From the NCBI GenBank assembly GCA_965203325.1, contig OZ241875.1:672001-736000 (forward strand): DNA of 64,000 bases, read 5' to 3'. This document shows positions 1 to 64,000 of the stretch, piece by piece (the first letter of the stretch is position 1; every line of letters begins with the position of its first letter). The notes under the pieces were generated by a model, which saw nothing but the letters and a program-made list of their open reading frames with translations, made no database searches and was not told the DNA's origin. The stretch is from a bacterium (GTDB lineage: Bacteria; UBA8248). The translations under genes were made by a program, and so were the position numbers.

Positions 1-135
<135 letters not shown>

Positions 136-363
136 ACATCTGCGCGCTGCCACTGGGCAAAACAATCGAAAATAGGGTGGAAAATGCCTCAAGTTTCCAG
201 CCGATTTTTGGACGTTAGCTTTCGCGTGTTTTCAGGCAGTGGGGAGTTTCCAGCGGGGGTGAGGTCTTTGTAGTTTGTTGAAGCTTTTGGAGATATTTGT
301 TTTTTCGAGTTTTGATTCAAAATCGTATTTTGAAAATTGCAATCAAACCGAAAGAGGATCAAT

Positions 364-735
364 TCAAAGGTCGGCGCGAACCTGCGCGTCGCTATTGAGA
401 GCGCTTGTATTCAATAGCGGGTGATAGCTCTTCGCCATCTCGTCGTTGAACACGCGGCAAAGCTCCGCGCCGAGAGCCGACTCCGCCCAATAGACCATCG
501 GCGGCCCCAAGGAGATGACCTGCATGTCCACCGCCGAGGCGGCCATCTGCTCCAGGCGAACGTCGAGGTCGAAAAAATCGGGGGAAAAAGTGAAGAACTC
601 ACGCCCCGCCACAAAGAGCTTGCGCTCTCCGCCCGCGCCCTCTCTCCTGACCTCTATGGGGGGTTTATCTCCTTGCCCTTCGATGAGGTCCAGGAAGCGC
701 TCCGGGTAGAAATGCGCGTGGGCGTCGATTCTCAT
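364..735 (-). pseudogene. Truncated amidohydrolase_2 (ACMSD-like) gene
   Basis: Starts MRIDAHAH (HxH metal motif), with the ATG overlapping the upstream stop by one base (TGATG). Has 'VDMQVISLGPP' and 'CRVFNDEMA', then runs into unrelated sequence at ~430 after ~100 aa; family members are about 300+ aa. Confidence 0.7.
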
Positions 736-1670
736 CAAGTGCTCAAAGCCCGGTAGACGTTTCTCACATTCCAGGGCATCCACTCCGGGTAGCGGGGAAG
801 ATGTTCGTAATCGGCGAGCCGCACGCGCGCGACCGCTTCATCCTCGCTCATGCCCGTTCCAAGCGCGTCTGCGACACCGCCTCGAAGAGCAGCGAGCATG
901 TCGCGGAAGTCGGCGATCTCCTTCAAGCCCGCAGGCTTTCCGTGGCCCGGAATCACCTGCTCTACGTTCAGCGCCAAGACGTGGTTCAGCGCCGATATCC
1001 ACCCGTCTACATCACCGTCCCCCAGCCACGGGAAGCGGCCGACGAAGAGCAGATCGCCCACGAATACGATCCCGTCCTCGGGGAGGTAGGCGATGACGTC
1101 CCCGTCGCAGTGGGCGGGACCCCCGTACTCCAGGACGATAGTGCGCCGATCCAGATGAAAAGTGAACGAATCCGCGAAGGTCTGGGTCGGCGGCGCGGCA
1201 ATGTAGGTTGCGTATTCGGGCGAGCCGAGACGGCCCCGGAACCACTCCCATGCCGGATCTTCGGCGGGAATGAGCTCCGTGATGTTGGGCCCGAACATGC
1301 ACGTGACTTTCGTTTGGAAATCGGTGAAGAAATCGCCCCTTTGTACGCCTGTGCCCAGCACCTCGCGGAATTTCTCCAGCGTAGTCTCGTGCGCGAGAAC
1401 GGGGGCGTCGGAGGCGAATACCGAACCTCCCGCCGAGTGATCGAGATGGTAGTGTGTCAGCGCGAGACAGAAAAAGGCTAGATCGCCCGTCGCCTCCAGC
1501 GCGGCGCGGAACTTTTCCGCCAGCGGAACATGCTGCTGGGCATCGAGGACTATCCAGCCCCCGGGCGTCAAGAACGCGCCCGCGTTCGAGTCTCCGCCTT
1601 CTCCGATGAACGCGTAGATGCCCTCGGCGAGGGGGATGAGTCCTGCACCCGAATCTTTCGCCACTTTCAA
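735..1670 (-). CDS. MBL-fold metallo-hydrolase (cyclase-like)
   Basis: THYHLDHSAG, AHCDGD, GDLLF and IPGHG motifs. TTG start at 1670 follows a GGGGGA RBS-like sequence. Confidence 0.85.
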   Translation of the reverse strand: MKVAKDSGAGLIPLAEGIYAFIGEGGDSNAGAFLTPGGWIVLDAQQHVPLAEKFRAALEATGDLAFFCLALTHYHLDHSAGGSVFASDAPVLAHETTLEKFREVLGTGVQRGDFFTDFQTKVTCMFGPNITELIPAEDPAWEWFRGRLGSPEYATYIAAPPTQTFADSFTFHLDRRTIVLEYGGPAHCDGDVIAYLPEDGIVFVGDLLFVGRFPWLGDGDVDGWISALNHVLALNVEQVIPGHGKPAGLKEIADFRDMLAALRGGVADALGTGMSEDEAVARVRLADYEHLPRYPEWMPWNVRNVYRALST

Positions 1671-1952
1671 TCCCCCTTTCCCGCCGCGCTTTGCGGACCG
1701 GCGCGCCAAGCCCTTCTTGCGGAAAACGGCGTCTTCCGCCTCGAAGATGTCGAACCGCCATAATCGACCTTGAAATCCGTTTGCCGGGGCGATGTTAATA
1801 TGAAACGGTCGTGATTTGGAATCTCCCAGACGAAATTACATCCATATCATTCCCTCGCATTTACGATAGTGGAAAAAGAGAGAATGTATGTATGATGGTG
1901 GAACTGAGCGGGTCTGTGCGTGAATGAAATTTTGAATAATTCGATAAAATCA

Positions 1953-1984
1953 GATAAATTCACGGGGTTATTCGATAAATTCCT
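1953..1984. repeat. 32-bp motif repeated in inverted orientation at 31085-31116
   Basis: gataaattcacggggttattcgataaattcct versus the reverse complement of 31085-31116, gataaattcacggggtttttcgataaattcct (31/32 identical). Confidence 0.9.
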
Positions 1985-2150
1985 GCAAATTAATTTCCTG
2001 GGATATGACGCCGCGAAATCCGGACGCAGGGGAATTCTGCCATGGCCCGCGCCTTCTGCGATGACGGCAAATGCGGGGAGTTGCGGGGGGCGGACGCGCT
2101 TATAGTAAAACATACGATAAGCAACATAACTATTTGAAAAGGAGAGCGTT

Positions 2151-2513
2151 TTGGACTGGATAGGGGTGGGTCTTCTGGTATTGGGCGCGGTCGTGGGCAC
2201 GCTGAACGCGGCCACCGGCGTGGGCTGGGGCATCATCATGGTGCCCACGCTGTTCCTCATTCCCTCGCTCACGCCCCAACAGGCGGTGGCGGTCTCGATT
2301 CTCGCCTATCTGTTCAACTCGCTGGTCGCCTCGTTCGAGAACGTGAGAGGCGGGCTAATCGTCTGGAATTACGCGGTTTATCTGAGCATCGGGGCCATCA
2401 TCGGCGGCGTAGTGGGCGCGCATCTGCTGCAAACCTTCTCGGCGCTGACGCTCAAGAGAATCGTGGGCGTTCTGGTGATCGCCGCGGGCGCGAACCTGCT
2501 CATCAACCGCTGA
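2151..2513 (+). CDS. Half-size TSUP (TauE/SafE sulfite exporter) membrane protein
   Basis: About 4 hydrophobic helices, GVGWGIIMVPTL and GAIIGGVVGA motifs; AAGGAG RBS before TTG. Confidence 0.8.
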   Translation: MDWIGVGLLVLGAVVGTLNAATGVGWGIIMVPTLFLIPSLTPQQAVAVSILAYLFNSLVASFENVRGGLIVWNYAVYLSIGAIIGGVVGAHLLQTFSALTLKRIVGVLVIAAGANLLINR

Positions 2514-2517
2514 AACA

Positions 2518-2541
2518 AAACCCCCCGGGAGCGGGGGGTTT
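2518..2541. terminator. GC-rich hairpin, probable terminator
   Basis: aaaccccccg-ggag-cggggggttt immediately after the TSUP stop. Confidence 0.6.
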
Positions 2542-2782
2542 CATGGTGCGCACGCTTCATCGGTTCATATCTGCCTTCAGATAGAGGCAGAAAAATCAAA
2601 GGTTTCGCCTGATTCGGCTCATGTGATTCATCGGCCCGCTATCCCAGCAGCGTCCTCTTCATCCACATGAAAACCCGCGCCACGGCGGAGAACAACCCGC
2701 CGACTCAGGTGGGGCAGGCTCCCTGCTCTGGCGGCGTTTCATGTCTTTCATCCACCGGCTTCGGCGTGCGGGTCTCCAAGGT

Positions 2783-3136
2783 TCAGCCCTCTCCTTCCTG
2801 CGAGCTCCCGGCGCGCTCGGGGGCGATATCGTAAAGATAATCAAACGAATAGATGCCGGCCCCGCATCCGCCGCGCCAGATGAAGTTGAGGGCGTAGCGC
2901 CCCACCATCTCGACGTTTTCGAGCTCAGTCGGCCCACTCGGCCCCGAGAGAACAACGAGGGGGTTTTTCTCGCGCGCCTTGCGCTCCTCCTTGCAGTTCG
3001 CGCACGGGCAAAGAGCCGCGAGGTAATCGAAGCCGTAGGCGCTCTTCTCCCCGCTCGCCCACTCGACGCGAAACTCGCGGGCGGGCTTGTCCACCGTGAG
3101 ATCGACGGGATGGGCCTTGTCGACCGGCGCGCTCAT
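2783..3136 (-). CDS. DUF971 / GBBH-like N-terminal metal-binding protein
   Basis: LCPCANC...VGRYALNFIW...GIYSFDYL signature. Confidence 0.85.
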   Translation of the reverse strand: MSAPVDKAHPVDLTVDKPAREFRVEWASGEKSAYGFDYLAALCPCANCKEERKAREKNPLVVLSGPSGPTELENVEMVGRYALNFIWRGGCGAGIYSFDYLYDIAPERAGSSQEGEG

Positions 3137-3170
3137 GAGACGCCGGCCTCGTGATGGCGTTTACGGCGCA

Positions 3171-3830
3171 TTATCTCGCCTTCATCCCGTACTTCTCATA
3201 CTTCTTCGATGAGGCGGTGCTGAGCTTGGCGGATTGGGGCGTCTTGAGTTCGAGCAGCCAGGGCCGCTCAGCCGATGTGGCCCGCACGGCGTCCAAGAGG
3301 CCCTGCTCATCGCCTTCGCTCTCCCAATCGCCTTCTTCGAGCTTCACGAAAACGGGCTTGCCCTCGCCGAAATCGAGCGTGGGAACGCCGAAAATGCCCT
3401 GTTCAGCCGCATCCTCATGCTCTTGCGCGATGAGGGGGATGGTGGCGCCGCTTTTCATGTCCTCCTCCCAGCGATCGACGTCGAGGCCGACTTCCACGGC
3501 GATATCGCGCAAAACCAGTTCACTGGTGATGTCCTTGCCGTCGCGGTGCCTCGCCCGGTGGAGCGCCACGTGGTATTTGTCGAACTGGGTCTCGCCCTGC
3601 AAAGCCGCGCACTTGGCCGCTTGATGCGGGGGAAGGTCCCTGCTCGGGAAGGTTTTGTCCTCCCAGGCCTTCCAGTCCTCGCCGCGCGCCGGGCCGAAAT
3701 TCGCCTGTTCGAGCACGAAGGCCTTGTAATCCACTTTCAGATCGCTTCTTTTCTCCTGAAGACGAACGAGCCACTCCATGGCCCGGTAGGCGTAGGGTCA
3801 GACGTAGCAGTTCCACATGGTGACGTTCAT
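3171..3830 (-). CDS. DsbA/FrnE-family thioredoxin-fold protein, probable selenoprotein (in-frame TGA at 3798-3800)
   Basis: GGAGA RBS and ATG at 3830 give MNVTMWNCYV-U-PYAYRAMEWL, in frame with the 3779 ORF. GIFGVPT cis-Pro motif; hairpin starts 13 nt after the UGA. Confidence 0.8.
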
Positions 3831-3939
3831 GATTTTCTCCTTAAAAACGAGTTATCAAAGAGCATGGCGCGCTAATGATACACCACAAACTCGCAGATGA
3901 AAAAGCAGAGCAAAATCTTTTGAAAGTAGACGTTTCTCG

Positions 3940-4539
3940 CTAGTTTTCCGGCGTGAGCGCCTTGTTCAGCAATGCTTCCGCGCCCGCATTCAGGGAAAGC
4001 TCCCTGGCGGCTTCCTGCCCGCGCGCGGACATTTTCACCCAAGTTTTCCGCAAGATGCCGATGATTTTCTCCTCATCATGAAGCCGGGAGAAATCCCAGA
4101 AGTAGCTCTCCAAAAACACCAGACAGGCGACGTCCTCAAGCGTCTGGGTTTCCGGGTTTGATTTCAAGCCCTGCTTTTTCAAAAGCATACGGACTTGGGC
4201 TATCGTTTCCTCATCATAACCCACCTTTTTGAGAATCTCGGCCGCTTTCTCTCCATGATAGTCATAAAGGCGGATCCGCCATTGGTGGTATCCCTTCCGA
4301 CCCAGTGGATATTCCGAACGTGGAATCTCCCATCTGCGTATGTGTTGGCTCCGCACAGCCAGACGAAGAGCCTCTGAGGCTTGCGGCTCGATGGTTTCGA
4401 GCCATTTCGTCATTCTCATCGAATACAAAAGCTCTTTGGGATAATCTTCGCCCTCGAAACTCTCGGTGTTCGGATCCTCGGAATTTGCCTCATCGATGAG
4501 ACGCAAAGCATCTTCAAAACGTTTGGGATCTTCACTCAT
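3940..4539 (-). CDS. DUF4202 family (HD-like) protein
   Basis: IDEANSEDPN...PKELLYS.RM, RSQHIRRWEIPR.EYP, QTLEDVACLVFL. Confidence 0.85.
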   Translation of the reverse strand: MSEDPKRFEDALRLIDEANSEDPNTESFEGEDYPKELLYSMRMTKWLETIEPQASEALRLAVRSQHIRRWEIPRSEYPLGRKGYHQWRIRLYDYHGEKAAEILKKVGYDEETIAQVRMLLKKQGLKSNPETQTLEDVACLVFLESYFWDFSRLHDEEKIIGILRKTWVKMSARGQEAARELSLNAGAEALLNKALTPEN

Positions 4540-4620
4540 GATTTACACCTTCTCAGTTGCAATAAGCATTCACCAGAATCACTCCAGACAAGACTACTCA
4601 AGAATAAACGCCTGCTCGGG

Positions 4621-4677
4621 TTGACAAAAGCAAGAAAGTAAAATATTTTCCACAAAAAGTTAAGTATTTTACTTAAC
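4621..4677 (+). promoter_or_regulatory. sigma70-like promoter plus palindromic operator upstream of cobA operon
   Basis: TTGACA(4621)-17 nt-TATTTT; perfect 8-3-8 inverted repeat gttaagta-ttt-tacttaac at 4659-4677. Confidence 0.6.
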
Positions 4678-4716
4678 AATAAAAAGTAAAAACTGAATTT
4701 TATACGGGAATCTCTG

Positions 4717-5526
4717 ATGTATCAAGGAAAAGTACAGATTGTGGGAGCAGGTCCGGGGGACCCGGACTTGCTGACACTCAAGGCAGTGAAAGCTCTCTCA
4801 AACGCAGACTTGGTGGTTTATGACCGTCTCGTGAACCCTGAGATTCTTGAGCTTTGCCCGGAAAACTGCCAACTCGTCAATGCGGGAAAATCCAGTGGTC
4901 GACACACCATGAGCCAAGATGACATCAACGAAGCTCTAATCCATTTCGCCCATCACGGTTATCAAGTGGTGCGTCTAAAAGGCGGGGACCCTTTCGTTTT
5001 CGGCCGTGGCGGCGAGGAAGCGCAAGCACTGGCCAAAGCCGGTATTGATTTTGAAATCATACCAGGCGTCAGTTCCGCCCTGGCCGTGCCCGCCTATGCC
5101 GGAATACCCGTCACCCACCGAAACCTCGCCTCGTCGTTTACGGTCGTAACAGCCCATGAAGACCCCGGAAAACCAGAAACGCAAGTGGATTACGCGCATC
5201 TGGCAGAAAACAAAGGAACACTCGTTTTCCTCATGGGCGCGCGTTCCATCGGACGCATATCAGCCGCTTTGATGGAAAACGGCATGTCGAAAGACACGCC
5301 CGCCGCCATCATTGAAAATGGAACCACAAACAGGCAATTGGCCTACCGCTGCTCTTTGGGAGAAGCATCTAGCCTCGCACAACGCGAAGAAATATCCCCA
5401 CCCGCTGTTTTTCTCGTCGGACCCGTCGCCGGCCTTGAAGACCTCGTTTGGTTCGAGGCCGATGAAAGTCAAGAAATTTCCTGGCGCTGTCCCACGGAAG
5501 AATCCCTGAGCAAAGTCATTTCGTAA
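4717..5526 (+). CDS. cobA: Uroporphyrinogen-III C-methyltransferase
   Basis: VGAGPGDPDLLTLKA, VRLKGGDPFVFGRGGEE, IPGVSSA, GIPVTHR. Confidence 0.95.
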   Translation: MYQGKVQIVGAGPGDPDLLTLKAVKALSNADLVVYDRLVNPEILELCPENCQLVNAGKSSGRHTMSQDDINEALIHFAHHGYQVVRLKGGDPFVFGRGGEEAQALAKAGIDFEIIPGVSSALAVPAYAGIPVTHRNLASSFTVVTAHEDPGKPETQVDYAHLAENKGTLVFLMGARSIGRISAALMENGMSKDTPAAIIENGTTNRQLAYRCSLGEASSLAQREEISPPAVFLVGPVAGLEDLVWFEADESQEISWRCPTEESLSKVIS

Positions 5527-5597
5527 ATGTCGGGCTTTGGCCCGGACCATAATTCATCATCCAATATGTGCACAGTTGTTCATGTAAGGAGTAAGTG

Positions 5598-7397
5598 ATG
5601 CATGAAGAATCACGAAAACCATTGTCTCGGGAAACAGGCGTCATTCCTGTGATCCCCGAAGAATTCGATGATTTTGAAACACAAGCCACCAGATTCCGTA
5701 ATGGAGAGCTAGATAACGGTGAGTTCCTCCCCTATCGCCTCAGGCGCGGCGTATATGGCCAGCGTCAGGCGGACGCACAGATGGTGCGCGTGAAAATCCC
5801 TTTCGGCGGTCTGAGCGCTTCCCAACTCGAAGCCCTGGGGCGCGTATCGCGCGATTACGTGCCATTGGGAAAAGGCCATGTGACGACACGGGAAAACGTG
5901 CAGTTTCATTTCGTCCCTCTCGACCAGTCCGCCGATGTCCTGAGGCTTCTGGGCGAAGTGGGACTTACCACGCGGGAAGCATGTGGAAATTGCGTAAGAA
6001 ACGTCACTGGCTGTCCCTATGCGGGCGTTTGCAAGGACCAGGTTTTCGACGCCACGCCCTACGCAGGCGCGTTTGCGCGTTACTTCGTCCGTAAGGATTT
6101 TACCCAGGACCTGCCGCGCAAATTCAAGGTGGCGTTCTCCAGTTGCGCTTCGGACTGTGTGGTCGGCGGAATTCATGACATCGGTTTCATTCCCGTTATC
6201 AAGGAGATGGAAGGAACTCCCGTACACGGCTTCAAGATGCTCGTCGGCGGCGGCCTCGCTACCTTCGCGCGTACCGCCGAAGTGCTTTACGAGTTTGTTC
6301 CGGTATCCGACTTCCTGAGGGTGAGTGAAGCCCTCATCCGGGTTTTCGACCAGGCGACTGAACTTCGCAAATCCCGTTTCAAGGCGCGCATCAAGTTCCT
6401 CGTAAGCTGGATTGGGATAGACGGGCTGCGCGAACGCGTCGAGGATGAGCTCAAGAAAGATTGGGCGAAAGAACCCGTCAGTCCCGAACCCTACCTTTGG
6501 AATGACGATGAAGAAACCGACGCCCCTCCCGTCTTGAATACCCTGAACGGGGCGGGGGCCAGCCCGAACGGCGACTCGGCGGATTATCACGCCTGGAGAA
6601 AAACGAACGTCACCGCGCAGAGACAAGAAGGTTATTTCGCTGTCGATGTAAAACTCCCATTGGGGAACATCCTTACGGATCAGTTCTTCTCTCTGGCCGA
6701 CCTCACCCGACGTTTCGCGAGAGGGCGCGCAAGAACGAGTTTCGAGCAAAACCTCGTGCTCAGATGGGTGCGCGAAGGCGAGCTTTACCCCCTCTGGAAA
6801 GAACTCCAACGCATCGGGCTCGCCGAAAAAGGCGCACGGGAGATATCCGACGTGGTTTCCTGCCCGGGAACGGATTCATGCAAACTCGGCATCACTTCCT
6901 CTATGGGCCTGGCCAACGCCATACGCGAAACACTGCGGGAAGTTGACCAAGACCCATTCACGCGGGAGATGCACATCAAGATGAGCGGTTGCCCGAATTC
7001 TTGCGGACAACACCACATCGCCAACATCGGCTTTCACGGGGGGACGCTCAAAGCGAACGGCGTGATGCTGCCCGCTTATGAAATTTTCCTAGGTGGCCAA
7101 TACGATAGTACCGATGGAGAAATCCGCATCGGCAAACGCATCCAGGTTCGGATTCCCGCAAAACGCGTTCCCGCCGCGCTCAAGAAAATGCTGTCCCACT
7201 ACCAGGAAAACAGAAGCGAGGGCGAGCGGTTCAACGAGTTTTTGGATCGTGTGGGCAATGCGTCCTTTGAAGATTTGCTGCACGAGTTTCACCTTGCCGG
7301 TCAGTTCAATGACGAGCCCGATTCTGATTTGTTCATCGACTGGAGTCAGGACAGGCAATACGTTCTGGAGAGAGGAGAAGGCGAATGCCTAGCCTAG
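5598..7397 (+). CDS. Siroheme nitrite/sulfite reductase (NirA/Sir/CysI-like)
   Basis: TTRENVQFH, REACGNCVRN, LPRKFK, SCPGTDSCKLG and SGCPNSCGQHH siroheme/[4Fe-4S] ligands. Confidence 0.92.
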   Translation: MHEESRKPLSRETGVIPVIPEEFDDFETQATRFRNGELDNGEFLPYRLRRGVYGQRQADAQMVRVKIPFGGLSASQLEALGRVSRDYVPLGKGHVTTRENVQFHFVPLDQSADVLRLLGEVGLTTREACGNCVRNVTGCPYAGVCKDQVFDATPYAGAFARYFVRKDFTQDLPRKFKVAFSSCASDCVVGGIHDIGFIPVIKEMEGTPVHGFKMLVGGGLATFARTAEVLYEFVPVSDFLRVSEALIRVFDQATELRKSRFKARIKFLVSWIGIDGLRERVEDELKKDWAKEPVSPEPYLWNDDEETDAPPVLNTLNGAGASPNGDSADYHAWRKTNVTAQRQEGYFAVDVKLPLGNILTDQFFSLADLTRRFARGRARTSFEQNLVLRWVREGELYPLWKELQRIGLAEKGAREISDVVSCPGTDSCKLGITSSMGLANAIRETLREVDQDPFTREMHIKMSGCPNSCGQHHIANIGFHGGTLKANGVMLPAYEIFLGGQYDSTDGEIRIGKRIQVRIPAKRVPAALKKMLSHYQENRSEGERFNEFLDRVGNASFEDLLHEFHLAGQFNDEPDSDLFIDWSQDRQYVLERGEGECLA

Positions 7398-7837
7398 AAG
7401 AACAATTGGAATTTCTGGACGAGGCGTCCGAGGATCAGGTGAAAATCGCTGTTTTGCTCGTCGGTCACGGCAGCCGAGCCCAAAACGCCAACGAAGCGCT
7501 TTTCCGCGTCGTGGACCATTTTCAAAAAGCATGGCCGCATCGCATATTGAAGGCCGCATTCCTGGAGATCAGTCACCCCTCCATTCCTGAGGGAATCGAC
7601 TTGTGCGTAGCGAAAGGAGCTGAAAGAATCATCGTCATCCCTTATTTTCTTTTCAGGGGCAATCACGTTAAAGAAGATTTGCCCGTCTTCATCAAAGAAT
7701 GCCGGAGGAAATACCCGGATATCGACGTCATTTTGGGCCCGCATCTCGGCTTCCATCCCAAGATGATCGAGATCGTCGACGAGCGAATCCAGCAAGTGCT
7801 CGATACCCTAAAATTCGAGGAGAATGCGCTCCCATGA
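7385..7837 (+). CDS. Sirohydrochlorin chelatase (SirB/CbiX short form)
   Basis: VGHGSR, AFLE..PSI, PYFLFRGNHVKEDLP, HLGFHP. Confidence 0.9.
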   Translation: MPSLEEQLEFLDEASEDQVKIAVLLVGHGSRAQNANEALFRVVDHFQKAWPHRILKAAFLEISHPSIPEGIDLCVAKGAERIIVIPYFLFRGNHVKEDLPVFIKECRRKYPDIDVILGPHLGFHPKMIEIVDERIQQVLDTLKFEENALP

Positions 7838-8808
7838 CCGACCAAAACGGATCCGCCCGCCCCATCGCCATTTATTATGAACATCCCGAGTGGTTCAAAA
7901 AGCTTTTTGAGGAACTCGACAGAAGGGATGTGGCATATGAAAAAATAGAAGCCTACAACCATCGCTTCGATCCAACCGAAACCGAATCGCCTTATACGCT
8001 GATTGTAAACAGGATGAGTCCATCTGCATGGGCGCGCGGGCATACCCATGCGATTCCCTACACGCTCGAGTATTGCGCGCACCTCAAGGCGATTGGCGCC
8101 AATGTGATCAACGGCTACAAGGCCTATCTCCATGAATTCTCAAAAGTGCGTCAAACCCGCCTGCTTAACAGTCTGGGCGCCAACCACCCGAGGTCACGGG
8201 TGATCAACCACCCCTCCCAGGCCCCGGCGGCGGCCGAGGGGTTCAGTTTTCCCATCATCACGAAAGCGAATATCGGCGGGAGCGGAGCCGGTATACAAAA
8301 ATACGACACGCCTGAAGAACTCCAACGAGCGGCGGATGAAGCGAGCATCGATTTCGGCATCGACAATGTGGCGCTCGTTCAGGAATACATCCCGCCGCGT
8401 GGAGATCAAATCGTCCGGGTCGAAGTTTTGAACAGCAAGTTCCTTTATGCGATTCAACTGGCGTTGGTGGACCCGAATTCCTTTAATCTCTGCCCGGGCA
8501 GTTACTGCCGCCGCAACGAGGAGGTCGCATGCGGGGTGAACGGCAGAAACGCTTTGATTGAGAAGGTCACACCACCAAGAGAGGTAATCGATACAGTCGA
8601 GAAAATCATGCAAACAGCCGGGATAGAGGTCGGCGGCGTAGAATATCTGGTCAGCGACAAGGATGGAGAAATATATTATTACGACATCAATGCGCTCTCC
8701 AATTTCGTGGACGATGCGCAAAATCTCATCGGTTTCGACCCTTGGCCGCTGATGGCCGACTTCATTCTCGATCGCGTGCAGCACCCTGCTCCGGCTCTAA
8801 GTATTTAG
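7834..8808 (+). CDS. ATP-grasp ligase (RimK/glutathione-synthetase-like)
   Basis: KANIGGSGAGI, LVQEYIP, GGVEYL, YYDINALSNF; ATG overlaps the previous stop (ATGA). Confidence 0.8.
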   Translation: MTDQNGSARPIAIYYEHPEWFKKLFEELDRRDVAYEKIEAYNHRFDPTETESPYTLIVNRMSPSAWARGHTHAIPYTLEYCAHLKAIGANVINGYKAYLHEFSKVRQTRLLNSLGANHPRSRVINHPSQAPAAAEGFSFPIITKANIGGSGAGIQKYDTPEELQRAADEASIDFGIDNVALVQEYIPPRGDQIVRVEVLNSKFLYAIQLALVDPNSFNLCPGSYCRRNEEVACGVNGRNALIEKVTPPREVIDTVEKIMQTAGIEVGGVEYLVSDKDGEIYYYDINALSNFVDDAQNLIGFDPWPLMADFILDRVQHPAPALSI

Positions 8809-8860
8809 TGCTCAGGCCAAAGCGCTTTGATGGGCCTACATACTTTTCTATAATGGGGGC

Positions 8861-9757
8861 GTGTTTGAGACAGCCGCCGTATATGCCCTCATATCAGCAA
8901 TTTTGCTTGCGCTAAGGGATATCTTCGGGCGCTTTGCAGTTCGTGGCATAGACCCCATCACCGGAACGGCCTTTACCGCCATCATCGGCCTGCCCGTTCT
9001 CTGGATTGTCTCCGTTTTGAGGGGAGATTTTTCAGACCCCTGGCCGGGCTTGGGCTGGCCTCTTCTATTCATCGCCATCGCGGGAATTTTCAGGGTCTGC
9101 TTTGCGCGCACCATGCTCTTCGCCGCCACGCAGCACATCGGGTCCGCGCGCACGAGCACTATCGTCGCGACGAATATGATATTCGCCGTATTCTTCGGCG
9201 TCGCCTTGCTGGGAGAGGCACTCACGGTCACTATCGGGCTGGGCGCCCTGCTCGTGTTTGTCGGCTACCTCTTCATCGCCAGGAGTCATCCCAATCACCA
9301 GGGGGGTGAATCCCCTAAAAACCCGTATATCGGAATGGGATTGGCGCTCGGCTGCGCGCTGGCCTTCGGAGCAGCCGCAGTGCTTGTGCGACCAGCGGTG
9401 GGGTTCTTCACCTCAGCCAACGAGGCGAACTTCTATTCCAACATTTTCGCGGTAGCGGCCTTTTTGCCTTTTCTCTTTCGCAAAGGAAAAATTGGCGAAA
9501 TCAAAAACTGGACTCCGAGCAACTGGGGGTTCCTCGCTCTGGCCGGTCTATCCGCTAGCCTCGGCGTTACGTTTCTCTATCTCGCGCTGGCGAATGCTCC
9601 CGTCGTCTACGCCTTCCCCATCGCGCAATCAAGGCCTTTGTTCGCCATCGCTATTTCATGGGCTTTTCTTCAATCGGAAGAGAGAATGAACTGGCGCGTC
9701 GTGGCGGGCGCGCTCGCCATTTTTTCGGGCACGGTTACCCTGATTTTCAACGAATAA
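8861..9757 (+). CDS. DMT/EamA-family transporter
   Basis: About 10 hydrophobic helices in two repeats, 298 aa. Confidence 0.8.
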   Translation: MFETAAVYALISAILLALRDIFGRFAVRGIDPITGTAFTAIIGLPVLWIVSVLRGDFSDPWPGLGWPLLFIAIAGIFRVCFARTMLFAATQHIGSARTSTIVATNMIFAVFFGVALLGEALTVTIGLGALLVFVGYLFIARSHPNHQGGESPKNPYIGMGLALGCALAFGAAAVLVRPAVGFFTSANEANFYSNIFAVAAFLPFLFRKGKIGEIKNWTPSNWGFLALAGLSASLGVTFLYLALANAPVVYAFPIAQSRPLFAIAISWAFLQSEERMNWRVVAGALAIFSGTVTLIFNE

Positions 9758-9926
9758 GGCATTTGGGCAGTTCCACGAAAAACCTCTGGAATCAACCCTT
9801 CATTTCCATGCAAAAAATTGCGCACGAGGCTGGCAGGAGGAAAAAACCAGTTGCGGAAGGTCAGGCCTTGGGCTAAAGTTGTATCAAAATATTGGATATT
9901 CACTCCATCAAGGAGAATTCCACGAC

Positions 9927-10265
9927 ATGATGAACATCGGGGAAGAAAAGCTAGATTCTGTTGTCATCGTTGCGATTGAGGGGCGTGTAGACGGTACCAC
10001 CGCCCCGGAGTTGGAAAACCGGATTTCGGAAATCGTCAATCGTGGTGATGCGCATGTCTTGTTCGATTGCGCAGGAATGACATATGTCAGCAGCGCCGGG
10101 CTGCGCATATTTCTCACGAGCGCCAGAAAATGCCAGCAAAACGGGGGCAAGTTGATGATCTGCGCGCTACAGCCCGATTGCAAGTCAGTGATAGAAACCA
10201 GCGGTTTTCATACTGTCATCGATTGCCACGATACTCGTGAGGCAGCCCTTGCGGCGGCTTCATAA
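9927..10265 (+). CDS. STAS-domain anti-sigma-factor antagonist
   Basis: GRVDGTTAPELE, DCAGMTYVSSAGLR; AGGAG RBS. Confidence 0.9.
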   Translation: MMNIGEEKLDSVVIVAIEGRVDGTTAPELENRISEIVNRGDAHVLFDCAGMTYVSSAGLRIFLTSARKCQQNGGKLMICALQPDCKSVIETSGFHTVIDCHDTREAALAAAS

Positions 10266-10276
10266 AGGAGCGCTCC

Positions 10277-10930
10277 ATGCTGACATTTGTCGATGAAATC
10301 TTATTGCTGATGCTCGATGACGAGAAAGGTTCGTTTCTTCCCATTCGCGAAAGCACGATGGGGTATGTGCTAGCGGGCGCCGTTCTCATGGACTTGGCGT
10401 TTGCAAACCGCATCGACACCGATCCCAGCCAGTTGATGGTTCTGGACAAAACCCCGATCGGCCACTCGCCGCATGATCGGATTCTCGAAAACATAGCGGC
10501 TTCCGACGAAACCAGGGATGCCAAGGCCTGGATTGAAACGATTTCCCGAGAGGCCACAGAAATCCGCGAGCAATCCCTGTCCGGTCTGGTCGATAACGGT
10601 ATTTTGGAATCCCAGGAAGAAAAGTTCTTATGGGTCTTCCGGGCGCGGAGATACCCGACGATCGATGGTCGCGCCGAGCGCGAAGTGAAGCTGCGCATCA
10701 CCGGCGTGCTGCTATCGGATGAAACTCCGGATCCCAAAGATGTCGCTTTAATCTGTCTTGCCGATGCATGCAACATTCTGCGTGACGTATTTTCCGACAG
10801 GGAGATTAGTCGGATACGTCCCCGTATCGATCAGATCCGTAAGCTGGATCTCATCGGACGTGAAGTCAGTGGAGCGATTCAGGAAATCGAACAGGCGATC
10901 ATGGCGGCGATGACGCATGCCCATCACTAA
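10277..10930 (+). CDS. GPP34/GOLPH3-family protein
   Basis: LTFVDEILLLMLDDEKG, LAGAVLMDLA, FLWVFRARRYP. Confidence 0.85.
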   Translation: MLTFVDEILLLMLDDEKGSFLPIRESTMGYVLAGAVLMDLAFANRIDTDPSQLMVLDKTPIGHSPHDRILENIAASDETRDAKAWIETISREATEIREQSLSGLVDNGILESQEEKFLWVFRARRYPTIDGRAEREVKLRITGVLLSDETPDPKDVALICLADACNILRDVFSDREISRIRPRIDQIRKLDLIGREVSGAIQEIEQAIMAAMTHAHH

Positions 10931-11061
10931 TCATCGGGAATTTTGACCAACTTACTGGAGCGAAGGTCCAGTAACTTCCGTTTATTGATAGTCGACGAGA
11001 AAAAGGCTTCTTTTTTGCTTAACCACTAGCGTCATGTGCGAACATGGCACCAGCCTTTTGC

Positions 11062-11520
11062 CTATATATTTTCGCTATTTCTCCTGCGCACCAAATTCAC
11101 GGATCGCATCGAAAGCACCAGGTCGTTTTCCTGGTTGTATGTCCTGAATTCCATGAGGACAATCCCGCGTCTAGCCTCCGAGCGGGACGCTCTTGTCTCA
11201 ATGACTTCCGCTTCGACCCGCAACGTGTCTCCGGGACGAACGGGCTTTAGCCAGCGGATGGAATCCATCCCGGGCGAACCCATGCCCGTGGTCCCGATAA
11301 CGCCTGTATCGATAAACAGACGAAAAGAGGTTCCGATAGTATGGAATCCACTAGCGATAATACCGCCGTATGGAGACTCAGCCGCAGCTTTCTCATCAAT
11401 ATGGAACGGCTGGGGATCGTACAACTCGGCGAATTCTATGATTTCTTCCGTGGAAAGCGTCTTCTCTTTCGTATGAAACTTCTCGCCAGTCTTGAAATCC
11501 TCAAAATATTTTTCTCTCAT
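11062..11520 (-). CDS. MaoC-family dehydratase
   Basis: YFEDF, DPQPFHIDE..A..SPYGGIIASGFHT, PVRPGDTL. Confidence 0.9.
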   Translation of the reverse strand: MREKYFEDFKTGEKFHTKEKTLSTEEIIEFAELYDPQPFHIDEKAAAESPYGGIIASGFHTIGTSFRLFIDTGVIGTTGMGSPGMDSIRWLKPVRPGDTLRVEAEVIETRASRSEARRGIVLMEFRTYNQENDLVLSMRSVNLVRRRNSENI

Positions 11521-11543
11521 CGAAACAATTATCCAATCTCATG

Positions 11544-11942
11544 TTATGCCGAGGCACCGGGATATTTCTTTTCTGCTTCCTCGGCCCCTTGCGCCAAATT
11601 GCAATCCTCATCCAGTTCTCCCGTTCCAGCCGGAAACTTCACGGTGAAGAAAGTGGCTTCCCCATCAACGGCTCGGCTTCTGTGGTTCGTAAACCTGGGA
11701 ATGTGGATCAAATCGCCACGCTCAACAATCTTGTCTTCTTCATCAAGTATATAGTGCAGCTTGCCATCCAGAATAAGCGTGAACTGCTCTTCGTTCGGGT
11801 GCATGTGGAGCGGAGGGCCCTCCCCTTCCGGCTTTGTCACAATACCCACCTTCATGAATTCACCCACAACGCTTTTCGCCCTGACTTTGGGATTCGTCTT
11901 GCTGTTGCTCTCCTTCATCCCTTCAATTTCATAAAAAGGCAT
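11544..11942 (-). CDS. Cupin-domain protein
   Basis: PLHMHPNEEQF...GDLIHIPRFTNH; start MPFYEIE after GGAGAGG. Confidence 0.85.
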   Translation of the reverse strand: MPFYEIEGMKESNSKTNPKVRAKSVVGEFMKVGIVTKPEGEGPPLHMHPNEEQFTLILDGKLHYILDEEDKIVERGDLIHIPRFTNHRSRAVDGEATFFTVKFPAGTGELDEDCNLAQGAEEAEKKYPGASA

Positions 11943-11970
11943 GTGCAATCCTCTCCGTTCGTCATAAAAC

Positions 11971-13092
11971 CTATAATTCCTCGTACTCATTGATAGACAT
12001 GGGTAATGAGACCGGCTCTTTTCGTTGCGCGGAAACGTCCATTGCCATTGTGAGCAGGAGGTTTCTGTGACCATCCTGCACAGTGGCGTGCGGCGTTTCC
12101 AATCCTGTGAAGATGCGCCCGAACCAGGCGTTGGTTTCTTCGCGCATCGGGCCCCAGAGTTGTTCGAATACAACGTCTCCAGGCGGATAACTCGTCAGAA
12201 AATCCACGTTTCGCTTCACATCGGGCGTATAGCCTGCCGGTTGCGCATTTTCACTGGCAAGAACCAAGTCTCTATGGGTGTCGTCGATGGTGAGAACGCC
12301 CTCTGTGCCCACGATGCCGATTTCCAGACTATAGACGGAGCCTGGCCAGACCGTCGGAAGCGCCCATGAGATATTCATGCTCCATATCGTGCCGTCATCG
12401 AAGGTGAAGATTCCCAGGGTCGCGTCCTTGGTTCCATAGGACGCGCCGAGCGCCTTATCCATCGAGCGCGCATAGATTTCTACGGGCGTTTTCCCGTCCA
12501 TCAGCCACATGCAGATATCGAGGCTGTGCGTCCCCGAGACGACCATCGGCGTGAGGATGCCGCGGTATTCCGTTTTCTCCACCGTAGCGATGGGCACCAG
12601 CCGGTTCATGAAGGCTCTCGTAACGACCGTGGTGACATCGCCGAGTTGACCGGTGCGAATTTTTTCCTTGGCGACCAGAAACCGCCTCCTGAAACGCTGG
12701 GTATAGCCAATAACCGCATCCAGACCTGCGTCTTCGATGGCTTTGAGAACCCGGGCCGAATCGGCTGCGTTCGTCGCCAGCGGCTTTTCAATGAACATAT
12801 CGTGGCCCCCATCTACAGAGGCCAGTATGGGACCTACGTGCTCGTTTTCCTCTGTGGCGATAATGGAAGCGGTCACCTCCGGTCGGGCCAACAGCTCTTT
12901 GTAGTCCGTAGTGAAAAAATCGGCATTCGTTTCATCGGCGAGTTTTTTCCCCACTTTCTCGTTGATGTCACAAAGGCCCAGCCACTCGACGCCCGGATAA
13001 TCGCGGGCGAATTCAGCACGGATTTTGCCGATAGTCCCGCAACCGATGATGGCCAGACCGATGGGTGTTCTTTTTCCATTTTCAGTGTTCAT
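11971..13092 (-). CDS. Gfo/Idh/MocA-family oxidoreductase
   Basis: IIGCGTIG Rossmann motif, IEKPLA, GYTQRF, GTHSLD. Confidence 0.9.
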   Translation of the reverse strand: MNTENGKRTPIGLAIIGCGTIGKIRAEFARDYPGVEWLGLCDINEKVGKKLADETNADFFTTDYKELLARPEVTASIIATEENEHVGPILASVDGGHDMFIEKPLATNAADSARVLKAIEDAGLDAVIGYTQRFRRRFLVAKEKIRTGQLGDVTTVVTRAFMNRLVPIATVEKTEYRGILTPMVVSGTHSLDICMWLMDGKTPVEIYARSMDKALGASYGTKDATLGIFTFDDGTIWSMNISWALPTVWPGSVYSLEIGIVGTEGVLTIDDTHRDLVLASENAQPAGYTPDVKRNVDFLTSYPPGDVVFEQLWGPMREETNAWFGRIFTGLETPHATVQDGHRNLLLTMAMDVSAQRKEPVSLPMSINEYEEL

Positions 13093-13202
13093 TCATTACT
13101 CCCTGATAAGTACGATGAAATGCTCATAAAACACGCATCGGGCTAACTACCCTTTACAACGAGGTGTTAGGCCAGGCGCCTAAAATCGCCAAATGCGCAA
13201 AA

Positions 13203-13565
13203 CTAGTCTTTGATCTCGACGCGAATTGCTTCCAAGGGTTTGTCTCCATGGTTCTCTACGGCATGCAGACCCTCCCTCCCCAGCCAGAAAGGGACGCCTT
13301 CTTTGCGATCTTCGCTGATGGCGCAAGCCTCGCCCTTTTCATTGTAATAGGTGAGTTTCGGAAAACTCATGATAGTGAACACGCTCTCCCATTTATGCGT
13401 GTGCTCTTTTTCAAGCTCGCCCGGCTGAATCGTCACCCGCAAAACGCGGACTCTTTCGTTTTCAAAAATTATTTCATGGTTGTTAGGGGCCGCGATTACG
13501 GCATCCAACTCCTCAGGCGTTCCGGGAATGTATGGCGGCCTACTTCCAGTCGCATTTTCGCTCAT
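13203..13565 (-). CDS. Small cupin-domain protein
   Basis: FENERVRVLRVTIQPGE..HTH...LHAVEN. Confidence 0.8.
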   Translation of the reverse strand: MSENATGSRPPYIPGTPEELDAVIAAPNNHEIIFENERVRVLRVTIQPGELEKEHTHKWESVFTIMSFPKLTYYNEKGEACAISEDRKEGVPFWLGREGLHAVENHGDKPLEAIRVEIKD

Positions 13566-13600
13566 CTTCTAACCCTCCCATGAGAAAACAAGCACGTGAA

Positions 13601-14536
13601 TCATGTAAACAATGATTTCGGCAACATGGCGTGAACTCCCTTCACACCGTTTACAATTTGCGTGACCCGCAAGTCCACGGCAAGACTGCAAAGTGTATAT
13701 GCGTCATCTCTGCTCATGCCGCGCAACTCTCCCAGAAATTTAATCGTCTCACGCAGCGCCATTTTGGCCGCGTTATCGAGAATAGGGTCAAAGCCCATCA
13801 GGATATAATGCGTGTCGGTTTCCGCCCGGGGATTATCGAGTTGCATATCCTTTCTGACGATGATTTCCATCGTCCCCGAGAGACCCGTTTCGATAGCCGT
13901 CAAACAGGCTTCCCCGTCTCCCTGACAGCCGTGCCCATCGCCTACGGAAAACAGAGCACCCTCGTTAAAAATCGGGAAATAGACGACAGAACCCGAGATG
14001 AGTTCTTTGTTGTCCAAATTCCCGCCCCACGCACTTGGAGGATAGCTTCCCACGCGGCCTACGGCAGGCGGGGGCGCCACGCCGAAGTTGCCGAAATAAG
14101 GCCTCAATGGCACCCTGACGCCCGCGCCCCAGTCCCCCGTTTGCGCTTCCAGATCGAGGTCCACGATGACGGTGCGCGTATACGGAAAATCCTCCGGCAA
14201 TCCCCCCATCATCGGCCGGATGGTGTTATATCCCCAGTCATAGCGCGTCTTGACCTCGTGGATGCGGACTTCCAGCACGTCTCCGGGCTGCGCGCTTTCT
14301 ACAGTCACAGGACCCGTCATGATATGGGGGCCAAGCTCCTGGGGAACCTGCGCGATGATGTTTCTCAAATTTTGGGACGCCCGGTCCCCGAGTTCCGCCA
14401 GATATTCCTCGCGTCCCGATTCCGTATGAACCTCCAGCGTGTCGCCCGAGCGAATGCGCATCACAGGCTCCAGGGAGGCGTCATAATAGCCCCAATGGAC
14501 GGTATCCGGGTTTGCAATCAATTCATGAGTCGCCAT
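13601..14536 (-). CDS. Acetamidase/formamidase family protein (copy 3 of 3)
   Basis: HIMTGPV.V..AQPGDVLEV, GGNLDNKEL, SVGDGHGCQGDGE. Confidence 0.92.
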   Translation of the reverse strand: MATHELIANPDTVHWGYYDASLEPVMRIRSGDTLEVHTESGREEYLAELGDRASQNLRNIIAQVPQELGPHIMTGPVTVESAQPGDVLEVRIHEVKTRYDWGYNTIRPMMGGLPEDFPYTRTVIVDLDLEAQTGDWGAGVRVPLRPYFGNFGVAPPPAVGRVGSYPPSAWGGNLDNKELISGSVVYFPIFNEGALFSVGDGHGCQGDGEACLTAIETGLSGTMEIIVRKDMQLDNPRAETDTHYILMGFDPILDNAAKMALRETIKFLGELRGMSRDDAYTLCSLAVDLRVTQIVNGVKGVHAMLPKSLFT

Positions 14537-15492
14537 CAACACACTCCTTCATCAAGAATACTCTTCGGCAACATCGCGTGAACGCCTTTGACCCCGTTCA
14601 CAATCTGCGTGATACGCAAATCCACCGCCAGACTGCACAGTGTATACGCATCATCTTTGCTCATGCCGCGCAATTCCCCTAAAAACCGAATCGTTTCCCT
14701 GAGCGCCATTTTGGCTGCATTATCGAGAATTGGATCGAACCCCATGAGGATATGATGAGTCGGTGTCTCGGCACGGGGCATTTTCAAACTCAAATCCTTT
14801 CGGACGATGAGTTCAATTTTCGCGGACATGCCGCATTCCAAGGCGGAGAGACAGCTTTCCCCGTCCCCCTGACATCCGTGTCCGTCACCTATGGCGAACA
14901 AAACGCCATCGTGAAATACGGGAAGATAGACGCGAGAACCTGCGATAAATTCCTTGTTGTCCATGTTTCCGCCCCAGATTCCCGGCGGGGTGGACGGAAC
15001 ACGACCAAAATCGCTCGGTGGAGCTACGCCGAAGTTGCCGAAATAAGGCCTGAGCGGCACTTTCACGCCTGCACCCCAATCCCCCGTATTCGCTTCTTTG
15101 TCTAGTTCCACGATTACCGTTTTCGAATACGGAAAATCCTCGGGCAAGCCACCCGCCAGGGGCCGGATGACGTTAAAACCCCAATCATAGCGCGGCCAGA
15201 TTTCCAGAAATCTCACTTCCAGGACATCTCCCGCCACAGCTCCTTCGACAGCGATGGGTCCGGTGAGGATATGGCCGCCCAGGTCCCTCTTACCGCGCTC
15301 GGCGATTTCTCGCAGATTTTCAGAAGCTCTTTCCCGAATCGGAGATTCAAGAGTCCTGATCCCCGGTTCGGTGTGAATTTCGAGCACATCGCCCGAAGCG
15401 ACGGTGAGAACCGGCGAAAGGTCGGCGTCATAATAACCCCACTGGATGTTGTCGGGGATTTGCGCAATCACATGTTCGGCCAAGGATGACAC
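14536..15492 (-). CDS. Acetamidase/formamidase family protein (copy 2 of 3)
   Basis: HILTGPIAVEGA, GGNMDNKEF, GDGHGCQGDGE. Confidence 0.92.
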   Translation of the reverse strand: MSSLAEHVIAQIPDNIQWGYYDADLSPVLTVASGDVLEIHTEPGIRTLESPIRERASENLREIAERGKRDLGGHILTGPIAVEGAVAGDVLEVRFLEIWPRYDWGFNVIRPLAGGLPEDFPYSKTVIVELDKEANTGDWGAGVKVPLRPYFGNFGVAPPSDFGRVPSTPPGIWGGNMDNKEFIAGSRVYLPVFHDGVLFAIGDGHGCQGDGESCLSALECGMSAKIELIVRKDLSLKMPRAETPTHHILMGFDPILDNAAKMALRETIRFLGELRGMSKDDAYTLCSLAVDLRITQIVNGVKGVHAMLPKSILDEGVC

Positions 15493-15508
15493 CTTATAAA
15501 TATGAAAC

Positions 15509-16444
15509 TTATTCGAATAAAGATTTGGGCACCATCGCGTGAACGCCCTTGGTGCCGTTCACGATTTGGGTCACGCGCAGGTCGACCGCCAGGCTGCACA
15601 ACCTGTACGCATCATCACGGCTCATGCCCCGAAGCTCACCCAGAAACTGAATCGTCTCGCGCAAGGCCATCTTCGCCGCATTGTCGAGAATCGGGTCAAA
15701 CCCCATCAATATGTAGTGCGATTCCGTCTCCGCGCGCGGGGTCTTGATGTCCATGTCCTTGCGGACGGTCATCTCGAAAGTGCCGATGAGGCCCATCTCG
15801 ATTCCGTTGATGTTCGCCTCCCCATCCCCTTGGCAGCCATGCCCGTCGCCTACCGAGAACAGAGCGCCTTCGGTGAAAACAGGTAAATAAATCGTCGAGC
15901 CGGCCGTGAATTCCTTACAATCCGTATTTCCTCCCCATTCTCCCGGGGGAGACGACGGCACGCGACCGAGCGCCGGAGCGGGTGCCACACCGAAATTTCC
16001 GAAAAAAGGCCCGAGCAGTACCTTGACGCCCGCGCCCCAGTCGCCCGTTCCACTCTCCTCGTCCACCTCGACAATCACAACCCTCGTATAAGGGAAATCC
16101 TCCGGCAAACCACCCATTAGGGGTCTGAAGCCGTTGTAGCCCCAATCATACCGGGGTTTGATATCACGATTCTTGATCTCCAGAACATCGCCGGGTTCGG
16201 CCCCTTCGACCGCCACCGGACCCGTCATGATGTGCGCACCGGGCCCCTGTTCCATCGTCTCCAGGATTTCTCTCAGATTCCCGGAGAGTCTCTCCGGGTA
16301 CTTTTTCAAGAAATCTTTCCGGCCCGATTCGGTTTTCACGACGAGCGTATCGCCGGAAGCGATCGTCATGACGGGAGCAAGAGCTGAGTCATAAAAACCC
16401 CAATGGCAGGTATCGACGGTGGTATCCAGTTCATGCGTGGCCAC
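15509..16444 (-). CDS. Acetamidase/formamidase family protein (copy 1 of 3)
   Basis: HIMTGPVAVEGAEPGD, GGNTDCKEF, GDGHGCQGDGE; GTG start after GGAGG. Confidence 0.92.
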   Translation of the reverse strand: MATHELDTTVDTCHWGFYDSALAPVMTIASGDTLVVKTESGRKDFLKKYPERLSGNLREILETMEQGPGAHIMTGPVAVEGAEPGDVLEIKNRDIKPRYDWGYNGFRPLMGGLPEDFPYTRVVIVEVDEESGTGDWGAGVKVLLGPFFGNFGVAPAPALGRVPSSPPGEWGGNTDCKEFTAGSTIYLPVFTEGALFSVGDGHGCQGDGEANINGIEMGLIGTFEMTVRKDMDIKTPRAETESHYILMGFDPILDNAAKMALRETIQFLGELRGMSRDDAYRLCSLAVDLRVTQIVNGTKGVHAMVPKSLFE

Positions 16445-16610
16445 AAGCACTCCTCCCCTTTCATCACTGTGGTACAAAAATATCCTGGAAGGATATCGTC
16501 AGGCGTCCGTTAAATCCCCGGGCTATGTCAATCCGGCGATATGTTCTGGATTCGCCGTGGACTCTATCATCCAGGGCCTTGAAGATCAAAAATCTACCCT
16601 TCAAACAAGC

Positions 16611-17384
16611 TCAAGCGAGAATCGCGTCTACGAGCGCAGGCAACACCTCGCCCGTTTTCCCTTGAATCCGCATGTCCGCTTTGGCGTCGAAACGGGTGGG
16701 GCCTTCGTTCACGATGATGAGGCGCGCCCCTGCTTTTCTGGCGCGCTCAGGCAAGCCTCCTGCCGGCCTGACCGCCAATGAGGATCCGGCCACCAGAAAA
16801 ACATCGGCCTTTCTTGATGCCTCAACGGCGCGGGATAACTTTTCTTGAGATAACCCTTCTCCAAAGAAAACGGCATCCGGTTTCAGCAAGGCCCCACAGT
16901 CCTTGCACTTTGGAATTGCCTCACCACCCCGAACCCGTACGTGGACTTCAGAACGAGGTAATTTCATCCCGCAACCCACACAAACGCACACATGACTCGT
17001 CCCGTGCAATTCCACGACCTCGTCCGGGTCATGCCCCGCTTTCTGGTGAAGCCCATCTGTATTTTGCGTCACAAGCAATTTCAGACGACCGTATCGGGAC
17101 AATTTAGCCAAGGCGAAATGCCCACCCGAAGGAGTGGCGTTCTGGACCAAATCGTACCCGTCCTGGGCGACTTCCCAGTAGCGTCTTTGTATTTCCTCTG
17201 AAGCAAGCCATCGACGAATTTCGAAATCCTTTGGGTCGAACCGATCCCAGATTCCACCTTTGGACCTGAAATCGGGGATTCCGCTCTCGGTACTTATGCC
17301 GGCACCGGTAAGGCATACGGTGGAGCGAGATTCCAAAACCCATGCCGCTGCTTGCTCGATGAGTTTTTCATGGGAATCAGCCAA
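16611..17384 (-). CDS. cobB: Sirtuin NAD-dependent protein deacylase
   Basis: TGAGISTESGIPDFR, TQNTDGLHQKAG, ELHG, CxxC...CxxC, KPDAVFFGE, GSSL.V.PA. Confidence 0.92.
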   Translation of the reverse strand: MADSHEKLIEQAAAWVLESRSTVCLTGAGISTESGIPDFRSKGGIWDRFDPKDFEIRRWLASEEIQRRYWEVAQDGYDLVQNATPSGGHFALAKLSRYGRLKLLVTQNTDGLHQKAGHDPDEVVELHGTSHVCVCVGCGMKLPRSEVHVRVRGGEAIPKCKDCGALLKPDAVFFGEGLSQEKLSRAVEASRKADVFLVAGSSLAVRPAGGLPERARKAGARLIIVNEGPTRFDAKADMRIQGKTGEVLPALVDAILA

Positions 17385-17503
17385 TCTTCTTCCCCAGGTG
17401 AAAAATAAATAATGGCAATAACAACAATGAGATGTGAAATTCAGCCGCCAATTGATGTATGGTACGAAAGAATGGGGCGCATGCAAACAAGAAGTGATGA
17501 ATC

Positions 17504-18766
17504 GTGGGGATACGAAAATTGTCTGACACGAAAAAGCACTTTTTCAGATCTTCAACGCTCTTCACCCTGCTCGCTCTGGGAATAAGCCTGTCCGGCTGCG
17601 CCGACCCCTTTCTTCCCAAAGTGAAGGAAAGTTCCGTCAAAATCCTGAAAAACGCCATTGAAGTAGAATTCGCCCAACTGACCCGCGAATTCGACCAACT
17701 CGACCAAAAAGGCGACTTGGGACTTTGCGCTCCGCTGCTCTTCGGGGTGGCGCGTTATGCCGTTTATCAGGCAGTGGAGGAGAAAAGAACCGCCACCATG
17801 GCGCAACTGACTCGCTTCATCATGAGGGCGCGTAGGGCCATCAAGCGCGCGGAAGAGAAGATGCAAAGAAAACAATGCGTCGATACGGATGCCGACGGCC
17901 TCACCGATATAGCGGAATTCCAAAAGTACAAAACAAAACCGGACAATCCTGATACAGATGGGGACAAAGTATCCGACTCTTTGGAAATCCGCCGGTACCG
18001 GACCAATCCGCTCAAGGCGGATACGGACGGCGATCTGCTTGACGATGGGGATGAAATTTCGCGCGGCTTGAATCCGCTCCTCGCCGACAGTGATGGGGAT
18101 GGGTTCATAGACGGCATAGAAGTCGCCCATAAGTCGAATGCGCGCGATGTGTGTTCCCAGCCCCTGGACGCCCAAAATCTCGACCGTCTGCGCGGATGTG
18201 GGCAGAAAAGGATTCATACCAAGCCGGTTCAAGTTCAAACACCGCGAAAACGTACTCGGGCGCCCGCAAAGACAAAACCAATCCTGGAGGGAAAAAGAAG
18301 CCTCGAGGCCGGAAAGCCAAAAACGAGGCCCTCTCCCAAGCCGCCGGAAGAAAGAACCCGAAACGTCAAGAAAACCAATTCCGAAAAGAAAACACCGAAA
18401 CCGGCGCTAAACGGCAACGGCTCGCATCCTGCACAAAAAGCCCAGGCGATTCGAAGCCACCGGGCAAGCGTGGTCACTACTGCAGCCAAAGAGCCTCAAA
18501 AAGAAATCACCCATGGGAAAAGAAATCATCTCCCCTCGAAACCGCAGGATGCAAATCATCACATCGCGAAGCAAGCGAACCCTGAGGGAGTACAAACAAA
18601 AACGAACCCCAAAGAATCGCCAGTACAAGCGCCCGTCGCGGCTTCTCTCATGGAAAACCAGGCCACAGCTCCCTCGACACTTGAATCTCCAAGGCCAGCT
18701 AAGAAAAAATCTTTTCCCGCTGCCTCTGAGAACTTCCCCTCCGCGATTTTTCTTAGGTTGTGGTAG
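17504..18766 (+). CDS. Putative lipoprotein with DxDxDG Ca-binding (TSP3-like) repeats and K/P-rich tail
   Basis: Hydrophobic stretch ending LSGC; DTDADG, DTDGDK, DTDGDL, DSDGDG repeats; low-complexity C-terminal half. Confidence 0.7.
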   Translation: MGIRKLSDTKKHFFRSSTLFTLLALGISLSGCADPFLPKVKESSVKILKNAIEVEFAQLTREFDQLDQKGDLGLCAPLLFGVARYAVYQAVEEKRTATMAQLTRFIMRARRAIKRAEEKMQRKQCVDTDADGLTDIAEFQKYKTKPDNPDTDGDKVSDSLEIRRYRTNPLKADTDGDLLDDGDEISRGLNPLLADSDGDGFIDGIEVAHKSNARDVCSQPLDAQNLDRLRGCGQKRIHTKPVQVQTPRKRTRAPAKTKPILEGKRSLEAGKPKTRPSPKPPEERTRNVKKTNSEKKTPKPALNGNGSHPAQKAQAIRSHRASVVTTAAKEPQKEITHGKRNHLPSKPQDANHHIAKQANPEGVQTKTNPKESPVQAPVAASLMENQATAPSTLESPRPAKKKSFPAASENFPSAIFLRLW

Positions 18767-18912
18767 AGTCATTCATGGTGCCCCTGAATTATAGATACGC
18801 CGGAATCTTAGCGGCCATTAAATGATGCTTCCGCCATATACGCTGAAAACTATCGCACCGCGATTTGCATCGTTTTCATAAGCAGGAGAAGAAGAGAATA
18901 GGAGAAAAGAAC

Positions 18913-20604
18913 ATGACGGAGCAGAAAACAGCCCTGAACCGATTTAGCCGGCGCATCACTCAGCCGCCCTCACAGGCCGCCTCACAGGCCATGCTCTACG
19001 GCGCGGGGCTGGATGAAATCGACATGAAAAACCCCCAGGTCGGCATCGCCAGCATGTGGTGGGAGGGAAATTCCTGCAATTTTCACCTCAACCGGCTCGC
19101 CGAATACATCAAGCAAAGCGTGAACGCCGAGAAGAAAATGATCGGTCTCATTTTCAACACGATCGGCGTGAGCGACGGCATCTCCATGGGCACGGAGGGC
19201 ATGAAATACTCTTTGCAATCCCGGGACCTCATCGCCGATTCGATCGAGACCGTCGTCGGAGCGCAATGGTATGACGCCCTGGTCACGCTCCCCGGCTGCG
19301 ACAAGAACATGCCCGGCTCCATCATGGCGATGGCGCGGCTCAACCGGCCCAGCCTGATGGTTTATGGTGGCACCATCAGCCCGGGGTTTCTGAATGGAGA
19401 CAAGCTGGACGTGGTCTCCGCCTTCCAGGCGTATGGAGAGTATTTTTCGGAAAAAATCGACGAGGAACGCTTCCAAGCGGTCATCAAGCACGCCTGCCCG
19501 AGCGGTGGGGCCTGCGGGGGGATGTATACGGCGAACACGATGTCCTCATCCATCGAAACGCTGGGCATGAGCCTGCCCTACAGCTCGTCAAATCCCGCCA
19601 TGAGCGAGGATAAGAAAAACGAGTGTCTCGACGTGGGGAAAGCCGTCTATCACCTGCTCGAAAACGACATCAAGCCGAGCGACATCATGACGAGAGAAGC
19701 GTTCGAGAACGCGATCACCATCATCATGGCGCTCGGTGGCTCGACGAATGCTGTCTTACACTACATCGCCATCGCCAAGGCCGTCGGGGTCGAACTCACG
19801 ATTGACGACTTTCAGGAAATCAGCGACAGAACGCCTTACGTTGCAGATTTGAAGCCCAGCGGGAAATTCGTCATGGAAGACCTCCACGACGTGGGCGGCG
19901 TGCCAGCCGTTCAAAAACTTCTCTTGAAAGAAGGCCTTCTCCACGGCGATTGCCTCACCGTCACAGGCAATACACTCGGAGAAAACATCGAAGCCTTGCC
20001 TGACCTTCATACGGGACAGAAAGTCATCGTGCCGCTTTCTTCTCCCATCAAGAAAACAGGCCACCTCCAGATTCTCTACGGAAACCTTGCGAGCGAGGGC
20101 GCCGTCGCCAAGATCACAGGAAAAGAGGGAGAACGCTTCGAGGGTCCCGCGCGTTGTTTCGATTCCGAGGAAGACGCCCTCAAAGGACTGGAGGAAAACA
20201 GGGTTCAAAAAGGAGACGTCGTCATCATCCGCTACGAAGGCCCCAGGGGCGGTCCCGGAATGCGGGAGATGCTGACGGTTACGTCCGCAATCATGGGAGC
20301 CGGCCTCGGAAACGACCTCGCCCTTATCACGGACGGGAGGTTCTCGGGCGGCACGCATGGTTTCGTCGTCGGACATGTCACGCCTGAAGCCCAAACCGGC
20401 GGCCTGCTTGCTCTCGTTGAAGACGACGACATTGTTTTGATTGACGCCCAAAACCGCGTCATGGAACTCAAGGCACCCGAGGAGGAGATAGAGCGACGGC
20501 GGCAGAACTGGAGTGCGCCCCCGCTTAAATTCACCAAGGGCACACTCTACAAGTACGCCAAGTGCGTATCTTCGGCTTCTGAGGGATGCGTGACGGACGA
20601 ATAG
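18913..20604 (+). CDS. ilvD: Dihydroxy-acid dehydratase
   Basis: [55 protein letters not shown]. Confidence 0.97.
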
Positions 20605-20619
20605 AGGTTGAACACAAAA

Positions 20620-20652
20620 AAAGAGGGGAGAAAACGACTCCCCTTTTTATTT
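20620..20652. terminator. Bidirectional intrinsic terminator
   Basis: A-tract, aggggag-aaaacga-ctcccct stem-loop, T-tract, between convergent ilvD and the 20670-21134 gene. Confidence 0.8.
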
Positions 20653-20669
20653 ATAGCTGTGGCGCCAGT

Positions 20670-21134
20670 CTACGATGCGCCGGTATTCTTCTTGCGGTTG
20701 GCGAATTCCTCGAAATATCCTCCGATAGAGGAAGCTCTCCAGTCAAAGCCAATCTCTTGGGCTTTTTGCAGCACTTCGTCTCCGCTCAAGCCTTCTTCTT
20801 CGGCCAAGTGAACAAGCGAGCAAATCCCGGCTCGCCCCACGCCTTTTCAGTGAACGTACACCGGACCGTCTCTCTTCGCCTCATGGAGCGCTTCATGGAT
20901 TCGTCCCGATAACGCATCATTCATGTTAGCGGCATTCACGGGAATATTCACAAAGTCCATTCCCAGTTCCCTCGCCGCCTCTCGTTCTGCATCGGGTGGC
21001 AACTCCGGTTCTTCCTCATCGGCGAAACGCAAATTGACCAGGGTTTTAATCCCCTTATTCGCCAGAGATTCCATATCCTTCCGGCCCGGCTGACTCCCGA
21101 ACACCAGATTTTCCGCCAACTCGAAGTAGTCCAT
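20670..21134 (-). CDS. DUF442/Blh-like (PTP-fold sulfurtransferase) protein, probable selenoprotein (in-frame TGA at 20847-20849)
   Basis: GSQP, GIKTLVNLR, GMDFVNIPV, then GPVYVH-U-KGVGRAG (Cx4R loop with U for C). The frame stays open for 58 more codons (...HLAEEEGLSGDEVLQKAQEIG...) to TAG at 20670, next to the terminator. Confidence 0.82.
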
Positions 21135-21157
21135 ACCCCTTTTCCTCGACGATAGTT

Positions 21158-22000
21158 TTAGACTCGTTGCACCAGTTCTCGACAGCGAAGCAGGCAGGTT
21201 GCCTTTTCTTCTTCTCCGTCACGTTTATAAACTCCAAGCAGATTGTTGATCATTCTCTCCACAATGCGGCGAGGGGGAGTTTCCTGTAAAAACCGCATGT
21301 CGAAATGATACCCGAAGCTCCGCACAATCGCCGCGCAATCCCCTACGCTTAAGCGTTTTCCCCTGTCGAAGGGATCCAAAAATATGGGTTGCTCATCACC
21401 TTGGTATTTCACGATAAAATGTCCCGGCATTCCGACTCCGCAAAAGGGAAGTCCCAACCGCCCGGCAAGAATCAAATACAAAGCGGAAAGTGAAATGGGG
21501 ATGCCACGCCTGCGCTCCAATACGCGATTCATGAAACTGTTCTGCGCATCATAATAATTGTCCCGCTCGCCATCGAAGCGAAGCTCCCCATGTAGATACT
21601 CCACGAATTCGTCGACAATGGCATCGGCTTTACCTATACCCTCCAATCGCCTCCGCAAATGATTTTCCATACCCAGCAGTTCGTCTTTTTTCGTCTCCAT
21701 GTTTTCGAGCGGATGGCCGAAAGACGCCAACAAGAAGCAAGCGTCTTCCAGATCCACACCATCCACCGAGGAAAGAGACCAGTCCGAAAAAGCAATCTCG
21801 ATTTGACTGTAATGAAATTCCCGAAGCGAAGGCGGCAGTATCACCTCGCTCGCCTCGCTCTTCTTCATCATGTCCAGAAGTCTTTTCTGCTCCTCAGTCG
21901 AAAATTCGGCAACCTGGCGGTCCAATGCCGCCGTCACACGCGCTGAACCATCATTCAATAAATGGCAGAACGCCTCTAATTGCGAGTCACTCAGCGACAA
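21158..22000 (-). CDS. SirB1 / transglutaminase-like family protein
   Basis: F.G...NYYDAQNSFMNRVLERRRGIPISLSALY, GVGMPGHF, FLDPFDRG. Confidence 0.85.
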   Translation of the reverse strand: MSLSDSQLEAFCHLLNDGSARVTAALDRQVAEFSTEEQKRLLDMMKKSEASEVILPPSLREFHYSQIEIAFSDWSLSSVDGVDLEDACFLLASFGHPLENMETKKDELLGMENHLRRRLEGIGKADAIVDEFVEYLHGELRFDGERDNYYDAQNSFMNRVLERRRGIPISLSALYLILAGRLGLPFCGVGMPGHFIVKYQGDEQPIFLDPFDRGKRLSVGDCAAIVRSFGYHFDMRFLQETPPRRIVERMINNLLGVYKRDGEEEKATCLLRCRELVQRV

Positions 22001-22104
22001 AATGCCACTCCCCGGTTAGTGAGCGTCTTCCTCTATCTCAGCCTTTGAAATATGGTATTATCATTCGAACTAATCCACAATTCGCGCTCGCCAGGAGGAA
22101 TTGC

Positions 22105-23730
22105 ATGTCTACGTATGCCGACGTTGTGGCGGAAGTCCTGCAAGACGCGGGCATCGAATTCATTTTCGGGGTTCCTGGCAGTTTGAGTTCCGTCGAACTC
22201 ATCGAAGCTGCGAGAAAACGGAACATTCGCTACATCCTATGCAGCAACGAGAGCAGCGCAGCCGTGAAGGCGGGAACGTACGGCATCATGACTGGACGAC
22301 CGGGAGTTGTGAGTACGGGTGTCGGCCCGGGGGCGGCTGCAGTCCTCCACGGCGTGGCGAACAACTATCTCGAGCGTGCCCCCTGTCTCATTTTGACCGA
22401 TCGCTTCTCCGACGAGCAGTTTCGCCGTCAAGGACGGCAAAAACTCGATCAGGATCGTTTATTTCTTCCAATTACGAAAGGTACGATTAAGCTCGCGAAA
22501 GACAACGCTGCAGTAGCCATCAGGCGGGCACTGGCTCTGGCCGCCGAAGGGAGGCCGGGTCCCGTACATGTGGACCTCCCCTACAACGTCATGCTGACAA
22601 ACGCCGAAGAAAGCGATTTTCCACCCAAGACAAACCCCAAAAAGTATGTTGGCCGCATCGGTTCCGCCCACCCGGGCATTACAGCAACTCTCAAAGCAAT
22701 CTCGGAGTCGAAAAACCCGATAGTCATAGCGGGACTCCAGGTAAACCGCTCGGGACGAGAGGCGGAAAAGGAGTTCATATCATTCGCCGAAAAAATCGGC
22801 GCACCCGTTCTCGCCGCACCATCAGCGAAGGGCGTCTTGCCGGAACACCATCCCCTTGCCATGGGCACCTTCCGAGGCGCTCCCTCAGAACGGGAATTGA
22901 TAGACAAGTCGGACTTGTTTCTTTTGGTGGGATTCGACACGGTGGAAGTGTTTGCACCCGGATACTGGGACTATCCCCAGAAAGTGATCAATCTCGATGA
23001 AGTGCCGCATCTCGATGATTTGATTCGGCCGGAAATTGAAGTCGTTGGCCACCTTGCCGACATCCTCAGGGAGTTGAGCGCTACCGTCTCCCCCAGCCAT
23101 GCCTGGAACACCGAAGAGATGGATTCCTATAAAAAAATGAGGCAATCCGAATTGTTCCCCACTGGAGAGGGCTTGATGCCCGGCGCCGTCATTCGAATCG
23201 CGCGGGAATGCCTCCCCGATAACGGCATCATGACCGCGGATGCGGGAAGCCATAAAGTCCTGGCCAATGATATTTGGGAGACGAGGCGCCCTCTGGGTTA
23301 TCTGACCTCCAGCGGGCTGGGTTCGATGGCGGTTGCCACACCCGCCGCTATGGCCGCCAAGTTAATCGAACCAGACACGCCGGTTGTCTGCCTCACCGGG
23401 GACGGGGGTTTTCTCATGCGGATTGGCGACATGGAAGTCGCCGTTCGAGAAAATATCCCCTTCGTCACCGTCGTATTTAACGACCGCTACCTGAACCTGA
23501 TCAAAATCAAACAAGACAACCGCTCTTTCCCACGCCTTGGCACCGAGTTCCGAGATTCCGACTATTCGTCGGTGGCGAAAGGGCTGGGTTGTGAGGGCGA
23601 GAGAGTTTCTACTGAAAAAGAATTGAAAGATGCGCTCGCTCGTGCATTTTCATCCGATAAACCCTGGGTCATCGACGCCGTTATCAATCCTGACGGCTAT
23701 GTGGCTTCAAAAGACGTTCGCGCAGAGTAA
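22105..23730 (+). CDS. Thiamine-pyrophosphate-dependent enzyme (acetolactate-synthase-like)
   Basis: GIEFIFGVPG, NESSA, GRPGPVHVDLP, GLGSMA, TGDGGF...VFND. Confidence 0.9.
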   Translation: MSTYADVVAEVLQDAGIEFIFGVPGSLSSVELIEAARKRNIRYILCSNESSAAVKAGTYGIMTGRPGVVSTGVGPGAAAVLHGVANNYLERAPCLILTDRFSDEQFRRQGRQKLDQDRLFLPITKGTIKLAKDNAAVAIRRALALAAEGRPGPVHVDLPYNVMLTNAEESDFPPKTNPKKYVGRIGSAHPGITATLKAISESKNPIVIAGLQVNRSGREAEKEFISFAEKIGAPVLAAPSAKGVLPEHHPLAMGTFRGAPSERELIDKSDLFLLVGFDTVEVFAPGYWDYPQKVINLDEVPHLDDLIRPEIEVVGHLADILRELSATVSPSHAWNTEEMDSYKKMRQSELFPTGEGLMPGAVIRIARECLPDNGIMTADAGSHKVLANDIWETRRPLGYLTSSGLGSMAVATPAAMAAKLIEPDTPVVCLTGDGGFLMRIGDMEVAVRENIPFVTVVFNDRYLNLIKIKQDNRSFPRLGTEFRDSDYSSVAKGLGCEGERVSTEKELKDALARAFSSDKPWVIDAVINPDGYVASKDVRAE

Positions 23731-23893
23731 TGGAAATTTTTTGCTTGACACAATCTTCTCAACAACGCATGTTATACTGTATCTCGTTCGCTTTGATGGG
23801 GGGAATTCGCATTCCCTTTTGAATCAGAGTCCAGGCTGGGGCTGGGCATGATATCCTCGACCTCATGAGGGGTCTCGCGCGGGAGGATTGTAA

Positions 23894-24100
23894 GTGCCAG
23901 AAGGAACAGTGAAGTGGTTTAGCGACAAAAAGGGGTATGGCTTCATTTCTCGGGAAGATGGCGACGACATCTTCGTTCACTTTTCCGCCATCGTTGCGGA
24001 TGGATTCAAATCACTGAAAGAAGGTGAAAAGGTCACATTCGAGATCACCCAAGGTCCCAAAGGACTTCAGGCGGCGAATGTAACCAAACAAGAAGAATAA
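23894..24100 (+). CDS. Cold-shock protein (CspA family)
   Basis: [15 protein letters not shown]...DIFVHFSAI...GFKSL...[10 protein letters not shown]; extended -10 TGtTATACT at 23770-23778. Confidence 0.97.
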
Positions 24101-24136
24101 CTTTCCTCCCTATCATCGTATCTCATCGGGTAAAAG

Positions 24137-25492
24137 CTACACGCTGGCCTCGGTATACCCTAAAACCGCCTGTGCTGCATTTTCCCCGCTTCTCACCGCA
24201 CCCTCTACGGTGGCCGGCAATCCCGTGCGAGTCCAGTCTCCAGCCAGAAAAAAACCCTCTATCGGCGTTTTCGTATCTACCCGGTATCTTTGCTCCGCTA
24301 CCCCGTTCGCCCAGGTAGCGGCGCGCTCCCGCACCACCAAAATATCTCGAATATGGTTCCGGGGAATCATTCGATTCAGGCAATCTCTCGCAGAAGACTC
24401 GATAGTCGCTCGCTCAGCAGATGCGACGGAATCTTCCGCTCCTGCCAACAGACACACCAGATTCCTCACGCCTTTTCCACTGAATTCCGGGCGAAACAGC
24501 CAGTCCCATTCCTCATCTACAATCGCTTCGAAAGGAGGTCCCTCATCCGGTTCCTCAAGCCAGCAATAGGCGCTAGCAATAGGCCCCGGGCGTAGTTTTC
24601 CCAGATTCGAGAAGGGCACCCGTTCACTGAGTTTCCCGCCCAGCAGTCTGCCAAGGGCGTCGGGCGGCACGGCGGAAATAACGGCAGCCGCATGCAAGGT
24701 CTCGCTCTCTTTCAGAATCACGCCTCTCATTATTGAATTCTTGACGTCAAACCCGACGGCGGGCTGCTGAAGCCTCAACTCTCCGCCGTGGTGCCGGATG
24801 TGTTGAGCCGCGCTGTTGGCCCAAAGCGTACCCAAAGCCTTCATCGGCACCCCCAGCGCAGCTCCCTTGGGCCCATCGGCGAAAGCCTCGCGAATTACCG
24901 TCCTAAAGAGCGCCGCACTCCCCTGTTCCAAAGGCAAGTTCAATACAGCGCGCGCAAACGGCTCCCAAAACCAACGCACCGCCTCATCCTTCTGGCCAAG
25001 GCCATCAAGCATGTCACTCATGGATTCACCTGGGTTCTCACCGCCCGATTTGGAAACAATCTTCGAAAGGCCTTTCAGAAGATTCACTTTCTCCCCAAGA
25101 CGAGGGCCACGCCATTTGAGCAAGCCCCAGAGTTGCGCCAAAACTCCTCCACCTTCCGGAAATGACAATTGCGTCCGCCTAGCCGAATCCGCTTCCCGAA
25201 TCCGGTAGCTCACCTCCAGGGAGGGTGAGAACAAAACATCATCAGTGGCGCCAACTCTTTCCAAAAACGATCGCAACGCCGGATTGGCCGCCATGAACAA
25301 ATGCGGGCCCCAGTCCAGTTCCAAACCCGTGGATGAGTGAATGAAACTGCGCGCCCGGCCGCCGAGCAACTTCCCCGCCTCGAGCACGATTACTTTGATG
25401 CCCGACTCGGCAAGGCGTAAGGCAGCGGACAGCCCGGCGGCGCCGCCGCCGACGATGACAACCGGTCGCTCGAATCCGACAGGTTCAGGCAT
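24137..25492 (-). CDS. hpnE: Hydroxysqualene dehydroxylase (FAD-dependent)
   Basis: GGGAAGLSAA, GGRARSF, ERAAT, LAGDWTRTGLPATVEGAVRSG; directly downstream of the HpnC/D gene. Confidence 0.9.
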   Translation of the reverse strand: MPEPVGFERPVVIVGGGAAGLSAALRLAESGIKVIVLEAGKLLGGRARSFIHSSTGLELDWGPHLFMAANPALRSFLERVGATDDVLFSPSLEVSYRIREADSARRTQLSFPEGGGVLAQLWGLLKWRGPRLGEKVNLLKGLSKIVSKSGGENPGESMSDMLDGLGQKDEAVRWFWEPFARAVLNLPLEQGSAALFRTVIREAFADGPKGAALGVPMKALGTLWANSAAQHIRHHGGELRLQQPAVGFDVKNSIMRGVILKESETLHAAAVISAVPPDALGRLLGGKLSERVPFSNLGKLRPGPIASAYCWLEEPDEGPPFEAIVDEEWDWLFRPEFSGKGVRNLVCLLAGAEDSVASAERATIESSARDCLNRMIPRNHIRDILVVRERAATWANGVAEQRYRVDTKTPIEGFFLAGDWTRTGLPATVEGAVRSGENAAQAVLGYTEASV

Positions 25493-27652
25493 TTATGCTT
25501 CCAGAAAACAGCGAAGCGCTTCCAGTAGTTTTTCCCTGGACTTCAAAGAGGGGCGATAATCCATATGTCGAAAATGATTCTCCTCCATCTCGCTCAGGAG
25601 TCTCCGATAAATTCGGCCCATGATTCTGGCGGGAAGAAGGTTGCCTGTCTTCTCGCAACTCAAAGCTTCGTTCGCCCCCTCATAGTATTCACGTGCCCGA
25701 TGCGCCAGGAACCGAAGAAGGCTTAAAACCTCGGAAGTATCGTTTTTGTCTCTCAAATCGGATACCGTTACTCTATACTTCTCCATTTCGCTTCGCGGAA
25801 TATAAATGCGTCCCTGTTCCGCATCTTCCCATACGTCTCTCAAAATGTTCGTCATCTGTAGCGCTCTGCCCAAACAAACGGCGTAGTCTTTCGCAAAAAC
25901 TGATTTCGCCTCAAAGATGCCCAGACACGCCAGCCCTACTGCGGAAGCCACCTTGTCACAATAATTTTCAAGGTCCGATAAATTTTCAAATCGGCTCTCT
26001 TCCAAATCCATCGCCACGCCGTCACAAATCGCCTGGAAATGCTCCGGCGGCAAGTCGTATTTTCGCGACGCCCATGCGAGTTCCCCGATTATCGGGTGGG
26101 CTGGACTCTCCCCGCCCAACTGATCCAATGCCTCTTTCCACTCGCGCAACGAGATTGTTTTGCCAGATATTTCGCCTGGCTCATCGGCGATGTCGTCGGC
26201 CATGCGACAATACGCATAAACCGCCGTGATGGCGCGCCTTTTCTCCGCAGGAAGGCTGAAAAAAGACAGATAAAAATTCGACCGGCTCGCACGAATGAAC
26301 CAGCGGCAGTATGCACGGTTCAACTCTTCTTCGGCATGCAGATCCACACTGGATTCGAGTCGATAGACCGGGCGAAACGCCGCGAGCAACGATTGGGCCT
26401 TGTCCCGGCCATTCAAAAGCGGTGAACCCGCGCAGACGTTCCATTCCACACGGGAAATTGCGTCAAGCGCCGCAACGCCGCCGCGCCAAATCGCACGAAG
26501 TTCACGGCCCAATGCGCCGCGGGTTCGGTACAAAAGGGGCAAACCCTGCCTGAAGAGTCTTTTTGTTCTCTTTATCTGGAAAACCAGGAACGCGCGCAAT
26601 TGAGGCGTCGCCACATCTGCAAGCAAATCATCCTCGGAGACGGAGAATCCTTTCATCTCATCCTGAGGCATATAGACGATGCCGCGTTCGGCGTCTTCTT
26701 TCACATCTTGTAAGTGATTCGCAATCTGCAAGGCCGTGCAAATGGCGTCCGAGGCGCGAAATGCCTCTTCATCGCGTATCCCGTGCAGCATAAGAACGAT
26801 TCGCCCGACGGGATCCGCCGAGCGGCGGCAATAATCGAGCAAGGCTTCATAGTTCGGATACCGGAGGACTGTGACGTCTTGTTTGAATGCCGAGAGCAAA
26901 TCCAGAAATGGCTGTAAGGGCAAATCGAATTGTTGAAGCGTATGGGAAAGCGCTATGAACACGTCCGTATCTGCGATTCCCTTCTGGGCCGACACGAGTT
27001 TTTCTTCCCATTCATCGAGACGGTCGAGCCGCTCTTGTGTAGGTCTTGTCGTATCCGCGATATCATCGGCGCCCCTCGCGAATGCGTATACCGCGGCGAC
27101 GTGCGGCCTTATCTTCGCCGGCAACAACTTCGAGGCGACGGGAAAATTTTCGTAGTGGCCGACGACGATTCTCATGCAGGTATCATAAGCGGCGCTTAAG
27201 CCAGCCTCTGAGACGGATTTTGCCTCTTCACGCGAATCCCCTATTTCCTCGCCATTCATGAGAGATTCTATCAATCGCGCATCCGCAGGCAGGAAATCAA
27301 AATCCCCGAGCGAAGAAGGATGGACCCACTCGTGCTCCGCCACCCCCAAATTCTGAGTCACTCCGCTTTTCCACTCACAATCATAAAAGCGTAGGTGGAC
27401 GTCTCTGTCGGGATAGCTGTGACGGGTTTCCCAATGAAGAGAGCCAACGCGCACTTCGACCCCTAGTTCCTCGCATATCTCCCTTTGCAAGGCTTCCCGG
27501 GGGCTCTCACCATCCTTTATTTTACCGCCGGGAAATTCCCAATAACCCGGCATGTGTCCACCCTCAGGGCGCTGACAAATGAGAATGCGCCCTTCATGCC
27601 GGACAATCCCGGCGACGACGTTCAACTCCAAAGCGGCGGTTTCGCTCTTCAT
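25493..27652 (-). CDS. Fusion: NUDIX (MutT-like) + HpnC + HpnD squalene-synthase domains
   Basis: Intact Nudix box GKIKDGESPREALQREICEELGV. HpnC motifs HYENFPVAS / ARGADDIAD / NHLQDV; HpnD motifs SNFYLSF / CRMADDIAD / TNILRDV. One 719-aa frame. Confidence 0.9.
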   Translation of the reverse strand: MKSETAALELNVVAGIVRHEGRILICQRPEGGHMPGYWEFPGGKIKDGESPREALQREICEELGVEVRVGSLHWETRHSYPDRDVHLRFYDCEWKSGVTQNLGVAEHEWVHPSSLGDFDFLPADARLIESLMNGEEIGDSREEAKSVSEAGLSAAYDTCMRIVVGHYENFPVASKLLPAKIRPHVAAVYAFARGADDIADTTRPTQERLDRLDEWEEKLVSAQKGIADTDVFIALSHTLQQFDLPLQPFLDLLSAFKQDVTVLRYPNYEALLDYCRRSADPVGRIVLMLHGIRDEEAFRASDAICTALQIANHLQDVKEDAERGIVYMPQDEMKGFSVSEDDLLADVATPQLRAFLVFQIKRTKRLFRQGLPLLYRTRGALGRELRAIWRGGVAALDAISRVEWNVCAGSPLLNGRDKAQSLLAAFRPVYRLESSVDLHAEEELNRAYCRWFIRASRSNFYLSFFSLPAEKRRAITAVYAYCRMADDIADEPGEISGKTISLREWKEALDQLGGESPAHPIIGELAWASRKYDLPPEHFQAICDGVAMDLEESRFENLSDLENYCDKVASAVGLACLGIFEAKSVFAKDYAVCLGRALQMTNILRDVWEDAEQGRIYIPRSEMEKYRVTVSDLRDKNDTSEVLSLLRFLAHRAREYYEGANEALSCEKTGNLLPARIMGRIYRRLLSEMEENHFRHMDYRPSLKSREKLLEALRCFLEA

Positions 27653-27667
27653 TCAAGCTCCAAGAGT

Positions 27668-28465
27668 TCAATCCTGAGGAGGGTCGGTTGCCGCATACTC
27701 CGGCAAGCGCCTGAGAACACTTGAAAACACGATGGGTTCCGCCAGGGGCAACGCCTCGGCCAGTTCTTTTTCATCCGCAAAATACTCACCCGGCAGGACC
27801 AATCCCGGCATCCGCAGCTTGATCGAATCCCCAGAAAACGGCCAAGGGGATATTTCCAGATCGTCCACGTTGGCCGTTTTCACTTTCAAGCCGCTTTGCT
27901 TCAAGGGGTGGACAGCGTCATCGGGTGGGGTGATTTCCGGCGCCCGGCACGCCAACAGGGATAACGTATCGCAAACCCTGAGCAAAGACACGGAATTTTC
28001 GATTGCTCCTTTGTGTACCGGCTCAATCAGGGCGTCCAACATCTTCTGCCGTTTCGATTCAGCGTGGATAAACCCGTTCAGGACTTTGGAAACTTCGCCG
28101 GGCGCACCCCTTCTGCCTCCCTCGGCGAGCGAAGAGAAGTGAATGCTGACCAGACAACCCGAAAGCGGATGAAAAGACGCGCAGGCATCAATGCCCTCCG
28201 ACCATATTTCCACCGCCTTGTCCGCCGTTATGCCGAAAAAACTGTAAGGCAGTTTCGTCATTTCATCCCATCTCGGCGTGGCATCCGGGCGGCACCATCC
28301 AACGTCATGGTTGTCGATGGCGAACAAAACTTTCTCTCTGAGTTCATCCGGCGGGGAGGGAAGCGATTCAATACCTACCCAATTTCGCGCAATCGTGCCT
28401 GCGGCCCGGGCATGGTCATGCTGACAGATGAGGCGAACATGGCTATCTCGCGGACAAACTATCAT
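27668..28465 (-). CDS. DUF3891-family protein
   Basis: LICQHDHA..AG.IA..W, AIDNHDVGW...D..P.W, LVSIHF, CDTLSL. Confidence 0.75.
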   Translation of the reverse strand: MIVCPRDSHVRLICQHDHARAAGTIARNWVGIESLPSPPDELREKVLFAIDNHDVGWCRPDATPRWDEMTKLPYSFFGITADKAVEIWSEGIDACASFHPLSGCLVSIHFSSLAEGGRRGAPGEVSKVLNGFIHAESKRQKMLDALIEPVHKGAIENSVSLLRVCDTLSLLACRAPEITPPDDAVHPLKQSGLKVKTANVDDLEISPWPFSGDSIKLRMPGLVLPGEYFADEKELAEALPLAEPIVFSSVLRRLPEYAATDPPQD

Positions 28466-28554
28466 TTGAAACACCAAAAAACGGCGGAGAATCCATTCTC
28501 AATCCGTTGAATCTCCAAATCCATGACCCAAAAGTATTTTATTTCGCCTGTAGA

Positions 28555-28640
28555 AAATGTAACAACCACCATGGCGGCAAACAAGAAAAAACAAGCAAAT
28601 GTAACAACCACTTGAACAAGCGTGCCAAAACACATAATTT
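28555..28640 (+). promoter_or_regulatory. 15-bp direct repeat and sigma70-like promoter upstream of metX
   Basis: aaatgtaacaaccac at 28555-28569 and 28597-28611; TTGAAC(28612)-17 nt-TAATTT. Confidence 0.55.
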
Positions 28641-28694
28641 TGCTACAAATCAGTATATATTCTTGTCCTGGAAATAAGGAAATCGCGCTAAATC

Positions 28695-30131
28695 ATGAAT
28701 CGAAAAAATTCCCCGCAGGATCCCGGTTCAGTCGGTCTGACGAAAACACGTATCATCACCCTTCCCGATCCGTTCCGGACCGATTCCGGCGAAACATTGC
28801 CTGAAGTCCAAATTGCCTATGAAACATATGGCGAACTCTCGCCCGACGCCGACAACGCCGTTTTGGTCATCCACGCTCTAACGGGCGACGCACACGCAGC
28901 CGGCTTCCACAGCCCGGACGACCCGCGTCCGGGCTGGTGGGACCCGATGATCGGCCCCGGCAAAGCAATCGATACCCGAAAATACTTCGTCGTCTCCTCG
29001 AACAACCTGGGGGGATGCTCAGGCACCACGGGGCCCGCTTCGATCAATCCCGCGACGGGCAGAGCTTACAACACCGGTTTTCCCGTCACCACGGTGGAGG
29101 ACACGGTTCGCGTCCACAAGCTGCTTCTCGACCATCTGGGCGTGAAACGCCTCAAAACGGTCATCGGCGGCTCGCTCGCCGGGATGCAGACCCTGGAATG
29201 GGGCCTGCGCTACAGCGATTTTTGCGACTCCGTCATCCCAGTCGCGGGAGCCGCGCGCCTGGACCCGATGGGCATCGCATGGGACAAAATCGCCCGCAGG
29301 GCCATCACGGCGGACGGCGACTGGAAAGACGGCGACTACGCCGCCGGCGGAGGGCCACGCAAGGGTCTGAGCGCGGCGCGCATGCTGGCCCACATCACCT
29401 ACCTGAGCCGAGGAATCATGTGGGAGAAATTCGGCCGCGAGATCAGGGACAAGGACAAAATGCTGGAGGATATCGCCTCGCGGTTCGAGGTGGAGAGCTA
29501 TCTCGATCACCAGGGGGACAAATTCGTCGATCGTTTCGACGCGAACTCGTATCTATATATCTCCCGCATGATGGACCTGTACGACGCCTCCCTGGGCTTC
29601 GAGAGCCTCGAGGCGTCGCTGTCCCGGCTGAAAACGAAATGCCTGCTCGTATGCTTCATATCCGATTGGCTCTTCCCGCCGGAGAGAAGCATGGAGATCG
29701 CCCAGATTCTCCAGAAACTCAGGCATGAAGTGGAGTTGCACACGGTGGAATCCACCTACGGGCACGATGCTTTTCTCGTGCAATACGACAAGCTCACCGA
29801 AATCGTCGGTGGCTTTCTCGAAAGGCTCGAAAGCGGCGGCCCGGTCGGCATCAACGCAACCCCCATACCCCGGGGCTGCAAGCGGCTGGTTCTCTCTGTG
29901 CCGGGTCATCTCGTGCAGAAACCTATCTTGTGGGAGATCGGCAGAAAATACTCGTTTACCATCAACATCATGAGGAGCGAGCTGGACGCCCAATCGGGGT
30001 GGCAGGTATGCGAATTCGCTGGAAACGAGGAGGAAATCGCACAGGCGATCGCTGAACTCCGGGAGATGGGGGTGTGGGTCGACCCCGGAGGGCATGACAC
30101 CATCGACCACGACCGCGCCGAAGTGGTATAA
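28695..30131 (+). CDS. metX: Homoserine O-acetyltransferase with C-terminal NIL-like domain
   Basis: YETYG, HALTGDAH, GGSLAG (nucleophile), RFDANSY, SDWLFPP, GHDAFL; extra ~80-aa tail resembling a NIL domain. Confidence 0.92.
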   Translation: MNRKNSPQDPGSVGLTKTRIITLPDPFRTDSGETLPEVQIAYETYGELSPDADNAVLVIHALTGDAHAAGFHSPDDPRPGWWDPMIGPGKAIDTRKYFVVSSNNLGGCSGTTGPASINPATGRAYNTGFPVTTVEDTVRVHKLLLDHLGVKRLKTVIGGSLAGMQTLEWGLRYSDFCDSVIPVAGAARLDPMGIAWDKIARRAITADGDWKDGDYAAGGGPRKGLSAARMLAHITYLSRGIMWEKFGREIRDKDKMLEDIASRFEVESYLDHQGDKFVDRFDANSYLYISRMMDLYDASLGFESLEASLSRLKTKCLLVCFISDWLFPPERSMEIAQILQKLRHEVELHTVESTYGHDAFLVQYDKLTEIVGGFLERLESGGPVGINATPIPRGCKRLVLSVPGHLVQKPILWEIGRKYSFTINIMRSELDAQSGWQVCEFAGNEEEIAQAIAELREMGVWVDPGGHDTIDHDRAEVV

Positions 30132-30205
30132 ACCAGAAAATTACTGCCATTCTGATATTCACCGGATATGACAGAACTCGACAAAAACCAGACGGAGGCA
30201 ACGCC

Positions 30206-30838
30206 ATGAGTGAGTTGAAAGAGCCGATCGTAGTGGTGAAATACTCGGATTACACATGACCTTTTTGCTATGTCGCCACCGTGGGTGGCACGCCCGTCAT
30301 TGAAGAAGACCCCGACGTCGTCGTCGAGTGGGTCAGTTGGGAGGGGAGACCGCCCGGCCAGGAGTTCGCCGGCTACTCGCCCGAGCAGAAACAGGAAAGT
30401 TACGAGAATAACCACAAACCTCTCGCCGAGAAATACAACGTGCCCATCCGGGTGGCGGGAGGCGACTACCGCACGACCAACCTCCACATGGCCACCTATT
30501 ACGCCCGCGACAAGGGCAAGTTCAAGGAATTCCGGAATCGCTGCTACAAGGCCCGCTGGGAGGACGACCTGAACCTGGAGGATCTGGACGTCATCGCCGG
30601 GCTCGGTGAGGACGTCGGCCTCGACGGAGAGGAAATCAAGGCCGTCATCGCCGAGGGACGCTACATCGGCGCGCTGCACAGCCAGCGCGCCCAGGGAAAA
30701 GGGTTGGGTATTTACGGCATCCCCACGTTCGTGGTGGAGGGAAAGCTCTTTTGGGGGAAAGACGTCATCGACGACGTCAAGGCCGAGGTCGCCCGCGTGA
30801 AGCAGGAACGACTCGAAAAAGAGAAAGAGGAGAGCTAG
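30206..30838 (+). CDS. DsbA/FrnE-family protein, probable selenoprotein (in-frame TGA at 30257-30259)
   Basis: GGAGG RBS, then MSELKEPIVVVKYSDYT-U-PFCYVA (UxxC in place of CPFC), in frame with the 30281 ORF. GIYGIPTFVV, FWGKD; hairpin gccacc-gtg-ggtggc after the UGA. Confidence 0.88.
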
Positions 30839-31070
30839 CCTTCGCCTCACCCGTATGAATCAGGCGCCCGCTCCCGCGGGGTCGCCGAACCGCCCCGTTT
30901 CCGGGCCGGGCGGGCGGGTTCGCCGCGCGGGGAAAGGCGGGCAGTTGCGCGCAAATGCGGGGCTGCGAAAAAACTTTTTAATTCGATAAATATCTGAAAA
31001 TAATTCATTGTCTGCTTTATGTTATCCAGGCAACTATTTGAATAAATACGAAATATCACTTTTCTTTCTA

Positions 31071-31116
31071 TTCGATAAATCTCTAGGAATTTATCGAAAA
31101 ACCCCGTGAATTTATC
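31071..31116. repeat. TTCGATAAAT palindrome plus inverted copy of the 1953-1984 motif
   Basis: ttcgataaat-ctctagga-atttatcgaa (10-8-10 perfect IR); a further ttcgataaat at ~30982. Confidence 0.85.
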
Positions 31117-31589
31117 GTATTATCCAGAATATGAAAATTAAATCATTGTTTTCAAGCCAGTTATAAATTCCTTGAAATAAATGTAATCAAAACGCAAGCG
31201 GACTCATTACAACCCCGGAGCATTCCAGGGGGCGCGAGTCGTCGAAGACCGGTAAATCGTTCGTTGGCAGGGTGATAATACCACAAGGCTCAGAGGCAGT
31301 TGTTGGTATGGCACGGCGTATCCGATTCGGGTCGGCGAATTTTTGATGCTCATCACCCCATGAGAGAATGATTACCGGGGTGGCAGGCCGGGTAGGCGGA
31401 GGCATTGCTGCGCCCCGCCTGCCCGGCCGAATATTTTATGTGTCCTCCAGAATCCGGGCCGTTGGCATACAATCCACGAAGGAATGTCCGCCTATTTCGG
31501 CTTGGCCGTATTGTATTCGGCGGACGACCCGGAACGTCAGCATACGATGCGATAAAAACGAATGAAACAGAGAATCGGCGTCGTTCGAC

Positions 31590-31705
31590 CTGCGGACGGG
31601 TAGCGCGCAGCGCCTTGCCGCGGCAGGCGCTTCTCCGGTCGAGATGCAACTCGCCGGGCGCCGCCAATCGGCGGTCATTCGCAGGGACGACTCGCGAAAC
31701 AGCCC
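31590..31705 (+). pseudogene. Degenerate fragment of the Cre-like recombinase C-terminus
   Basis: Translates LRTGSAQRLAAAGASPVEMQLAGRRQSAVI versus LRVGGAQSLATAGASLVEMQIAGRWQSPVM in the intact gene; the DNA also shares cgcagggac.actcgcgaaacag. Confidence 0.75.
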
Positions 31706-31949
31706 ACTGCGGCGTGAACGAAAGAGGCTTTCGAGCTCTCGCCCGGGGAGCGGCGTCCTTCCTTTTTTTCCGCAGCGCCTCGCTGCACGTTCTCCGGCGA
31801 CCCTCGTTTTCCGGAAAACCCCCTTGATTTCAGGCTGAACCGATGAGCGATCCGCGCACGGACGCAGGCGCGGACTCTTCCCGGGTGTACCTTCCGCGCT
31901 AGAAACAACGATTGAACGGGCGCTCGTCCTTTCCTTATGTTCGCGCGCC

Positions 31950-32669
31950 ATGACCGCGTTCGACGACGATACCGGCACCCCGCTGGACGAGCGAATGCGC
32001 CGGAGCATTGCGCTCTGGCGCGCGCGCCGCGGGATGAGCGCGAGGCGCTTCGGGGTGGGTGCGCTGGGGATTCCCGGCTTCGTGGGCCTGCAGGCCCGGG
32101 GGCGGCCCCTGCGGGTCGACACGGCGGACCGGGTGCTCGCGTTCATGGGGTACCCGCCCCTGGGACCGCTCCTGCGGGCCGAGGTCGAGGCGTTTCTCGT
32201 GGTGAGCAGGACCAAGGTCTCGATCCTGGGCGAGGAGACCGTGGGGAATCCCTCCTTCGTGGGGAGGCTACGCGGGGGCGTTTCGCCGTATCTCAAGACC
32301 TTCGACCGGGTGCGCGCCTGGATGGCGGCCAACGCGACGGGAGAGGAGATCCGCGCCATACGCGAGAGGCTCGCGCACTTGCCCGACCCGTTCGACGGGA
32401 CGTGGGACGTCGCCGGGGAACCCGGGGCCGCGGGAGACGTCGATGAACTTGCGGAGGAGAACCACCTGGACACGCGGGAGGCGGCCGCCTGGCTCGGCCT
32501 CTCGCCCAAGACGCTCGAGCGCTACCGCGTGAGCGGAGAGGGGCCGGATTTTCTTCGCACCGGATACCGGGTGCGCTACCTGCTCGAAGACCTCGAGAAG
32601 TGGGCCTCCGCCCGGAGGTGGACTTCCACGTCCGAGGAGAGATCCGCCCGGAGAAAGAAGAGGCGGTAG
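31950..32669 (+). CDS. DNA-binding protein: two tandem phage-type HTH repeats plus C-terminal excisionase/AlpA-like HTH
   Basis: Repeats ...G.P.FV..L..G......T.DRV.A(F/W)M twice; LDTREAAAWLGLSPKTLERYRVSGEGPDF...VRY..EDLEKW. Confidence 0.75.
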   Translation: MTAFDDDTGTPLDERMRRSIALWRARRGMSARRFGVGALGIPGFVGLQARGRPLRVDTADRVLAFMGYPPLGPLLRAEVEAFLVVSRTKVSILGEETVGNPSFVGRLRGGVSPYLKTFDRVRAWMAANATGEEIRAIRERLAHLPDPFDGTWDVAGEPGAAGDVDELAEENHLDTREAAAWLGLSPKTLERYRVSGEGPDFLRTGYRVRYLLEDLEKWASARRWTSTSEERSARRKKRR

Positions 32670-32698
32670 AGAGATATTCGGGATTAGTCGGACGGACT

Positions 32699-33571
32699 TC
32701 ACCGCCCGTAGCGCAGCCTCGCCATCGCGCCCTGTTTCGCGAGTTGTCCCTGCGCGTAGCGCCCCGGCATGACCGGCGACTGCCAGCGCCCGGCAATCTG
32801 CATCTCGACCAGCGACGCCCCCGCCGTGGCCAGGCTCTGCGCGCCCCCCACGCGCAGGCTGTGCCCGCTGATGCGCCCCTCCACGCCCGCGGCCTTCCCC
32901 CACCGCGCGATGATGCTCCGGATGCTCCTCTCCGTCAGGCGCCCGGGCCGAAGCCGTCCCCCCTTGTACACGCCCCGGAAGAGCGCTCCCTCCTCGAGAC
33001 CCGCGCTCGCCAGCCAGGCCCGGACGCGCGTCACGGTCGGCTCGCCCAGAAACTGCACGACGCCATCGCCCTCCTGGTCCGTCTTCGAGCGGCGGATCAG
33101 CACCGTCTGCTCGTCCAGGTCCACGTCCTCGATGTCGAGCGCCTCGACCTCCGACACCCGGAGCAGGGCGTCGCTCGCCACCGCCACGATCGCCGCGTCG
33201 CGCAGACCGGCCAGGGTCCCCGTCCCCTCGGCCAGCGCCGCCGCCCGGTCCGCCTCCTCCCAGCGCACCCCCACCACCTGGCCCCGGCCCCGCTCTGCGG
33301 CCAGGCGCCTGAAGCCGGCCAGCACCCGCTCCGAGGCCGCCCCCACTGGGGAGGGCCGGCCGTTCAGCTTCGCCCGGAAGCGAAGCGCCGCGACCGCCAT
33401 CGCGGCCACGGCCGCCGAGTGCCCCCCCTCGTAGAGATCCCCCAGGTACGCCGCTATCCCGGCGTCGGTCTCGGGGTTTCCCGAGCGCTCGAACCTCCTG
33501 AGCGCCGTCTCGTACACTCGCCGCGTGTTCTCAGACATCGACGCCTTCGCCAGGTAGGCGGCCGTTTCCAT
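32699..33571 (-). CDS. Cre-like tyrosine recombinase
   Basis: Catalytic set LRVSE (R), RRSKTDQ (K), SGHSLRVG (HxxR), AGRW (W, as in Cre), GRY (Y); N-terminal 'SENTRRVY'. Confidence 0.93.
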   Translation of the reverse strand: METAAYLAKASMSENTRRVYETALRRFERSGNPETDAGIAAYLGDLYEGGHSAAVAAMAVAALRFRAKLNGRPSPVGAASERVLAGFRRLAAERGRGQVVGVRWEEADRAAALAEGTGTLAGLRDAAIVAVASDALLRVSEVEALDIEDVDLDEQTVLIRRSKTDQEGDGVVQFLGEPTVTRVRAWLASAGLEEGALFRGVYKGGRLRPGRLTERSIRSIIARWGKAAGVEGRISGHSLRVGGAQSLATAGASLVEMQIAGRWQSPVMPGRYAQGQLAKQGAMARLRYGR

Positions 33572-33703
33572 TCCCTGAGGCCGCCCGAGCGCCTCATTAC
33601 GCTCAAGGGCCTCGTCAAATACCAAGTATAGACGACGACGGGGAATTTCCACAAAAAAAGCCGTTTCGCAGGGGAATACCGGCGAAACGGCGGGTTTCTG
33701 GAG

Positions 33704-33904
33704 TCCGATAATTGACGTTATCGGAAAGTTAAACACCTCTCACGGCCATGTCAAGCGCAATTCCGGGGTCCCCGGAGGGGTTTCGGGCGCCGTTTTGCGC
33801 CTTCTTTCGCTCATCTTTCGCTCATGTGCGGCCCGAATGCCCCCCGAAACGGGTTTTTCGGCGGAAAACGGGGCTTCTGGGGGCCAATAACGTCAATTAG
33901 CGGA
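33704..33904. promoter_or_regulatory. Two inverted lox-like sites enclosing a sigma70 promoter (candidate invertible switch)
   Basis: Site 1 tccgataa-TTGACG-ttatcgga (33704-33725); site 2 gccaataa-CGTCAA-ttagcgga (33883-33904). Minus-strand TTGACA(33754-33749)-17 nt-TAACTT(33731-33726). Confidence 0.7.
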
Positions 33905-34016
33905 CACCAGCCCGGGTTCGAGGCGGCGCATACCGCAGGAATCCGCCTCTCGCGGAAAGACTCACGACCGGCTGCGTCAGCTTGAACCCGAAATCTCGGA
34001 ACAGGGGGCATTCCAA

Positions 34017-37000
34017 ATGAAGAACATTACACGGATCTCGATACTGCCGGCGGCGGCGTTCTGCAGCGCGGCCCGGCGGCGTGAAGTGCGCCCGGCCGGG
34101 GCGCGCACGCCGGCTCCCTCGACATCGGCGGGCTCCAGACGGGCTGACGCCCGCACCGGGCGCGCCCGCGCCCGCCGCCTCTCCCTCCTCCTCCCCGTCC
34201 TCGCGCTGCTGCTCGGCGCGCTCGGCCTGTTCGCCGCCGGGACGGCGGAGGCGGTCCCCGCCCAGCCGCAAGGATTCACGCTCACGCCGGGCAATCAGGT
34301 GCTCATGGCGACGTGGAATGCGGTCACGGATTGGGGCGGACAGAACGCGGACGGTTACAGCCTGCGCTGGAGGGTGAAGGAGCCCGTAGGCAGTTGGTCC
34401 ACCGTTGTCCAGCGCTCCACCTCACAAACTACGTACACGATCACCGGGCTGGTCAACGGCACGGAGTACGAGGTCGAACTCTGGTCGCGCGCCAGCGTTG
34501 GGCAAAACCGGCAGGTGAGCGCGGCCGTGACGGCGACCGGCACGCCCGTGGCGGCGCAGAACAACGCCAACCTGTCCGCCCTGACGGCGGCGACCCACAC
34601 GAGCGCGACGGGCACGTTCACGTCGCTGACGCTCACGCCCTCGACCTTCGCGGCGACCACCACGTCCTACACGGCGTCGGTGTTGAACGCGCGGACGCAC
34701 CTGAAGCTCACCCCGACGGTGGCCGCCACCGGCGCCACGGTGAAGGTGGGCAAGCAGGGGACCACGCTGGCCACGGTCACCAGCGGCTCGGCGAGCGCCG
34801 CCATCGCGCTCTCGGTGGGCGCGAACGCCATCACGGTCGAGGTCACCGCCGCGGACAACACCACGAAGAAGACCTACACCGTGACGGTGACGCGGGCCTC
34901 CTCCTCCGTCTGGTCGGCGACGTTGACGCCGGTGGCAGTCTCAGGGGGAGTCGGCTGCAATAGCGAGACCCTATGCAATACGGCACTGACCGACAACAGC
35001 TTTACGGTCGGCGGCACGAACTACCGTTTTAACACTGTTTTCAACGCCAGTTCGGGTTTGCAAGTAGGCATCACTCCAATTGGAGCAAACGCTGAACTTG
35101 CGGCACTGAAGTTCTGTGTCGGCACAACAGAATATTCGTTTAACCTAGGCGCCACTATTTTACTTTCGAACGACAACCCCGGCTGGACCGCCGGCACCCC
35201 GGTCTCCCTCAGAATCGCCTCGTCCTGCGCGCAGCAGACCACGACGCCGACCCCGACGCAGTCCACCGACGCGACCCTGTCCGGCCTGACGGCGACCCAG
35301 GCCACGAGCGCCTCGGGCCCGTTCTCGGCGCTGAGCATCGGCAACTTCGCCTCGGGCACCACGACCTACGCGGCGTCGGTGGCCAATTCCATAACCCACG
35401 TGAAGCTGACCCCGGCGGTCACCGACTCCGGCGCCACGGTGAAGGTCGGCAAGGGCACGAGCCTGACCACGGTCGCGAGCGGCACGGCGAGCGGCGCTAT
35501 CCCGCTCTCGGTGGGCGCGAACGCCATCACGGTCGAGGTCACCGCCCAGGACGGCACCACGACGCGGACCTACACCGTGACGGTGACGCGCGCGCAGGCG
35601 CAGACGCAGGCCCCCGCCCCCGTCGTCCCGACCGGGCGGGGGGAGACCGTCTGGTCCGCCACCCTGACGGCGCAGAATGTGGTGCCCTCCGTCGTCGTTG
35701 GTTGCACAGGGTCCGGGTCTTCAAGTTGCGCTCTGACGAGCGTGCTCACGGACGACGACTTCGGCCTCTTCGGGAAGACGTTTACGATCACGCAAATTCA
35801 GCAGACGTCTGCGGGGGCCCTCGATATCGGCTTCGACCAGTCAATCTCGACGCAGACGGCGAGGCGCCTGACGCTGCATGTCGGCGACCGCGAGTTTCCG
35901 CTGGCGGAGGCGACTTATTCGTCGGGCAACACTACGGCGACCTGGACCAGCTCCGGCCTGACCTGGTCGGCGAGCCAGCAGGTGCCGCTGCGCCTGACCC
36001 TCGGGCCGCGCTGGAGCGGCGTGGCCTACGAGGGCGGCGGGCTGCTGCCCGGCCCGACCGGGGGCAAGGAGCTGCTGGTCGCCGAGGACGGCTCGGCCAC
36101 CTTCGGGGTCAAGCTGACCCATGCGCCCACGGCGAACGTGACCATCCGGCTGTACAAGTTCGCTCCCGCTGCGATTCACGGGAACGTGAACGCCGTCACC
36201 ATCAGCCCGAAGGAGCTGACCTTCACGCCGGCCAACTACGGCACGGCGCAGACGGTGACCGTCACCGGGGTGCCGGACGGCAACGCCGCCCACGAGCACC
36301 TGTACATCCTGGCCGCGTCGTCGAGCGCGGACGCGAACTACGCGCTTCAGGACGGGCACGAGGCGCTCTTCGTCACCGTGACCGACGGCGCAGGCGCGGT
36401 GAAGGTGGGGCTCTCGCGCGGCGCGGCGCGCGAGTCGGGCGACGGCACGGCCACGAATGCGCCCGTGACGGTGTGGCTCAACCGCGCGTCGACCTCCCAG
36501 GTGCGGGTGACCTACGCGACGGCGCCCGACACCTCCGCGCCGTCGAACAAGCGGGCGACGGCGGGCTCGGACTACACGCACGTCTCCGGCACGCTCGTCT
36601 TCTCGCCGGGCCAGACGCGCAAGACGGTGCAGGTCCGGATCCTCGACGACAGCGTCGAGGATTCGGGGGAGAGCTTCCGCTTCGTGCTGTCGAACGTGCA
36701 GGGGGCGACGCTGGAGCAGGGCTACGGCCGTGCGACTATGGTCATCCTGAACGACGAGGCGCAGATCGACGGGCTGTCGGTCGAGGGCGCGCCGGGCGCG
36801 GGCGGGCCGTGGGCGAAGCTCGACATCGGCACGTTCGCGCCGGAGACGGCGGACTACGCGGTGACGGTGCCGCACGGGACGACGCACGCGCGGGTGACGC
36901 CGGAGACGGCGGACGAGGACCTGCTGCTCTGGGCGGGCAGCGGCACGGGGCTGGCGTCGGTGCGGAGCGGCCAGGCGGGCAGCACGGTGGCGCTCGCGGT

Positions 37001-39485
37001 CGGCGAGAACGTGCTGATGGTGCAGACGCGGGCGGCGACCGGCAAGCGGCAGACCTACCGGGTGACGGTGACGCGGCAGGCGCGCCCCGGGGTCGCGGTG
37101 TCGCTCTCGGCCACGCCGAACCCGGTGGGCGAGGGCTCGCCGGTCACGGTGCGGGCGACGCTGGCGGAGGCGCTGGCGCAGGCGGTGACGATCCCGCTGC
37201 GGACGACGCGGGGCACGTCGGAGGCCGGGGACCACGGGTCTCTCGCGTCGATCGCGATTCCCGCCGGCTTCACGTCGGCCACGGGCACGGTGTCGACGGC
37301 CGAGGACGGCGACGGGGACGACGAGACGTTCACGGTGGCGCTGGGGAGCCTCCCTGCGGGCCTGACCGCGGGCGCCGCGTCCTCGGTGCGGGTGACGATC
37401 ACCGACAACGGGCGGCAGGCGCCGGATCCGCTGACGGCGCGGCTCAGGGGCGCGGTCGCGGAGCATGACGGGGAGACGCCGTTCATGCTGGAGCTGGTGC
37501 TGAGCGAATCGCTCGATTCGGGGAGCCGGTGGCCTTCGGCTGCGTCGTTCGCGGTCAAGGGCGGGAGCGTGGAGAGCGTCCGGCGGTTCCGGCCGTACCG
37601 GTACCAGGTCCACGTCAAGCCGAAGTCGTGGAAGGACGTGACGGTCACGCTGGCGGGCGGGCGCGCCTGTAGCGAAGAGGGCGCGATCTGCACGGCCGAC
37701 GGGAGGTCGGTGTCGAACACGTCGACGATGACCGTGGGCGGCCCGGTGCGGATCCGGATCGCGGGCGCCAGGGCGAAGGAAGGCAAGAACGCATCGCTCG
37801 ACTTCGCGGTGACGCTCAACCGCGCGGCAGGGCATGAGGTCTCGGTGGACTACGCGACCGAGGACGACACGGCGGCGGCGGGGTCGGACTACACGGCCAC
37901 GTCGGGCACATTGACCTTCGCGGCCGGCGAAACGGCGAAGACGGTCTCGGTTCCGGTCCTCGACGACGCTATCGACGAGGGCAAGGAGGTCATGCGGCTG
38001 CTGCTCTCGAACCCGAAGGGGGCGTATCTCAGGAACGTCCACACCCGGGCGCGGGGGGTCATCACGAACGACGACCCGCTGCAAAGGATGTGGCTCGCGC
38101 GCTTCGGGCGCACGGCGGCGGGCCACGTCGCCGAGGCGATTGACGGACGCCTGTCGGGCGGCGCCGCCGCGGGCGTCGTGCTGGGCGGCCACAGCCTCTC
38201 CGGCGGGGCGGAGCGCGAGGCTATCGAGTCGCGCCTCGCCGAGGCCCTGCTTGAGGAGAGGGAGGCCCGGCTCGGGCGCGGCGGGGAGGCGCCGGCATCC
38301 CCGGTGCGCGAGGTCGCGATGTCCGATCTCCTGCTCGCGAGTTCGTTTCACATGGCCTCGTCCGGCGGCGGGGACGCGCCGGGGGGGCTCTGGTCGCTGT
38401 GGGGCCGGGGCGCGCGCTCCTCGTTCGAGGGCGCCGAGGGCGATCTCTCGCTGGAGGGCGACGTGACGACGGCGACCGTGGGCTTCGACTACGAGCGGGC
38501 GCGCTGGCTGGTGGGCGTGGCGCTCTCGCGAAGCGCGGGCGACGGCTCGTACAAGGCGGGCGGCGCGTGCGATACGGGCTGCGCGGGCGAGGTGGAGAGT
38601 ACGCTGACGGGTGTCTACCCCTACGCGCGCTACCGTGTGAGCGGGACGTTCTCGCTCTGGGGCGCTGTGGGCCACGGGCAGGGGGAGATGACGCTCACGC
38701 CCGGGGGGTCGTCCCCGGTGGAGGCCGACGTGGCGATGGGCATGGCGGCGGCGGGGGCGCGCGGGGTCGTTCTGCCCGCGCGCGAGGCGGGCGGGTTCGA
38801 GCTCGCGCTCCGCGCGGACGTCCTGGTGACGAACACGCGCTCGGACGCTGCGGCGGGCCTCGCGGAGACCGAAGCGCAGACGAGCCGCGTGCGCCTCGTG
38901 CTGGAGGGTTCGCGCTCGCTCAGGTTCGGCGAAGGCCTGCTGACGCCCTCGCTGGAGATAGGGTTCCGGAACGATTCGGGCGACGCGGAGACGGGCGGCG
39001 GGGTGGAGGCCGGCGGCTCGGTCCGCTGGGCCTCGGGGGCCCTGACGACGGAGGTGCGCGCGCGCGGCCTGCTCTCCCACGGCGCCGGCGGTTATGAGGA
39101 ATGGGGCGTGAGCGCCTCGGTGGAATATGCTCCGGGCTCCGGGGGACGGGGCCTCACGCTTCGGGCGGGATCCTCGTGGGGCGCCTCCGCCGGCGGTGCG
39201 GAGCGGCTCTGGTCGCAGGCGGCGGGCCTGACGCCTGCCGGTGGGTTCGAGCCGGGCGCCGCTGGCTTCGAGGCCGAGGCGGCCTGGGGCCTGGACGCCC
39301 CCCGGGGGCTGCTGACGCCCTATACGGGCGTGGCGGTCTCGGGGAACGCAGAGACCTGGCGCGCGGGCGCGCGGTGGAAGCCCGGGGCGGCCACGGAGGT
39401 GAGCCTCGAGGCGAGCCTCACCGAACAGGCGGGCGGCGGGAGACCAGAAGGCGGCCTCCTGCTCAGAGGCTCGAAGCGGTGGTAG
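34017..39485 (+). CDS. Large surface adhesin/autotransporter-like protein (FN3, cadherin-like beta-sandwich x3, Calx-beta x2, C-terminal beta-barrel)
   Basis: Signal-like LLLPVLALLLGALGLFAAGTAEA; YTITGLVNGTEYEV; TYTVTVTRA repeats; AGSDY...SGTL.F..G.T.KTV.V..LDD; amphipathic barrel ending in W. Confidence 0.85.
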   Translation: MKNITRISILPAAAFCSAARRREVRPAGARTPAPSTSAGSRRADARTGRARARRLSLLLPVLALLLGALGLFAAGTAEAVPAQPQGFTLTPGNQVLMATWNAVTDWGGQNADGYSLRWRVKEPVGSWSTVVQRSTSQTTYTITGLVNGTEYEVELWSRASVGQNRQVSAAVTATGTPVAAQNNANLSALTAATHTSATGTFTSLTLTPSTFAATTTSYTASVLNARTHLKLTPTVAATGATVKVGKQGTTLATVTSGSASAAIALSVGANAITVEVTAADNTTKKTYTVTVTRASSSVWSATLTPVAVSGGVGCNSETLCNTALTDNSFTVGGTNYRFNTVFNASSGLQVGITPIGANAELAALKFCVGTTEYSFNLGATILLSNDNPGWTAGTPVSLRIASSCAQQTTTPTPTQSTDATLSGLTATQATSASGPFSALSIGNFASGTTTYAASVANSITHVKLTPAVTDSGATVKVGKGTSLTTVASGTASGAIPLSVGANAITVEVTAQDGTTTRTYTVTVTRAQAQTQAPAPVVPTGRGETVWSATLTAQNVVPSVVVGCTGSGSSSCALTSVLTDDDFGLFGKTFTITQIQQTSAGALDIGFDQSISTQTARRLTLHVGDREFPLAEATYSSGNTTATWTSSGLTWSASQQVPLRLTLGPRWSGVAYEGGGLLPGPTGGKELLVAEDGSATFGVKLTHAPTANVTIRLYKFAPAAIHGNVNAVTISPKELTFTPANYGTAQTVTVTGVPDGNAAHEHLYILAASSSADANYALQDGHEALFVTVTDGAGAVKVGLSRGAARESGDGTATNAPVTVWLNRASTSQVRVTYATAPDTSAPSNKRATAGSDYTHVSGTLVFSPGQTRKTVQVRILDDSVEDSGESFRFVLSNVQGATLEQGYGRATMVILNDEAQIDGLSVEGAPGAGGPWAKLDIGTFAPETADYAVTVPHGTTHARVTPETADEDLLLWAGSGTGLASVRSGQAGSTVALAVGENVLMVQTRAATGKRQTYRVTVTRQARPGVAVSLSATPNPVGEGSPVTVRATLAEALAQAVTIPLRTTRGTSEAGDHGSLASIAIPAGFTSATGTVSTAEDGDGDDETFTVALGSLPAGLTAGAASSVRVTITDNGRQAPDPLTARLRGAVAEHDGETPFMLELVLSESLDSGSRWPSAASFAVKGGSVESVRRFRPYRYQVHVKPKSWKDVTVTLAGGRACSEEGAICTADGRSVSNTSTMTVGGPVRIRIAGARAKEGKNASLDFAVTLNRAAGHEVSVDYATEDDTAAAGSDYTATSGTLTFAAGETAKTVSVPVLDDAIDEGKEVMRLLLSNPKGAYLRNVHTRARGVITNDDPLQRMWLARFGRTAAGHVAEAIDGRLSGGAAAGVVLGGHSLSGGAEREAIESRLAEALLEEREARLGRGGEAPASPVREVAMSDLLLASSFHMASSGGGDAPGGLWSLWGRGARSSFEGAEGDLSLEGDVTTATVGFDYERARWLVGVALSRSAGDGSYKAGGACDTGCAGEVESTLTGVYPYARYRVSGTFSLWGAVGHGQGEMTLTPGGSSPVEADVAMGMAAAGARGVVLPAREAGGFELALRADVLVTNTRSDAAAGLAETEAQTSRVRLVLEGSRSLRFGEGLLTPSLEIGFRNDSGDAETGGGVEAGGSVRWASGALTTEVRARGLLSHGAGGYEEWGVSASVEYAPGSGGRGLTLRAGSSWGASAGGAERLWSQAAGLTPAGGFEPGAAGFEAEAAWGLDAPRGLLTPYTGVAVSGNAETWRAGARWKPGAATEVSLEASLTEQAGGGRPEGGLLLRGSKRW

Positions 39486-40017
39486 GGGCGGACCGGGGGG
39501 AGCGCAGGCCGTTCCTCCCGGCCCGCTTCGTCGCGATCCCCCTCCCGGCAGGTCGTCTCGCCGGCAGGCGGCGGGAGGGGCGCGCGTCCCGCTCTCCCCG
39601 CGTGTTTTCAGAGGGTGGGGGGTTTCCGTAGGCCGTGAAAGCTCAGTATCCTGTTGATATTATTGAGAAAGAATCCTTACTTCCTAGTTCGTTTGGAATC
39701 CATGATCTGCGATATGTAATCAAAGCGGAAGCGGGCGAATTACAACTCTTGGGTATCTCACCGTGCTCGTGTCCGTATGCGTTCAGTGTAAGTGTTCATC
39801 CAAGCCGTGATGGAAGCACCCAAATAGCGGTAGTTCGGTGGCTGTCTGAACGTAGCTGGTCCGGCCTAATTCTTCGGTACCACCCAAGTCCGCAGAATAT
39901 TTGGGCAATTTCGGTTCATGGATGGCATTCCGACATCGACTTTCTTCTCGTAGAGGTCACCGTCAACTCGTCTCTGTTTGGCTCTGAGGCCTAATCCGTC
40001 ACGGTTTGGTTGAACGA

Positions 40018-40138
40018 TTACCGTTCAGTCATAGGGTGATATCGTCACTGGTACCGAAGGCAATTATTGGAATAGTGCGGCGTAGTCGGTTTAGACCTCT
40101 ACTTTTCTGAACGCCATCACCCCGTGACTGAACGGTAA
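40018..40138. mobile_element. Possible 121-bp MITE with 23-bp terminal inverted repeats
   Basis: ttaccgttcagtcatagggtgat ... atcaccccgtgactgaacggtaa (21/23 complementary); no coding capacity. Confidence 0.5.
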
Positions 40139-40701
40139 CTCGTGTCCGATCTTCCTCCAAAATCCAGCCAGGAACAACTTATTATTGCCATTCTCCATCA
40201 CTCTGAAACATCTATCCAAGACCCCCCGGTCCGCGTTCATATTCAGCGGAATTCCTAGTTTAAGGCCTTGACATTTCCGGTATCTTGGCAAGAAGTGCTG
40301 AACCTGCTCGGGGAAAAAGAAATGGGAATTACTCACATGACTTAACAAGCATCGACGCTATTACTTGAATGTGGAAACCATCCCAGATGGGAGGTTATTA
40401 CCATGAATCGAGCAAAACCAGCTAAGGAGTTTTGATTCTGGTTTTATTGCCTAGGTTTTCTAGTCCCCTTGCTCCTCGTTATCATCACTTTTGCCCTCGG
40501 GCACCTTTGGGGTACCCCTTGGGGGAGTTGTGGTCCCGGGATTTGAATCCGGATCATTTATTGGGATGATATCTTTTGCTATTGCTTTCATTGGCATCCT
40601 CTGCCGTCATGTTCCCTACGGCCATTGCCTCAAAAAAATGATGACCGCAATTTAACCTCCCCCAACAAGTAGTAAGACATTAATTCGCATAGATGTTTTT
40701 A

Positions 40702-41583
40702 TCATTTCTTTTCTCCTTCTGTCTCAGTATTTTCAGATGAAGGCGCCCATAATTTCCTGTCCTTGGTGGCTTCATCTAGCCAATCTCGAGCAAGCTCAAG
40801 GTTAGCCAATATCTGTTCTGCTTCTTCTGCGATCTCTTTTATTGAAACGTCCCTGAAGACTCTTAGTTGTATAGGTAGATTTCTTAAATTTTGGTTTTTA
40901 TGCAATTTATTCGTTAATTTCCGTCGAATGCGCTTTTGGACCTCTTCATTGACATTTTGGAAGCTCAGCCACTGCAACAATCCTTTCGAAAAATTTAAGA
41001 TGGTTAGCGCTTTCCTCTCTTCACCTACTGTTTCGATGCGTCCCCTAAATACCTGTTCCCATTCCTCAAAGCATGACACATTGTATTTGGCTAAACTCTT
41101 TTCAGTATGACCAAACTTTTTAGAACATTCCCATAAATGGTAGACCATGTATGGTTCTCCCCATTTCGTTCTATCTTCGTGGTAAAATTCGCTTCTTTCA
41201 TAAAGCATGTGCTTGTCCCAATTTATATAACTACTTTCATTGCTAGGGTCCCTATTTCTGGATGGTTTAACCTTTTCCGAATCTATTAATATTTTTTGTC
41301 CTAATTCAGCAGTTATTTTATATGCGAATAGATTCCTTACTCCGACAAGCCAGAGATCGCGAAGGTGGGCATTTACCACACGGGTAATATGCTCTTCCTG
41401 TTTTTTTTCCAATCGTATTTTCTGCTCCTCGATTTCCTTCTTTTGCTTTCTTGTTTCTAGGAGTTCGCCCTGTAGAAGTTGCATCGCTAAACTGCCCGCG
41501 CCAGAAAAGAAGATCACCCAGACGGAAAGACAAGCAATAGTGAAGGTGGAAATGGTTCCTATCCACATCGCCAATGTTTTCAT
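40702..41583 (-). CDS. Hypothetical protein, N-terminal TM helix plus coiled coil
   Basis: 293-aa ORF in AT-rich DNA; hydrophobic N-terminus, then an E/K/Q-rich helix. Confidence 0.6.
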   Translation of the reverse strand: MKTLAMWIGTISTFTIACLSVWVIFFSGAGSLAMQLLQGELLETRKQKKEIEEQKIRLEKKQEEHITRVVNAHLRDLWLVGVRNLFAYKITAELGQKILIDSEKVKPSRNRDPSNESSYINWDKHMLYERSEFYHEDRTKWGEPYMVYHLWECSKKFGHTEKSLAKYNVSCFEEWEQVFRGRIETVGEERKALTILNFSKGLLQWLSFQNVNEEVQKRIRRKLTNKLHKNQNLRNLPIQLRVFRDVSIKEIAEEAEQILANLELARDWLDEATKDRKLWAPSSENTETEGEKK

Positions 41584-42480
41584 TGATTGCCGTTCACCCT
41601 GATTGGATACAAATTTTCAAGAGCTTTTCCCTTTTATTCAATTTCATAAGTCGATTGTGCTCTGCAATGAGTGAATCGAAGGCTCTGCTCACTATCGCGA
41701 CAATCAACTTCTCTTCCCTGCTCTTGCCGGGAATGTCCGCCAGCACCTACTCGCGCAAATCCATTTTTCGCTCTACTTCAGCAGGCAGATTTTTCTCGCA
41801 GAAAGGGGATTGACAAAGTTTCAGTTGGGATAGTATCACGAGGGTGTCTGATATCCTCAATGATACTAATCCGCTGGGTCTTACTCACTCCCATCCGGGG
41901 GTTTTGTGAGTCCAGTATTCTATTCTGAACCTGATTGATCGAGCAAACAAATTTAACAAATCCGGCCGACCTTCCTATGTTGTAAGAACCCCTTCCATTG
42001 CAGGAGTCAAGGTCAACTGATTTGAAATTTTACAATACCGGCAAAACATTGATTTGGTGAAACAAGGTTTTCAACTTCACAGGGCGCGGCCAAGCCGCTT
42101 ACTGCTAATTCGGTATTTCGGAAGTTGATAAATCCCTCCTCGCTTGGTAGTTATCCACAAAATATAGACAAGATATGTGAATATCTTCATGTATATTGTG
42201 GATGTCTTCATTTTTCATCTTGATGGATGTGGGCATTGTACACTATAATTTAGGCATTGGGGGGTAAGAAACGGCCCATCTGATTTTGTTCGACTGCAGA
42301 TGGCGGTTTTTTGTTTTCGTGACACTAAACGAATTAAAGATTGGATGGTTGTCCTAGACATCTGCCATGTAATGATTAAAGAGCCAAGTACGGTTGCAAG
42401 GAAAACTACAATCGTAAAATTCTTCGCGAACTTAACGATAGAAATTCTGAGACAAACCAACGACAGGAGAAAGCGCGGCC

Positions 42481-43344
42481 ATGACGGATGTAATGAAAAA
42501 TGATCAAGAGCCAGCTACCCAAGCATTGACTCAGGTTGAAGCGAACATATCGGGATCAGCAAGTACTCATAAAGCATGGAATCCTGCTGATTTAGACCAA
42601 CTAATCGCAGAAGCAAAAGCTTTGGCACTTTATGTTGCTCGACATGGTGACAGCCTGTCTGATGGTGACAGCTTGTCTGATAACGATCAAAAGCTCTATG
42701 ACGAGTTGCTCTTGGCTATCGCCAGCATCGAATCGTCCCGTTCGTCAGAACACTGGCGCTCCTTAATGTCGGCTTATGCGAAAATCACGGCCATAACCTA
42801 CCAAAAGCGGGGCGTGAACGGTCGCACCATTTTGGACACTCAGACAAAGCGTGTGTTCTCAATAAGAAACCGACCGACGATAATAGGGGTAGTGCTTTTC
42901 TTCTGCGCGCTGATTCTTGAAAGCCTGATGCGCTGGAGCGGTGGGGTATCGGATGTCAATAAGCTCACTGGTTTCCAAATGCACGTCTATTACCAAATCA
43001 GTTCTCTTTCCTCTCTCTTGGTGCCTGCTTTCTGGGGTGGACTCGGTGGTTGCATCTTCTTGACGAAGCGTATCTCTGACAAGCTGTTCGACATGGCCTA
43101 TGAGGAAGCGCGTATGCGCGGAGACGTCACGCGGATATTCCTCGGCGCCATGCTTGGCGTCGTTATTGTGGTCCTTTTTTTTCCAAATTTCACCGAGCAG
43201 GTCAAGCTCGGGGAAATTACCCTAGCTCCAGCGACAGCGGCTTTTATTGCCGGGCTCGGTGTGAAGCCAGTCTATGCAGCATTTGAGTCCTTGAGCCAAG
43301 AGTTAGCTCGCCGTTTCCAGGGAAGTAGGAGCAATCCAAAGTGA
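42481..43344 (+). CDS. Hypothetical multi-pass membrane protein
   Basis: AGGAG RBS; soluble N-domain then ~4 TM helices (GGLGG, RIFLGAMLG, AFIAGLG); stop overlaps the next start (GTGA). Confidence 0.75.
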   Translation: MTDVMKNDQEPATQALTQVEANISGSASTHKAWNPADLDQLIAEAKALALYVARHGDSLSDGDSLSDNDQKLYDELLLAIASIESSRSSEHWRSLMSAYAKITAITYQKRGVNGRTILDTQTKRVFSIRNRPTIIGVVLFFCALILESLMRWSGGVSDVNKLTGFQMHVYYQISSLSSLLVPAFWGGLGGCIFLTKRISDKLFDMAYEEARMRGDVTRIFLGAMLGVVIVVLFFPNFTEQVKLGEITLAPATAAFIAGLGVKPVYAAFESLSQELARRFQGSRSNPK

Positions 43345-44336
43345 AAGAAACCTGGCTGATCATCAACTTCGCATTTGTATCAATCTTGCTTTTCATAGGT
43401 ACATCGGCCCAAGCAGCAGGTAAGCCGATGCGTCCACCACCCAAAGGCTATGATCACGCGAAGTTCGCTCCGAAAGCGGATATCTACAGAGCATTTCACG
43501 GCTTCACGATCAGTTTCGATTCTAAGGATGACGACGACAGCGAATATGGCCCGGACTTACTCAGAGTTCCTCACTGGGTAAGTCATGAAGTGCGTCGTTG
43601 GGAGCCCTCTGCAGATGACCGGGACAACGACGAGGCTTGGTGCCTCGACACTCTAAAGAGCCGGCCGACTTGGTTTACTGACCCCGACTTACATGCCACT
43701 GGTGTAGCCCCCAAAGACAACAGTTATCGGCACAGTGGTTTCGACCGCGGGCATATGGCAATGAAGCTACTTGTAGAGAGGCTCGACCAAGATGCGGCTT
43801 ATAATACCCACACGCTACTGAACGCGATCCCACAGCGGCCGAAGTTTAACCAGGGTATTTGGCAAAATTTAGAATACCTGACCGGTGCTTGGGCCCAAAA
43901 CTATGGCAAGATATGGGTGATCCAGGGACCAGTGTTCTACAAGGGCAAGATACCGACCTGGATCGGCGATGAGGGCGAGTTCAAGGTCGCGGTACCGGAC
44001 GCCGCCTTCAAAATCGTAATCCGCGAAAAAACCAAAGATGAGATAAGTAAAGGGGCAAATTGGGCTAAAGAAGCTCCCGAAGTCCTAGCTTTCTTATACC
44101 CACAAGTAGGGCCGGGATATTTCGGAAAGAGTGAAGAATATCGACATGAGCGATTCCTGACCACAGTCGATGAGATTGAAGAATTAACTGGTCTTGACTT
44201 CAATTTGTCTAAGAACCGTACCATCGAGAAGAAAGTGGAACGCCGACGTGCCAAGGCACTCTGGGATCCGCCTGTTGTGGATCTAAAGCAGCATCGACTC
44301 TTTCTATCCGGCTGCAGGAAAGGTAGTGGACAGTGA
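43341..44336 (+). CDS. Secreted DNA/RNA non-specific endonuclease (NucA/Serratia type)
   Basis: Signal peptide ending AQA; P.WV, SGFDRGHMA, NAIPQRPKFNQGIWQNLE, VAVPDAAFKIV, VDEIEELTGLDF. Confidence 0.9.
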   Translation: MKETWLIINFAFVSILLFIGTSAQAAGKPMRPPPKGYDHAKFAPKADIYRAFHGFTISFDSKDDDDSEYGPDLLRVPHWVSHEVRRWEPSADDRDNDEAWCLDTLKSRPTWFTDPDLHATGVAPKDNSYRHSGFDRGHMAMKLLVERLDQDAAYNTHTLLNAIPQRPKFNQGIWQNLEYLTGAWAQNYGKIWVIQGPVFYKGKIPTWIGDEGEFKVAVPDAAFKIVIREKTKDEISKGANWAKEAPEVLAFLYPQVGPGYFGKSEEYRHERFLTTVDEIEELTGLDFNLSKNRTIEKKVERRRAKALWDPPVVDLKQHRLFLSGCRKGSGQ

Positions 44337-45019
44337 TTTGATTAGAGTAAAGACGACTCTGACTCATATGGAACACGCGCTACGCGGATTGTAATCAAAC
44401 TGAACGTAGGCAGATTACAACTTCTATACATCTTGGCGAGTCACTGGTGGATCGTTTTCTTGCCCACTTCCAAATTTCTACCCGCCGCAATCTGAATGCA
44501 ATAATGCCTCGCCGCTTCGCAACTCCTCGTCGCGCTGGTCTCAAATAGTCAATAGTTCGTATCGCTACTTCCTTTATTTCGATTTCACTTTATGTGACGG
44601 TATTATCACTTTTCTTGGGATTCCAGAATTTCGAAGGTTGGATTTTACTCGGCATTAATAAGATTTTTTCAATGACTATTGCTGTAGGATTACCATCTGG
44701 AACGCTTGACGAATCCCTCGTAGTTCCTCAAGTCCCAAACTCTTAAGACAGTCCTTTCGATAATTATAGTTGTGTTCCGACAATTGTCACAATGATGTGC
44801 TCAATCATTGCTAACACAACGGAAGGCAGAGACGATCCATCTGCCGATGACAAACCAGGCTAGCTTGCATTCCTCTTAGGTAGGTTCAAGCGCCACTCCC
44901 TCTTCCACTGTGCTGCTCAGTAACCGAACCCAAGGAGGTTCGACTGCTATTCAGAACCAGAGCAAAGCCGAACATATCAACACCGTGGTCCCGACACGTC
45001 GGCACTCAACCCCTCCACA

Positions 45020-46921
45020 CTATCCTAACGTCAACGTTCTATGGTCATTAGTATATGAAGGACCAATTGTATAGCTTTCCAACTCAAGCTCCGGGTTCAT
45101 CATGGAGGTGGTGAATATTACCTGATATGGTGCATGCAATTCAGTTACGCGTTCAACAATTATCCGTTGAAACAAATGACTACGTTCTACTTCCATCCCT
45201 TTATCTTCGACATTATCAATCAATAAAAACCGTGGATGAAAAAATTGCTCATTCTCTCCGGCCGCTAGAAAAAGCCCCAATACCGCAGCATTCTTCAGAA
45301 AGACATTGCTGCTCTCCGCAAAATTAAGCAATCCATCAACAAAAATCGCATCATTCCGAAAGTCAAAGTCCACCCGATTTGCGAGAACAAACTCCCGTTG
45401 CCTTTCCAGATCGGCACGAAGAATTTCAGCGCTAATTTTTGACATCTGAGACAAAGCTATAGAACGTCGCTGCTCCGCCTTCTGCTGTAGAACCGCGCTT
45501 CTCTCAGTTAGCCTATCAATTTCAATTAATAGCGCATCTCTTCTGTTAGCAAGTATTTCGATTTGTTCGGCAATCTCAAGATTACTGATAAGATAACCAA
45601 CTTCAGCATCGATTTGTCCCAACCGTTTCGTCCTAGCGGCAAGAAACTCTTCTCTTGGTCCGTTTCCACCTCCATATCTCAATTCAAAACTCGATAAGTT
45701 TAGCTCATGCTCCCGACGCAATCGTCGCAATTCCTGTCGACTTACGCTGATTTCACTCTCCTTTTGAATTGTGAGTTGCCTTGATTCCCGGGCTTGAATT
45801 TCCAAATCAAGCCGAATCTGGTTGTATCTTCCCTTTTCCCTTTCCATGTCAATGGGTGATTTGCAGACAACGCAATGTTTTTTTGGAACCTCTGAATCAA
45901 GTGCAATTCCGCATGCAGGGCAGTGAGTGAACTCAATAGAACCAATTGCCTTCAACGTTGCTTCTGCAAAGGTTAGTTTTTCCATGCCCTCTTGCAAATA
46001 AACCATATATTCTGATATTTCCCGTAACTCAAACTCCAGATTTACTACTTTTGACTCCAAATTGTGTAATGACGCTCGTTCTTTACTTATAGATGACCAT
46101 GCAACTTTCCGCTCCGACAGATATTCCTTTACCTCACCTAGCTTCACATGTTCATCCACGTTATTAATCTCTTCTTGTAATACCGATGCCTCTTGTTGCA
46201 GCTTTTCTATTGCTTGCTTAATAAGTGCAGGCGTAGCGATTGCTTCGTCATTAAGTAGAACCCTTTGTAAGCCACCGAGTTCAACTTTCACACCATCCAA
46301 CTCTTTACGTCTCTCACGAAGTTGCAAATCAATTTCATAAATTTCATACTCACTGATTCCACATACCAGATCGCCAACCGCTTCTCGGATGCCTTGTGTG
46401 TCGAACGCTTCAAACCGAAAGAGTCGCGTAGCTAGTGTGCGTTGATCCGAGTAACATAAACGGAGTATTTGATGCATAGTGACGTTAGAAGCACCCTCGC
46501 TCTGCGCTTCTGGTATCAAGAGGGAACGAAACATAATTTGGGAGAAGCTTTCTCTTCCCCCGTGGCGACGGATAGGAAACTGCTCCCATCCTTCCATTGA
46601 GCTTTTTGTCGCGATTTCCATTGGGCCAAAGAAAACTAGAATCGGTTCTTGGGCGGTCGTTATGCGACGCAATAAGGTTAACTTCCCCCGTGGCGTCTCT
46701 ACTTCTGCCTGGATTTCGTCGCATTGACCGGCGGCCTCTTTCCAATCGTCGAACTCTCCTCCAAGCGCAAAGAATATAAAATCGGCAATAGTCGACTTAC
46801 CGGAACCGTTCTGCCCACGGATAATGTTAACTCCTTCATGAAACGCTTGGTCGTACGCAATACGTCCTCGACGACTGATGCGCAAGCGATTTAGGCGAAG
46901 AAAGCAGCCATTTCTCTTCAT
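45020..46921 (-). CDS. SMC/Rad50-like ABC ATPase of an ABC-three-component (Lamassu-like) system
   Basis: Walker A GQNGSGKST, long coiled coil with CPAC...CVVC, FAESS signature, Walker B FLLIDNVEDKGME. Confidence 0.85.
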   Translation of the reverse strand: MKRNGCFLRLNRLRISRRGRIAYDQAFHEGVNIIRGQNGSGKSTIADFIFFALGGEFDDWKEAAGQCDEIQAEVETPRGKLTLLRRITTAQEPILVFFGPMEIATKSSMEGWEQFPIRRHGGRESFSQIMFRSLLIPEAQSEGASNVTMHQILRLCYSDQRTLATRLFRFEAFDTQGIREAVGDLVCGISEYEIYEIDLQLRERRKELDGVKVELGGLQRVLLNDEAIATPALIKQAIEKLQQEASVLQEEINNVDEHVKLGEVKEYLSERKVAWSSISKERASLHNLESKVVNLEFELREISEYMVYLQEGMEKLTFAEATLKAIGSIEFTHCPACGIALDSEVPKKHCVVCKSPIDMEREKGRYNQIRLDLEIQARESRQLTIQKESEISVSRQELRRLRREHELNLSSFELRYGGGNGPREEFLAARTKRLGQIDAEVGYLISNLEIAEQIEILANRRDALLIEIDRLTERSAVLQQKAEQRRSIALSQMSKISAEILRADLERQREFVLANRVDFDFRNDAIFVDGLLNFAESSNVFLKNAAVLGLFLAAGENEQFFHPRFLLIDNVEDKGMEVERSHLFQRIIVERVTELHAPYQVIFTTSMMNPELELESYTIGPSYTNDHRTLTLG

Positions 46922-47421
46922 CCGAGTCTCCTAATGCCAGCGTTCCTTCTTAGTGCTGGGATTTCATCATCAACGATTGCCGCAAAATCACCGGTAAGGA
47001 ATTGGATGAGAGACACTTCGTGGCCAGTATAATTTCCTATGGCCGCGGACCTGAATATATCAATCCCTGTCTGCGATAATTCCACAAGACCCGTGTGTAG
47101 AGTTTCCACAGAAACGATCCCCTTTCCCGACATCGCGCGCAGGGCTTCCTTTTGAATCGGTTCCATCTTATTAAAAAGCAAGGGAGCGGCAGGATATTGC
47201 AAAAATGATTTCTCCGGCCGTGAAATCATTAACGCGGAAAACGCTTTTCTTGTATCTCTAGACATTGTGCATCTATGAAGAAGGGGTGGATTCGCGAAAA
47301 AGAAATCTGAAATGTACAAGCGTTCGATGCCAGGGGGTGTCTTGAAAGAAAGGAGCAATCCTCCTAGGCGTCGAATGCATGAGAAAACATCCAGCTGGGG
47401 ATACCAAAGCCTAACGTTCAT
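46918..47421 (-). CDS. ABC-3C middle component
   Basis: 167-aa ORF coupled by ATGA overlaps to both neighbours; WYPQLDVFSCIRR / YISDFFFANP resemble middle-component proteins. Confidence 0.7.
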   Translation of the reverse strand: MNVRLWYPQLDVFSCIRRLGGLLLSFKTPPGIERLYISDFFFANPPLLHRCTMSRDTRKAFSALMISRPEKSFLQYPAAPLLFNKMEPIQKEALRAMSGKGIVSVETLHTGLVELSQTGIDIFRSAAIGNYTGHEVSLIQFLTGDFAAIVDDEIPALRRNAGIRRLG

Positions 47422-48611
47422 GATGAAGAATCCCATCGTATGTGGCATTGCTCAGTAAGAAAATACAATGCGCTTAAAATCGATTTTGCACTGAAGTTCG
47501 TCCCACCAATTTTCTTTGTCGATAAGGAGTCAATTATCTTCTCTTGTATAGCAGCACGAATTTCATCGTCCGAGGCTGATTTACAGATAAGGGGATGATA
47601 GACATGGGTAACAAATCGCGTTTCGACTTCTGAAAGAAGATTGTCATGGTCCTCCCGCGCTGCGGTGAAAAGACCCGTTTTTGTATATCGTCTAGCAAAA
47701 TGATTCTGAGCATCGTTGGCGTAGTTATATTCGTGCTCCCGTCCCGCTTCAATTAGCTTTGCAAGTAGATCTCGTCGATCTCCAAGGCTCTTTTCGGTGT
47801 AGTCTTCGGATTCTACGATGAATTGTTCCTGCGAAGAGGTAGCCATCTCTGCCGAAATTATAACGTTGCGGATATGTCGTTTGACCCCAAGATATACGAT
47901 ATCCTCCCGGTTTCGTGGTTTACAAATGTTGATATGATCTTTATCGACAGGTACCGGATTTGATTTACTAACACCGGGATCCGCAGCTTCTCGAGAAACA
48001 ACCACTCCCATTTTTTTTGTGAGATGTTTTTCATAATAGACAGCAGTAGAAAGATCTTCGCGACTATTGGCTAGGGTGCGATAGTGTTCATTTAGGTCGT
48101 ATAGAAACCCTGTATCATCCGACAGAAGTTTGATTTGTTTTGACGTGAAGGGAACAACATCAAGAATGTTAGCCATTGCTGGCGCTGTATGTGGTGTAGA
48201 CAAGAAAACGACTAATTTCGTAGCATGATAAATCCTTTTCCAATCTTCATCTTCAGCTTCAAAGGACTTCCGGAGAAGTAATTTTGTAAGAATGCCGCCG
48301 AGACTATGTGTGACGAATACAATAGGGAGACGACCTATCTCATTTCCAGCAAACAGCTCGAGAACGTTCGCGGCGCGCTCGTACATATCCATTTCTTTCT
48401 TTGCCCATTTCTCGAATATGCTCGTTGGATAACCTAGAGTGAAAACAGAAATGCGATTCAAATCGTTTTGGAGCCATTGTGGCCAAAAGTCATCTCCAGA
48501 TTCGTCAGTCCACGTTTCTTTCGCATCTCCCGTTAATCCGTGGACAAAAATTACGTCGATGAGCGGGGAGTCTCCGGAAGCGATACGATGGAATAGAGGT
48601 TCGTCACTCAT
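47418..48611 (-). CDS. Alpha/beta-hydrolase effector with ABC-3C C-terminal domain
   Basis: VIFVHGLTGD, VTHSLGG (nucleophile), FLSTPH, DHINICKP; C-domain DLLAKLIEAGRE...LYFLTEQCHIRW. Confidence 0.82.
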   Translation of the reverse strand: MSDEPLFHRIASGDSPLIDVIFVHGLTGDAKETWTDESGDDFWPQWLQNDLNRISVFTLGYPTSIFEKWAKKEMDMYERAANVLELFAGNEIGRLPIVFVTHSLGGILTKLLLRKSFEAEDEDWKRIYHATKLVVFLSTPHTAPAMANILDVVPFTSKQIKLLSDDTGFLYDLNEHYRTLANSREDLSTAVYYEKHLTKKMGVVVSREAADPGVSKSNPVPVDKDHINICKPRNREDIVYLGVKRHIRNVIISAEMATSSQEQFIVESEDYTEKSLGDRRDLLAKLIEAGREHEYNYANDAQNHFARRYTKTGLFTAAREDHDNLLSEVETRFVTHVYHPLICKSASDDEIRAAIQEKIIDSLSTKKIGGTNFSAKSILSALYFLTEQCHIRWDSSS

Positions 48612-49265
48612 TAAAAACTCGTTAAAGATGGATTGCGATATCGTTTGCTACAAAAAAAGTGAGAAGACCGATATCTAATAATGTGTGTGTCTGAGAGTCT
48701 ATTGGCAATTGTACGAGTCCATACAGGATAGTTAGAGACAGCTTCAAGTCCATACCGGATTATATTCGGCTTAACTGCTTTGTAGTGTTCCATTTTCCAT
48801 TTCCTCTCGGTCGTTCGCCTCAGCTAGCGATGTTTTCTTCGCCTTCTTGGATTGGCTTGCCCGCCAGTTGTCGCATGTGAGGACACTTTTAGTAAACGTA
48901 TCACTGTTGCAAGGATTCCAGATACAATCATATTGTAGAAGCATTTGTTCGCGATGTTTGTCACGAGAGCTACTCTCCAGCGGGCGACAGCGAGACATTT
49001 TTAGGTAAATTTTGCAGAGATTGATGGGGTGCGGATCTTGGGTTCTCTCGCCAACGCGTCATTACAGTCAACCAAACATTTCTTATAGCTAGGGTAGAGT
49101 CTCCCAGCTAATCCACGCATACGAACGGGTTGAACCAAGGGGCACACAGTTTGACTTCTCCTCAGATGACGAGGGAACGAGGGTCCCCCCAGATAATCAG
49201 TGGCGAAGATATCGGGTGACAGACCCCATCACTTGTACTCTAAGTTGGCCATGTTTGATGTAGAC

Positions 49266-50309
49266 TTAACCTTGACGCTTTTGGGCAGGCCGCTGTCTAC
49301 CGCCATCCTTGGAAAGTGGCACTGCATCATCGTCGTCGCGGCCGTTCCAGAGCAATCCTGGATGCGGAACGCGATAGTATCCATCATCCTTTTTCAGGGT
49401 TCTTGGCCTCCCGGGAACGGCTGTCGCTTCGAACCGTCCTTTCGCTCCTTGAAGATACGCCTCTACGATTTCTGCGCATATCCACTTTCGGCCCAGTCGC
49501 TCGGCTACTTCGCCCGTAACACAACTCCCTCCGAAAGGATCCAGAACCATGTCTCCCGGATCTGTAACCATGCGGATAAAGTACTCGGGTAGTGCGGCGG
49601 GGAAACGAGCGGGGTGCGGTTTGATATCTTTTTCTCTGCAATAGCGCATGTAGCCGCTGTTGCTTTCTGTATTCGGAATCGCGATCAGGTTTGGCGGAAT
49701 CGCCGCGCCATTGTCGATTGTGAATTTCTCGCTGATGTCATGCCCCGACGGCCGCAACTTGGCTTTGTAGCCATTGCTCAGTAGTGCCTTCATGCTATCG
49801 CTATAAGGCTGCAAGACACGGCGATTGCTGGCACGTGGCCAAGGTGTCTTGGACAGCCACCAAACGGTATTGATCCCGTCCTTTACACGTATGCGACGGA
49901 CGTTCACCCATTCGGCCGGCGTAGGCAGCTTTGATGGGTTCCACCAGTAAAACTCCTGGGCGAGATGAAAATCGTATTCCTCGCATAGCATGATCAGCAG
50001 CTTGAAGTGATAAAGGCTCCGTACCGGAAGCCCCGGTTTCCATGCGCCGCCGAGGTCAATGACAAGGCTGCCATCGTCTTTCAGGATGCGGTGAAACTGT
50101 TCTGCGAAATCCCTGAACCATTCAAGATAGGCATCCTCTTGCTCGTTCCCATAATCCTTCTTGCGCGTCAGCGCAAAGGGTGGGCTAGTCATGATTAGAT
50201 CGACTGATGCTTTCTCACGGCATTTCATCATCGCCAGGCTGTCGCCGTGATAGATGCACCCGAGATGAGTCTGATGAAAAACAACCAGAGGCTGCTCAGT
50301 AGTCATCAT
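49266..50309 (-). CDS. N4-cytosine DNA methyltransferase (beta class, M.PvuII-like)
   Basis: DLIMTSPPFAL before HPARFP...VLDPFGGS (SPPF precedes the SAM-binding motif). Confidence 0.92.
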   Translation of the reverse strand: MMTTEQPLVVFHQTHLGCIYHGDSLAMMKCREKASVDLIMTSPPFALTRKKDYGNEQEDAYLEWFRDFAEQFHRILKDDGSLVIDLGGAWKPGLPVRSLYHFKLLIMLCEEYDFHLAQEFYWWNPSKLPTPAEWVNVRRIRVKDGINTVWWLSKTPWPRASNRRVLQPYSDSMKALLSNGYKAKLRPSGHDISEKFTIDNGAAIPPNLIAIPNTESNSGYMRYCREKDIKPHPARFPAALPEYFIRMVTDPGDMVLDPFGGSCVTGEVAERLGRKWICAEIVEAYLQGAKGRFEATAVPGRPRTLKKDDGYYRVPHPGLLWNGRDDDDAVPLSKDGGRQRPAQKRQG

Positions 50310-50319
50310 TTAGCCTCCC

Positions 50320-51687
50320 TCAGAGTTCCAGCTTTTTCAGGTTCATCGCATGCCGCGCCTCGCGTTCAAAGGCCCGCAGAATCGCGGCGGGACGTTCGCT
50401 GATGGTGCTCAAGTCGCCACCGTCTAGCATGACAATCGCAAGATTCGAGTCGGCCATAATCTTGTTGGCGTAGCGGCGCGCCTCGCTGCCGATGTCCCCT
50501 GTCGTAACGATGACGATCACGTTGCTCTTGAGGAAGTGCGTGAGTCCGACTTCTTTTGCCACATCGTCCAGCGAGACGCGGGCGGTGTTCTTGCACTGCA
50601 CCTGCCACCTGAAATACACGAGGCGAGCGCTTTCGAAGATCAGATCAACCTCCGCACCTCCTGTCTGGTTCGCCCGGAGGCGGGTTGCGACATAGGTCAT
50701 GTCGAGAAGGCGCATGATTTTGAAAGCGAGCGCCTCCAAAGCAAGCCCCGCCCTGTAACGATTCTTGTCATCTATCTCCTTTAGAATGGCGGAGAGCGGC
50801 GTACGCAAGAGTGCTAGAAGCTTCGGATCGGTTTGTCCTTTGAGCTGCTCAAGGAGTGGGTCGACAACATCCGCGATGAGTTTCGGTGTTGGGGCAACTT
50901 GAAAGGGCTTCGCTCCACGCCCCGTGGTCGTTTTCTCGGCGGTGATATAACCAGCTTCCTCCAGATCGTTGAGGACGAGCTTCGGTAAGCTCTTCTCAGG
51001 GAACTTGACACCATAGGTTGCAGCAGCGAGCTTGGCAATCTCATTTGCGCCCTGGGGCTCGCTCGTTCCTGTATTGGCCAGGGCACGCAAGAAAGCGCGT
51101 TGTTCGGGTGTAAGACCAGCCAGAACTTCGAACTCATCGGGATTAAGCCCGAGGATGTCCTCAACTCGATGCGGGTCGATCTGCCAACGACTTCCGACAA
51201 AGACACCGGCCTTGGCAAGCCAGAGGCGCATCATGCTCGGATGTTTCCCACCTGAAGGGTAATGAACGCCACGCGCGGCGAGTCCCTGGCGTAGCGTGGT
51301 GAGATTCACCTGCTCTCCCGCAGCCACCATGTCCTGAATGCAGCGTACGAGCGTCATGCCGTGAAGGTTTAGAAGAATATGTTTTGCGAGGCACTCATAG
51401 AGAGCGGCCTCGTCGTCTATTAAGGTGAGAAGCTGTTGTCCAAAAGGTGTCAGCGACGCTTGGCGGTCAATGATGCCATAGGCGATCATCCCGAGCTTCG
51501 TGTTGTTGGCAAGTTTGCCGCGGTTATATTCACTAGTCTTGTGTCCCTCGAAATAAGCTTCCCGCACTTCATTTTCAAAGGCACGCCAGTCCCCTCCGTG
51601 AATGTCGGCGAACTCCAGCACGACCGGAAGCTCGATCTGCGAGGGAGAGAACTCACTGCCGAAGGGAAGGTCGCTTTTCTTTCTCAC
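50320..51687 (-). CDS. Restriction endonuclease with C-terminal Mrr-type PD-(D/E)xK domain
   Basis: GLALEALA...GGAEVDLIF...WQVQCKNT...VIVIVTTG...MLDGGDL; directly upstream of the MTase. Confidence 0.8.
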   Translation of the reverse strand: MRKKSDLPFGSEFSPSQIELPVVLEFADIHGGDWRAFENEVREAYFEGHKTSEYNRGKLANNTKLGMIAYGIIDRQASLTPFGQQLLTLIDDEAALYECLAKHILLNLHGMTLVRCIQDMVAAGEQVNLTTLRQGLAARGVHYPSGGKHPSMMRLWLAKAGVFVGSRWQIDPHRVEDILGLNPDEFEVLAGLTPEQRAFLRALANTGTSEPQGANEIAKLAAATYGVKFPEKSLPKLVLNDLEEAGYITAEKTTTGRGAKPFQVAPTPKLIADVVDPLLEQLKGQTDPKLLALLRTPLSAILKEIDDKNRYRAGLALEALAFKIMRLLDMTYVATRLRANQTGGAEVDLIFESARLVYFRWQVQCKNTARVSLDDVAKEVGLTHFLKSNVIVIVTTGDIGSEARRYANKIMADSNLAIVMLDGGDLSTISERPAAILRAFEREARHAMNLKKLEL

Positions 51688-52419
51688 GGCTTAATCCCTT
51701 CTGTGAGGCAGCTCAATACTCTCTTTCTTTCTTTTGCTTGACTTAGCGTGATCGGGTATGGGGCATGGCTGAGGGGATCCAGATAGTCGCTGACATCTCT
51801 TCGGATGCTGTGGGTGGTAGATACGTCGTGGGCGTTCGCGAACGTGGTCACGCGACTATGGTGTGATTTCCTGAAGCTGGCACCGAGATTTGCGGTCGGC
51901 TTGGCCTCTCGTGGCCGAGGCATGAGTTTCAACTCCCCGTCGGGCGGGACTTGTGTATCCTACATTAAATTGGCGCAGTGTGAAATATCGTCTTCGAGAT
52001 TTGCTGCCATATCCGGTGAAGTTCTTTTCTAAAATAATAGTGGTTAATCCGCAGCAGCTCTTCTTTATTTCGCAGGCGTGCACACTTGCACTCTGGAAGT
52101 GCGAGCACGATGATAACGCCGATTTGCTCCGCTTGGCTCGCAAGTTCCGAACTCTTTACACTGTCCTTCGCGACGGCTATCGCCGCGATTTGGCTCCTGG
52201 CGTTTACCGATTGCCACCGCTGTGAAATGCTTAATCTGCGCAACGCCACGAGTCAGATTAGCACCAAATCAATACAGCCCGACTAGTATCAGGTAACCCG
52301 CCTAGTTTAGACGGTCCCTTGCATGAGAAATCCGGTCATGATACCGGCAACAGAGAAGACGTAGCAATCTCGTAAGTACTGCAGTCAAAACAAACTTTGG
52401 ACGTCAAGGATATACACTC

Positions 52420-53862
52420 ATGAGCGACCAACCTCCTGTCTTTTCCTCTGAAAAACTTATTCAAGATGAGAAAATCACTTTCGTTATAGACACCAATATC
52501 TTAATTGGGTTTGAGCCAATTGCTCAGATCGATTGGCGACTCCTCTGCCCGAATGCAAGATCAATAGGCATAGTAGTGCCGAATACGGTAGTCCGTGAGA
52601 TGGACGGACATAAGAAGAGTAATATTAATCGTAATCGTAAACGCGCCCTTGACTTCAACAAGTTCCTGAAAAAGATCGAAGATGGGAACGGTAAAGATAC
52701 TACATTGCAAAGCAATCACGTCGCTCTGCGCCTAATACTTATGCCGCTCTATGCGCAGAATAATCTCCCTCTAGAAAAGCTTTCGCTTGAAATCGCCGAT
52801 GATATAATCGTCGCTGAGACTCTGAAATTTACTCAGGATCATCCAGATGCCATTTTTCTTGCCGATGATAACAATGCACGCCGAACGGCGCGTGAGATGG
52901 GCATCAAGGTTGCACGTCCAGCAGAAGAGTGGCGGCGCAAAGAGCCAAGAGATTGGCGCGACGCTCGAATTGAGGAGCTGGAACGTCAACTCGGTGCAAT
53001 GCCAGAACTTTCGCTTGAGTTGCCCACGGGAGACGTCAATACGGTCATCTTTGAAATGCTTCACCCCAAAGCAATTCCCGACGCATTTTGCGACCGCGTA
53101 GCTAATTTGATCCTCGAAAGGAACCCGGGCTTTAGCCGGGACGAACTTATGGAGCGCCACAACTTGTCAGTTGTGCAAAAAAAACGCACATTTTCTGTTT
53201 CTGATTTTTTCTCCGTCTCGGTGAACGACATCGACAAATATTGTAACGACTACCAGGAATTCAAAGAACGAGTCATCTCATGGTCGAAACGGCTGCCTGA
53301 GTTACTGAATCAAATCGATTTTGTTGCGCCAATACAACTAGAGATTGCCAACGAAGGTCACGCTTTTGCGGAGCATGTTGAGGTGACCGTTTCAGCTTCT
53401 ACGGGATACCGTTTCATCTCTGATGATTTCGTCCGTTCCTATCTCGAACTCAGGCACAAGCCGCCGGATCCGCCGTCGAGAGTTAGAAGCATTTCACATA
53501 TCCCGAATTTCTTTGAGCAGCAACGGCTTCACCAAAAAGACCCGTCCAGATTTTATTTGCATGATAAACCCGGCAAGAATCGAGTGGTATCTGATATTTC
53601 TTATGAATGCGAGCGCTTTCGGCATGGCGGTGTGGCTGTTCTTTCCAGTGCTTTGCTCCAGGAAAACAATGCGCCGTCAGGTGGATTATTGACTGTTCGG
53701 GCGTCCAGCGCCACTTTAGCCGACCCGGTCGAAGTTAACTGTCCGATAAGAGTAGAACAGGGGCAACGGTCGAAGAACTTCAAAGAATATCTTTGGAGTC
53801 GACTATTTTTCTTTCCTGAAGAGGTACGCGATTCAATTTCGACAGCTCTTGAGGATTTTTGA
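52420..53862 (+). CDS. PIN-domain protein with long uncharacterised C-terminal region
   Basis: FVIDTNIL, VVREMDGHK, ADDIIV, FLADD (PIN acidic residues). Confidence 0.8.
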   Translation: MSDQPPVFSSEKLIQDEKITFVIDTNILIGFEPIAQIDWRLLCPNARSIGIVVPNTVVREMDGHKKSNINRNRKRALDFNKFLKKIEDGNGKDTTLQSNHVALRLILMPLYAQNNLPLEKLSLEIADDIIVAETLKFTQDHPDAIFLADDNNARRTAREMGIKVARPAEEWRRKEPRDWRDARIEELERQLGAMPELSLELPTGDVNTVIFEMLHPKAIPDAFCDRVANLILERNPGFSRDELMERHNLSVVQKKRTFSVSDFFSVSVNDIDKYCNDYQEFKERVISWSKRLPELLNQIDFVAPIQLEIANEGHAFAEHVEVTVSASTGYRFISDDFVRSYLELRHKPPDPPSRVRSISHIPNFFEQQRLHQKDPSRFYLHDKPGKNRVVSDISYECERFRHGGVAVLSSALLQENNAPSGGLLTVRASSATLADPVEVNCPIRVEQGQRSKNFKEYLWSRLFFFPEEVRDSISTALEDF

Positions 53863-53961
53863 CGAACGCAGCAAGAGGTCACACCACCTCCAGTGTTTTG
53901 TCACTGACTCACGATCTTTGCCATCATTTCGAATCTTAGAATCTGGCTCAGAGAAGCCGAA

Positions 53962-54303
53962 TTACAAGCTGTCGCTCCCCGAATCCGCCCTCTCTTGTGA
54001 TTCATTTGCCGACTTGCCCGGCAATTCCGGCGCGACTTCGGAGATATTCCTGCTGATTTGTTGGATTTCTTTCTCCCGTCCGGCCTTCTCCATGTCGCGT
54101 ATTATTGCTTGTGCGACGAACATTGCGGATCGTAACAGATGAATTTCCGCCTCCGTACGGGGCCATTCGCGGCGATCCAGGGACTCCATGACGAGCTCGA
54201 CCACCAGTCGGTTAGGCGACATTTCGCGCTTTTCGGCCTCATTTTCAATTCGTTTCCACTGTTCGGGCGTGACCCTGATGTTCTTCTGTATCGTCTGAAC
54301 CAT
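53962..54303 (-). CDS. Ribbon-helix-helix-like protein (possible relaxosome accessory)
   Basis: MVQTIQKNIRVTPEQWKRIENEAEKREMSPNRLVVELV (strand + two helices); AGGAG RBS; next to the oriT-like site. Confidence 0.65.
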   Translation of the reverse strand: MVQTIQKNIRVTPEQWKRIENEAEKREMSPNRLVVELVMESLDRREWPRTEAEIHLLRSAMFVAQAIIRDMEKAGREKEIQQISRNISEVAPELPGKSANESQERADSGSDSL

Positions 54304-54685
54304 CCGTTTCGCCGCTCCTGTCGTGAAGATTTCATCCGTTCCGGTCGCAAAACGACCGCAAAAATTCTCATTTCTTGCACCAAACACACCCACTTCGTGT
54401 CCCCAAATGATATCCGTGACGCCGTTTCACAAACTACCAAAATGGTATCCTTCATAGCGCAGCGCACCCCTGACGCGTATGCTCATAGCATACGCGCAGG
54501 AAATCCCCGTGTTACAACGTATTACCGCCGCATTGCATATGGCATGCGCGATCTTTCAAGTGCCTGGATTTCAACAGGATACGCGGAATACCAAATTGGT
54601 ATCACCTTGCCCAGTGTAAAGGAGGCAGGATTTGGCGTCGTTTGAGCAAGGCGCTGCATGACAGGCGCACGCCTGGTTTGCACCA

Positions 54686-54710
54686 GCAGCACGCTGCGTG
54701 GGGTGTACAA
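54686..54710 (+). other. Candidate MOBF oriT nic site
   Basis: gcagc-ac-gctgc-gtggggtgt; TGCGTGGGGTGT (54695-54706) is identical to the F-plasmid nic-proximal sequence, preceded by a short IR as in R388. Confidence 0.7.
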
Positions 54711-54987
54711 CCCGAAGCGCCTAAGGGCGGCTAGCGGCGGATTCCTGGGAACGAACGACAGGGGAATTTTCGCCGGAGAGAATGGCGAGCGGGAGCCGCC
54801 GCGGCGATTGAGCGGACAGAGCGAGTGGCAAGAGGGAGTGAGGGTGTCGGAGCTTGCGCCTGGATTTACAAGCGGCGGACGCACGGGGCGCTGCAACTTG
54901 CGCTTTTCATCACAAGCAGACGAACGACACGGGAAGCAACGGGCCGCGCCGCCGGGCGACGACGACGCGACCCGAGGAGTGTTCGCA

Positions 54988-55947
54988 TCAGGCGGCCACG
55001 CGTTGCACGGTGATGCCGAGCGCTCTGGCCTTGTCGACGAGGTTGTCGGTGATGCCCGAGCCGGGGAACGCGATCACGCCCTTGGGGAGGAGGGAGAGCA
55101 GCTCGTCGTTGCGCCGGAAGGGAGCGGCCCGGCCGTGTGCATCCCAGTCGGGCTTGCAGACGATCTGGTGGACGCCGTTCCGCTCGGCCCAGCCGGCTGC
55201 AATCTTCTCGGCGCCGGGGCCGCCGCCGTGGACGAGGACGACGTCGGCGTACTTGGCCTTGACCTTGTCGAGATGCGCGATGATTTTGCCCGCGTCGTTC
55301 GCCTCCTTGCCTCCCGCGACGGCGACGAGGGTTCCCTGGGGGAGGTGGGCGGTGTTCTCGCGGTCCTTTTTCGCGCGCTGGAAGTCACGCGCCTCGATCA
55401 CCGCCGATGTGAGCTTGCCGGTCTGCGAGACGTGCGATCCTCGCCGGGGCCGCCATACCTCGCCGGTCTCGACGCGGTAGGCCTCTGCGGCCGTGTCGCG
55501 CAGTCCTTCGAACGCGTCGCGGCGGGCGGTGAGATTCTCGGCCCGGTCGGTGGCGAGTTCGAGTTCGCGGGAGCGGATCTCGGAGCCGTCCTGTTCGCGC
55601 TGCAGTTCACGGATGCCGGGGATGAGCTTGTCGGCGGCGCGGTCGAGCCGCTGTGTCTGGGCGTCGAGGGTGTTGACGAAGCCCCACAGGAGACTCGCCC
55701 GCTCGTCGGCCAGTTGCGTGCCGTCGGGCGCGGCCTCGGCGAGCAGGTGGAATGCCTTGAGGACGGCGGCGGTGGACTCCGCTTCGCCCCACACGGGGCG
55801 GTTGTCGAACTCGTCAGGGCCGGGGGTCGCGCCGAAGAGGGCGGCCTGTTCGCAGACCATGGCGGTGAAGGATTCGTTCTGCGCTTCGATGTTGTCAACC
55901 TCGTGCATGATGCTCTCCTTGTGGTCGTGTGTCGCGGTGGCAGTCAT
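54988..55947 (-). CDS. DUF2493 / YspA-like SLOG-domain protein
   Basis: VAVAGG, LVHGGGPGAEKIA..WA, PDW..HGRAAPFRRNDELL, FPGSGIT. Confidence 0.85.
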   Translation of the reverse strand: MTATATHDHKESIMHEVDNIEAQNESFTAMVCEQAALFGATPGPDEFDNRPVWGEAESTAAVLKAFHLLAEAAPDGTQLADERASLLWGFVNTLDAQTQRLDRAADKLIPGIRELQREQDGSEIRSRELELATDRAENLTARRDAFEGLRDTAAEAYRVETGEVWRPRRGSHVSQTGKLTSAVIEARDFQRAKKDRENTAHLPQGTLVAVAGGKEANDAGKIIAHLDKVKAKYADVVLVHGGGPGAEKIAAGWAERNGVHQIVCKPDWDAHGRAAPFRRNDELLSLLPKGVIAFPGSGITDNLVDKARALGITVQRVAA

Positions 55948-55977
55948 CGTTCACTCCTTTCAGTGGTTGGGTTGTCC

Positions 55978-56352
55978 TCAAGCGAGGGGATGGTTGAATT
56001 CGGGAAGAGCGTAGCCACGCTCGTTGCGCCCCACTTCTTTCGGCATCTCGTCGAGATACCTGGCGGCCCACTCGGCGGCGCGCGCGAGTACGTCGCCGTG
56101 GCACGGGAGGGGATGGCAGTGGCAGCCGAGCTTGCAGCCTTGCAGGTCGGCGAGTTCGTAGAGGTCCTGCTCTTCGCGCCGGATTCTTTCCCACAGCCAT
56201 CGCCGGTATTTCTCGATGACCTCGCTGCGGGAGCCGTCCTGGCCGATGCGGAAGGGGTTTCCCCACTTGGTCATGCGGTCGATCCTGACCAGCAATCCGC
56301 CGCCGAATTGAGGCGCAACATAGTCGTTCAAGTTCACCACGGTGGTTTCCAT
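55978..56352 (-). CDS. DUF4326-family protein
   Basis: IDRMTKWGNPF, VIEKYRRWL, LGCHCHPLPCHGDVL. Confidence 0.88.
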   Translation of the reverse strand: METTVVNLNDYVAPQFGGGLLVRIDRMTKWGNPFRIGQDGSRSEVIEKYRRWLWERIRREEQDLYELADLQGCKLGCHCHPLPCHGDVLARAAEWAARYLDEMPKEVGRNERGYALPEFNHPLA

Positions 56353-56387
56353 GCCTTTCTCCTTTCCAGAGAGTTAACGGATTCGCT

Positions 56388-56578
56388 TCTTAGCGCCCCA
56401 TTTTCAGCACGTGGTAGGCGTGGGCGTCAGGGGCGGTTTTCAGTCTTTTTTCACCCGGAGGGCGCGCAGCGGAAAAAATCCACGCTTCACCGATTTTTTC
56501 TGAAAAAAGATGCTTTTGCGTTTTTTGCAAAAGCACCCTTGACCCCGCGCCGTGCGTGCTAAAATGGGAGCGCTAAGA
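56388..56578. promoter_or_regulatory. Frpo-like single-stranded-DNA promoter (long imperfect hairpin)
   Basis: Arms tcttagcgc-cccatttt-cagcacg...gtcagggg and cccttgac...cgtgct-aaaatggg-agcgctaaga pair. The 3' arm carries TTGACC and TGcTAAAAT; nested A/T-rich hairpins inside. Confidence 0.65.
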
Positions 56579-56874
56579 GAGAGAGGGTAGTACCGCCACC
56601 GGGACACAAGAGCTTTTGGTGTTTCACGATGAAGGCGAAGCTCATCGGGAAACAGTCTCTCATGCTGCGGAAAGGGTCATTTCGGGCCGTTTTTTCCGGC
56701 CCGAAATTCCCGCAGCGGGGGGTGGACTGAGCCACTATCCAGAACATGGAATGAGTGCAGGTGCATGCCGGTTTTCCGGGAACATGGTTCATCGTTCACG
56801 GAACCGGAGGATTTACCGGGTGTTCCCGGTAGACGAGAGAGCAGGCAGGGCGGACTTCCTCTGGATAAGGAGCA

Positions 56875-56909
56875 TAAGAAAAGGGCTGACGCCGAAGCGC
56901 CAGCCCCTT
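56875..56909 (-). terminator. Intrinsic terminator after ssb
   Basis: gggctg...cagccc stem with a U-rich tail on the minus strand. Confidence 0.55.
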
Positions 56910-56916
56910 GAAGCGC

Positions 56917-57369
56917 TCAAAATGGAATTTCTTCGCCCACAACGCCGGCGGGCACCGCCACGTCCGCCGTCTCGGGGTGCGCGCCGTTGCCGTTACCGTT
57001 GCCATTGCCGTTCCCGTTCACCTTGTCGAGGAACTGCACGCGCCCGCCCGGCGCGATGAGGATCTCGGTCGAGAACCGGTCCGAGTCTTCCCCGTCCTTC
57101 TTCCAGCGCCTGGTCTGGAGCTTGCCCGCGACGTAGATCAGGCGGCCCTTCTTCGCGTGCTTCTCGAACATATCCACCAGGCCGGGCTGGAAGGTCACGA
57201 CCCGGTGCCACTCGGTCTTGTCCACCCGCTCGCCGCTCTGCTTGTCGACGTAGCCCTCGTCGGTCGCGATCGAGAGGTTCGCCACGCGCCCCCCGCTCGT
57301 GAGGTGGTTGACGGTGACGTCGGCGCCGAGACGCCCGATCAGTTCCGCTCTGTTGAGTCCGAATGCCAT
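56917..57369 (-). CDS. ssb: Single-stranded DNA-binding protein
   Basis: LNRAELIGRLGAD, TEWHRVV, KGRLIYVAGKLQTRRW, C-terminal EEIPF; AAGGAG RBS. Confidence 0.95.
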   Translation of the reverse strand: MAFGLNRAELIGRLGADVTVNHLTSGGRVANLSIATDEGYVDKQSGERVDKTEWHRVVTFQPGLVDMFEKHAKKGRLIYVAGKLQTRRWKKDGEDSDRFSTEILIAPGGRVQFLDKVNGNGNGNGNGNGAHPETADVAVPAGVVGEEIPF

Positions 57370-57445
57370 GATGATTCTCCTTCGTGGTGTGGATGATGAA
57401 GTGGAAGGGGCCGGGAAGCCTCTCTCCCCGATCCCCCGATCTGTC

Positions 57446-57577
57446 CTATTCCCTCCTGAACTCCTCCTCGCCCCCCGCCTCGTCGCGAATCTTGCGGATC
57501 GTGTACGCGTCGAGTCCGAGTTCTGCGAGCAGTTCGTCCGTGGTGGGAACATCGACGTCGAAGTCGTTCTCGTACAT
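57446..57577 (-). CDS. Small acidic protein (43 aa)
   Basis: AGGAGG RBS, then MYENDFDVDVPTTDELLAELGLDAYTIRKIRDEAGGEEEFRRE*; below the ORF-track cut-off. Confidence 0.55.
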   Translation of the reverse strand: MYENDFDVDVPTTDELLAELGLDAYTIRKIRDEAGGEEEFRRE

Positions 57578-58338
57578 GGCCAAGCCTCCTGTCAGGGTTG
57601 TCGCCGGCGGCGGGAGCGGGAGACCGTCTCCCTCTCCCCTGCCGGGCCTTTGCCCGGCTCCCCGCTTCGCTCCACCTCTCCCCCGCGGAGGTTCAAGTCC
57701 GGTGAGGACCGCCAGCGGACCTTGAGCGGCCTCCGTCCCGACCGGGTAGCTCCGGAGAGAGACGGGAGCGGAAGCCCACCCGGGCCGGCGCGCGGTACGG
57801 GGTTCGGATGAGATGAGGGATGGGCGAACGGAGACGTATCGAGTGGGGTGGGGTTCGGGGCGGCGACGTTCCTGTCACCGCCGGTGAGGTTTATCGTCGG
57901 TGATCTAGTGCCGCAGACCGGGGTGTCGGCGTTGATGCTGCCGGGGCAGGGTTGCCGGGTTAGCTCCGCGCCGCCTGGCGGGTCGGGATTATGCTCGGCG
58001 CCTTCGTCACCGATGGCGGGACTGCTCTGCCGGGTTGCGCCCGCCCCGTGTGGTCGTATCCGGACTCGCGGCCAGACCCCCCGCCCGCCGTCCTGCGCGG
58101 CGCGCCCGGGTCCGGTTGGCGGCACAGCGGGGTGGCCTTCCCCCCGCTTCCGGCGAGGGCGAGAAGGAACCCGGAGGGTTTCGGGACGGCGATACGTATC
58201 CGACGGGCGGCGGCGGCGAGGCTGGGCGGCGACCCCCCGGCGGCAGGCCGGCTGCGCAGCAGGGCGACGCTATTCCTGCGCCGCCCCCCCGCCAGACGTA
58301 TACAGGCCGGCGGCACGTGCAGGCGCGGCCGCCGAGAC

Positions 58339-59148
58339 TCACTCCCAGGCAGCAAGGCTGGACATGATGGGCTCATCCACCACGACCTCGACCTGATCCC
58401 GAGAGAGCTTGGCGAAGGCGAGGCACATGGCGACCTCCTCCCAGGAGTCGAGGGGGCCGTGCTCCTCGCCCGTGGCTAGTTCGACCACGGTGAAGCGCGG
58501 CGGATAGACGGGCATCCCCTTGTGCTCTCCCGATGAGTGATACGATCGGCGCGCGCAGGGAGTACATCTCACCCCTGCGTCCGCATGGGCGCCGCAGTCG
58601 ACGCAAAGCGACCGTGCCCGCCTGTCGCGATAGCGCTTCCTGCTGGCGGTGTTCTTGCGCGGACGGCGCTTTACGTCCCTTGCGGCGCACGAAGCGCACG
58701 TCGAAGCCTCATCGACGACTTCCGCACCACACCGACCGCATCGCCCCCCGGCGCGTCTTTTGGCGTAGAGTTTCCTCTCCGCCGCCCGCCGCGATTCCCG
58801 GCAGGGTTCGCAGACGGCGCCAGCCTCGACGGGCTCGCGTCCGCAGCGCGGGCACAAGCCGGCCTCCACCCGCTCGCGCCTGCGCTTCCTCGCCCTCTCG
58901 CGCGCCATGCGGCGGCGGCTCTCGGGGTCGCGTCCGCCATATGGGGCTCCCCCCGCTCGGGCTTCGGCGTATCGGGCGCGTCGGGTCTCCCGGTCCCTCT
59001 CTCCGCATGGCTCGCACAGACTGCGCCCGGGCGCGGGAGGAATCTTTCCGCACCGGGGACACATGCCCCGCGCGAGGCGGTCGGCGGTGCGTTTGCGGTG
59101 GCGCTCGCGCTCATAAGCGCGTCGTCTTTCCGGGTTCTTGTGAGGCAT
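58339..59148 (-). CDS. Arg-rich protein with four CxxC-x(10-11)-CxxC zinc-finger repeats
   Basis: CPRC..CEPC, CPRC..CEPC, CGRC..CASC, CVDC..CTPC; GAGG RBS before MPHKN. Confidence 0.75.
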   Translation of the reverse strand: MPHKNPERRRAYERERHRKRTADRLARGMCPRCGKIPPAPGRSLCEPCGERDRETRRARYAEARAGGAPYGGRDPESRRRMARERARKRRRERVEAGLCPRCGREPVEAGAVCEPCRESRRAAERKLYAKRRAGGRCGRCGAEVVDEASTCASCAARDVKRRPRKNTASRKRYRDRRARSLCVDCGAHADAGVRCTPCARRSYHSSGEHKGMPVYPPRFTVVELATGEEHGPLDSWEEVAMCLAFAKLSRDQVEVVVDEPIMSSLAAWE

Positions 59149-59239
59149 GGGATTTTCCTCATGCGTTGGAGAAGTCGTACAGACGGCGCCGGGCCGGCGA
59201 GACGTCTTGCGGGCGGAAGTCCTCCCGGGTGGGACTTCC

Positions 59240-59536
59240 TCACCGGGTGAGCATCCGGGCCCACACGAGGTGCTCGCCCCAGAGCTGCAGCCCGCTGCCG
59301 GGGACCCGGAGCCCCGTGCAGACGATGAGTTCGTCCCGCGCGGGCCGCATCTCGCGTACGGCTTTCCGCGAGGCCGTAGCTCTCTTCGTCTTGCGCCTCC
59401 CGCTCTCCCTGTCGGGCACGGGCCTGATGTCGCCATCGGCGGACTTGTAGCGTTTCACTTCGTAGCGTTCGTCCGCCAGGCCGCGGGTGAAGAGATGGGT
59501 GAGGAAAGTACTCGCTTCGGGTCCGGGTTTTCGCAT
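59240..59536 (-). CDS. Hypothetical protein
   Basis: AAGGAGG RBS, 98 aa, same orientation as neighbours. Confidence 0.5.
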   Translation of the reverse strand: MRKPGPEASTFLTHLFTRGLADERYEVKRYKSADGDIRPVPDRESGRRKTKRATASRKAVREMRPARDELIVCTGLRVPGSGLQLWGEHLVWARMLTR

Positions 59537-59724
59537 CGCGCGCCTCCTTGGGTGGGTGGATGATGGCGGCGGAGGCGAGCCTCGAACGCGAGAAGACTCC
59601 CTCCCGGCTCCCCTCCGCCGCCCCCTCCCGGTCGGACTCGGCCTCCCGGTGGCGCAGAGCCACCCTCAGCGGGAAAGACGGCGGTCCGTTCGTTCAGGGT
59701 GGTCTTCGTTCGGCCCGGGGGCTT

Positions 59725-60066
59725 CTACGGGAAGGGGATGTCCGGGTCCTGGCCGAACAGCTCCTGCTCCTCCAGCTCGCGGCGCCAGGCGTAGCGTCCC
59801 GTCCGGGCGGACCACTCGAAGTCCTCTTCCTTCCCGTCGGGCAGTTCGTAGCGATGGAAGGCGGACCAGTCCCCGTGGCGGAACCCCCGCCACAGGACGC
59901 AGGAGAGAGCCGTGAGGAGGCACCAGAGAGCCGCACAGGCCCAGACGGCCCACAGGGGGCGGAGGCCGATACCTGCCGCGAGAGACAGGATTGTGGCGAG
60001 GAGTGCCAGAGCGGGTCCCGCGAAGACGAGGGCACGGGTGTATCGGGATGGTTTTCGGTTACTCAT
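59725..60066 (-). CDS. Hypothetical membrane protein
   Basis: GGAGG RBS; two hydrophobic helices and an acidic tail. Confidence 0.55.
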   Translation of the reverse strand: MSNRKPSRYTRALVFAGPALALLATILSLAAGIGLRPLWAVWACAALWCLLTALSCVLWRGFRHGDWSAFHRYELPDGKEEDFEWSARTGRYAWRRELEEQELFGQDPDIPFP

Positions 60067-60538
60067 GAGTCGCGCCTCCGGGATTGTGAGAAAGGGGATC
60101 GCGGGCGCCGCCCGGCCTCTCCGGCCCCGGCTCCCGCGCCCCCTGACGGCCCGGCTCGGCCTCTTCGAGGCGCGGGGCCTGGGTGAGGCGCGCCGCGGAA
60201 AATTTTTTTGTCATATCCCTGCGCAGCCGGTCGCATGCGTGACCGCGCATGGCGCGCAGGCGTTGGCAATACGCTATCGAAAACTCTTGCAGACGAGTTG
60301 TTTTTGCTTTATTTACGCTCTGCATGCGGGCGATGGACGCCCCCGCCCGCATGACGCCGGAGGATCGATCAGGGCGAAAGGTTCGAACGCGAAGGAGAGA
60401 CGCATATGAACGGGAACGGCGGGAACGATCAGGACGCACGGGAGCGCCGCCGCGTGAGCGGCGAGGCGGGAGAAGGCGTGGAAACAGAAGCGCCCGGACA
60501 CGCGGGTCCGCAAGTCTACCACCTGAGGAGCTGTTGAT

Positions 60539-63376
60539 ATGGTCGCGTCGATCGGAGCCGTAGTCTCCCCCGCGCAGTGCGCGTCCTACTTCGAGCGCGA
60601 CGATTACTACGCGAAGGACGACCCGAACCACCGGTCGGCGAGCGCCTGGCGCGGCAGGGGCGCCGAGGACCTGGGATTATCGGGTCCGGTCGACCCCGAT
60701 ACCCTCCGCGCGGTGCTCGAAGGCCATGTGCCGGACGGTTCGGGTCGCAGGCTCGGGCGCCCGGGCAAGGACGGGTCGTTCCATCACCGCCCGGGACGCG
60801 ACCTCACCCTCTCGGCGCCCAAGTCCGTCTCCCTGCTCGCCTACGTCGGCGGCGATGCGCGCGCGATCTGGGCCCACGAGGTGGCCGTGGCGCGCACCCT
60901 GGCCTGGGTCGAGCGAAACGTCGCCGAGACCAGGATGAGCGACCCTGCGACCGGACAGATAGTCCGTGCGGGGGACCAGAAGAGCGTGGTCGCGACCTTC
61001 CGGCACGACACCTCGCGCAACCTCGACCCCCTGCTCCACACGCACGCCGTGATCGCCAACATGGTGCGTGGCGCGGACAGCAAGTGGCGCACGATGTCCA
61101 ACGAGAAGCTCTATGCGAACAAGATGCTGATCGGCGCCATGTACCGGACCGAACTCGCCCGTGGCCTCGAAGGGTTCGGCTACCGGGTCGAGAAGACCCA
61201 CGCCGACGGGCGCTTCGAGATCGCGGGCGTGCCCAGGGAGGTGATCGAGGCGTTCTCGAGCAGGCGCGCCGAGATCGAGAAGGCGATGGAAGAGCGGGGC
61301 CTTGGCACGACGGCTGAGAACCAGCGCGCGGCCCAGCGGGTCACGCTCATGACGCGGGACCCCAAGCGGGAGGCCGACAAGGGGACCCTCATGGCCGTAT
61401 GGGAGAAGCAGGCCGCTGATCTCGGCTTCGACGCCGCCGGCCTCAAGGACCGGGCGAAGGCGAGGAGCGCCGTATCCCGCGACGCCGGCCGAAGTGCTGC
61501 TGTCGTCGAACCCGCCCCCGAGGCCGTGGAATGGGCCGTGGCGCACCTCGCGGAGCGAGAGGCCGTCTTCGACCGCTCCGCCCTGCTCGCGGGCGCGCTC
61601 GCCTGGCGGCCTGGCGCGGTGTCGATGGCGGGTGCGGAGCGCGAGGTGGCGAGACTCGAAAAAACCGGCGTCCTGCACGCGGCGGATTTGCCGGGAAACA
61701 GGGACATGCTCACGACGGAGAAGGCCGCGGCGGCGGAGCGCGAGACCATCGCCCTGGTGGAGGCAGGACGCGGGCGGGGCGCGCCCGCCATGCGGGGCTG
61801 GATGGTGAGCGCGCACCTGCGCAAGGGACCGCTGACGCATGGCCAAAGGGAGGCGGTCAAGCTGATCCTCTCGGAAAAGGACCGCGTGGTGGGGGTGCAG
61901 GGCTACGCCGGCACCGGCAAGACGAAGATGTTGAAGCGCGCCCGCGCGCTTTTTGAAAAACGCGGCTACGAGGTCCGGGGCCTGGCGCCCTCGGCCTCGG
62001 CCGCGCGGACCCTGGAAGCGGAGGCCGGGATCGAGAGCGAGACGCTCCAGCGCTTCCTCACGCGATACGCGGACGTCGCACAGGGCCGCCTCAAGAGAAG
62101 CGCCCAAAAACACTTGCGCGCGGGCTACGCGAAGACCGCCCTCGTCGTGGACGAGGGTTCCCTGGCTTCCACGCGCGAGATGCGCGAACTGCTCCGCATC
62201 TCGGAGGTCCTGCGCCTGCCGCGGGTCGTTCTCGTGGGCGACGCGAAACAGCTGGACGCCGTCGACGCCGGGAAACCCTTCGCGCAGTTGCAGGCCGCGG
62301 GCATGAAGACGGCCGTGATGGAAGAGATCATGCGCCAGCGCGACCAGGACCTGAAGGCCGCCGTCGAGTCCACGCTCGCGGGCGACGTGAAAAGCGCCTT
62401 CGAGAAGCTGGGCTCGAACGTGGCCGAGGTCAAGCCCGACAACCTCGCGGGCGCCGCCGCCGCGCGCTGGCTGGCGTTATCGCCCGAGGCGCGCGCAAAC
62501 GCCGGGCTCATGGCGCCGAGCCACGCGCTCCGCGAGAAGATCAACGCCATCGTCAGAGAGCGCCTGGTCCGGGAGGGCGTCGTCTGCGGCCCGGCCTTCC
62601 TCACGAATCGCCTCGTCTCGCGCGGCTACACGAACCCCGAGAAATCGCTCGCCGCGAACTATTCACCCGGCGACGTCGTCGCCTTCCACCGCCCCTACAA
62701 GCGCCTCGGCGTCGAGAAGGGGGACGAGCTTCGCGTGACGGGCGTCGACCATGAAGGCCGCGCGGTCATCCTGCAAGGGAAGGACGGAGGGCAAGTCCGC
62801 TGGGAGCCCCGCCGCATCGCGGCGCGAAGCGGCGGCGTCGAGGTCTACAAGGTCGAGCGGATGGAGTTGCGCATCGGCGACAAGGTCCGCTGGACCCGGA
62901 ACGACAAGGACCTCGGTCTCATGAACAGCCAGGCCGCCGAGGTGACGGACGTCAGGGGCGGGCGCGTCACCTTCCGCATCGAGGACGGGCGCGTCCTCGA
63001 CATGACGAGCGCCGATTCCCAGCTTCGCCACGTGGACCGCGCCTGGGCCTCGACCGTCCACGCCTTCCAGGGCCGGACGGTCGACACCGTCATCGCCGCC
63101 ATGGAGGCCAACCACCCCGAGCTCACCAACCAGAAGACACTCTACGTCGAGATCAGCCGCGCCCGGGACCGGGCGGAACTCGTGACCGACGACGCAAGAG
63201 CGCTGCGCGAGCGGCTCGAAGCCGCGACGGGGGAGCGCATCGCGGCGCTCGAGGCGATAGGAGCGGGCAAGGCGGAGAGCATCGGGGCGGAGAGGTCGAA
63301 CGAGGCGACCCAGGCAATGGAGAGGCAGACGCCGGCGATGGAGAAGACACGCTCGGATCGGGGGTTGGAGCTATAG
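60539..63376 (+). CDS. trwC: MOBF conjugative relaxase-helicase (TrwC/TraI family)
   Basis: YFERDDYY, DLTLSAPKSVS, HDTSRNLDPLLHTH (HUH), FSSRR; helicase QGYAGTGKT, VDEGS, TVHAFQG, YVEISRAR. Confidence 0.95.
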   Translation: MVASIGAVVSPAQCASYFERDDYYAKDDPNHRSASAWRGRGAEDLGLSGPVDPDTLRAVLEGHVPDGSGRRLGRPGKDGSFHHRPGRDLTLSAPKSVSLLAYVGGDARAIWAHEVAVARTLAWVERNVAETRMSDPATGQIVRAGDQKSVVATFRHDTSRNLDPLLHTHAVIANMVRGADSKWRTMSNEKLYANKMLIGAMYRTELARGLEGFGYRVEKTHADGRFEIAGVPREVIEAFSSRRAEIEKAMEERGLGTTAENQRAAQRVTLMTRDPKREADKGTLMAVWEKQAADLGFDAAGLKDRAKARSAVSRDAGRSAAVVEPAPEAVEWAVAHLAEREAVFDRSALLAGALAWRPGAVSMAGAEREVARLEKTGVLHAADLPGNRDMLTTEKAAAAERETIALVEAGRGRGAPAMRGWMVSAHLRKGPLTHGQREAVKLILSEKDRVVGVQGYAGTGKTKMLKRARALFEKRGYEVRGLAPSASAARTLEAEAGIESETLQRFLTRYADVAQGRLKRSAQKHLRAGYAKTALVVDEGSLASTREMRELLRISEVLRLPRVVLVGDAKQLDAVDAGKPFAQLQAAGMKTAVMEEIMRQRDQDLKAAVESTLAGDVKSAFEKLGSNVAEVKPDNLAGAAAARWLALSPEARANAGLMAPSHALREKINAIVRERLVREGVVCGPAFLTNRLVSRGYTNPEKSLAANYSPGDVVAFHRPYKRLGVEKGDELRVTGVDHEGRAVILQGKDGGQVRWEPRRIAARSGGVEVYKVERMELRIGDKVRWTRNDKDLGLMNSQAAEVTDVRGGRVTFRIEDGRVLDMTSADSQLRHVDRAWASTVHAFQGRTVDTVIAAMEANHPELTNQKTLYVEISRARDRAELVTDDARALRERLEAATGERIAALEAIGAGKAESIGAERSNEATQAMERQTPAMEKTRSDRGLEL

Positions 63377-63591
63377 GCCGATTCCCCGGGAGTGGCGCCC
63401 GGCGCCCTTCCCGACTGGAAAAGCACCCCCCCCTGAAAACGGGGCCCAAGGGGGGCAACAGCGCCGATGGGGTGCAATTCTTCGTGAAAGCGGAATTTCC
63501 GTGTGATAAGTTTCGACTCGTGGTGATGGTTGGAACCGCCTGACCGCCATGATGAATCCCATGCTTCACCGGGCGGACGAGGAGAGGACCC

Positions 63592-64000
63592 GTGGGGAAA
63601 ATGCCGAAGTACGAGATGGACGAGGTTCTGACGAAAATCATGAGCCAGTTCCGGCGTCACGGCTATTCGGCGACGACGATTCGGGATCTCGAGGAGGCGA
63701 CGGGTCTCTTTCGAGGCAGTTTGTATCACGCGTTCGGCGACAAGCGTGAGATGTTCTTCCGGGCGCTCCGCCATTATGGCCGCATTCATCGCGCGGAGCC
63801 GATCGCGGAACTCGAAAAGGGCGACTCGCCGCGCGGAGCGGTGCTGGCCGTTTTCGGCGCTGCCGCCTCCGCCGCGCCGGGAGGTGGTTCGCGAGAGGGC
63901 TGTCTCGAAGTCAACGCCGCCCTGGAGCTCGGGGCGCACGATGAGGAGGTGGCTTCCCTGGTTGCCGACGCCTTCGCCGGCATGGCGGAGTTCTTTTGCG
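63592..64000 (+). CDS. TetR-family regulator (partial at window edge)
   Basis: F..HGYSATTIRDLEEATGLFRGSLYHAFGDKREMF...REGCLEVNAALEL; AGGAGAGG RBS. Confidence 0.85.
   Translation, partial: MGKMPKYEMDEVLTKIMSQFRRHGYSATTIRDLEEATGLFRGSLYHAFGDKREMFFRALRHYGRIHRAEPIAELEKGDSPRGAVLAVFGAAASAAPGGGSREGCLEVNAALELGAHDEEVASLVADAFAGMAEFFC

Follow-up and report, generated by a model that had tools for sequence, protein, structure and literature searches.

The natural role of Cre, the recombinase of phage P1, is the maintenance of a plasmid-prophage. Its site loxP, like the sites of Dre and Vika, is about 34 bp long and consists of inverted arms around an 8-bp centre. In PMC10250229, GATA beside that centre is reported as a feature of active Cre-type sites. 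Matching spacers are required between such sites, according to PMC10250229 and PMC11260471. Engineered heterospecific lox variants choose their partners in this way, and at the sites described here, too, it is apparently an identical central 6 bp that decides which partner is used.

Most of what is known about invertible promoters in phase variation comes from gut bacteria and pathogens. In the fimS element of E. coli, served by FimB and FimE, the repeats are 9 bp long, and IHF and Lrp are required. Bacteroides uses the serine recombinase Mpi as well as local Tsr tyrosine recombinases, and its switches have one repeat consensus per recombinase, whereas the RecV switches of Clostridioides difficile have unrelated repeats. 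In Mycoplasma penetrans, each of the mpl (P35) lipoprotein genes has its own private invertible promoter with short 12-bp repeats. We know of no locus-specific crossover sequences with constant arms in Bacteroides or C. difficile, nor, to our knowledge, has spacer diversification been described for the mpl genes. The RecV switches, for example that of cwpV (PMC2784873), are invertible promoters of surface structures.

The locus at 33698-33910 of the window (the whole stretch of DNA that was analysed, 64 kb long) can be set beside all of these. With high probability it is a DNA inversion switch (inverton) of the working type, in which a promoter is flipped by a Cre-like recombinase. Its sites are likewise about 34 bp long, with inverted arms around an 8-bp centre and GATA beside it, but symmetry in the arms is confined to the inner 7-8 bp. 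Identity to Cre is low, and the recombinase has 291 aa where Cre has 343. Also, what would be inverted here are chromosomal promoters, at many loci and with 20 natural spacer variants.

As with fimS, a tyrosine recombinase gene lies beside a short invertible promoter segment of a surface structure gene, but the present system has lox-like sites and 16 switches in place of one. Bacteroides and C. difficile provide the precedent for many promoters of surface structures that flip independently with the recombinase acting in trans, although their phyla and habitats are unrelated to those of the present system. The mpl genes are similar in forming a large paralogous family of surface lipoproteins with private invertible promoters and tyrosine recombinases. 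Their recombinases are of a different lineage however, and their sites do not have the lox-like architecture. In the literature searched, no description was found of such DNA-inversion switches in sponge symbionts. The features of the locus are listed in Table 1.

Table 1. Features at and around the switch, in window positions.
Feature	Position	Strand	Details
239-aa protein with C-terminal HTH_17 (excisionase/MerR-type) DNA-binding domain	31950..32669	+	Pfam HTH_17, E 1.3e-7
Cre-like tyrosine recombinase gene	32699..33574	-	291 aa from ATG 33574; alternative start ATG 33541
Candidate recombinase promoter	33625..33654	-	TTGTGG-18-TATACT; downstream of the terminator-like hairpin; read from the sequence
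Intrinsic-terminator-like hairpin	33653..33691	-	GCCGUUUCGC..GCGAAACGGC, then U7; between left site and recombinase gene
Left lox-like site, 34 bp	33698..33731		core 33704-33725; 6-bp spacer TTGACG at 33712-33717
Predicted outward promoter, left end of segment	33726..33754	-	-35 TTGACA (33754-33749); -10 TAACTT (17 nt; 33731-33726) or TTAACT (16 nt)
Invertible segment, between both site cores	33726..33882		flipped in 3 of 16 paralogous loci
Small hairpin with T-rich tail	33786..33824	+	GGCGC-CGTTTT-GCGCC; antiparallel to segment promoter
Right lox-like site, 34 bp	33877..33910		core 33883-33904; spacer CGTCAA at 33891-33896
Leader, from switch to cargo gene	33911..34016	+	first ~60 nt conserved at 16 of 16 switches, whatever the downstream gene
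1822-aa secreted repeat protein gene (cargo)	34017..39485	+	Pfam fn3, 3 Cadherin-like and 2 Calx-beta domains

A first-pass annotation of the window had described two 8-6-8 sites at this locus. Both are present at the positions it gave, as TCCGATAA-TTGACG-TTATCGGA on the left and GCCAATAA-CGTCAA-TTAGCGGA on the right. The spacers are reverse complements of each other, and compared as inverted copies the sites agree at 19 of 22 positions, again as described. The distance of about 170 bp needs correction: there are 157 bp between the 22-bp cores, or 179 bp from start to start. The inverted repeat is also longer than it had been given, with arms of 27 nt (33698-33724 and 33884-33910, 159 nt apart) that are 89% complementary. 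If up to 3 mismatches are allowed, the 22-mer matches at just these 2 places in the window, and two matches were found in none of 100 shuffles.

Perfect symmetry within the sites is limited to the 8-6-8 part. Three of the four 13-14-bp arms have CTGG.G.CC..TA in common. The fourth is overlapped by the -10 of the promoter, which covers the outer half of the left site's inner arm.

If no more than one mismatch is allowed in each arm, the 4.39-Mb genome contains 36 sites. Of these, 32 make up 16 paralogous switches of two sites each, and the other 4 equal the number found in a reversed-genome control. The segment is oriented as in the window at 13 of the 16 loci. At the remaining 3, near genome positions 2.078, 2.673 and 3.870 Mb, the segment is inverted while both flanks are unchanged, with the breakpoints lying within the sites. 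Together with loci from related genomes, the set comes to 46 distinct loci, 6 of them ON and 40 OFF. Homologous loci in the opposite orientation, which had been proposed as a check, are thus present (3 of 16 and 6 of 46), this being evidence from among loci and genomes and not from one locus within one population.

A short, multi-copy unit bounded by inverted repeats could also be a miniature transposable element, with terminal inverted repeats of 27 bp, inserted in either orientation at each locus. Both the terminator-side and the leader-side flanks are homologous at all 16 loci however, which means that the whole unit was duplicated and not the segment alone. It is implausible that independent insertions should have hit exactly the same base in both orientations. 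The ends of a transposon would furthermore have no reason to co-vary in their central 6 bp alone, where 20 values are seen. We give this explanation almost no credence.

These 20 different spacer sequences are spread over the 46 loci. At 45 of these, the left spacer is the exact reverse complement of the right one, and 1 has a mismatch. When spacer partners were shuffled 10,000 times, a mean of 3.0 and a maximum of 10 loci were matched. Covariation in reverse-complement pairs is the mark that tyrosine recombinases leave when they exchange strands. The outer arms meanwhile keep a constant difference between left and right, TCCGATAA versus TCCGCTAA, so homogenisation is limited to the crossover region. 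The claim of an invertible promoter switch is strongly supported: the same segment occurs in both orientations among loci, and the spacers co-vary as recombination partners do.

Each site is itself palindromic and the pair lies between divergent genes, which is also what one would expect of operators, or of resolution sites (dimer-resolution, res or dif-like) that regulate or resolve without inverting anything. The first-pass annotation had kept a resolution site with autoregulation as its alternative. Resolution requires directly repeated spacers, but here the spacers are always mutually inverted. Neither these co-varying asymmetric spacers nor the flipped copies are explained in this way, and we regard it as extremely improbable.

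The family may also once have inverted and since become fixed, either in the window copy or in this whole genome, in which case the flipped paralogues are old. This would fit the -10 and the inner terminator tail, both weakened in the window copy, and the recombinase deletion that is the same in 7 copies. The recombinase in the window is intact however, with all catalytic residues, and the spacers there are perfectly matched. Within this genome 15 of the 16 loci have matched spacers, even though spacers differ between loci that are just 3-5% diverged, and for this recent exchange or selection is needed. A switch that has stopped working is improbable, and a working one remains the preferred reading.

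A tree of the segments needs 5 changes of orientation to account for the 6 ON copies. The window copy is one of four in a clade that has 2 ON and 2 OFF members. The well-supported branches force just one change, so recurrent flipping is likely but unproven.

The same architecture recurs in another phylum, at Latescibacterota loci with the same arm TCCGATAA and the matched spacers ATCCAC, TCCAAC and ATCAAC, about 280 bp apart. They adjoin a recombinase that is 53-55% identical. The neighbouring gene, at the two loci scanned (L022 and L023), is a TonB-dependent receptor. In two 20-kb regions of the nearest relative (G012), other multi-copy modules make up mosaic neighbourhoods, and no one-to-one orthology could be assigned.

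Matching sequencing runs number 20, from 9 studies, and many are labelled sponge metagenome; no RNA run is among those listed. Logan contigs of 4 runs cover 32700-35200 in pieces of 66-374 nt, since the repeat family shatters contigs. No piece spans the switch, no strand-changing joint was seen, and the pieces weigh neither for nor against coexisting orientations. Exact scans of metagenome contigs, with 24 nt of the left site and 22 nt of the promoter core, returned 0 stretches.

At all loci, ON and OFF refer to the direction of a predicted promoter. In the switch family this promoter has the near-consensus form TTGACA-16-TGT-TATATT, and TTGACA is present in all 51 retrieved switch copies. A promoter scan scores it at 11/12, with TG motif, in the paralogues L005 and L002. 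In the window, the minus-strand TTGACA-17-TAACTT of the first-pass annotation is where it was placed, aimed at the recombinase gene. Its -10, in either spacing, is poorer than that of the family consensus, and this promoter does not score high enough to be called; for the window copy, the promoter and terminator scan gives 0 sites at its thresholds.

This promoter now faces away from the 1822-aa gene, so a flip would aim it at that gene, as had been proposed, and the window copy is labelled OFF. It is probable that most cells of the assembled population do not express the 1822-aa gene. An independent promoter for it to the right of the switch had been a concern. The scan finds nothing promoter-like between the right site and 34200.

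The segment also holds the small hairpin of Table 1. Its T-rich tail is formed by the 11-bp tandem repeat TCTTTCGCTCA x2, which the first-pass annotation had noticed and which lies at 33803-33824. In the paralogues L005 and L002 the scan calls this hairpin a terminator, and 29 of 48 segments pass the criterion for an inner terminator. In the window copy the tail is weaker, and the scan makes no call there. The hairpin is a candidate terminator, which would block OFF-state read-through into the cargo gene, or else a candidate binding site for a regulator.

Beyond the right site comes the conserved leader. Rfam has no match to 33400-34200 at E up to 1, and RNAalifold found no consensus structure in 45 leaders.

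The cargo protein has a long N-terminal signal region and the Pfam domains given in Table 1. It probably ends in an autotransporter-type barrel. An ESM Atlas feature search with residues 1440-1822 leads to autotransporter beta-domain clusters (0.97, 28 of 30 matches), which is to be taken as a lead only. The last 461 aa have no relevant match in Pfam (including PF03797) or among PDB sequences, and a single-sequence AlphaFold model of the C-terminus has a pLDDT of 34.8, too low for use. Behind the 16 switches there are 9 giant autotransporter-like proteins and 7 lipoproteins, and for the latter Pfam yields no family.

The recombinase carries Pfam Phage_integrase (PF00589), which spans residues 175-329 of the long ORF and scores 68.6 bits where the cut-off is 27.1. 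Among proteins of solved structure, Cre is its best relative, at E 5e-13. The top 17 PDB sequences, at E 5e-13 to 9e-11, belong to Cre or to Tre, which was engineered from it, and a XerC-like protein follows at 1e-8. All seven active-site residues of Cre, the Cre-specific Trp included, are identical here, in the motifs LLRVSE (R173 and E176), RSKT (K201), GHSLRVG (H289 and R292), AGRW (W315) and GRY (Y324), and the gene has no internal stop codon.

Among the NCBIfam models, XerA (67.3 against 220), XerC (48.5 against 335), XerD (36.1 against 330) and the integron integrase (17.5 against 265) all stay below their cut-offs, and no NCBIfam equivalog is reached. The FimB/FimE-type invertase models NF007370 and NF007371 require 221 and 222 bits and give 21.3, so the protein is not a member of that type. 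The sequence places the enzyme closer to Cre than to Xer or integrase-type recombinases. A start at GTG 33736 would overlap the left site; ATG 33574 or 33541 are most likely.

Convergent with this gene is the HTH_17 gene, which accompanies the recombinase in most copies. The region 31245-32702 is 91-95% conserved in the paralogous copies. The HTH_17 protein is possibly a regulator or a directionality factor.

Between the left site and the recombinase gene lies the second, stronger hairpin, of 10+2 bp and -20.0 kcal/mol alone. The minus strand of 33640-33725 folds at -35.6 kcal/mol (z -7.1). The scan missed this hairpin because its loop is larger than the 3-8 nt that the scan allows. A hairpin of -10 kcal/mol or lower directly before a run of T7-8 is found in 13 of the 15 own-genome copies analysed and at 25 of 46 loci overall. 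It is predicted to stop OFF-state transcripts ahead of the recombinase gene. That gene may have its own promoter beyond the hairpin, and at the matching site in paralogue L005 the scan calls TTGGAA-16-TATACT at 9/12.

This bears on the self-latching logic of the first-pass annotation. There, the OFF-state promoter transcribes the recombinase gene, and a flip to ON ends this expression and locks the state. The promoter of the window copy does face the recombinase gene, and read-through of the terminator is possible. But the -20 kcal/mol hairpin and its U7 stand in between, and a separate promoter-like site follows. At 10 of the 16 switches the neighbouring recombinase is deleted, interrupted or absent altogether. 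A latch that destabilises OFF should leave copies trapped in ON, yet each of the 5 switches next to an intact recombinase is OFF, as are 40 of 46 overall. The latch is not supported and is improbable.

A link between the ON state and the lack of an intact neighbouring recombinase was also considered, since it holds for 3 of 3 ON loci in this genome. It is not significant by a hand count (hypergeometric p about 0.3), and L019, in a related genome, contradicts the link: it is ON, and its neighbouring recombinase aligns near full length.

For the flipping switch, we propose the following. Two inverted 34-bp lox-like sites flank the 157-bp segment, each with the conserved inner arm TCCGATA beside an 8-bp centre, of which the middle 6 bp would be the crossover region. 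The recombinase would be the product of the neighbouring gene, or of one of 4 other intact paralogues acting in trans. It would pair both sites and exchange strands within the 6-bp spacers, and this would flip the segment with its one outward sigma-70-type promoter, whose -10 abuts the site, and its small antiparallel terminator-like hairpin.

In the present orientation, the promoter would send a transcript leftward through the left site and into the strong intrinsic terminator that shields the recombinase gene, leaving the 1822-aa gene OFF. Counted from the predicted -10, such a transcript would be roughly 85-90 nt long. After inversion it would read through the right site and the conserved leader into the surface protein gene, which would then be ON. 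We infer which recombinase acts where and that flipping continues in living populations, and the activities of promoter and terminator are likewise predicted.

It is an even question whether the wider picture holds, namely at least 16 independent flip switches that run on one Cre-like family, are insulated by private crossover sequences, and belong to a module spread by horizontal transfer. If it does, nature has here its own version of the mutually incompatible lox variants made by engineering, and crossover sequences evolve fast, with both sides of a switch in step. The module would then have moved among unrelated phyla (Poribacteria, Latescibacterota), and record titles and matching runs point to sponge association. 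The switches also supply, ready-made, a natural set of Cre-type enzymes together with about twenty matched pairs of sites, as possible orthogonal recombination tools.

For the bacteria themselves, this appears to be a large and orderly phase-variation system in uncultured marine organisms, with DNA in runs labelled sponge metagenome. The controlled proteins, which likely face host cells and phages, are giant adhesin-like autotransporters and lipoproteins; in the other phylum they are TonB-dependent receptors. If the wider picture is true, one enzyme type can give combinatorial variation in the cell's giant adhesins and lipoproteins while leaving the genome in order. The account is testable: through constant arms and private crossover sequences, one type of recombinase may safely serve many switches.

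The two lox-like sites lie exactly where the first-pass annotation had placed them, and its figure of 19/22 identity as inverted copies also stands. With <=3 mismatches permitted, the 64 kb contain no match besides these 2, a number reached in 0/100 shuffles. The inverted repeat is longer than the site cores: 27 nt with 89% complementarity (33698-33724 vs 33884-33910). The block from 31500 to 39500 has a G+C content of 63-77%; its immediate surroundings have 40-57%, and the whole genome 60.4%.

Features of the switch and its neighbourhood (window positions unless a locus is named)
Feature	Position	Strand, direction or setting
Left site, TCCGATAA-TTGACG-TTATCGGA	33704-33725	
Right site, GCCAATAA-CGTCAA-TTAGCGGA	33883-33904	
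Recombinase ORF with Pfam Phage_integrase domain	left of sites	minus
1822-aa ORF: fn3, three Cadherin-like, two Calx-beta, long N-terminal signal-like region	right of sites	plus
Inner hairpin GGCGC-CGTTTT-GCGCC with T-rich tail	inside segment	antiparallel to promoter
Perfect palindrome CCGGGGTCCCCGG	33763-33775	
Outer hairpin GCCGUUUCGC..GCGAAACGGC, then U7	33691-33653	on leftward transcript from promoter
Candidate recombinase promoter TTGTGG-18-TATACT, read from sequence	just downstream of outer hairpin	before recombinase start
HTH_17 gene, 239 aa	31950-32669	plus
Decayed recombinase 3'-end fragment	31575-31702	plus
~33-nt direct repeats	31181-31213 and 39714-39746	
AT-rich ~40-nt sequence	31085-31132	left block edge
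Multi-copy modules	~54950-57680 and ~58230-59880	
NUDIX-fusion ORF, 719 aa	25493-27652	minus
tRNA-Ala(CGC) call by ARAGORN	38499-38570	inside 1822-aa ORF
~280-bp switch of the same build (Latescibacterota loci L022 and L023)	about 2485-2800	between recombinase gene and TonB-dependent receptor gene

A switch is called OFF when the segment promoter faces away from the cargo gene and ON when it faces it; both labels rest on the predicted promoter. The 11-bp tandem repeat noted earlier inside the segment turns out to be the T-rich tail of the inner hairpin. This hairpin is called a terminator by the promoter/terminator scan in 2 paralogues, and 29/48 segments pass our own criterion. As a predicted terminator, it would stop read-through toward the cargo gene in the OFF state. 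The tandem repeats could equally be a putative binding site for a regulator. The palindrome, 9 bp upstream of the switch promoter -35 and conserved in most copies, is a possible operator. Past the right site, the first ~60 nt form a leader that is conserved at 16/16 switches of this genome, irrespective of the downstream gene; it matches no Rfam family and yielded no consensus fold.

The strongest evidence for inversion comes from the genome itself, a single contig of 4.39 Mb that contains the window. When DNA of window 31000-40000 was used as query, first whole and then in parts, the segment flanked by the two sites came up at 16 loci. Relative to both flanks, it has the window's orientation at 13/16 of these. 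At the other three, near 2.078, 2.673 and 3.870 Mb, the segment is inverted and both flanks are unchanged, so homologous loci in the opposite orientation, which the first-pass annotation had proposed to look for, do exist. The change of orientation falls inside the sites: at the 2.078 Mb locus, window 33698-33905 aligns forward, and 32689-33724 and 33884-34270 align in reverse. The flipped segments are 94-95% identical to that of the window.

The sites themselves are informative. Across the 16 loci the arms are near-constant and the central 6 bp vary (TTGACG, TTGCCG, TTGATG, TTACTG, TTGTCG, TTGCTG, TTGCCA, TTGCTA). In 15/16 loci, reverse-complementing the left spacer gives the right one exactly; the exception is off by one base. 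The sample was widened with 30 loci encoding recombinase relatives in other species' genomes, and with same-genus loci holding switch DNA, which turned up in 11/22 other genomes of the genus and in none of the 18 more distant ones searched. A script that asked for the leader's conserved motif plus two sites at a distance of 150-200 bp retained 46 distinct loci, namely 15 of the genome's own 16 and 31 others. This leaves out two chance leader-motif matches that have no site close by, together with loci in which the pattern misses the leader, among them the own-genome locus at ~1.827 Mb (spacers matched, OFF) and L013 and L016 (spacers matched). Spacers are exactly complementary in 45/46 loci, with 20 different spacers in use; shuffling the partners 10,000 times gives a mean of 3.0 matches and a maximum of 10.

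The outer arms differ constantly between left and right (TCCGATAA vs TCCGCTAA, read inward) in 16/16 own-genome loci, so homogenisation does not extend over the full sites. Judging by these alignments, only the stretch in which a tyrosine recombinase would swap strands is kept identical between partner sites. For Cre, FLP and lambda Int, active partner sites are expected to be identical in the strand-exchange stretch. Both PMC10250229 and PMC11260471 state that spacers presumably have to match. A census of the genome allowing <=1 mismatch per arm yields 36 sites, 32 of which are the 16 switches times two; the remaining 4 are as many as a reversed-sequence control gives. From the behaviour of Cre/lox we infer that private spacers would keep the switches from recombining together. 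The case for such insulation is weakened by left spacers being shared within the genome: TTGACG by four loci, TTGCCG by three, and TTGATG, TTGCTG and TTGCCA by two each.

Over the 46 loci, 6 switches are ON and 40 OFF. A quick maximum-likelihood tree of the 46 segments requires 5 changes to account for the 6 ON copies, vs a shuffled mean of 5.8; strongly supported branches force only one orientation change. The window's copy belongs to a clade of four (SH-aLRT 92) with 2 ON and 2 OFF members and three different spacers.

The promoter consensus, from 51 switch copies of this and related genomes (two further rows, being unrelated matches, are excluded), lies at one end of the segment beside the site: TTGACA, 16 nt, TGT-TATATT. 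TTGACA is kept in 51/51, and in two paralogues the promoter scores 11/12 with a TG motif in the promoter scan. The window's own version, with TTAACT at 16 nt or TAACTT at 17 nt, fails the scan threshold, yet it is the same element. This predicted promoter points leftward, with its back to the 1822-aa gene; its counterpart in each of the three flipped paralogues points into the cargo gene. The scan finds no promoter-like site from the right site to 34200. On these two grounds the window's copy is OFF, as first proposed.

Two classes of cargo can be told apart. Nine loci have large cargo proteins that share one long signal region (1822, 1694, 1695, 1644, 1418 and 1145 aa, and three split into two ORFs). 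At seven other loci the proteins measure 316-1068 aa and start with MMFKDK..YAFALAAVFALTLAGCGGGGG, which we read as a lipoprotein signal with lipobox; no Pfam family was found in these seven predicted lipoproteins. For the C-terminal 383 aa of the 1822-aa protein, an ESM Atlas feature search gives likeness to an autotransporter beta-domain (0.97 for 28/30 matches), and Pfam and PDB sequence searches of the C-terminus came back blank; an autotransporter-type C-terminus is a lead only. The tRNA-Ala(CGC) call within this ORF is most likely a spurious hit to GC-rich coding DNA.

The closest solved structure to the recombinase is Cre (E 5e-13, over Cre residues 92-338), with identical residues aligned at R173, E176, K201, H289, R292, W315 and Y324. 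Against every NCBIfam model, those for XerA, XerC, XerD, FimB/FimE-type invertases and integron integrase among them, it scores far under the cut-off. Calling it "Cre-like" is thus fair, yet it is a member of none of the curated families. The sites can also be read as 13-8-13, with arms ending in GATA beside an 8-bp centre; a GATA motif is reported for active Cre-type sites in passages of PMC10250229.

The surroundings are a mosaic of repeats, given that two multi-copy modules, each with about 10 copies in the genome and 88-93% identical to a related genome's region, stand 15-20 kb to the right of the switch. The ~33-nt repeats, GTAATCAAAACG.AAGCGGA...ATTACAAC, enclose the high-GC block in full, from HTH gene and recombinase to switch and surface protein gene. 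They have about 32 genome copies, often in same-strand series 5-9 kb apart and on either side of further element copies; they bear no resemblance to the lox-like arms and may be attachment or cassette-boundary sites of some further system. Of the AT-rich sequence, the genome carries about 25 near-identical copies at scattered places. The decayed recombinase fragment lies, in the opposite orientation, upstream of the HTH_17 gene, which is convergent with the recombinase gene. It is 60% identical to residues 289-323, has lost the catalytic Trp and Tyr, and forms with the 3' end of the real recombinase gene (32732-32858) a 127-bp inverted repeat (72%) around the HTH gene, an arrangement that recurs at other copies. 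Further left, in the 719-aa ORF, an N-terminal NUDIX domain is joined to two of the squalene/phytoene synthase type; the ORF adjoins an amine-oxidase-type FAD enzyme gene.

Recombinase relatives occur in metagenome-assembled genomes titled bacterium, Nitrospinota, Latescibacterota, Binatia and Poribacteria, and sequencing runs with the window's DNA are mostly labelled sponge metagenome. Three Latescibacterota loci, with recombinases 53-55% identical, pair the same arm TCCGATAA ~280 bp apart with matched spacers (ATCCAC, TCCAAC, ATCAAC); in the two scanned, a TonB-dependent receptor gene adjoins the switch.

Invertible promoters served by tyrosine recombinases are not new: fimS with FimB/FimE, Bacteroides Tsr, C. 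difficile RecV and Mycoplasma penetrans mpl are of the same kind. In the literature searched, we found no description of a Cre-type enzyme with lox-like sites as promoter inverter, nor of a set of many loci whose arms stay constant and whose crossover sequences co-vary and are particular to each locus. No inversion switch in sponge symbionts is among the matches listed in the literature on invertons, invertible promoters and DNA inversion, and the sole match for Cre-like recombinases with invertible phase variation is unrelated by title and abstract. The terms Nitrospin-, sponge, tyrosine recombinase, spacer and autotransporter all occur 0 times in the main text of the DeepInverton survey (PMC11602134), whose supplementary tables could list such loci.

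The idea that the switch latches itself, with the OFF-state promoter driving the recombinase and a flip to ON shutting it off, is not supported. The terminator-like outer hairpin stands between that promoter and the recombinase gene. It has -20.0 kcal/mol, and the 86-nt stretch around it has -35.6 kcal/mol (z -7.1, matched by 0/200 shuffles). In the same place, a T7-8 run immediately preceded by a hairpin of <=-10 kcal/mol occurs at 13/15 own-genome loci analysed, and at 25/46 overall. The recombinase has a promoter-like site of its own, whose equivalent in paralogue L005, TTGGAA-16-TATACT, is called by the promoter scan. A protein search of the genome finds six near-full-length recombinase copies (100, 94, 91, 94, 88 and 81% identical, the 91% copy with one TAG) and many fragments. 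Next to the 16 switches the recombinase is intact at 5, all OFF; it has a TAG stop at 1, a shared internal deletion at 7, and is missing at 3. The deletion, of ~660 bp, joins 32732 to 33395 at CGCCATCGCG, a short direct repeat; it is either recurrent or was spread round the genome by copying of the deleted element itself. The intervening hairpin, the separate promoter-like site and the 5/16 intact neighbours argue that the switch family must be independent of a cis recombinase driven by its own promoter, and that most switches would have to be flipped in trans.
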